Source: an uncultured virus (IMG/VR IMGVR_UViG_3300032220_001168) (Duplodnaviria; Heunggongvirae; Uroviricota; Caudoviricetes). Taken from it: DNA of 20,000 bases. Position numbers and translations under genes: made by a program. The notes beneath the pieces are model-generated. The model was not told the DNA's origin. It did no database searches and was given only the letters and a program-made list of their open reading frames with translations. Numbering within the stretch: position 1 is the stretch's first letter; every line of letters starts with the position of its first letter. The DNA lies in IMG/VR virus record IMGVR_UViG_3300032220_001168. The stretch is one strand, 5' to 3'. Positions 1 through 20,000 of this stretch are shown in pieces.

Positions 1-2
1 AG

Positions 3-161
3 GAGCGAGGCACGGTTCATGTCAGCACGAACACCATACTGACCCCACAAGTGCAATTAAGCGCTACTGGCTCCATATATACAGTCCAAGTTGGCTCATC
101 GTTTAGAATTTGGCCAATTGCTGCTAGCGGTGGCAACACTTCCATTGGTACTTGGTCATGA
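3..161 (+). CDS. C-terminal fragment of a phage structural/tail-fibre-like protein (5' truncated)
   Basis: Frame 3 is open from the window edge (ERGTVHVSTNTILTPQVQLSATGSIYTVQVGSSFRIWPIAASGGNTSIGTWS*). TGA 159-161 overlaps the next ATG (ATGA). Thr/Ser/Gly-rich beta-type composition. Confidence 0.6.
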   Translation, partial: ERGTVHVSTNTILTPQVQLSATGSIYTVQVGSSFRIWPIAASGGNTSIGTWS

Positions 162-472
162 ACGTAGACGATATTGTTCTTGAGTGGATCATTACGAACC
201 TTGTTCGGCATTCAGAGAATGACATGATTTTCTCTATTGAATGGAAGTTGAACGCAACTCTAGGCCTTTATGCCACTTCGGCGGAAGGCACCATTGGACT
301 AAAAGCTTCAGAGCATCCTATTCCATTTATTGACTTAACTCGCGAACTTGTCATCGAATGGCTACTGGCCGCGCTTGGCGAAGAGCAGCAGAATGCCATT
401 GAGCAGGGCTTAATTAATACGATTTACGACAATTATCTGGCTCCGTCAACTCACGACGGCATGCCATGGTAG
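158..472 (+). CDS. Conserved phage protein (DUF7936-like, usually found next to tail fibre genes)
   Basis: 104 aa from ATG 158 (ATGA-coupled). Pattern W.I..L.R...IEW...IPF.DLT.E.VI.W...LG.E...IE..L...P....GMPW is typical of this aquatic-phage family. Confidence 0.65.
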   Translation: MNVDDIVLEWIITNLVRHSENDMIFSIEWKLNATLGLYATSAEGTIGLKASEHPIPFIDLTRELVIEWLLAALGEEQQNAIEQGLINTIYDNYLAPSTHDGMPW

Positions 473-532
473 GCAAGCAGGCGACACCTGCGGGAATATG
501 CAGTAAACTGAGCAAGTTGTTTTTCAATCAAA

Positions 533-676
533 ATGGCAGTAAAAAGCAAAGGTGGCAGTGCAGCTCTCAAGCGTTCGCATCAGCCAGGCCCTCCAAAGCT
601 AACCAAGCAGGGCAATGGGAAGCGCAGCAAGCCTAGCCATGGCAGGAAGCTCCTCAAGGGCCAAGGAAAGTCTTGA
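533..676 (+). CDS. Small very basic protein (47 aa), cyanophage-type
   Basis: Manual translation MAVKSKGGSAALKRSHQPGPPKLTKQGNGKRSKPSHGRKLLKGQGKS*: 10 K + 3 R, no D/E. TAAACT -10-like box at 504-509. Below the ORF-track cutoff. Confidence 0.75.
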   Translation: MAVKSKGGSAALKRSHQPGPPKLTKQGNGKRSKPSHGRKLLKGQGKS

Positions 677-725
677 CAATGGCAAGAGGACAGGCTAGTT
701 TCTGGCTGGTCTTTTCTTTTGCCTC

Positions 726-1001
726 GTGGCTGCCGACATTAATTGTTATTCCTTTTCCCATCGTTTTTCATCTACACAGGACATTCCTGGGTATTGTGGT
801 TACGAGGAAATTACGCATCAATGCCAGTTGGCTGATGCTCCGGCGCTAGTGCGTTCTTTTGCTCATTTCCTCACTGGTTGCGGCTTCGCTCCATCGTCTG
901 TTTACAGCGCCATGGAAACCGTTGGAACGGAGTATAATGAAGCATATATAGGCAGGGATAATTTCGATGGGTCAAATCAGCAGGCAGGGCGAACAGTTTG
1001 A
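726..1001 (+). CDS. Hypothetical phage protein (91 aa)
   Basis: GTG-start ORF filling the space between neighbours on the same strand; overlaps the next gene by 35 nt. Confidence 0.6.
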   Translation: MAADINCYSFSHRFSSTQDIPGYCGYEEITHQCQLADAPALVRSFAHFLTGCGFAPSSVYSAMETVGTEYNEAYIGRDNFDGSNQQAGRTV

Positions 1002-2193
1002 AACCCACGTAATTGCTGACAAATATGGCAATCTTCTTGATTATGGCGCCGACAGCGGGGCAGTAGATGCATTTGGCAGGCAGCGTGTAAGCAATCCTTA
1101 TACGCTGTTTGACAGCACAATGCGCTTTGACAAGCGGCTTGATCAATGGTATGAAATCACGACTGGCGGCGGCAATGTTAACTTCCTCACCAATGCAAGC
1201 ACACTAGAGCTTCGGACTACCACTGCTTCTGGTGACACTGTTCTTCGTCGTACAAAGCAAAGGTTTCCGTATCAACCAGGAAAAAGCTTAGTTGCTTTGC
1301 AAAGTTTTGTTGGGGCACCATTGACTGCTGGCCTCATTCAAGAAGTTGGTTATTTTGACGATAATAATGGTGTGATGCTGCGTGCCAGTGGCACCACTCT
1401 TCAGTTTGTCGTCAGAAGTTTTGCTACTGGCAGCGTGGTGGAAACTGTAGTCAATCAATCCGAATGGAACATTGAAACTTTCCCCGCCCTTGATTTCAGT
1501 AAGGCGCAAATTTTTACTGCTGATTTTGAATGGTTGGGTGTTGGAAGAGTGCGTTGTGGCTTTGTGATTGATGGTTCCATTGTGTATTGCCACGAATTTA
1601 ACCATGCAAATAGGCTCAGTAGAACATACATGCAAACGGCAATCCTCCCATTTTCATATCAAATTTTCAATAGCACTGCTCAGGCCAGTGGGGCTACTTT
1701 TCAACAAATTTGTTGCAGCTTGTTGAGCGAAGGTGGTTACGAGCCGGATGGACCTATCTATTCCATTGATCATTCCCTGTCTAGTGTTCCGAATACCAGC
1801 GGAGAACGAGTGACGGCTGGTATTCGCATGGTCAGCGGTCGCACCGGTAATGTTATCTTGCCAGTAAAAGTTGACGTAGCCTCTGAAAGCACCAATGTTG
1901 TGGCATGGAAGCTGCGCCTTAATCCCACTCTTTCTGGCGTCACTTGGGCCCCTGCGGTCAATGGCAGGGGAAACGTTGAAACTATCACCACTGCCAGCGC
2001 CGTTAGCGGCGGAACAATCGTCAATACTGGCATCATTTCACAAGGGCAGTCTGTCAATCTCAATATTGACACGGCCATTCGTTTAGCGCTTGGCGTGAAT
2101 GCCTCTGGCGTGAGCGATACCCTTGTGCTCACCGTTGACAGCGAAGTAAACTCTAAGGCCCTGGGACAATTAGGCTGGGTGGAAATAGTGTAG
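967..2193 (+). CDS. Putative virion structural protein (408 aa), conserved cyanophage family
   Basis: Motifs DAFGRQRVSNPYTLFDS, FPYQPGKS, DFEWLGVGRVRCGFVIDG and QICCSLLSEGGY recognised from a widespread beta-rich phage structural family. TATAAT at 933-938. Confidence 0.7.
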   Translation: MGQISRQGEQFETHVIADKYGNLLDYGADSGAVDAFGRQRVSNPYTLFDSTMRFDKRLDQWYEITTGGGNVNFLTNASTLELRTTTASGDTVLRRTKQRFPYQPGKSLVALQSFVGAPLTAGLIQEVGYFDDNNGVMLRASGTTLQFVVRSFATGSVVETVVNQSEWNIETFPALDFSKAQIFTADFEWLGVGRVRCGFVIDGSIVYCHEFNHANRLSRTYMQTAILPFSYQIFNSTAQASGATFQQICCSLLSEGGYEPDGPIYSIDHSLSSVPNTSGERVTAGIRMVSGRTGNVILPVKVDVASESTNVVAWKLRLNPTLSGVTWAPAVNGRGNVETITTASAVSGGTIVNTGIISQGQSVNLNIDTAIRLALGVNASGVSDTLVLTVDSEVNSKALGQLGWVEIV

Positions 2194-2202
2194 ACTGACA
2201 AA

Positions 2203-2544
2203 ATGGAACCAGCACGTTACGACATTACAATTCATCAAGGCGCCACGTTTAGCCTTGGCTTGCAATACAGGACTGGCTCTGGCGTACCAGTAAACATGAG
2301 CGGTTACACGGTGGCAGCTCAGCTATGGAACAGGAATGGCACGGCTAAGCTTGCCAATTTTTCCACTTCCTGGACAGATCAGGCCAGTGGCACTTTCAAA
2401 TTAATTCTCCAAAGCAGTGTGACATCGGGCATCACGGAACAAGGGCAGTACGACGTGTTGGTGACTGAACCCGATGGAAGCAAGTCTTATTTGCTGCAAG
2501 GTACGTCTTATATTGATCTAGGACTTTCTGGGCGCGGCGTTTAA
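2203..2544 (+). CDS. Ig-like tail/baseplate accessory protein (BppU-N/LtfC-like)
   Basis: PARYDITIHQGATF...PVNMSGYT.AAQ...GTFKL.L...T......YDVLVT.PDG....LLQG pattern of the small Ig-fold tail adaptor family. Confidence 0.7.
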   Translation: MEPARYDITIHQGATFSLGLQYRTGSGVPVNMSGYTVAAQLWNRNGTAKLANFSTSWTDQASGTFKLILQSSVTSGITEQGQYDVLVTEPDGSKSYLLQGTSYIDLGLSGRGV

Positions 2545-2546
2545 CC

Positions 2547-3011
2547 ATGAATGATTTAGTTGTCATCAAGGAGGATGTTCAATTATTAGTTGACAATGAA
2601 GAACTTCAACTATTGGTCAGCAGTGACGATGTTCAGTTGGTTGTCACTGGTGAAAACGGCCCTCAAGGCGCGTCTGGTGCTCCAGGACCACCAAAATCCC
2701 TGACCATTGCCTACCCAGTAGCAGGAGATAACTTAACGCTGTTTTATACGCAATCCAGTACGACCTTAGTGCAGGTGGCAGCTATCTTGCGAGGCTCAAG
2801 CAGTCCGTCTGTCACTTATAGCTTAAGGTATGCTGCCAATCGTTCCAGCGCTGGAACAGCAGCAACGGCTTCGACCGTAGTGAGCAGCACGACCACTGCT
2901 TCTACTGCCACTGTCCAGAACATGCCAATTCCTGCCAACAACTTCCTGTGGCTTGAAATTTCAAGTATTAGCGGCAATCCGACTGAACTAAGCATCACTG
3001 TTGCCGTGTAG
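2547..3011 (+). CDS. Putative structural protein with a short collagen-like linker
   Basis: Repeated (V/L)QLLV/VQLVV N-terminal strands, then GENGPQGASGAPGPP (5 Gly-X-Y triplets), then a Ser/Thr-rich beta domain. Confidence 0.6.
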   Translation: MNDLVVIKEDVQLLVDNEELQLLVSSDDVQLVVTGENGPQGASGAPGPPKSLTIAYPVAGDNLTLFYTQSSTTLVQVAAILRGSSSPSVTYSLRYAANRSSAGTAATASTVVSSTTTASTATVQNMPIPANNFLWLEISSISGNPTELSITVAV

Positions 3012-3043
3012 TGTTAGAATCTGTCTATTAAATTCAAAGCGTC

Positions 3044-3478
3044 ATGGCCGCATTTAACAAGTTCAACCAGTTTGTCGCTGACGTAGCCTCTGGCGTCCAC
3101 CAGATGCAAACTGGCACCACTCACGTTTATAAGGTGATGCTCACCAATACAGCGCCAAGTGCAGCTAACTCGGTAAAGGCTAATATCACTGAAATCAGCG
3201 CTGGTAACGGGTACACCGCTGGTGGTACAAGTGTTGGTACAATTACCGGCTCGCAGACATCCGGCACTTTTAAATTCGTGGGTGGCACGGATCCCGTGGT
3301 TACAGCCACTGGAGCCGTTGGCCCCTTCCAATGGGTGGTGCTTTATAACGATACACCGACATCACCTGCCAAGCCGTTGATTGGCTACTGGGACTACGGC
3401 AGCGCCGTAACGCTAGCAACTGGTGAGACATTCACAGTTGACCTCGACCAGGCTAATGGCATCCTGACTCTTGCTTGA
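3044..3478 (+). CDS. Conserved phage structural (tail-associated) protein, 144 aa
   Basis: MAAFNKFNQFV...KVMLTNTAP...ITEISAGNGYTAGG...GPFQWVVLYNDT...LIGYWDYGSAVTLATGETFTVD family signature. Extended -10 TGtTAGAAT at 3012-3020. Confidence 0.7.
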   Translation: MAAFNKFNQFVADVASGVHQMQTGTTHVYKVMLTNTAPSAANSVKANITEISAGNGYTAGGTSVGTITGSQTSGTFKFVGGTDPVVTATGAVGPFQWVVLYNDTPTSPAKPLIGYWDYGSAVTLATGETFTVDLDQANGILTLA

Positions 3479-3490
3479 TAGGGGAGCCCA

Positions 3491-5938
3491 ATGGCAACCC
3501 TGTACATAGATCCCGATGGTGGTAACGACAACTACGGAGGTACTAGCTTTGCGCTGCTCGCCTCTGGCACCAATGGCCGCATTGCTAGTACGACATTTAG
3601 TAGCGTTGGTGCATCTTTCCCAAACGACGGATCTTTGATTGGTCAATATCTCAGTATTTTTAACGGCTTTATATACGCAGTTTACAGAATTACGGCGCGG
3701 TTATCAACAACTTCGCTAACGATTACGGCTATAACTGGTGGAACAAGCTTGGCCAACCAATCCACCGACACTCTGTATTATATCGGAGGTCGGTGGGCGA
3801 CTATGTTGAATGGCGCAACAGCGGCGCGAGTAGCACCTGGCGACACTGTTCGCTTTAAAGCGAGTCCTTATCCCACAAGCCTTGGAATAAATGGTAAATG
3901 GACTTCAGGTGTCGTGGAAAACACGAAGGTAATATCTGCTGCAACCGATACCACTCCCATACAAATTACTCTTGCGGCACATGGGTACAGCACGGGAGAC
4001 ACTATAACTCTTGAGGGTGTTGCGGGAGCAGTTACTGCCAATGGTTTCTGGGAGATCACAGTAATTGATGCAAATACTTTTTCTCTTGATGGGAGTGTAG
4101 CTGCGGGCGTGCGAACTTCGGGAGGGATTACCCGGAGGCGCACTAACTCTGTTGTAATACTGGATACTGCTGTTACGCAAAATATTGCAAGCACTGGGCA
4201 ACGCACGACAGCATGGACGGCCTCCGCAAACGTTAGCTCTGCGCTGACAACTACGACCAGGGAACATCTCTACGGGGATGTTTTTATCATTAGTTCCGGG
4301 TTTACCACTGGCCTGGCTGCATACCGGCCCACGGGAACACTTAATCTAAGCGGGTATCAGCAGGTTTCTTTTTGGATACAGCAAACATCTGGCACCCTAG
4401 CCACTCAGGGCTCTCTTAGGCTTCAGTTGTGTTCTGACAGTCTCGGTCAAACCCCTGTGAACACTATTTCCATTCCTGCTGTGGTGGTGCTGAACCGTTG
4501 GCAGCCAGTTACTGTAGATCTTGCCACTAACCTGGGTTCAAACATAAACAGCATTGCCCTGTTCGTCAATACTGACCTTGGGGCTCAAACTATTATTTTA
4601 AGCAATATTATTGCATGTAAGGCAGCTAGCTCCCCTGACTCACTGACTCTCAACAGCCTCATTGGCAAAAATATTACAGGCGAGACTTTTTGGAGCATTC
4701 AAAATATAAATGGACGACGAGTTGTCCTTGATTCTGACACCACGCACACCACCTCCTCCACTAACTGGAGGGGGTATTTTGGGGCAACTGGAACCGTAAC
4801 CACGTGGAAGAGAGAAGCTTTTCGGCTTACCCCTGCAGCCTCAGCCCCCACAGCAGCACTCACTATCCCAGAGGGTGGTAGTTCCATTACCTCTCGCATT
4901 ATTTATATTGGCGGATGGGATCGCACAAACATGTCGACGCAAGATGGTGTTAGCTGGTTTGACGGTCAAAACGGTGCTGGCTACGGTATGTCTATGAATT
5001 TCCTTGGTTATCTCGACGTTAAACAATTTGCTTTTTCCAGATTTCAATATGGTTTATATATTGCTACCTGTTACAATGTAATTTACGATATAACAGCCTT
5101 AAATAATAATAATAACGGTGTGTTCAGTTTTAGCAATTGCTTTGGGCTTGATATGACGGTTGGCCACGTAGCCGGTTCTTTCCAAAATGCTATTACTTTT
5201 AACTCAGCAATCAGCAAGCTATACCTCCAGCACGCAATTGTTAGCGCAGGAGGCACCGCCTTAGACGTTAACGTTGACTCCTACTCAACCATTAGGGGTT
5301 CCGCAACGTTTGTCATGAATAATGTTCAAAGCGTTGGCGCAGTTATCAGGGCTATTGGCGGTAAGTTTTACGATTTGCAATTGCAGGGGGCCACTCAATC
5401 CATTAGTTGCAGCACCGCGGTTGAGGCCAGCCTTATGAACTGCAATCTCCCCAGTGCCACCGAAGTCAGTCTTAGTGGGGGGCAAGGTATCAGGATTGCA
5501 TCTCAAGATCACGATCAAACTCCTGGAAATCATAAAATTTTTGCGAACATGGGGAATATTAGCTCGGCTGTTGATGAACGATATGTGGCAAGTGGTTATA
5601 GCTGGAAGCTGCAACCTCTTGATAGCCGGGCCAGTGACTTGTCCCCACTCATACTGCCCCTGGCCAAGGTAGCTTGCGCTGCCAATAGCCTGGTAACGAT
5701 AACGGCGCAAATGCGTATAAACAATGCCGCGTTAACAATGCGGTTAATGTGCAAGGGTGGTCAGATTTCAGGGGTTACTACTGATGTATCGGCACAAGTA
5801 TCAACTACTAATGCCTGGGAGCAGCAAACAATTACTTTCACTCCAACGCAAACAGGTGTAGTGGAAATTACTGCTGAGGCGTGGGGTGGCACCACCCATT
5901 CCGGCTGGGTAGACGCCCTTACCATTGCGCAAGCCTAA
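3491..5938 (+). CDS. Large tail fibre/spike-like protein (815 aa) with E1-FCCH-like, beta-helix-like and C-terminal CBM-like segments
   Basis: T/G/S-rich. TPIQITLAAHGYSTGDTITLEGV.G...ANG.W.ITVIDANTFSLDG (~3930-4100) matches the FCCH-like beta domain seen in phage tail proteins. Asn-rich periodic stretch at ~4950-5450. C-terminal WEQQTITFTPT..GVVEI sandwich. GGGGAG RBS upstream. Confidence 0.7.
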   Translation: MATLYIDPDGGNDNYGGTSFALLASGTNGRIASTTFSSVGASFPNDGSLIGQYLSIFNGFIYAVYRITARLSTTSLTITAITGGTSLANQSTDTLYYIGGRWATMLNGATAARVAPGDTVRFKASPYPTSLGINGKWTSGVVENTKVISAATDTTPIQITLAAHGYSTGDTITLEGVAGAVTANGFWEITVIDANTFSLDGSVAAGVRTSGGITRRRTNSVVILDTAVTQNIASTGQRTTAWTASANVSSALTTTTREHLYGDVFIISSGFTTGLAAYRPTGTLNLSGYQQVSFWIQQTSGTLATQGSLRLQLCSDSLGQTPVNTISIPAVVVLNRWQPVTVDLATNLGSNINSIALFVNTDLGAQTIILSNIIACKAASSPDSLTLNSLIGKNITGETFWSIQNINGRRVVLDSDTTHTTSSTNWRGYFGATGTVTTWKREAFRLTPAASAPTAALTIPEGGSSITSRIIYIGGWDRTNMSTQDGVSWFDGQNGAGYGMSMNFLGYLDVKQFAFSRFQYGLYIATCYNVIYDITALNNNNNGVFSFSNCFGLDMTVGHVAGSFQNAITFNSAISKLYLQHAIVSAGGTALDVNVDSYSTIRGSATFVMNNVQSVGAVIRAIGGKFYDLQLQGATQSISCSTAVEASLMNCNLPSATEVSLSGGQGIRIASQDHDQTPGNHKIFANMGNISSAVDERYVASGYSWKLQPLDSRASDLSPLILPLAKVACAANSLVTITAQMRINNAALTMRLMCKGGQISGVTTDVSAQVSTTNAWEQQTITFTPTQTGVVEITAEAWGGTTHSGWVDALTIAQA

Positions 5939-5940
5939 TC

Positions 5941-6135
5941 ATGACTTATCACATTCACGCTGTTGAACAAGACATTGCTGCCAAATGGTACGCCCGTGTC
6001 TGTATCACCGAAGAGAAAGCAGTTTTGCTGAAGTTTCAAAACTATCCAACAATGGAGGAAATTCAAGAGGCCGCTCAACAGTATGTTGCCTCATTGATGG
6101 CAACAGAGGAGGCCACAGATGCCGCTTCCGAGTGA
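5941..6135 (+). CDS. Small hypothetical protein (64 aa), possible fibre chaperone
   Basis: ATG 2 nt after the upstream stop (MTYHIHAVEQD...); overlaps the start of the next gene. Confidence 0.6.
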   Translation: MTYHIHAVEQDIAAKWYARVCITEEKAVLLKFQNYPTMEEIQEAAQQYVASLMATEEATDAASE

Positions 6136-8377
6136 CACCAATTTAGAGACACTTGACTACGTCTATCTAGGCCAACCATTTGTCAATGTAGAAGCCAAAG
6201 CGCTTAATAGCACCACTTTAGATATTGCCTACCTTGGCGAACCTTTTGTCGCCGTTGGCCCAACAACAGCAACAACGGCTTATACAATTGCCGCAAGTGT
6301 TGGCACGTTTATATTAACTGGCAATGCAGCCAGCCTCAGTGAAAACCGAAGATTGGCTGCAGAAACAGCAATCTTCACCCTTGCTGGAAACGCTTCCAGC
6401 TTAATTTACAACCGGCGCTTAATTGCCGATAAAGGTACTTTTTCGCTAGCCGGAAACGCCGCCAATCTCAGCAGTGGCTTCAAGATAACAGCAAGTCAAG
6501 GTAATTTTACTCTGATTGGAAACGCTGCCAATCTCAACGGTAGCTTCAAGATAACAGCAAGCCAAGGCACTTTTGCTCTGGTTGGAAATGCTGCCAATCT
6601 CAACAAAGGTCGACGCCTGGCTGCGGAAGCGGGCGTCTTTACTTTTACTGGAAGCGCGTCTAATTTAATTTACGGCAGGCGGTTAATCGCAAGCAAAGCA
6701 ACTTTTGCGCTCACTGGCAACGTTGCTAACTTGAATCGCAATTATCGTTTAATTGCCGCAAGTGGTTCTTTCGCCGAGACAGGCAATGATGCTGGATTCA
6801 GGCGAGCACTTCGTTTAATTAGCGCTACCGGCAGTTTTGCGATAACAGGCATCACTGCAACACTAAGAGCCACACGTTATTTGTCTGGCGGTAGTGGGTC
6901 TTTTGTCGAGACCGGCCAAGCTGCGTCGCTGGCCAAGGGCCCGCGTTTAGTCGCTGGCGTTGGCATATTCAGTGAAACTGGCAGGGCTGCCTTCTTTATC
7001 CGCACTAGTGTTATTGGTGCAGTCACTGGCAGTTTTACTGTCAGCAGCACTGGAGCAGGATTTAATAATCAAAAGCGTATATTTGGTGCAAATGGTTCTC
7101 TCGTCTTAACGGGAAATGCCGCTAATTTAAATTATGGCCAACGATTAATTGCAGACAAAGCAACCTTTTCTGCTGCCGGGAGTCCAGCAAATCTAACCCG
7201 TGGCTTAAGACTTGTCGCTTCTAATGGCATCTTTGCCTTGACAGCCAACGCTGCTGATTTCAAGCGCAATGCGATTCTTTCTGCTGCCCCAGGCACATTT
7301 TTGCTAACGGGTAATCCTGTCACTTTCAATGGACAGCGCAATATCCTCGCGGCCGCTGGTACTTTTGCCGTTACTGGCAGCGCTGCAACACTTCGCTCAA
7401 CCCATCGCCTCGTTGCGGAAACTGGAGCATTTTCTGAAACAGGCAACGCTGCCGCGTTAAGAGTAGATCGAAGAGTAATTGCCGCATCTAATAATTATAC
7501 GCTTGTTGGTAATACTGCCAACTTTGTTATTGCCACACCATTCCGAACGCTTGCAGCAAATGCGGGAACATTTGCTCTTACTGGTAATGCCGCAGCACTT
7601 CTCCGAACACGTCGTATTACTGGCGAGCCTGGTACTTTCAACGAAACAGGAAACATTGCAACATTCAGAGTTAACCAAAGAGTCATTGGATCTCCCGGCG
7701 CATTCACTGTAAGTGGTGGCAATGCCACTTTCGCTATTGCCACGCCATTCCGAACATTGACTGCAAGCGTGGGAACATTTGCTCTTGTTGGCAGAGCTGC
7801 AATACTTCTCCAAGGGCATCGCCTTGCTTGCGAGCCTGGCACTTTTAACGAGACAGGTAGGGCTGCAACTTTCAGGGTAAATAGAAGCATTATTGCAACC
7901 ACTGGCTCTTTTGCGGTTAATGGTAGCAATGCAAACCTAATCAAAAACGTTCCATTTAGAACGCTTACCGCAGTTGCGGGAACATTTGCCCTCACCGGCA
8001 AGGCGGCTGGATTGCTTAAAGGTTGCACTTTAATTGCAAATACCAGGGTTTATGCATTAAGTGGCAATGCTGCAACCTTTAGACATACGCGAATGTTGAC
8101 GACGGAAAGAGGTGTTTTCTCCGTCACCGGCAATCCATTCAACCTGCTTGCCACCCGACTTTCCGCTTCAAATGCTGGTGTTTTTGCGCTTACCGGGCAA
8201 GAAATTGGCCTAAGAAAGCAACAGCAAATCATCGCAACCGTTGGAAGTTTTACTCTTGTAGGCAATGGCGTTATGTTGCTTGGTTCTAATAAACTCCAAT
8301 CCGTTGCTGGCGAATTTCTTGTGGTCGGCAGTGATGCACGCACGTTCAAAACACGTCGGCGAACTATTAATTTTTAG
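6119..8377 (+). CDS. Repeat-built structural protein (752 aa; ~22-aa repeats, likely an elongated beta-solenoid fibre)
   Basis: About 30 copies of (R)(L/I)xAxxGxFx(L/E)TGNAAx(L/F). N-terminal duplicated TLDxxYLGxPFV motif. GGAGG RBS upstream. Confidence 0.75.
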   Translation: MPLPSDTNLETLDYVYLGQPFVNVEAKALNSTTLDIAYLGEPFVAVGPTTATTAYTIAASVGTFILTGNAASLSENRRLAAETAIFTLAGNASSLIYNRRLIADKGTFSLAGNAANLSSGFKITASQGNFTLIGNAANLNGSFKITASQGTFALVGNAANLNKGRRLAAEAGVFTFTGSASNLIYGRRLIASKATFALTGNVANLNRNYRLIAASGSFAETGNDAGFRRALRLISATGSFAITGITATLRATRYLSGGSGSFVETGQAASLAKGPRLVAGVGIFSETGRAAFFIRTSVIGAVTGSFTVSSTGAGFNNQKRIFGANGSLVLTGNAANLNYGQRLIADKATFSAAGSPANLTRGLRLVASNGIFALTANAADFKRNAILSAAPGTFLLTGNPVTFNGQRNILAAAGTFAVTGSAATLRSTHRLVAETGAFSETGNAAALRVDRRVIAASNNYTLVGNTANFVIATPFRTLAANAGTFALTGNAAALLRTRRITGEPGTFNETGNIATFRVNQRVIGSPGAFTVSGGNATFAIATPFRTLTASVGTFALVGRAAILLQGHRLACEPGTFNETGRAATFRVNRSIIATTGSFAVNGSNANLIKNVPFRTLTAVAGTFALTGKAAGLLKGCTLIANTRVYALSGNAATFRHTRMLTTERGVFSVTGNPFNLLATRLSASNAGVFALTGQEIGLRKQQQIIATVGSFTLVGNGVMLLGSNKLQSVAGEFLVVGSDARTFKTRRRTINF
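6290..8340 (+). repeat. Coding tandem repeats: 66-nt unit with a 207-nt super-repeat
   Basis: GGAAACGCYGCCAATCTCA-like copies at 6452, 6518 and 6584 (66-nt period). ATPFRTL/ATPFRTL/NVPFRTL blocks at 7532, 7739 and 7946 (207-nt period). Confidence 0.85.
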
Positions 8378-8430
8378 CGCATTGCGAGAGGGCGGAGGCT
8401 AACGGTGCTATAGTGCCAGTCTTGCCAGGG

Positions 8431-8781
8431 ATGTCAATGCAAGACTTTTTAAACAGTCCAGGGATGAGGGCTTTTCGCGAAGCGTGGCACCATGCTGATT
8501 TGATTCAGTCTGCCGAAGACGACGCCTGGTGGGACAGTCTTTCAATGGATGAAAGAGCGCGGGCTTTTCGGCAAATTTGCAAATTAATTTACAAGGCTGA
8601 TGTAAAAGACAAAGGTAGCTACCGCTACGCAATGTACGATATTTTCAACATTGACTATGGCGATGGCCTAAATCACTACATGCATTTGCATAATCTAATT
8701 AGTCGTGGTATTGATGATGAGCAAGGGGCGTTTGTTGAGCCCGCTGATGACAATTCAAATGATACAAGCGTCCAGTCATGA
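8431..8781 (+). CDS. Hypothetical phage protein (~116 aa)
   Basis: ORF 8413-8781. ATG 8431 is preferred because an extended -10 TGcTATAGT (8406-8414) overlaps the GTG at 8413. Confidence 0.65.
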   Translation: MSMQDFLNSPGMRAFREAWHHADLIQSAEDDAWWDSLSMDERARAFRQICKLIYKADVKDKGSYRYAMYDIFNIDYGDGLNHYMHLHNLISRGIDDEQGAFVEPADDNSNDTSVQS

Positions 8782-8843
8782 AAATGCCGGTGGTGAGCAT
8801 AAATAGGCCAACGACAATTTCCATGACCAATAAGAATCTCGCT

Positions 8844-9242
8844 CTATTGTAGCTCGTCAAACTTGTAGGTGATCCTCATTTCGCCGCCTAATGCCTTCAC
8901 TTCATTACTGGCGTCTTCTGCTGCCTCCTGCTGGATCAATACTGAAGGAACAACGGCGTCGGGCAATGGGGTGACGATGGCATGTGGATAAAGTTGCTTG
9001 GCTTGCTCGGCTAATGTTGCAGCATTCTCAATGCGCTCCTCTTTCTCCCATTGCTCCACAATTTTGACAGTTTGCCTGTCAACATCCTTCATGATTTGCC
9101 GTGTTTTCCATTCAGTCCAATCAGGACGGCACCAAACAATAAGCCTGGAGAGCCAGGGGTTAAAGGCCATTGAAGGACGCATTAGCACCAACCAAATTGC
9201 CAGCTCATAAAGCAGAGCATTGATCAGTGCTGATAGCGTCAT
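8844..9242 (-). CDS. Hypothetical protein with hydrophobic N-terminus, coupled to the endolysin (possible lysis accessory)
   Basis: ATGA overlap with the endolysin stop. N-terminal hydrophobic segment followed by a helical charged region. Confidence 0.6.
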   Translation of the reverse strand: MTLSALINALLYELAIWLVLMRPSMAFNPWLSRLIVWCRPDWTEWKTRQIMKDVDRQTVKIVEQWEKEERIENAATLAEQAKQLYPHAIVTPLPDAVVPSVLIQQEAAEDASNEVKALGGEMRITYKFDELQ

Positions 9243-9931
9243 GGTTTGACCAGTACAGCCCAGCCAGAATTGGGCCCCTCAACAGTCCAGCGGGGAGCCC
9301 AATATTTCTTCCCATAGTAAACACATTTGCCGCCTTCGCCACTGATGTATCCACCATGAATCACGTCTGCTGTGCCATACGGGTCGTTGTGAACGATGGA
9401 AAGCGCATCAAAGCCCACTGCCACGCTCCAGTGACCGCCTCCAGAGGGGGCTTTATAGCTCCCATGATGCAACCATCCAACCAGCACTGGACGACCCTCT
9501 TTCAGCTCCTTTTCAAGGGCTTCTAGGCCCATGTTTTGCTTGAATTCCGCCTGGAGTCCTAGGTGTTGCAAAGCCTTTAGTTGAGCGCTGGAATCAGTGG
9601 TGTCCCCGTAACGAGCGCGAATGCTGTTGTACTCGTCATCACTGCCCACTTTTCCATAGAACTTTGCGACCATGGCGGAGCTGCTGCTAAAGCATTCACG
9701 ACCGCCAGAGCCACTTTTGTTGTCACGTTGCCATTCGTAGGGTACGGACAGGATCGGAGATTTTTGCTTTCCAGTCTGACTCCAAACCTTAAACCATTCG
9801 TTATTTTTGCTCATCAATTCAGGAGCAGTCTTCATGAGCTGCTCTTCAAGCAATTGCACGGCAGCACTTTGATACGGCAGTCCTTGCTTGTAATATTTGA
9901 ACAAATCAGAAAGGCGAACGGAGCCAGACAT
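9239..9931 (-). CDS. C39-family cysteine peptidase, probable endolysin
   Basis: LSVPYEWQRDN...RECFSSS (catalytic Cys), GGGHWSV (His), HNDPYG (Asp). Cyanophage-type N-terminal helical domain. Perfect AGGAGGT RBS at 9936-9942 (- strand). Confidence 0.85.
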   Translation of the reverse strand: MSGSVRLSDLFKYYKQGLPYQSAAVQLLEEQLMKTAPELMSKNNEWFKVWSQTGKQKSPILSVPYEWQRDNKSGSGGRECFSSSSAMVAKFYGKVGSDDEYNSIRARYGDTTDSSAQLKALQHLGLQAEFKQNMGLEALEKELKEGRPVLVGWLHHGSYKAPSGGGHWSVAVGFDALSIVHNDPYGTADVIHGGYISGEGGKCVYYGKKYWAPRWTVEGPNSGWAVLVKP

Positions 9932-9945
9932 GCCTACCTCCTCTC

Positions 9946-10092
9946 CTACTTAAGCTTGGTCTTAAAAATGGACTTGGCGATGGCAAGAATTAGCTCAACA
10001 GTGCTGTTGGGCTTGATGGGAAGAGCGGCGATGATGGTTTCAATGGCGCCAACGACGATACCGCCGATGAGCATGAGTTCTGCAGGGGTCAT
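9946..10092 (-). CDS. Small hydrophobic protein (48 aa), holin candidate
   Basis: Manual translation MTPAELMLIGGIVVGAIETIIAALPIKPNSTVELILAIAKSIFKTKLK*: hydrophobic helix, PNS turn, amphipathic helix, basic tail. Directly upstream of the endolysin. Confidence 0.7.
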   Translation of the reverse strand: MTPAELMLIGGIVVGAIETIIAALPIKPNSTVELILAIAKSIFKTKLK

Positions 10093-10116
10093 GGGGAATT
10101 CTGCTTTTTCCTTAGC

Positions 10117-10326
10117 TTAGCGTTTGATTTCCAAATCGCGCACTCTTCCTTCGATCCCCTTCATGCTATTTGTTAGTTCGTCCAGCTTTTCAGCAATGCT
10201 TTCCACTTGCGTGGCAATCTTCACTTGTTGATTGCCAACAGTGACCATCATGCCGCCACTAGCAAGCAGCATGCCTGCAGTGACGGTCGCTGCAAAGTTC
10301 ATCATGCTTTCTTGCCAAGACTGCAT
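10117..10326 (-). CDS. Membrane-anchored coiled-coil protein (69 aa), lysis-cassette associated
   Basis: N-terminal hydrophobic segment followed by a heptad-rich tail ending IEGRVRDLEIKR. TAGAAT 22 nt upstream. Confidence 0.65.
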   Translation of the reverse strand: MQSWQESMMNFAATVTAGMLLASGGMMVTVGNQQVKIATQVESIAEKLDELTNSMKGIEGRVRDLEIKR

Positions 10327-10414
10327 TGTTCGTTGCTGTTTTTTTTATATTCTACACAATCGCCATCGTTAACTTTGGCAGTTTAAACTGTATGGAAGCC
10401 AGTTCAGTATCACT

Positions 10415-10897
10415 ATGGGGATGAGAAATGGACCCGAAGAACTCCTTCAATCTCTCTCCGAACTACGCCCTGGCGAGGCCAAGCGTCGTTACCGCAAAAG
10501 CATTTTTGAAGACTTCCCCACAAGAGGACCATTTGGTCATTGTGCCTGTGCCTATTGCGGGAAGTGGAGCGAGAAGCTTACGATTGATCACATCGTCCCC
10601 AAGAGCAAAGGTGGACCGCACTTTGCAAAATGGAACAATAGCCCATCTTGTCTCTCGTGTAATGCAAGCAAGGGAAGCCTGCCGTTGTTTGAATGGTGGC
10701 GACCGAAAGAATTCTGGACAGAAGAACGTGAGCTTATTTTGATGGGCTGGATTCATTCCAATAGTTTTGTTAGCGCTCACACTGATCTGTCTGATTGGGA
10801 AGCTTGGTGCCAGGCAACGCAACGTGCATTGCCCATTCATGAATCAAAAGAAAAGGGGGCTTTGGGCCCCCTCTCTATTATTTGGTGTGCGGCTTAG
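10415..10897 (+). CDS. HNH endonuclease
   Basis: CAYCG...LTIDHIVPKSKGG...NNSPSCLSCNASKG: classic Zn-binding HNH motif. Confidence 0.9.
   Translation: MGMRNGPEELLQSLSELRPGEAKRRYRKSIFEDFPTRGPFGHCACAYCGKWSEKLTIDHIVPKSKGGPHFAKWNNSPSCLSCNASKGSLPLFEWWRPKEFWTEERELILMGWIHSNSFVSAHTDLSDWEAWCQATQRALPIHESKEKGALGPLSIIWCAA
10846..10872 (-). terminator. Intrinsic terminator for the - strand block (possibly bidirectional)
   Basis: AGGGGGC-TTTGG-GCCCCCT hairpin (10854-10872). The A-run AAAAGAAAA on its left is a U-tract on the - strand, just past the DUF3310 stop at 10878. Confidence 0.7.
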
Positions 10898-11279
10898 TCC
10901 ACCAATTTGCATCTAAGCGTTCTGGGGGGCCATGGCGAACGGATGGGCAGCCGCTAATCATGTAGGCATCGGGGTCGGTAGGTTCAGCATCGTCTGTAGG
11001 CACCATCACGGCATGATCAAGAAATCTTGCTGCAATGTCTTTAACGGTGTGAGAGAATTCTTCATCGGCCTCCACTGTTTCAATGAGCTTGTTTAAATAC
11101 CATTGGCATTTAAGCAAATCTTCCTTGCCATTTTTATTCTCATAGCGCCATAAATATTTCTGGCAATTTCCCTTCAGGAAGCCTTTGAAGGCTTCCCCGC
11201 TCATCGAAGCTTGAATAGCTTCAATGCTTTCAATGCCACCTTTGGCGTAATGGCTGGGGCTGTTTACGGAGTCGTGCAT
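10878..11279 (-). CDS. DUF3310 protein (T7 gp1.7 nucleotide kinase/SaV-like)
   Basis: DSVNSPSHY..GGIESIEAI......E.FKGFLKGN..KYLWRY..KNG.EDL.K..WYL..L signature. Confidence 0.85.
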   Translation of the reverse strand: MHDSVNSPSHYAKGGIESIEAIQASMSGEAFKGFLKGNCQKYLWRYENKNGKEDLLKCQWYLNKLIETVEADEEFSHTVKDIAARFLDHAVMVPTDDAEPTDPDAYMISGCPSVRHGPPERLDANWWTKPHTK

Positions 11280-11281
11280 GA

Positions 11282-12004
11282 TCAGAATTGGTAGTTGTTT
11301 TCGGCAAACGCCTCGAAGGCTTCAGGGGCGATGGGTTCGGCCAGTTTAAGAAGGGCCTCGGCATAAACAGCAATTTCATGCTGAGCTCCCTTGCTAATGC
11401 GGAGGCTAATGAAATGCAGCAGAGCTTGCAGGGAGCAGGTCCAGACGAAGCTCGTGTACATGCATGGAGGCAGCACGCCACGAGCCTGCTCACGGCTTAC
11501 ACCAGCGGCTAGGAGCGCATCATAAGCTTGCCTGCTTTCCTCCACAGTCTTCGTATAAATCTGAGTTGCCATGGCCTGCCCCCGTGAATCAAGTGGCTCT
11601 CCAGAGGCTTGTCTGTTGCTAGCGGCCTGTGAAGCAAACTTAGCAGGCACATAAAATTCTGCATCTTGGGCCGGACAATAGCGGAAGCTCTTCTCATTCC
11701 AGCCAAGCTGGTCGTCCACGTAAGTGGACGCAATGGTGTGTTTGTACCATTGCCGAGCAATGAACAATGGGGCCTTCACCATCCATTTAAAGACAACACC
11801 ACGAAATGGGCTTGTGTGCTGGTGCTTGATTAAATACTTGAGGAGTTTTGCATCACGCTCGGACCATTCCTCGGAATGACCATCAAGGCTTTGCCTGGCA
11901 TCGTTCACAATGGACAGACTGTTCCCCATTGCATCAATGAGGCACAAATAACTTTTCCCATCGTTCAAGGGGTCAATGGGGGGCGGAAGGCGCAAATCAA
12001 TCAT
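11282..12004 (-). CDS. thyX: Flavin-dependent thymidylate synthase, cyanobacterial type
   Basis: IVNDARQS, YLIKHQHTSPFRGVVF, PLFIARQWYKH...WNEKSFRY, GVSREQARGVLP, LLHFISLR...AQHEI motifs. Confidence 0.93.
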   Translation of the reverse strand: MIDLRLPPPIDPLNDGKSYLCLIDAMGNSLSIVNDARQSLDGHSEEWSERDAKLLKYLIKHQHTSPFRGVVFKWMVKAPLFIARQWYKHTIASTYVDDQLGWNEKSFRYCPAQDAEFYVPAKFASQAASNRQASGEPLDSRGQAMATQIYTKTVEESRQAYDALLAAGVSREQARGVLPPCMYTSFVWTCSLQALLHFISLRISKGAQHEIAVYAEALLKLAEPIAPEAFEAFAENNYQF

Positions 12005-12353
12005 GGTCGAGGATCAACGCAATGGGGCGGATTCGTTGAAATGCCACTGTACCACTGACGTGAGCAGTTTTTTTGTCCCATTGGACCATTGCAGCTTTCC
12101 TTCCATTGCTTCTGTCGATGCCCACGAATGTGCCGTAGATGGACGTTGGCACCACACCAGCCCCCGTGAGGGCGACCAGCGCCACTCGTTCTCCCTCTTG
12201 CCAGTCATAGCCTTTTGGAACGCTCCTCAGCTTATAACGCCGGGAAGCCGGACACAAGATTTCGGGATTCTCGCCATTTTCCACACGTCGTACAAATTGC
12301 TTGCTATGCCCTCTTGGTTGTAGCCTAAAGACTGCAAACGATAATTTACGCAT
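11997..12353 (-). CDS. Hypothetical protein (118 aa), basic, beta-rich C-terminal half
   Basis: Co-oriented with thyX and overlapping its start by 8 nt. Confidence 0.6.
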   Translation of the reverse strand: MRKLSFAVFRLQPRGHSKQFVRRVENGENPEILCPASRRYKLRSVPKGYDWQEGERVALVALTGAGVVPTSIYGTFVGIDRSNGRKAAMVQWDKKTAHVSGTVAFQRIRPIALILDHD

Positions 12354-12405
12354 GACTTTTTGCGTTCCGGTGGAATTGGTTTACAATGGCAAAAGTAGAG
12401 TTGCG

Positions 12406-12708
12406 ATGATGGGTCCATTCGAGCATTCGGCAGAACGTGAATTCTCTTTGACCGTCAACAGAAAGGCCATTGCAGAATGCCACGACAATGCAAAGCTTCG
12501 TGAAGTGGCACAGAATTTGCTGACTGGCTGGTCATCCATGCAGACGGCAGTGCAAAGTCTTATGTTAGAAAACATCCAGCTTCGTCAGGCGATGGCCAAG
12601 CAAGAAACAGACTTGGAAGCTGCTGATGCCATTATCAAGGAAGCACTTGAGCTTGCTGAATGTGCCCAGCAATCAGCGCGTGCCAGAAGGCGTCTTTGGC
12701 CATGGTAG
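12406..12708 (+). CDS. Hypothetical helical/coiled-coil protein (~100 aa), opposite orientation to the surrounding block
   Basis: ORF 12301-12708. The start MMGPFEHSAEREF is preferred because TACAAT lies at 12382-12387. Converges on and overlaps the next gene by 74 nt. Confidence 0.6.
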   Translation: MMGPFEHSAEREFSLTVNRKAIAECHDNAKLREVAQNLLTGWSSMQTAVQSLMLENIQLRQAMAKQETDLEAADAIIKEALELAECAQQSARARRRLWPW

Positions 12709-13009
12709 CCGTGAGCAGAAAGATCGTCCAGTCGCTTGTATAAGCAAGATTGTATTTGCGACAGTCTCTTTCATAGCCACTGCCAGTGACGTGACGGCCA
12801 CGCATGTAAACGCCACCTTGGATTTCGATGCCAGTGCGAGAGTCGGGATGAGCAAAATCTAGGCGGTAGCGTTTGGAACGTTTTGATTTGGCATGGCGCT
12901 CTTGAAAATCCTTCTCCCAGGCGTCAATCTCACTAAACTCTCTTTCCAATGGAAGGGAAGGATTGTGAGCCTGCCATAGTCCCAGGAATTGATCTTCAAG
13001 AGCACTCAC
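12635..13009 (-). CDS. PD-(D/E)XK nuclease (DUF559/Vsr-like phage endonuclease)
   Basis: LEREF...YRLDFAHP....GIEIQGG....GRH....GY.RD..KYN.A....W.IF motif set. Confidence 0.8.
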   Translation of the reverse strand: MSALEDQFLGLWQAHNPSLPLEREFSEIDAWEKDFQERHAKSKRSKRYRLDFAHPDSRTGIEIQGGVYMRGRHVTGSGYERDCRKYNLAYTSDWTIFLLTATMAKDAFWHALIAGHIQQAQVLP

Positions 13010-13011
13010 TA

Positions 13012-13605
13012 TTAAACAGCAGCTAACTGTACGTTAGCCCCTTGGTTCTGGTAGTTGCCAGTATAGGCCCGTCCCACTTCCTCGATCTCCATGAGCATCA
13101 CTTGCACAATACCTTCGTTCGCATAGATGCGTGCTGGAAAAGCAGTGGGGTTGGAGATGCTAATCGTGAGATGACCGGCCCACCCAGGTTCGATGGGCGT
13201 CACGTTGATGATGATGCCGCAGCGAGCGTAAGTGGATTTACCATCGCAAATGCCAATGACATTGCTAGGCATGGAGATAAGCTCGTAGCTTGTACCAAGG
13301 CCATAGCTATGGGGAGGCAAGCGAAAATACTCACCACCGTTGCTGTGGATTAATGGGGCTTCATACGGGATGGTGCTATTAAAAAGCTTGGCATCCAATT
13401 CACCCTTGTTGGTTCCCTTGACAGTTTTGCCGTCAACAACAAGAAAATGGTCAGGAGACAGCCGAATGTCATAACCAGCTTGGGACAGGCCGTATGAAAT
13501 GGCTTTGGTGCCATCATCAAGAGTTCGCATCTTCTCGCCCACGAAAGGCATGAAGATGTCGTTCTCCGCAAGCTTGGCAATTTGCTTGTCGTTAAGCAGC
13601 GTCAC
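13012..13605 (-). CDS. dcd: dCTP deaminase-like protein (trimeric dUTPase superfamily); catalytic Glu appears substituted
   Basis: ISYGLSQAGYDIRL, GKSTYARCGIIINVTPIEPGWAGHLTI, IYANEG..Q and YQNQ motifs resemble cyanobacterial Dcd. Confidence 0.85.
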   Translation of the reverse strand: MTLLNDKQIAKLAENDIFMPFVGEKMRTLDDGTKAISYGLSQAGYDIRLSPDHFLVVDGKTVKGTNKGELDAKLFNSTIPYEAPLIHSNGGEYFRLPPHSYGLGTSYELISMPSNVIGICDGKSTYARCGIIINVTPIEPGWAGHLTISISNPTAFPARIYANEGIVQVMLMEIEEVGRAYTGNYQNQGANVQLAAV

Positions 13606-13795
13606 GATTGAAGATAAAGCGAAGGATCATTGAGCCAGAAGCCACGGCAGCTCCGAAGCGCACCATTTCCAACCAAGGAAACAATGGCAAAAGGCCCCAC
13701 CAAAGGGGCCATGCCATCAAGAAGAGAAGGAATCCTTGAATGGGAATTGCGAGCAATAAACCTACCAGCATGGAACCAGGGTCTTTATTGCTCAT
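13592..13795 (-). CDS. Small membrane protein (67 aa, two hydrophobic segments)
   Basis: MSNKDPGSMLVGLLLAIPIQGFLLFLMAWPLWWGLL... The ATG is 4 nt after the upstream stop. Confidence 0.6.
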   Translation of the reverse strand: MSNKDPGSMLVGLLLAIPIQGFLLFLMAWPLWWGLLPLFPWLEMVRFGAAVASGSMILRFIFNRDAA

Positions 13796-13799
13796 GACT

Positions 13800-14063
13800 T
13801 CAGAACAGATCGGTGGAGCTGCTGCTGCCGCCGCCATCGTCGCTCTGCCACACGGAAGCGTAGCCCTTAGGGCCTTCCTTGTCGCCCTTGATCTTGACGG
13901 AACCGGTGAAACTCGGGGAGCGCTCAGAGGTCATCCTTTCGTTGGGCCATACAGCCATGTCGAGGCTGTAGTTGCCACGATCATTAGCACCAGCCTTCTT
14001 CAATGCATTGAGAAGGTCAGGGGTGAGATCAATGGCGGCGGTAATAGTGGGGCGATTTGCCAC
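13800..14063 (-). CDS. Small single-stranded DNA-binding-like protein (87 aa)
   Basis: Beta-rich core (LDMAVWPN...SPSFTGSVK), Gly/Ser linker and acidic-aromatic C-terminus (DDGGGSSSSTDLF) like SSB tails. AAGGAG RBS. Adjacent to the exonuclease. Confidence 0.6.
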   Translation of the reverse strand: MANRPTITAAIDLTPDLLNALKKAGANDRGNYSLDMAVWPNERMTSERSPSFTGSVKIKGDKEGPKGYASVWQSDDGGGSSSSTDLF

Positions 14064-14120
14064 GGTGTTGCTCCTTGGAGGATGTTAGATGCCCGTGAGG
14101 GCTGGCCAAATATAGAGGCT

Positions 14121-14885
14121 TCAAGCGCCCTTGTCAACAGTGATGGTGAAGGGTTTGCCTCCTGGATAGAATTCGTCAAAGTACCGGCGAGTTTTGTCGT
14201 TCATGATGGCTGCCTGGCAGGCGAGATCACAACCATCCATTGTTACGATTTGCGCCTCTTCGCCCTCTCCCGTGTCTGGATCGTAGATGGAGATGGCGCA
14301 ATAGGCTTCGTTAATTTCAATAGAGTACATTTGCTCAAGGGCCTGTGCGTAGGCTCCAAGTTGCATTTTGTAATCAGCTAGGTAGCAGTCGAGTTTGCGC
14401 TTGTAGCTGGTCTTCCAATCGAGGAGGGCAATGTTGCCATTCTTCATGGTGGCCAGCATGTCGAAGGTGCCGGAATAGCCAATTTGCAACTCAGAATTAA
14501 AATAGGCAATGGCGCTCTCCACTAGCAACGGCTCGTCAATGGTTTCTAGGAAGGGTTCGATGGAATGGAAATAGGGGCGATATTTGCTTTTGGCCTCAAG
14601 ATGATGCTCAATATCCTCCCCATTCCATAGATCCTCCAAAACGCCGTGTAACCACACGCCACGATCAATGGAACCCATGGTGCGACGGTTGGCCTCTGCA
14701 TCGCCCACTCGTTTCCGCCAGTTAATGAGAGCCATGATCTTGCCCACTGGTGAGCATGCTCCGGCTACGGTCGTAACAGAGGGCAGAACCAAGCCCGCAG
14801 GTACATGGTCCAAGCCCTCTGGCACCTTGTAATAGCGACGTTTGTCCAGTTGAATTCGGTCCGGGACAAACTGCTTGAACTTCAT
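14121..14885 (-). CDS. PD-(D/E)XK exonuclease (phage recombination exonuclease, Cas4/MGME1-like fold)
   Basis: LPSVTTV, RG.WLH..LE, LVE, GYSGTFD, LLDWKTS and QLGAYA motifs. Confidence 0.85.
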   Translation of the reverse strand: MKFKQFVPDRIQLDKRRYYKVPEGLDHVPAGLVLPSVTTVAGACSPVGKIMALINWRKRVGDAEANRRTMGSIDRGVWLHGVLEDLWNGEDIEHHLEAKSKYRPYFHSIEPFLETIDEPLLVESAIAYFNSELQIGYSGTFDMLATMKNGNIALLDWKTSYKRKLDCYLADYKMQLGAYAQALEQMYSIEINEAYCAISIYDPDTGEGEEAQIVTMDGCDLACQAAIMNDKTRRYFDEFYPGGKPFTITVDKGA

Positions 14886-14892
14886 TGGAACA

Positions 14893-15027
14893 TCATTTGT
14901 TCTTCACACAATACCCCCCAGAGCGGTAGTAGCCAAGGGGGCATGTGCCGGAATAGGTGATAGGCTCATTGCAAGCCCCTGCTGGCAGGCCAAATGCAAC
15001 GACAATCAGAGCAATGATGGCTTTCAT
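14893..15027 (-). CDS. Small exported Cys-containing peptide (44 aa)
   Basis: Manual translation MKAIIALIVVAFGLPAGACNEPITYSGTCPLGYYRSGGYCVKNK*: signal peptide, then a CPxGYYxSGGYC motif. ATGA-coupled to the upstream gene. Confidence 0.7.
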   Translation of the reverse strand: MKAIIALIVVAFGLPAGACNEPITYSGTCPLGYYRSGGYCVKNK

Positions 15028-15284
15028 GGTTTAGGAGGAGCAAGGGGGCTTTGCATGTCAACTTTGTAATGGTCAATGATGGCGCCAGTACCACGGTCCC
15101 AAGTGGTGCCACAGTCTGGACATTGCCAGGCATAGCCACGATCTTCACGCCAAGACGATAGGTAGATCACCCTGGAGAACCATTTGGAGCCACCAAAAAA
15201 GTGCTGGCTTTCTTCTGGAATGGGCTTGTCGTGCCATAGGCTTCCACACTCTGGGCAGTTTTTAATGTCCGAAAAGCTGGTCAC
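15024..15284 (-). CDS. Zinc-ribbon protein (86 aa)
   Basis: CPECG...WQCPDCG pairs. GTG at 15284 overlaps the upstream TGA (GTGA), so it is preferred over the track start at 15338. Confidence 0.7.
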   Translation of the reverse strand: MTSFSDIKNCPECGSLWHDKPIPEESQHFFGGSKWFSRVIYLSSWREDRGYAWQCPDCGTTWDRGTGAIIDHYKVDMQSPLAPPKP

Positions 15285-15403
15285 TTCAGAACTTCCCCCC
15301 AACACACACGATTGGCTTGCCATAGCAAAACCCTGCACAAATAATTTTCTGAAGGGTCCGGGTCAGAAGCATATGCAACATGCGCTGATTCCCATGCACT
15401 CAT
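15281..15403 (-). CDS. Micro-ORF (40 aa), hypothetical
   Basis: MSAWESAHVAYASDPDPSENYLCRVLLWQANRVCWGEVLK*. Start and stop each overlap neighbours by 4 nt (ATGA, GTGA). Confidence 0.5.
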   Translation of the reverse strand: MSAWESAHVAYASDPDPSENYLCRVLLWQANRVCWGEVLK

Positions 15404-15543
15404 CCATTGTTCTTTCGTGGGAAATTTTCTTTGATCTTGATCGTCCATTGGTAAATAGTCTCAAGAAGGTAAACAATTGATGAAAGGATTAGCAGCAATA
15501 AGACACTGCCAATCACAATGGAAAATGTAACTGAGAGAGCCAT
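15400..15543 (-). CDS. Single-pass membrane micro-protein (47 aa)
   Basis: MALSVTFSIVIGSVLLLLILSSIVYLLETIYQWTIKIKENFPRKNNG*: long hydrophobic helix plus basic tail. ATGA overlap downstream. Confidence 0.6.
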   Translation of the reverse strand: MALSVTFSIVIGSVLLLLILSSIVYLLETIYQWTIKIKENFPRKNNG

Positions 15544-15635
15544 GATTCATCAAGAGGGCTGCCTTCAGAATTGGTGACAATTTGGCCCTTGAAAACAAGA
15601 GCCAAGCGAACTGCCGCCAGGTCTAAAGCTTTCCC
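15513..15635 (-). other. Putative programmed -1 ribosomal frameshift site (G_GGA_AAG at 15635-15629) and 38-codon -1 frame extension
   Basis: ...GCG GGA AAG CTT TAG: in-phase X_XXY_YYZ heptamer identical to the lambda gpG/GT site. The -1 frame stays open to TGA at 15515-15513. Confidence 0.6.
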
Positions 15636-16534
15636 GCAACGAATACTTCCACTCCTTTAATGGCCTGCTCAGTGGTGCCTTCGGCACAGATAGAACGAAG
15701 AGTGGCAATCTCCTGTGTCATGGCCGCCTTGGTAATCTTGATGCCTTTCTCCTTCACCCATGCCGATACCATTGCAATGATTGCATTGGCGAGCATATGA
15801 GCGTCTTTGAGATCGTCACCTTTGGAAAGGCCAAGGCTTTCCAAGGCAGTTTTGGCAGCTAAAAGACTTGCCCGCTCTTCTCCGTACTGAAGAGGATTGG
15901 CTTTGCAAAAGGCTGTGAGGGCTTCTTTGCCATTGAAGGCAACAGTCCCCGTTCCTCCAGTAGCAGGAATGCTTGTTGTAGCAGGCGACTTGTCCTGTTG
16001 CGATACCGCTGCTGGTTTCTTGCTCTCCTGTTGGAGGGGGAGTTTGGGCGCAGTTTGTACGTTGCCATCGTCAGCAGTGGGAATGTCTTCGCCGGAATAA
16101 AGCTTGAGACCAAGGCCCGTAAAAGTAGCAATACACTTGACACTGGCCCGTTGAATGTTGTCGCTCACTTGACGAGCATCAAGCTCCTTAACTGCATTGT
16201 GCTTGTTGTCCATCAATGGAAAGACCAACGCAGGAGTGCGACGGCAACCATCTGTAAGGTAGGCCCGCAGAATCCAGCAGCCAGTCTGGCCAAACACCGG
16301 CCACCCCATTGTGCTCTCCTCAAATGCCACGAACAACGTGGGAAATTGCTCCTTGAGGTAGCGGAAAGCAAAAGGCCAGGACAAATAGGAGAGTCCTTTG
16401 TAGTTTTTCTCAACGTGCTCGCCAATGGGCAGCATGTAAGCTTTGGTGAACTGTTCAGGGGTGATTTCCAGAGGGCTGAACAGACCATTCATGCGGTCAG
16501 ATAGAGCTAGTGATGCGGGGGAGGTAAGGTCCAT
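15623..16534 (-). CDS. DUF1071/Sak3-like single-strand annealing recombinase (303 aa)
   Basis: HVEK..KGLSYLSW..A...LK..FP, FPLMDNKHNAV, DARQVSDNIQRA.VKCIA...GLGL.LYSGED are Rad52-fold Sak-type motifs. Linker plus helical C-terminal domain. ATG 16534 preferred over the track start at 16690, which lies inside the upstream gene. Confidence 0.8.
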   Translation of the reverse strand: MDLTSPASLALSDRMNGLFSPLEITPEQFTKAYMLPIGEHVEKNYKGLSYLSWPFAFRYLKEQFPTLFVAFEESTMGWPVFGQTGCWILRAYLTDGCRRTPALVFPLMDNKHNAVKELDARQVSDNIQRASVKCIATFTGLGLKLYSGEDIPTADDGNVQTAPKLPLQQESKKPAAVSQQDKSPATTSIPATGGTGTVAFNGKEALTAFCKANPLQYGEERASLLAAKTALESLGLSKGDDLKDAHMLANAIIAMVSAWVKEKGIKITKAAMTQEIATLRSICAEGTTEQAIKGVEVFVAGKL

Positions 16535-16574
16535 GGGAAAAGAAAAGATGTCGGAAAAACAAGACTGGGTCACT

Positions 16575-16847
16575 TTACAATTCGGGAACAGAACTGTCCA
16601 GGTTTTGAATGAGGTCATACATGATGACCACTTTGTTGGTAATCTTCTCCTCGTGGTTGACAAGGCTATCGCCAGGCAACGGCCAATCACGAGTCACTCG
16701 CACGTCCGTAATGCCTTCAACGTGCTTCCAATCAAAACCTTCTTCCATGGCACCCTCCTCAAAACAGAGCACCACTTCCATGTCTTCATGGTCCATGACG
16801 TAGGCGCTTTGAAGGGCTTGAATCAGTTCAGAGATTTTCATAGTCAT
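16575..16847 (-). CDS. Hypothetical acidic protein (~90 aa)
   Basis: MTMKISELIQALQ...DMEVV is a common small-phage-protein N-terminus. Overlaps the upstream gene end. Confidence 0.6.
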   Translation of the reverse strand: MTMKISELIQALQSAYVMDHEDMEVVLCFEEGAMEEGFDWKHVEGITDVRVTRDWPLPGDSLVNHEEKITNKVVIMYDLIQNLDSSVPEL

Positions 16848-17076
16848 CAAGAGAAGTGGGGAGTTCGGGAGCGGTGTAGTCCACGCATAGGGACCAGGCC
16901 CCATTAGAAAGACTTGCGGAGCCTTCCCATATGGGAGTGGCGCGGATGAGGCGCTCTAACGCTTCGCTACGGGACAGCTTGGCTTCTGAAGCAATGCTGT
17001 CTAAGTGGTCAACGGCATCCTGCGTAAGCGTGAAATGCCTTTTGGTTTTGGGGCTGTCGTAACTGGATTTCGGCAT
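16828..17076 (-). CDS. Ribbon-helix-helix (CopG-like) DNA-binding protein (82 aa)
   Basis: KTKRHFTLTQDAVDHLDSIASEAKLSRSEALERLIR: beta-ribbon plus two helices with SRSE motif. GGGGAGG and TATTGT upstream. First gene of the - strand block. Confidence 0.8.
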   Translation of the reverse strand: MPKSSYDSPKTKRHFTLTQDAVDHLDSIASEAKLSRSEALERLIRATPIWEGSASLSNGAWSLCVDYTAPELPTSLDDYENL

Positions 17077-17139
17077 GCAGTGGCGCCGTGGTTCCTCCCC
17101 ACAATACCCGCAAGAAGCCTTCAAGCAACCCATTGGGCG

Positions 17140-17154
17140 ATAAGGATGCCTTAT
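17140..17154. promoter_or_regulatory. Inverted repeat in the divergent control region, candidate operator
   Basis: ATAAGG-ATG-CCTTAT perfect 6-3-6 palindrome near the middle of the 17077-17223 intergenic region. Confidence 0.4.
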
Positions 17155-17223
17155 AGCTACAGGGATTGCAGGAAACCACCTTGGATGCGATGATGCAAAG
17201 CGGCATACCACGTACCACCTTTC

Positions 17224-19197
17224 ATGTCGTTCTCGATCCTGGACTTTCTGGACCAACTGGAGCCCAGCAAGGAATCAGGCAAATACATCTGTCCCGCCTG
17301 CGGGAACAACGACTTTTCGGTTAACAAAAAGAACGGCGCCTACTCCTGCTGGCACGACCCATCCCCTGCGCACCGCGCCGAAGTGAGAAACGTGCTTGCT
17401 CCAATGGTGCGATGGGAAAAGCCGCCGAGGGAGGCCGGTGTCTATTCATTCCCATACAGGAACCAATCTGGGAGCGAAGTGGTGCTTGTTCACCGCGACG
17501 ACACTTCTGGCAGCAAGCGCATCTGGCAAGAATTTCCCACCATTGATCACAACGCCACTGGCCACAAGACGCAGCTCCAAGAGGTGAAGGCCAACATCCT
17601 TCCCTTTATGTATGAGGAGGCAATTGCCGAGAGCGCTAAAACCGGCTTGCCCATTGTCGTGGTCGAGGGTGAACTCACCTGCCAGGCCGTCTGGTCCATT
17701 GGTCTGCCCTCCGTCACCTTTCTGGGTGGCAGCAAGCAATACCGCACTAATGGCGACTACGCCAGCCTCTTCAAAAATCAGAAGCTAGTCCTGGCTCCCG
17801 ACAGGGATGAGCAGGGCGTTGCTTTCATGAAGGAAGTGGAGGCCGATAACCCTGGGGCACAGTGGCTTTATGCCGATCCGCGCTCTTGGGAATGGCAAAA
17901 CCTGCCCAGCGGCAACGGTCTGGATCTTGCTGACTACATTGCCGAAGGCGTCACTAAAGACGATCTACTTGCCTCCATCGTCTCCAAGGGAAAGCATTCC
18001 GGCAAGGATGGCAAGCCTGCCTACGAAGAAATCATCTCCACTGTTGAAAACTTCGTAGGGCTCTATGCCAATGATGCTCGCATCACCTACGAAACTGCCA
18101 ATTGGCTGGAGCTGCGTGGTGTGAAGATGAGCCAGGCCAACATCGACAAGATTATTGATGAAGCAAAGAGTCGCATTTATGGCAAGGAAGAAATTGAAAC
18201 CATTGATGCCCTCACCATTGCCAATGCCGATCAATGTAGGGAATGGTTAATTGCTGGCATCATGCCGCTTGGTAGCGTAATGCTCCTTGCTGCATCTGGC
18301 GGCACAGGCAAAAGCACCATTGTCTACAACTGGGCTCTCAACATTGCTCTGGGTCAACCATGGAGCGGAAGACGCTGCCACAAGGGCAAGAGCCTCATCA
18401 TTCAAAGTGACGAACCATTGGTGGACACCAGCGAAAAACTTGGTGTGATTGGCTTCAAGGATGCTGGTCTGGAAGCTGGATCTATTGCCTTCTGGGAGAA
18501 CTGGCGCTTTGGTCACATGAAGCAGCTTGAAGACTACGTGAGGAAGAACCGGCCAGCCTTTGTTGCCATTGACTCCCTCACTGCCTGTCTCGCTGGCATG
18601 GACGTGGACTTAGTGAAGAGTAATGCCGGTGACGTGATTTATGGTCTTCGGGATATTGCCAATCAATACAAATGCAGCATCATCATCTTGCACCATTTAA
18701 ACAAGAGTGGTGGCCTTCGAGATTCCACTAGTTTTGTTGACAACGTTAGTGAAGTGGTGAAGCTCACTCGCGCCGAAAACAATGGCGACCCAAACCAATT
18801 TGTTCTTGAATGGTTGAAGAGCAGGAGCGGCCTCACCGGTAAGCACGTATTGCAGCGCGACACGCTTTCTTACGGCTGGCGTTATGCGGGACCACAGGGA
18901 GGATCCCTAGAAGAGTTGGATCAAGTGGTGAACACTGTCAACATGCGCAAGACTGACCGACTCACAAAGCAGCAAGTGGCAGCCATGTCCGGCACTTGGG
19001 ACAACTCATCAACGGGCAAGATGCTGGAAGTGGCACGTAGGCAAGGTTTGATCACCAGTAGCTTTGCTAATGGTCCCAATGGAGAACAGCAACGGCTCTA
19101 TCACTCTTGGGAATACCAGGAGCCAGACTTTAGCTTTGACGATGAGCCGAAGGTTGAATTGGTAGCGATAACAGAGAATCCCGACGATTTCTTCTAA
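17224..19197 (+). CDS. Primase-helicase fusion (Zn finger, TOPRIM, RecA-like AAA_25/SF4-type helicase)
   Basis: CPACG...YSCW Zn finger; VVVEGE and DRDEQG TOPRIM motifs; Walker A ASGGTGKS; Walker B FVAIDSL; ILHHLNK; KSR; acidic C-terminal tail. Confidence 0.88.
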   Translation: MSFSILDFLDQLEPSKESGKYICPACGNNDFSVNKKNGAYSCWHDPSPAHRAEVRNVLAPMVRWEKPPREAGVYSFPYRNQSGSEVVLVHRDDTSGSKRIWQEFPTIDHNATGHKTQLQEVKANILPFMYEEAIAESAKTGLPIVVVEGELTCQAVWSIGLPSVTFLGGSKQYRTNGDYASLFKNQKLVLAPDRDEQGVAFMKEVEADNPGAQWLYADPRSWEWQNLPSGNGLDLADYIAEGVTKDDLLASIVSKGKHSGKDGKPAYEEIISTVENFVGLYANDARITYETANWLELRGVKMSQANIDKIIDEAKSRIYGKEEIETIDALTIANADQCREWLIAGIMPLGSVMLLAASGGTGKSTIVYNWALNIALGQPWSGRRCHKGKSLIIQSDEPLVDTSEKLGVIGFKDAGLEAGSIAFWENWRFGHMKQLEDYVRKNRPAFVAIDSLTACLAGMDVDLVKSNAGDVIYGLRDIANQYKCSIIILHHLNKSGGLRDSTSFVDNVSEVVKLTRAENNGDPNQFVLEWLKSRSGLTGKHVLQRDTLSYGWRYAGPQGGSLEELDQVVNTVNMRKTDRLTKQQVAAMSGTWDNSSTGKMLEVARRQGLITSSFANGPNGEQQRLYHSWEYQEPDFSFDDEPKVELVAITENPDDFF

Positions 19198-19222
19198 ACT
19201 ATAGGCAGTTGTAATAACTGCC

Positions 19223-19483
19223 ATGATCATCTGGGACAAAAATTTTGGAAATAATAAGAAGGAGGAGTCCATCGAGGCTCCTTTTTCTGTGGAAGAAATT
19301 GTGCAAACAGTTTCACCGTCAGAGACGGTTTCAGCAACTGCTGAAAGGGTGATCGTTGACTTTAGTGACGAGCCTGAGCAGGCTGAAGACGCTGTTGTCG
19401 ACATCGATGACGAGCCTGAGCAAGAAGAGAACGCTCCGGCTGCTAGCCCGTTGTCCGGCAAGGGCTTCGGCTGGTCCTCATAG
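19223..19483 (+). CDS. Hypothetical, highly acidic and likely disordered protein (86 aa)
   Basis: E/D-rich with a duplicated VD(F/I)xDEPEQ motif (GACGAGCCTGAGCA occurs twice). TAAACT 22 nt upstream. Confidence 0.65.
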   Translation: MIIWDKNFGNNKKEESIEAPFSVEEIVQTVSPSETVSATAERVIVDFSDEPEQAEDAVVDIDDEPEQEENAPAASPLSGKGFGWSS

Positions 19484-19516
19484 ACCAGTTGCTGAATTGG
19501 CACATTTGAGCTTGGT

Positions 19517-19546
19517 GGGGGTGCGTAGAGTCGTCCCGTTCTTTTT
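19517..19546 (+). terminator. Weak intrinsic terminator candidate
   Basis: GGG-T-GCG/TAGAGT/CGT-CCC imperfect stem followed by GTTCTTTTT. Confidence 0.3.
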
Positions 19547-19680
19547 CATCGTTCCAGCTCTTCGGCATCCTTCGCCAGAGCGCCGTTCGCGAGGGTAGGC
19601 CCCCAAGGCCGTCATTCGATTGGCGCTCTTTACAATTCCCCTCTTCTTCTCTATATTGGCTACGACATCAACGTCGTCCA

Positions 19681-19920
19681 ATGCCTACCGCTCCACCAAA
19701 CCCCGACCAGCTTCCTTCCATTGATCACAACGGAACGCTTGTGGAGGTGCTTCAGCACCATGGATATTCCACGCCAGATCGTGGGCCAAGGCCTTTGTCG
19801 CGAATCCTGTATGGTGTTCGTGACAAGAAAGGCGAACGTCACTGGCGATCCTCCTTGCATGAAATCACCAGTTTGATTGACCACGGCTTCAAGACCACTG
19901 CTGTTGCTTCTGGAGTTTGA
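19681..19920 (+). CDS. Hypothetical phage protein (79 aa)
   Basis: ATG ORF with TATATT 23 nt upstream; the next ATG follows 2 nt after its stop. Confidence 0.6.
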   Translation: MPTAPPNPDQLPSIDHNGTLVEVLQHHGYSTPDRGPRPLSRILYGVRDKKGERHWRSSLHEITSLIDHGFKTTAVASGV

Positions 19921-19922
19921 CG

Positions 19923-20000
19923 ATGGAAGAAATTAATGAGCTGATTGAAAAGCTTTCTGTGATTAAAGCAGCACAGAAAGTTTACGCAGAGAAGGAAACC
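19923..20000 (+). CDS. Hypothetical helical protein, 3' truncated
   Basis: MEEINELIEKLSVIKAAQKVYAEKET... open to the window end. GGAG RBS upstream. Confidence 0.55.
   Translation, partial: MEEINELIEKLSVIKAAQKVYAEKET

Follow-up and report, generated by a model that had tools for sequence, protein, structure and literature searches.

RESULTS

The 3′-end of the annealing-protein gene

The window, a stretch of 20,000 nt from an uncultured virus (IMG/VR record IMGVR_UViG_3300032220_001168), carries on its minus strand a gene for a Sak-type single-strand annealing protein (SSAP), and the features at the end of this gene are collected in Table 1. A Sak3/DUF1071-like identity had been proposed from the letters alone, and a Sak-type identity is borne out by matches to PF06378 (E = 1.9e-16; score 60.4 bits, cut-off 22.3) and to phrog_8492 (E = 1.2e-41). 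The start of the gene is uncertain because the ORF stays open to GTG 16690; relatives align from residue 1 with the form that begins at ATG 16534. The last codons read GTT GCG GGA AAG CTT TAG and, as stated in the original prediction, contain the heptamer G_GGA_AAG in phase with the SSAP frame and one codon before the stop. A −1 slip at this site would enter an open stretch of 38 codons, and the peptide obtained by translating it is identical to the one first written down.

Between the SSAP stop and the ATG of the next gene lie 79 nt, in agreement with the gap of ∼80 nt pointed out earlier. With the alternative start of the next gene, its GTG overlaps the stop of the −1 frame tail as GTGA, and the next gene of the closest relative (L002) also starts at a GTGA overlap. 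The 38-kb record contains 89 stop-to-stop ORFs with a length of 100 codons or more; in 2 of them an in-phase XXXYYYZ falls within the last five codons, and of these two the SSAP gene alone has a −1 ORF that reaches 28 codons. The −1 tail itself occurs once per phage genome.

Table 1. Positions of the elements at the end of the SSAP gene, numbered along the window
Feature	Position	Strand	Remarks
SSAP gene, zero frame	15623..16534	minus	ATG 16534 to TAG 15623, 303 aa; PF06378, phrog_8492
SD-like AAGGAG, 16 nt 5′ of the heptamer	15652..15657	minus	possible stimulator; also codes for conserved K-G/E-V
Slippery heptamer G_GGA_AAG, in phase with the SSAP frame	15629..15635	minus	from sequence; same site slippery in relatives
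−1 frame extension	15513..15629	minus	starts at GCT (15629); 38 codons (15629–15516) and TGA (15515–15513); first ∼23 residues form a conserved tau-like core
Zero-frame stop TAG	15623..15625	minus	one codon past the heptamer
RNA hairpin, stems of 3, 7 and 9 bp, loop UUUU	15572..15619	minus	−24.2 kcal/mol, z −4.25
Next gene, small membrane protein	15400..15543	minus	start ATG 15543 or GTG 15516

The claim that the window holds no phage polymerase stands for the 25 window ORFs scanned, none of which matched a DNA polymerase. Moreover, five phage records, of which three are 94–100% complete and one is a complete isolate genome, yielded no polymerase of family A, B or C. The phage, a cyanobacterial virus, codes for a primase-helicase, an exonuclease and the SSAP, and a polymerase was not found.

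Conservation of the heptamer and selection on the −1 frame

A functional site was expected to be shared by homologs, with a −1 frame under selection, and this is what the relatives reveal. All 46 relatives that have the gene end on the contig carry a heptamer zero or one codon before the stop, G_GGA_AAG in 23 and A_AAA_AAG in 23 of them, and each of the 120 SSAP cluster representatives ends in GKx, [GS]KK or GK. The complete tails are open in every case (45/45), with lengths of 28–43 codons. Over 19 aligned codons in 37 distinct sequences, none is interrupted by a stop in the −1 frame, versus 23 and 31 sequences in the two remaining frames, and the pN/pS values are 0.46 for the −1 frame and 0.91 and 1.38 for the others. 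The peak of column entropy moves from position 3 of the zero-frame codons upstream of the site to position 3 of the −1-frame codons downstream of it.

One relative (L042) was considered as a natural in-frame fusion of SSAP and tail and rejected: its contig contains Ns and an internal frame break, and both heptamer and −1 tail are still present. The six distant Sak loci checked (L044–L049) have neither a slippery site nor an open −1 tail.

The SD-like element named in the original prediction is present in the window, but it is conserved in one clade only: GGAG or GAGG ending 16 nt upstream of the heptamer is found in 11 of 16 distinct sequences of the G_GGA_AAG class, and in the A_AAA_AAG class such an element is absent or placed differently. 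The element overlaps conserved codons. Taken on these sequence signals, programmed −1 frameshifting at the end of the SSAP gene is very probable.

A probable stimulatory hairpin downstream of the heptamer

The small hairpin first drawn behind the site, CCTGGCGG/TCGCTTGG, did not hold up as a stimulator, with −6.2 kcal/mol and a z of −0.86, values matched by 37 of 200 shuffles. A larger hairpin takes its place (Table 1), which begins after a spacer of 9 nt and is not equalled in folding by any of 200 shuffles. Its MFE lies below that of 287 of 288 local 60-nt windows and of all 200 synonymous randomisations. The same region folds strongly among relatives, the mean MFE over the 37 sequences being −26.5, compared with −12.6 in local windows and −16.6 when the codons are randomised synonymously. 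In 34 of the 37 the hairpin is at or under the 5th percentile of local windows, and it is weak in three (L003, L008 and L031).

In clade A, the hairpin has 15 pairs that are 95% paired with compensatory changes in eight of them, a result reached by 0 of 500 shuffles; in clade B, 19 pairs are 94.3% paired with compensatory changes in three. The register of the hairpin differs among three clades while the peptide alignment stays gap-free, and because of this varying register the 37 sequences give no joint consensus fold.

Likeness of the tail to the C-terminus of tau

The original prediction had named a motif at the end of cyanobacterial DnaX proteins. To collect a tau set, this motif was searched as DNA in metagenome contigs, which gave at least 117 stretches, of which 80 were examined. 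The motif does exist: in 71 of the 80 it lies 7–31 residues before the C-terminus, and of the 51 motif-carrying ORFs that are 540 aa or longer, 50 are matched by NF011510 (DNA polymerase III gamma/tau), 46 with a score above the cut-off of this model. The consensus of this cyanobacterial-type tau island is D..A.RLA.FF.G[EQ][IV][IV].

Aligned by hhalign, the profile of the phage tails matches that of the tau tails over 23 columns with a probability of 94.6 (P = 7.3e-8), a comparison subject to a look-elsewhere effect because the search motif behind the tau set had been chosen for its resemblance to the tail. The score of 33.3 was reached by none of 400 column shuffles, the maximum of which was 15.7. 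In the reverse direction, an HMM of the tau tails was applied to 13,500 six-frame fragments from phage DNA, and its top 10 hits are all −1 tails. The window tail and one tau tail share 12 of 23 residues, and the best pair score was reached by 0 of 100 shuffles. The conserved tail columns A10, F13 and G15 fall on invariant tau columns, and the FF of tau corresponds to one F in the phage tails.

The proposed resemblance to DnaX C-termini thus stands at the level of profiles, far above shuffles, but is weak by HMMER, where the tail profile gives tau tails 1.3–16.5 bits. Chance carriers of the motif that are not DnaX score 6.8–8.9 bits, equal to most tau tails, so that most of the HMMER signal is the short motif of ∼13 residues itself. 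Searching 1.84 billion representatives with the tail profile returned 29 matches at E ≤ 0.001, none of them DnaX: eight are tiny ORFs (30–41 aa) with the same tail, and 21 are long repeat proteins matched in 4–31 stretches, the Pfam-scanned ones (16 of the 21) being Ig/cadherin-like and similar. A Pfam scan of all 33 tails yielded nothing at E ≤ 10, and PDB searches by the tail profile or the tau-tail profile yielded chance matches only. Among 8000 candidates no longer protein holding the tail was found at E ≤ 10, which is weak evidence, and a scan of genome contigs gave three loci only, none cyanobacterial. When the tau-tail alignment was searched against viral contigs, one relative appeared among 51 stretches; the match lies inside a 689-aa structural protein and was set aside as due to chance.

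Outside the tail, no likeness to DnaX was detected: the zero-frame SSAP profile against the C-terminal 220 residues of DnaX had a probability of 0.25%, and no match to NF011510 was found in the phage record. Judged by its sequence, the SSAP is not a member of the DnaX clamp-loader family, as it lacks detectable homology to the AAA+ core or to tau domain V. It is reasonably likely that the tail mimics tau.

Predicted docking of the tail on Pol III alpha

In E. coli, the 23 residues at the end of tau bind the tail of the alpha subunit (PMC4703070), and by analogy the tau island may be the alpha-binding peptide in cyanobacteria. The window tail was modelled with residues 1140–1355 of alpha from Synechocystis, rather than from the host, using an alignment made for this analysis. 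As had been proposed, a complex with a cyanobacterial alpha was predicted: the tail is placed on the C-terminal domain with a model score of 0.73, versus 0.02 for the best control, and the tool warns of memorised tau–alpha complexes. The same mark is attained by 116 out of 157 solved complexes and by 2 out of 215 mismatched pairs. At least 82% of the contacts are common to the runs, partner pLDDT is 66 or higher, and the modelled interface joins alpha 1269–1349, the tau-binding end of alpha, with tail residues 1–21. The docking pass may reflect likeness to solved tau–alpha complexes.

DISCUSSION

A model for probable frameshifting of the annealing protein

In our model, the SSAP mRNA would behave as a −1 cassette of the dnaX type, made up of the heptamer, the zero-frame stop close behind it and, 9 nt downstream, a strong hairpin. 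Most ribosomes would terminate and release the 303-aa annealing protein, and a fraction would slip from GGA_AAG to GGG_AAA, read 38 further codons and produce a 340-aa form; plausibly, the tail would be present on just a minority of the subunits. The first ∼23 residues of this tail would mimic the island that is conserved towards the C-terminus of tau (DnaX) in cyanobacteria, and therefore assemblies with some long subunits would tether the host polymerase core. Tethering at annealed intermediates would serve recombination-dependent replication in a phage without a polymerase. The whole account, in which a tau-like tail added by frameshifting tethers the polymerase core to annealed recombination intermediates, has in our view a little better than an even chance of being right. 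That the virus has copied the tau peptide, and that slipping places the copy on a set fraction of recombinase subunits as a landing pad for Pol III, is about evenly balanced, and equally so its reading as a recombinase-tethered replisome with stoichiometry set by recoding.

Other explanations of the locus

The frameshift may be real and the tail dock elsewhere, with host SSB and the exonuclease or primase-helicase of the phage as examples of partners, or alter oligomerisation of the SSAP, so that the likeness to tau would be a coincidence of a short amphipathic helix with a strand after it. C-terminal regions of SSAPs are known partner hubs in other phages, as in lambda Red-beta, and such a partner would fit both the marginal HMMER likeness, confined mostly to the motif, and the database-wide profile search that returned no DnaX. 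Against it stand the profile–profile match far over shuffled controls, the reciprocal search that picks the tails out of the fragment set, the conserved columns on invariant tau positions and a predicted interface at the tau-binding end of alpha; we consider it unlikely, though worth keeping in mind.

If the tail does mimic tau, it could also act as a decoy that occupies alpha and uncouples the host replisome, as in host shut-off. The sequence and docking evidence fits decoy and recruitment equally. We infer recruitment rather than blocking since this phage group, lacking its own polymerase, would need active Pol III, and fusion to a DNA-bound recombinase, presumably in a minority of copies, would suit tethering over titration. 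The decoy is improbable.

It is very improbable that the −1 ORF is translated alone, either by ribosomes that reinitiate past the SSAP stop or through a non-canonical start codon, to give a free peptide of ∼30 aa. Gene callers do list the eight tiny ORFs mentioned above in public data, and the tail stop often overlaps the start of the next gene, as in coupled genes. However, the −1 frame of the relatives shows no conservation of a start codon, 30 of 44 lack any ATG, GTG or TTG in the part of this frame that is open upstream of the site, and a free peptide leaves unexplained why two different heptamers are kept in phase at one site in all relatives that have the gene end.

We give just as little credit to an explanation by an RNA element only, i.e. 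a terminator, attenuator or processing site with the open −1 frame as a by-product. The hairpin is strong and conserved, and that of the window contains a U-rich run. However, a simple terminator scan was negative at the site, the hairpin changes register between clades under a gap-free peptide alignment, and the −1 frame is free of stops and under selection; the hairpin exceeds synonymous recodings in stability, yet conservation of the peptide extends past it. A one-base assembly error splitting a single ORF can practically be dismissed, given the same arrangement in 46 independent records, an isolate genome among them, and contigs of four other runs (from three studies, one being that of the probable source sample) that span 15513–15660 without an indel. 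The sequencing runs listed for the site included no RNA run.

Comparison with known systems

In E. coli dnaX, which yields the tau and gamma isoforms, frameshifting relies on an A_AAA_AAG-type heptamer with a downstream hairpin and in part on an upstream SD-like element. The SSAP gene resembles it in having a slippery heptamer followed by a hairpin, and in isoforms that would differ in an alpha-contacting C-terminal part. The outcome is opposite: slipping in dnaX truncates the protein and drops the alpha-binding part, whereas slipping here would extend it and add an alpha-binding-like peptide, and the slipping gene is that of a recombinase instead of a clamp-loader subunit.

The lambda tail-assembly chaperone G/GT has G_GGA_AAG near its gene end, as does the SSAP gene, and makes a short and a long form in fixed ratio, an arrangement conserved across many phages. 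There, frameshifting serves structural assembly and adds a whole domain; here a short linear motif would be added to a recombination protein. The Sak SSAPs (PF06378) that lactococcal and other Firmicute phages encode are alike in the N-terminal annealing domain, with 30–40% identity over ∼130 residues, but are ∼195 aa long and lack the long C-terminal domain and, in the six loci checked, the slippery site and the open −1 tail.

Both heptamers of the SSAP genes are described as highly shift-prone in E. coli (PMC5009743). A literature search that included terms in the main text of PMC5009743 and PMC10885494 found no described frameshift in an annealing-protein gene. The gp40 helicase of Bacillus phage SPP1 contacts host DnaG and DnaX (PMC6316719). 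This siphovirus, which like the present phage group has no polymerase of its own, captures host Pol III by protein contact. SPP1 binds tau through its helicase, whereas here an apparent copy of the polymerase-binding peptide of tau would be carried on the annealing protein by recoding.

Capture of Pol III by phages without a polymerase is known for few models, and coupling of recombination with replication for fewer. The conserved, unannotated recoding signal described here suggests a concrete answer that can be tested, namely that the annealing protein carries a short tau-like peptide. If this is true, public records annotate the SSAP genes of the clade wrongly, the Synechococcus phage S-CBS4 reference genome included, and a recombination gene would be added to the few genes of bacterial viruses with −1 frameshifting. 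It would also be a case of mimicry of a replisome docking motif, and would offer a peptide-sized handle on the tau–alpha contact in cyanobacteria.

Slippery heptamer at the end of the annealing-protein gene

Reverse-complemented, the window corresponds to the initial 20 kb of a 38-kb IMG/VR virus record estimated to be 54% complete, and its gene content, as judged from family-model matches, is of the cyanobacterial siphovirus type. The closest isolate is Synechococcus phage S-CBS4, with 56% identity in the Sak-type single-strand annealing protein (SSAP). The SSAP gene finishes at 15623 with GTT GCG GGA AAG CTT TAG, which confirms the original prediction of an in-phase G_GGA_AAG heptamer one codon ahead of the stop; likewise, a -1 slip does enter a frame open for 38 codons, whose product is called the tail here.

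Features of the window and of the corresponding S-CBS4 locus
Feature	Position	Strand	Basis or remark
SSAP gene	ATG 16534 to stop 15623	minus	relatives align from ATG 16534
G_GGA_AAG heptamer	15635-15629	minus	in phase with SSAP frame
Stop of -1 frame (TGA)	15515-15513	minus	
Larger hairpin	15619-15572	minus	
Region with a 24-nt in-frame insertion near tail end	15516-15545	minus	versus closest relatives L002 and L003
Small membrane-protein gene, next after SSAP	start ATG 15543 or GTG 15516	minus	GTG start overlaps tail stop as GTGA
Endolysin-like gene	9239-9931	minus	matches papain-like Peptidase_C70/C39-like models and phrog_10051
Virion and tail-fibre genes			family-model matches
Endolysin, ThyX, dCTP deaminase, PD-(D/E)XK exonuclease, primase-helicase, Sak-type SSAP			family-model matches
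gp078, 31-codon hypothetical gene lying in the gap past the tail region (S-CBS4 reference annotation)	L050 4082-4177	opposite	

In the whole 38-kb record, an in-phase XXXYYYZ lies within the last five codons of 2 of the 89 ORFs of at least 100 codons, and of these two only the SSAP gene has 28 or more open codons behind it in the -1 frame. What decides that the cassette exceeds chance is comparison. Viral contigs, when scanned, yielded 49 loci, of which 43 are full-length-type relatives (58-95% identity); with S-CBS4 and two mis-binned genome contigs added, 46 records, the window included, reach the 3' end of the gene. A slippery heptamer lies in phase in every one of the 46, either G_GGA_AAG followed by one codon and the stop (23 records) or A_AAA_AAG with the stop immediately next (23 records). 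Locus L041 is truncated by the contig end ahead of the site and L052 just past the stop; tail length ranges from 28 to 43 codons in the 45 that are complete. The phage contigs L051 and L052 sit in assemblies labelled Gammaproteobacteria and Methylacidiphilales, which is probably mis-binning, and hence these labels are uninformative on the host.

Both heptamers are classical, being of the kind used by E. coli dnaX and lambda G/GT. PMC5009743 gives both as very prone to shifting in E. coli. In the openly available articles searched, we found no description of a frameshift in an annealing-protein gene.

A single-base assembly error, by which gene and tail would be one continuous ORF, is contradicted by contigs from four other sequencing runs, which span the site in the window's own lineage with zero indels. 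The best 120 protein-cluster representatives of the family all end in GKx, [GS]KK or GK, and none has an in-frame tail.

In the window the 24-nt insertion extends the tail from 30 to 38 residues and created the upstream in-frame ATG of the small membrane-protein gene. The -1 tail is unannotated in the S-CBS4 reference. In the same record (NC_016766; L054/L055) two more ORFs, each 100 codons or longer, have an in-phase XXXYYYZ at their end and a long -1 ORF after it (AAAGGGC with 115 codons, TTTTTTG with 39), which may be further recoding sites or merely overlapping genes. Neither tail nor slippery site is present in the distant, AT-rich Firmicute-type Sak loci (L044-L049), and in at least two of them the gene directly after Sak has a product with an SSB-like beginning.

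Selection on the -1 frame

The -1 frame is coding. Column entropy peaks at third positions on both sides of the site, in the zero frame upstream (1.01, 0.99, 1.59) and in the -1 frame downstream (0.93, 0.77, 1.31). Over 19 aligned codons, -1-frame stops occur in 0 of 37 distinct sequences, as against 23 and 31 in the other two frames, and pN/pS is 0.46 as against 0.91 and 1.38; homologs retain slippery site and peptide, with synonymous-biased variation. The consensus of 33 distinct aligned tails is xVDLAAARLARAFAGxIAxDxDGxPLxE, with G15 invariant and D3, A7, A10 and F13 nearly so. Across relatives no conserved start codon was found in the -1 frame. The downstream gene varies by clade (membrane protein, zinc-ribbon protein and others) and the tail remains with the SSAP gene. 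Among 39 distinct contexts, 26 show the tail's stop overlapping the start of the following gene, as ATGA, GTGA or TTGA.

RNA signals around the heptamer

The small hairpin originally placed 7 nt after the heptamer is not significant (-6.2 kcal/mol, z -0.86) and is replaced by a larger one (-24.2 kcal/mol, z -4.25), reached by 0 of 200 shuffles. Among 37 distinct relatives, folding energy over the 60 nt past the heptamer averages -26.5 kcal/mol, compared with -12.6 for local windows of the same contigs and -16.6 for synonymous recodings of the same tail; exceptions with weak hairpins are L003, L008 and L031. The peptide alignment is gap-free and the hairpin takes three registers in three clades, so one consensus fold for all clades fails. 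Within clades, the hairpin is maintained through compensatory changes: in clade A, 15 pairs are 95% paired with both sides changed in 8 (0 of 500 shuffles as good; slid controls 35-55%), and in clade B, 19 pairs are 94.3% paired with both sides changed in 3. Of 16 distinct sequences in the G_GGA_AAG class, 11 retain the SD-like AAGGAG noted 16 nt upstream; in the A_AAA_AAG class it is not conserved.

Transcriptional slippage seems unlikely as a common mechanism because half of the family has only GGGAAAG. Taken together, the observations give what characterizes a -1 programmed frameshift cassette, the product itself being putative; we consider frameshifting at this site very probable, and are equally confident that the cassette is real and conserved.

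Resemblance of the tail to the end of tau

Initial tests of the idea that the tail resembles DnaX were unsupportive. The tail profile met only 8 tiny ORFs with the same tail and 21 repeat proteins among 1.84 billion representative proteins, and nothing was found in Pfam, the PDB or among longer proteins. The motif A.RLA.FF.G[QE][IV][IV], originally put forward as a DnaX C-terminal motif, was turned into degenerate DNA and sought in metagenome contigs, where at least 117 stretches match; of the 80 examined, 71 have the motif 7-31 residues ahead of the ORF C-terminus, 8 were discarded by hand and 1 has an open 3' end. The DNA polymerase III gamma/tau model NF011510 matches 50 of 51 motif-carrying ORFs of at least 540 aa, 46 above cut-off; it exceeded the cut-off in 1 of 14 control genomes, a set with Synechococcus elongatus as its sole cyanobacterium. 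The motif is real, since it lies near the C-terminus of ORFs matching NF011510, and it is a conserved island at the end of cyanobacterial-type tau, preceded by a proline-rich linker. The metagenome loci L068, L073, L085, L109, L122 and L133 carry cyanobacterial-type dnaX ORFs of 780-870 aa; the DnaX model aligns with these either as two separate stretches or only beyond about residue 240-320, a pattern that resembles an insertion in the ATPase domain, possibly an intein.

Compared as profiles, tail and tau tail match over 23 columns (probability 94.6%, P 7.3e-8), phage positions 1-23 pairing with tau columns 8-30. Of 400 column-shuffled controls none came close (maximum 15.7 versus 33.3), and the reversed alignment gave 7.9. 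A10, F13 and G15, conserved in the phage tails, line up with A17, F20 and G22, columns that are invariant in tau, and D3 lines up with a majority D. With a tau-tail HMM built without any phage sequence, -1 tails were the top ten hits over 13,500 six-frame phage-DNA fragments (E 0.0065-0.42), and in the window's own record the tail scored 9.9 bits, the runner-up 4.3. The best phage/tau pair is identical at 13 of 23 positions, and the window tail and one tau tail share 12 of 23; 0 of 100 shuffles attain the best pair score. Against this, the phage profile gives tau tails only 1.3-16.5 bits by HMMER, so the predicted resemblance stands at profile level and is weak in HMMER searches. Sequences outside DnaX that bear the motif by chance score 6.8-8.9 bits, and 8.4 bits is the top value for an unrelated fragment; hence the bulk of the signal is the motif itself. 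That the tau set was gathered using a motif chosen for its resemblance to the tail also counts against the likeness. The zero-frame SSAP shows no likeness to the DnaX C-terminus, so the SSAP is not a DnaX relative and the tail would be a short mimic.

The proposed docking on host Pol III alpha was modelled with the window tail (alignment of 33 tails) and Synechocystis alpha residues 1140-1355. The score, 0.73 (runs 0.67, 0.74, 0.73) versus 0.02 for the best control, passes a mark that 116 of 157 solved complexes also attain, as do 2 of 215 mismatched pairs; this calibration is rough here since our own alignment was used. Runs share at least 82% of contacts, with partner pLDDT of at least 66. 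In the model, tail residues 1-21 face alpha 1269-1349, within the final 87 residues, and the tightest contact sets tail 9-18, which is the motif, against alpha 1316-1323. The pass shows likeness rather than binding, and the predictor's prior exposure to solved tau-alpha complexes may be its source.

Host polymerase and the possible role of the tail

The original prediction saw no polymerase in the window; this holds more widely, since neither the window's record nor three relatives (estimated at 94%, 100% and 98% completeness) nor S-CBS4, whose genome is complete, yielded a DNA polymerase of family A, B or C, and among the 105 annotated CDS of S-CBS4 there is likewise none. These phages encode primase-helicase, exonuclease and SSAP, and therefore host Pol III must be used. 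In phage SPP1, recruitment of the host replisome goes through the phage helicase, a protein that binds DnaX and DnaG (PMC6316719).

From sequence likeness and the docking model, tau-tail mimicry is the best-supported function of the tail and a reasonably probable one; recruitment specifically, by way of this mimicry, is favoured slightly. The signals, the selection, the likeness to tau and the docking pass are results of the analysis; we infer that ribosomes slip and how often, that the tail binds, and what follows from binding, which may be to recruit or to block. Some of the ribosomes would change frame at the heptamer and so extend the SSAP by the tail; annealing-protein assemblies with some long subunits would then keep the Pol III core in place at annealed 3' ends, and recombination would thereby be coupled to replication.
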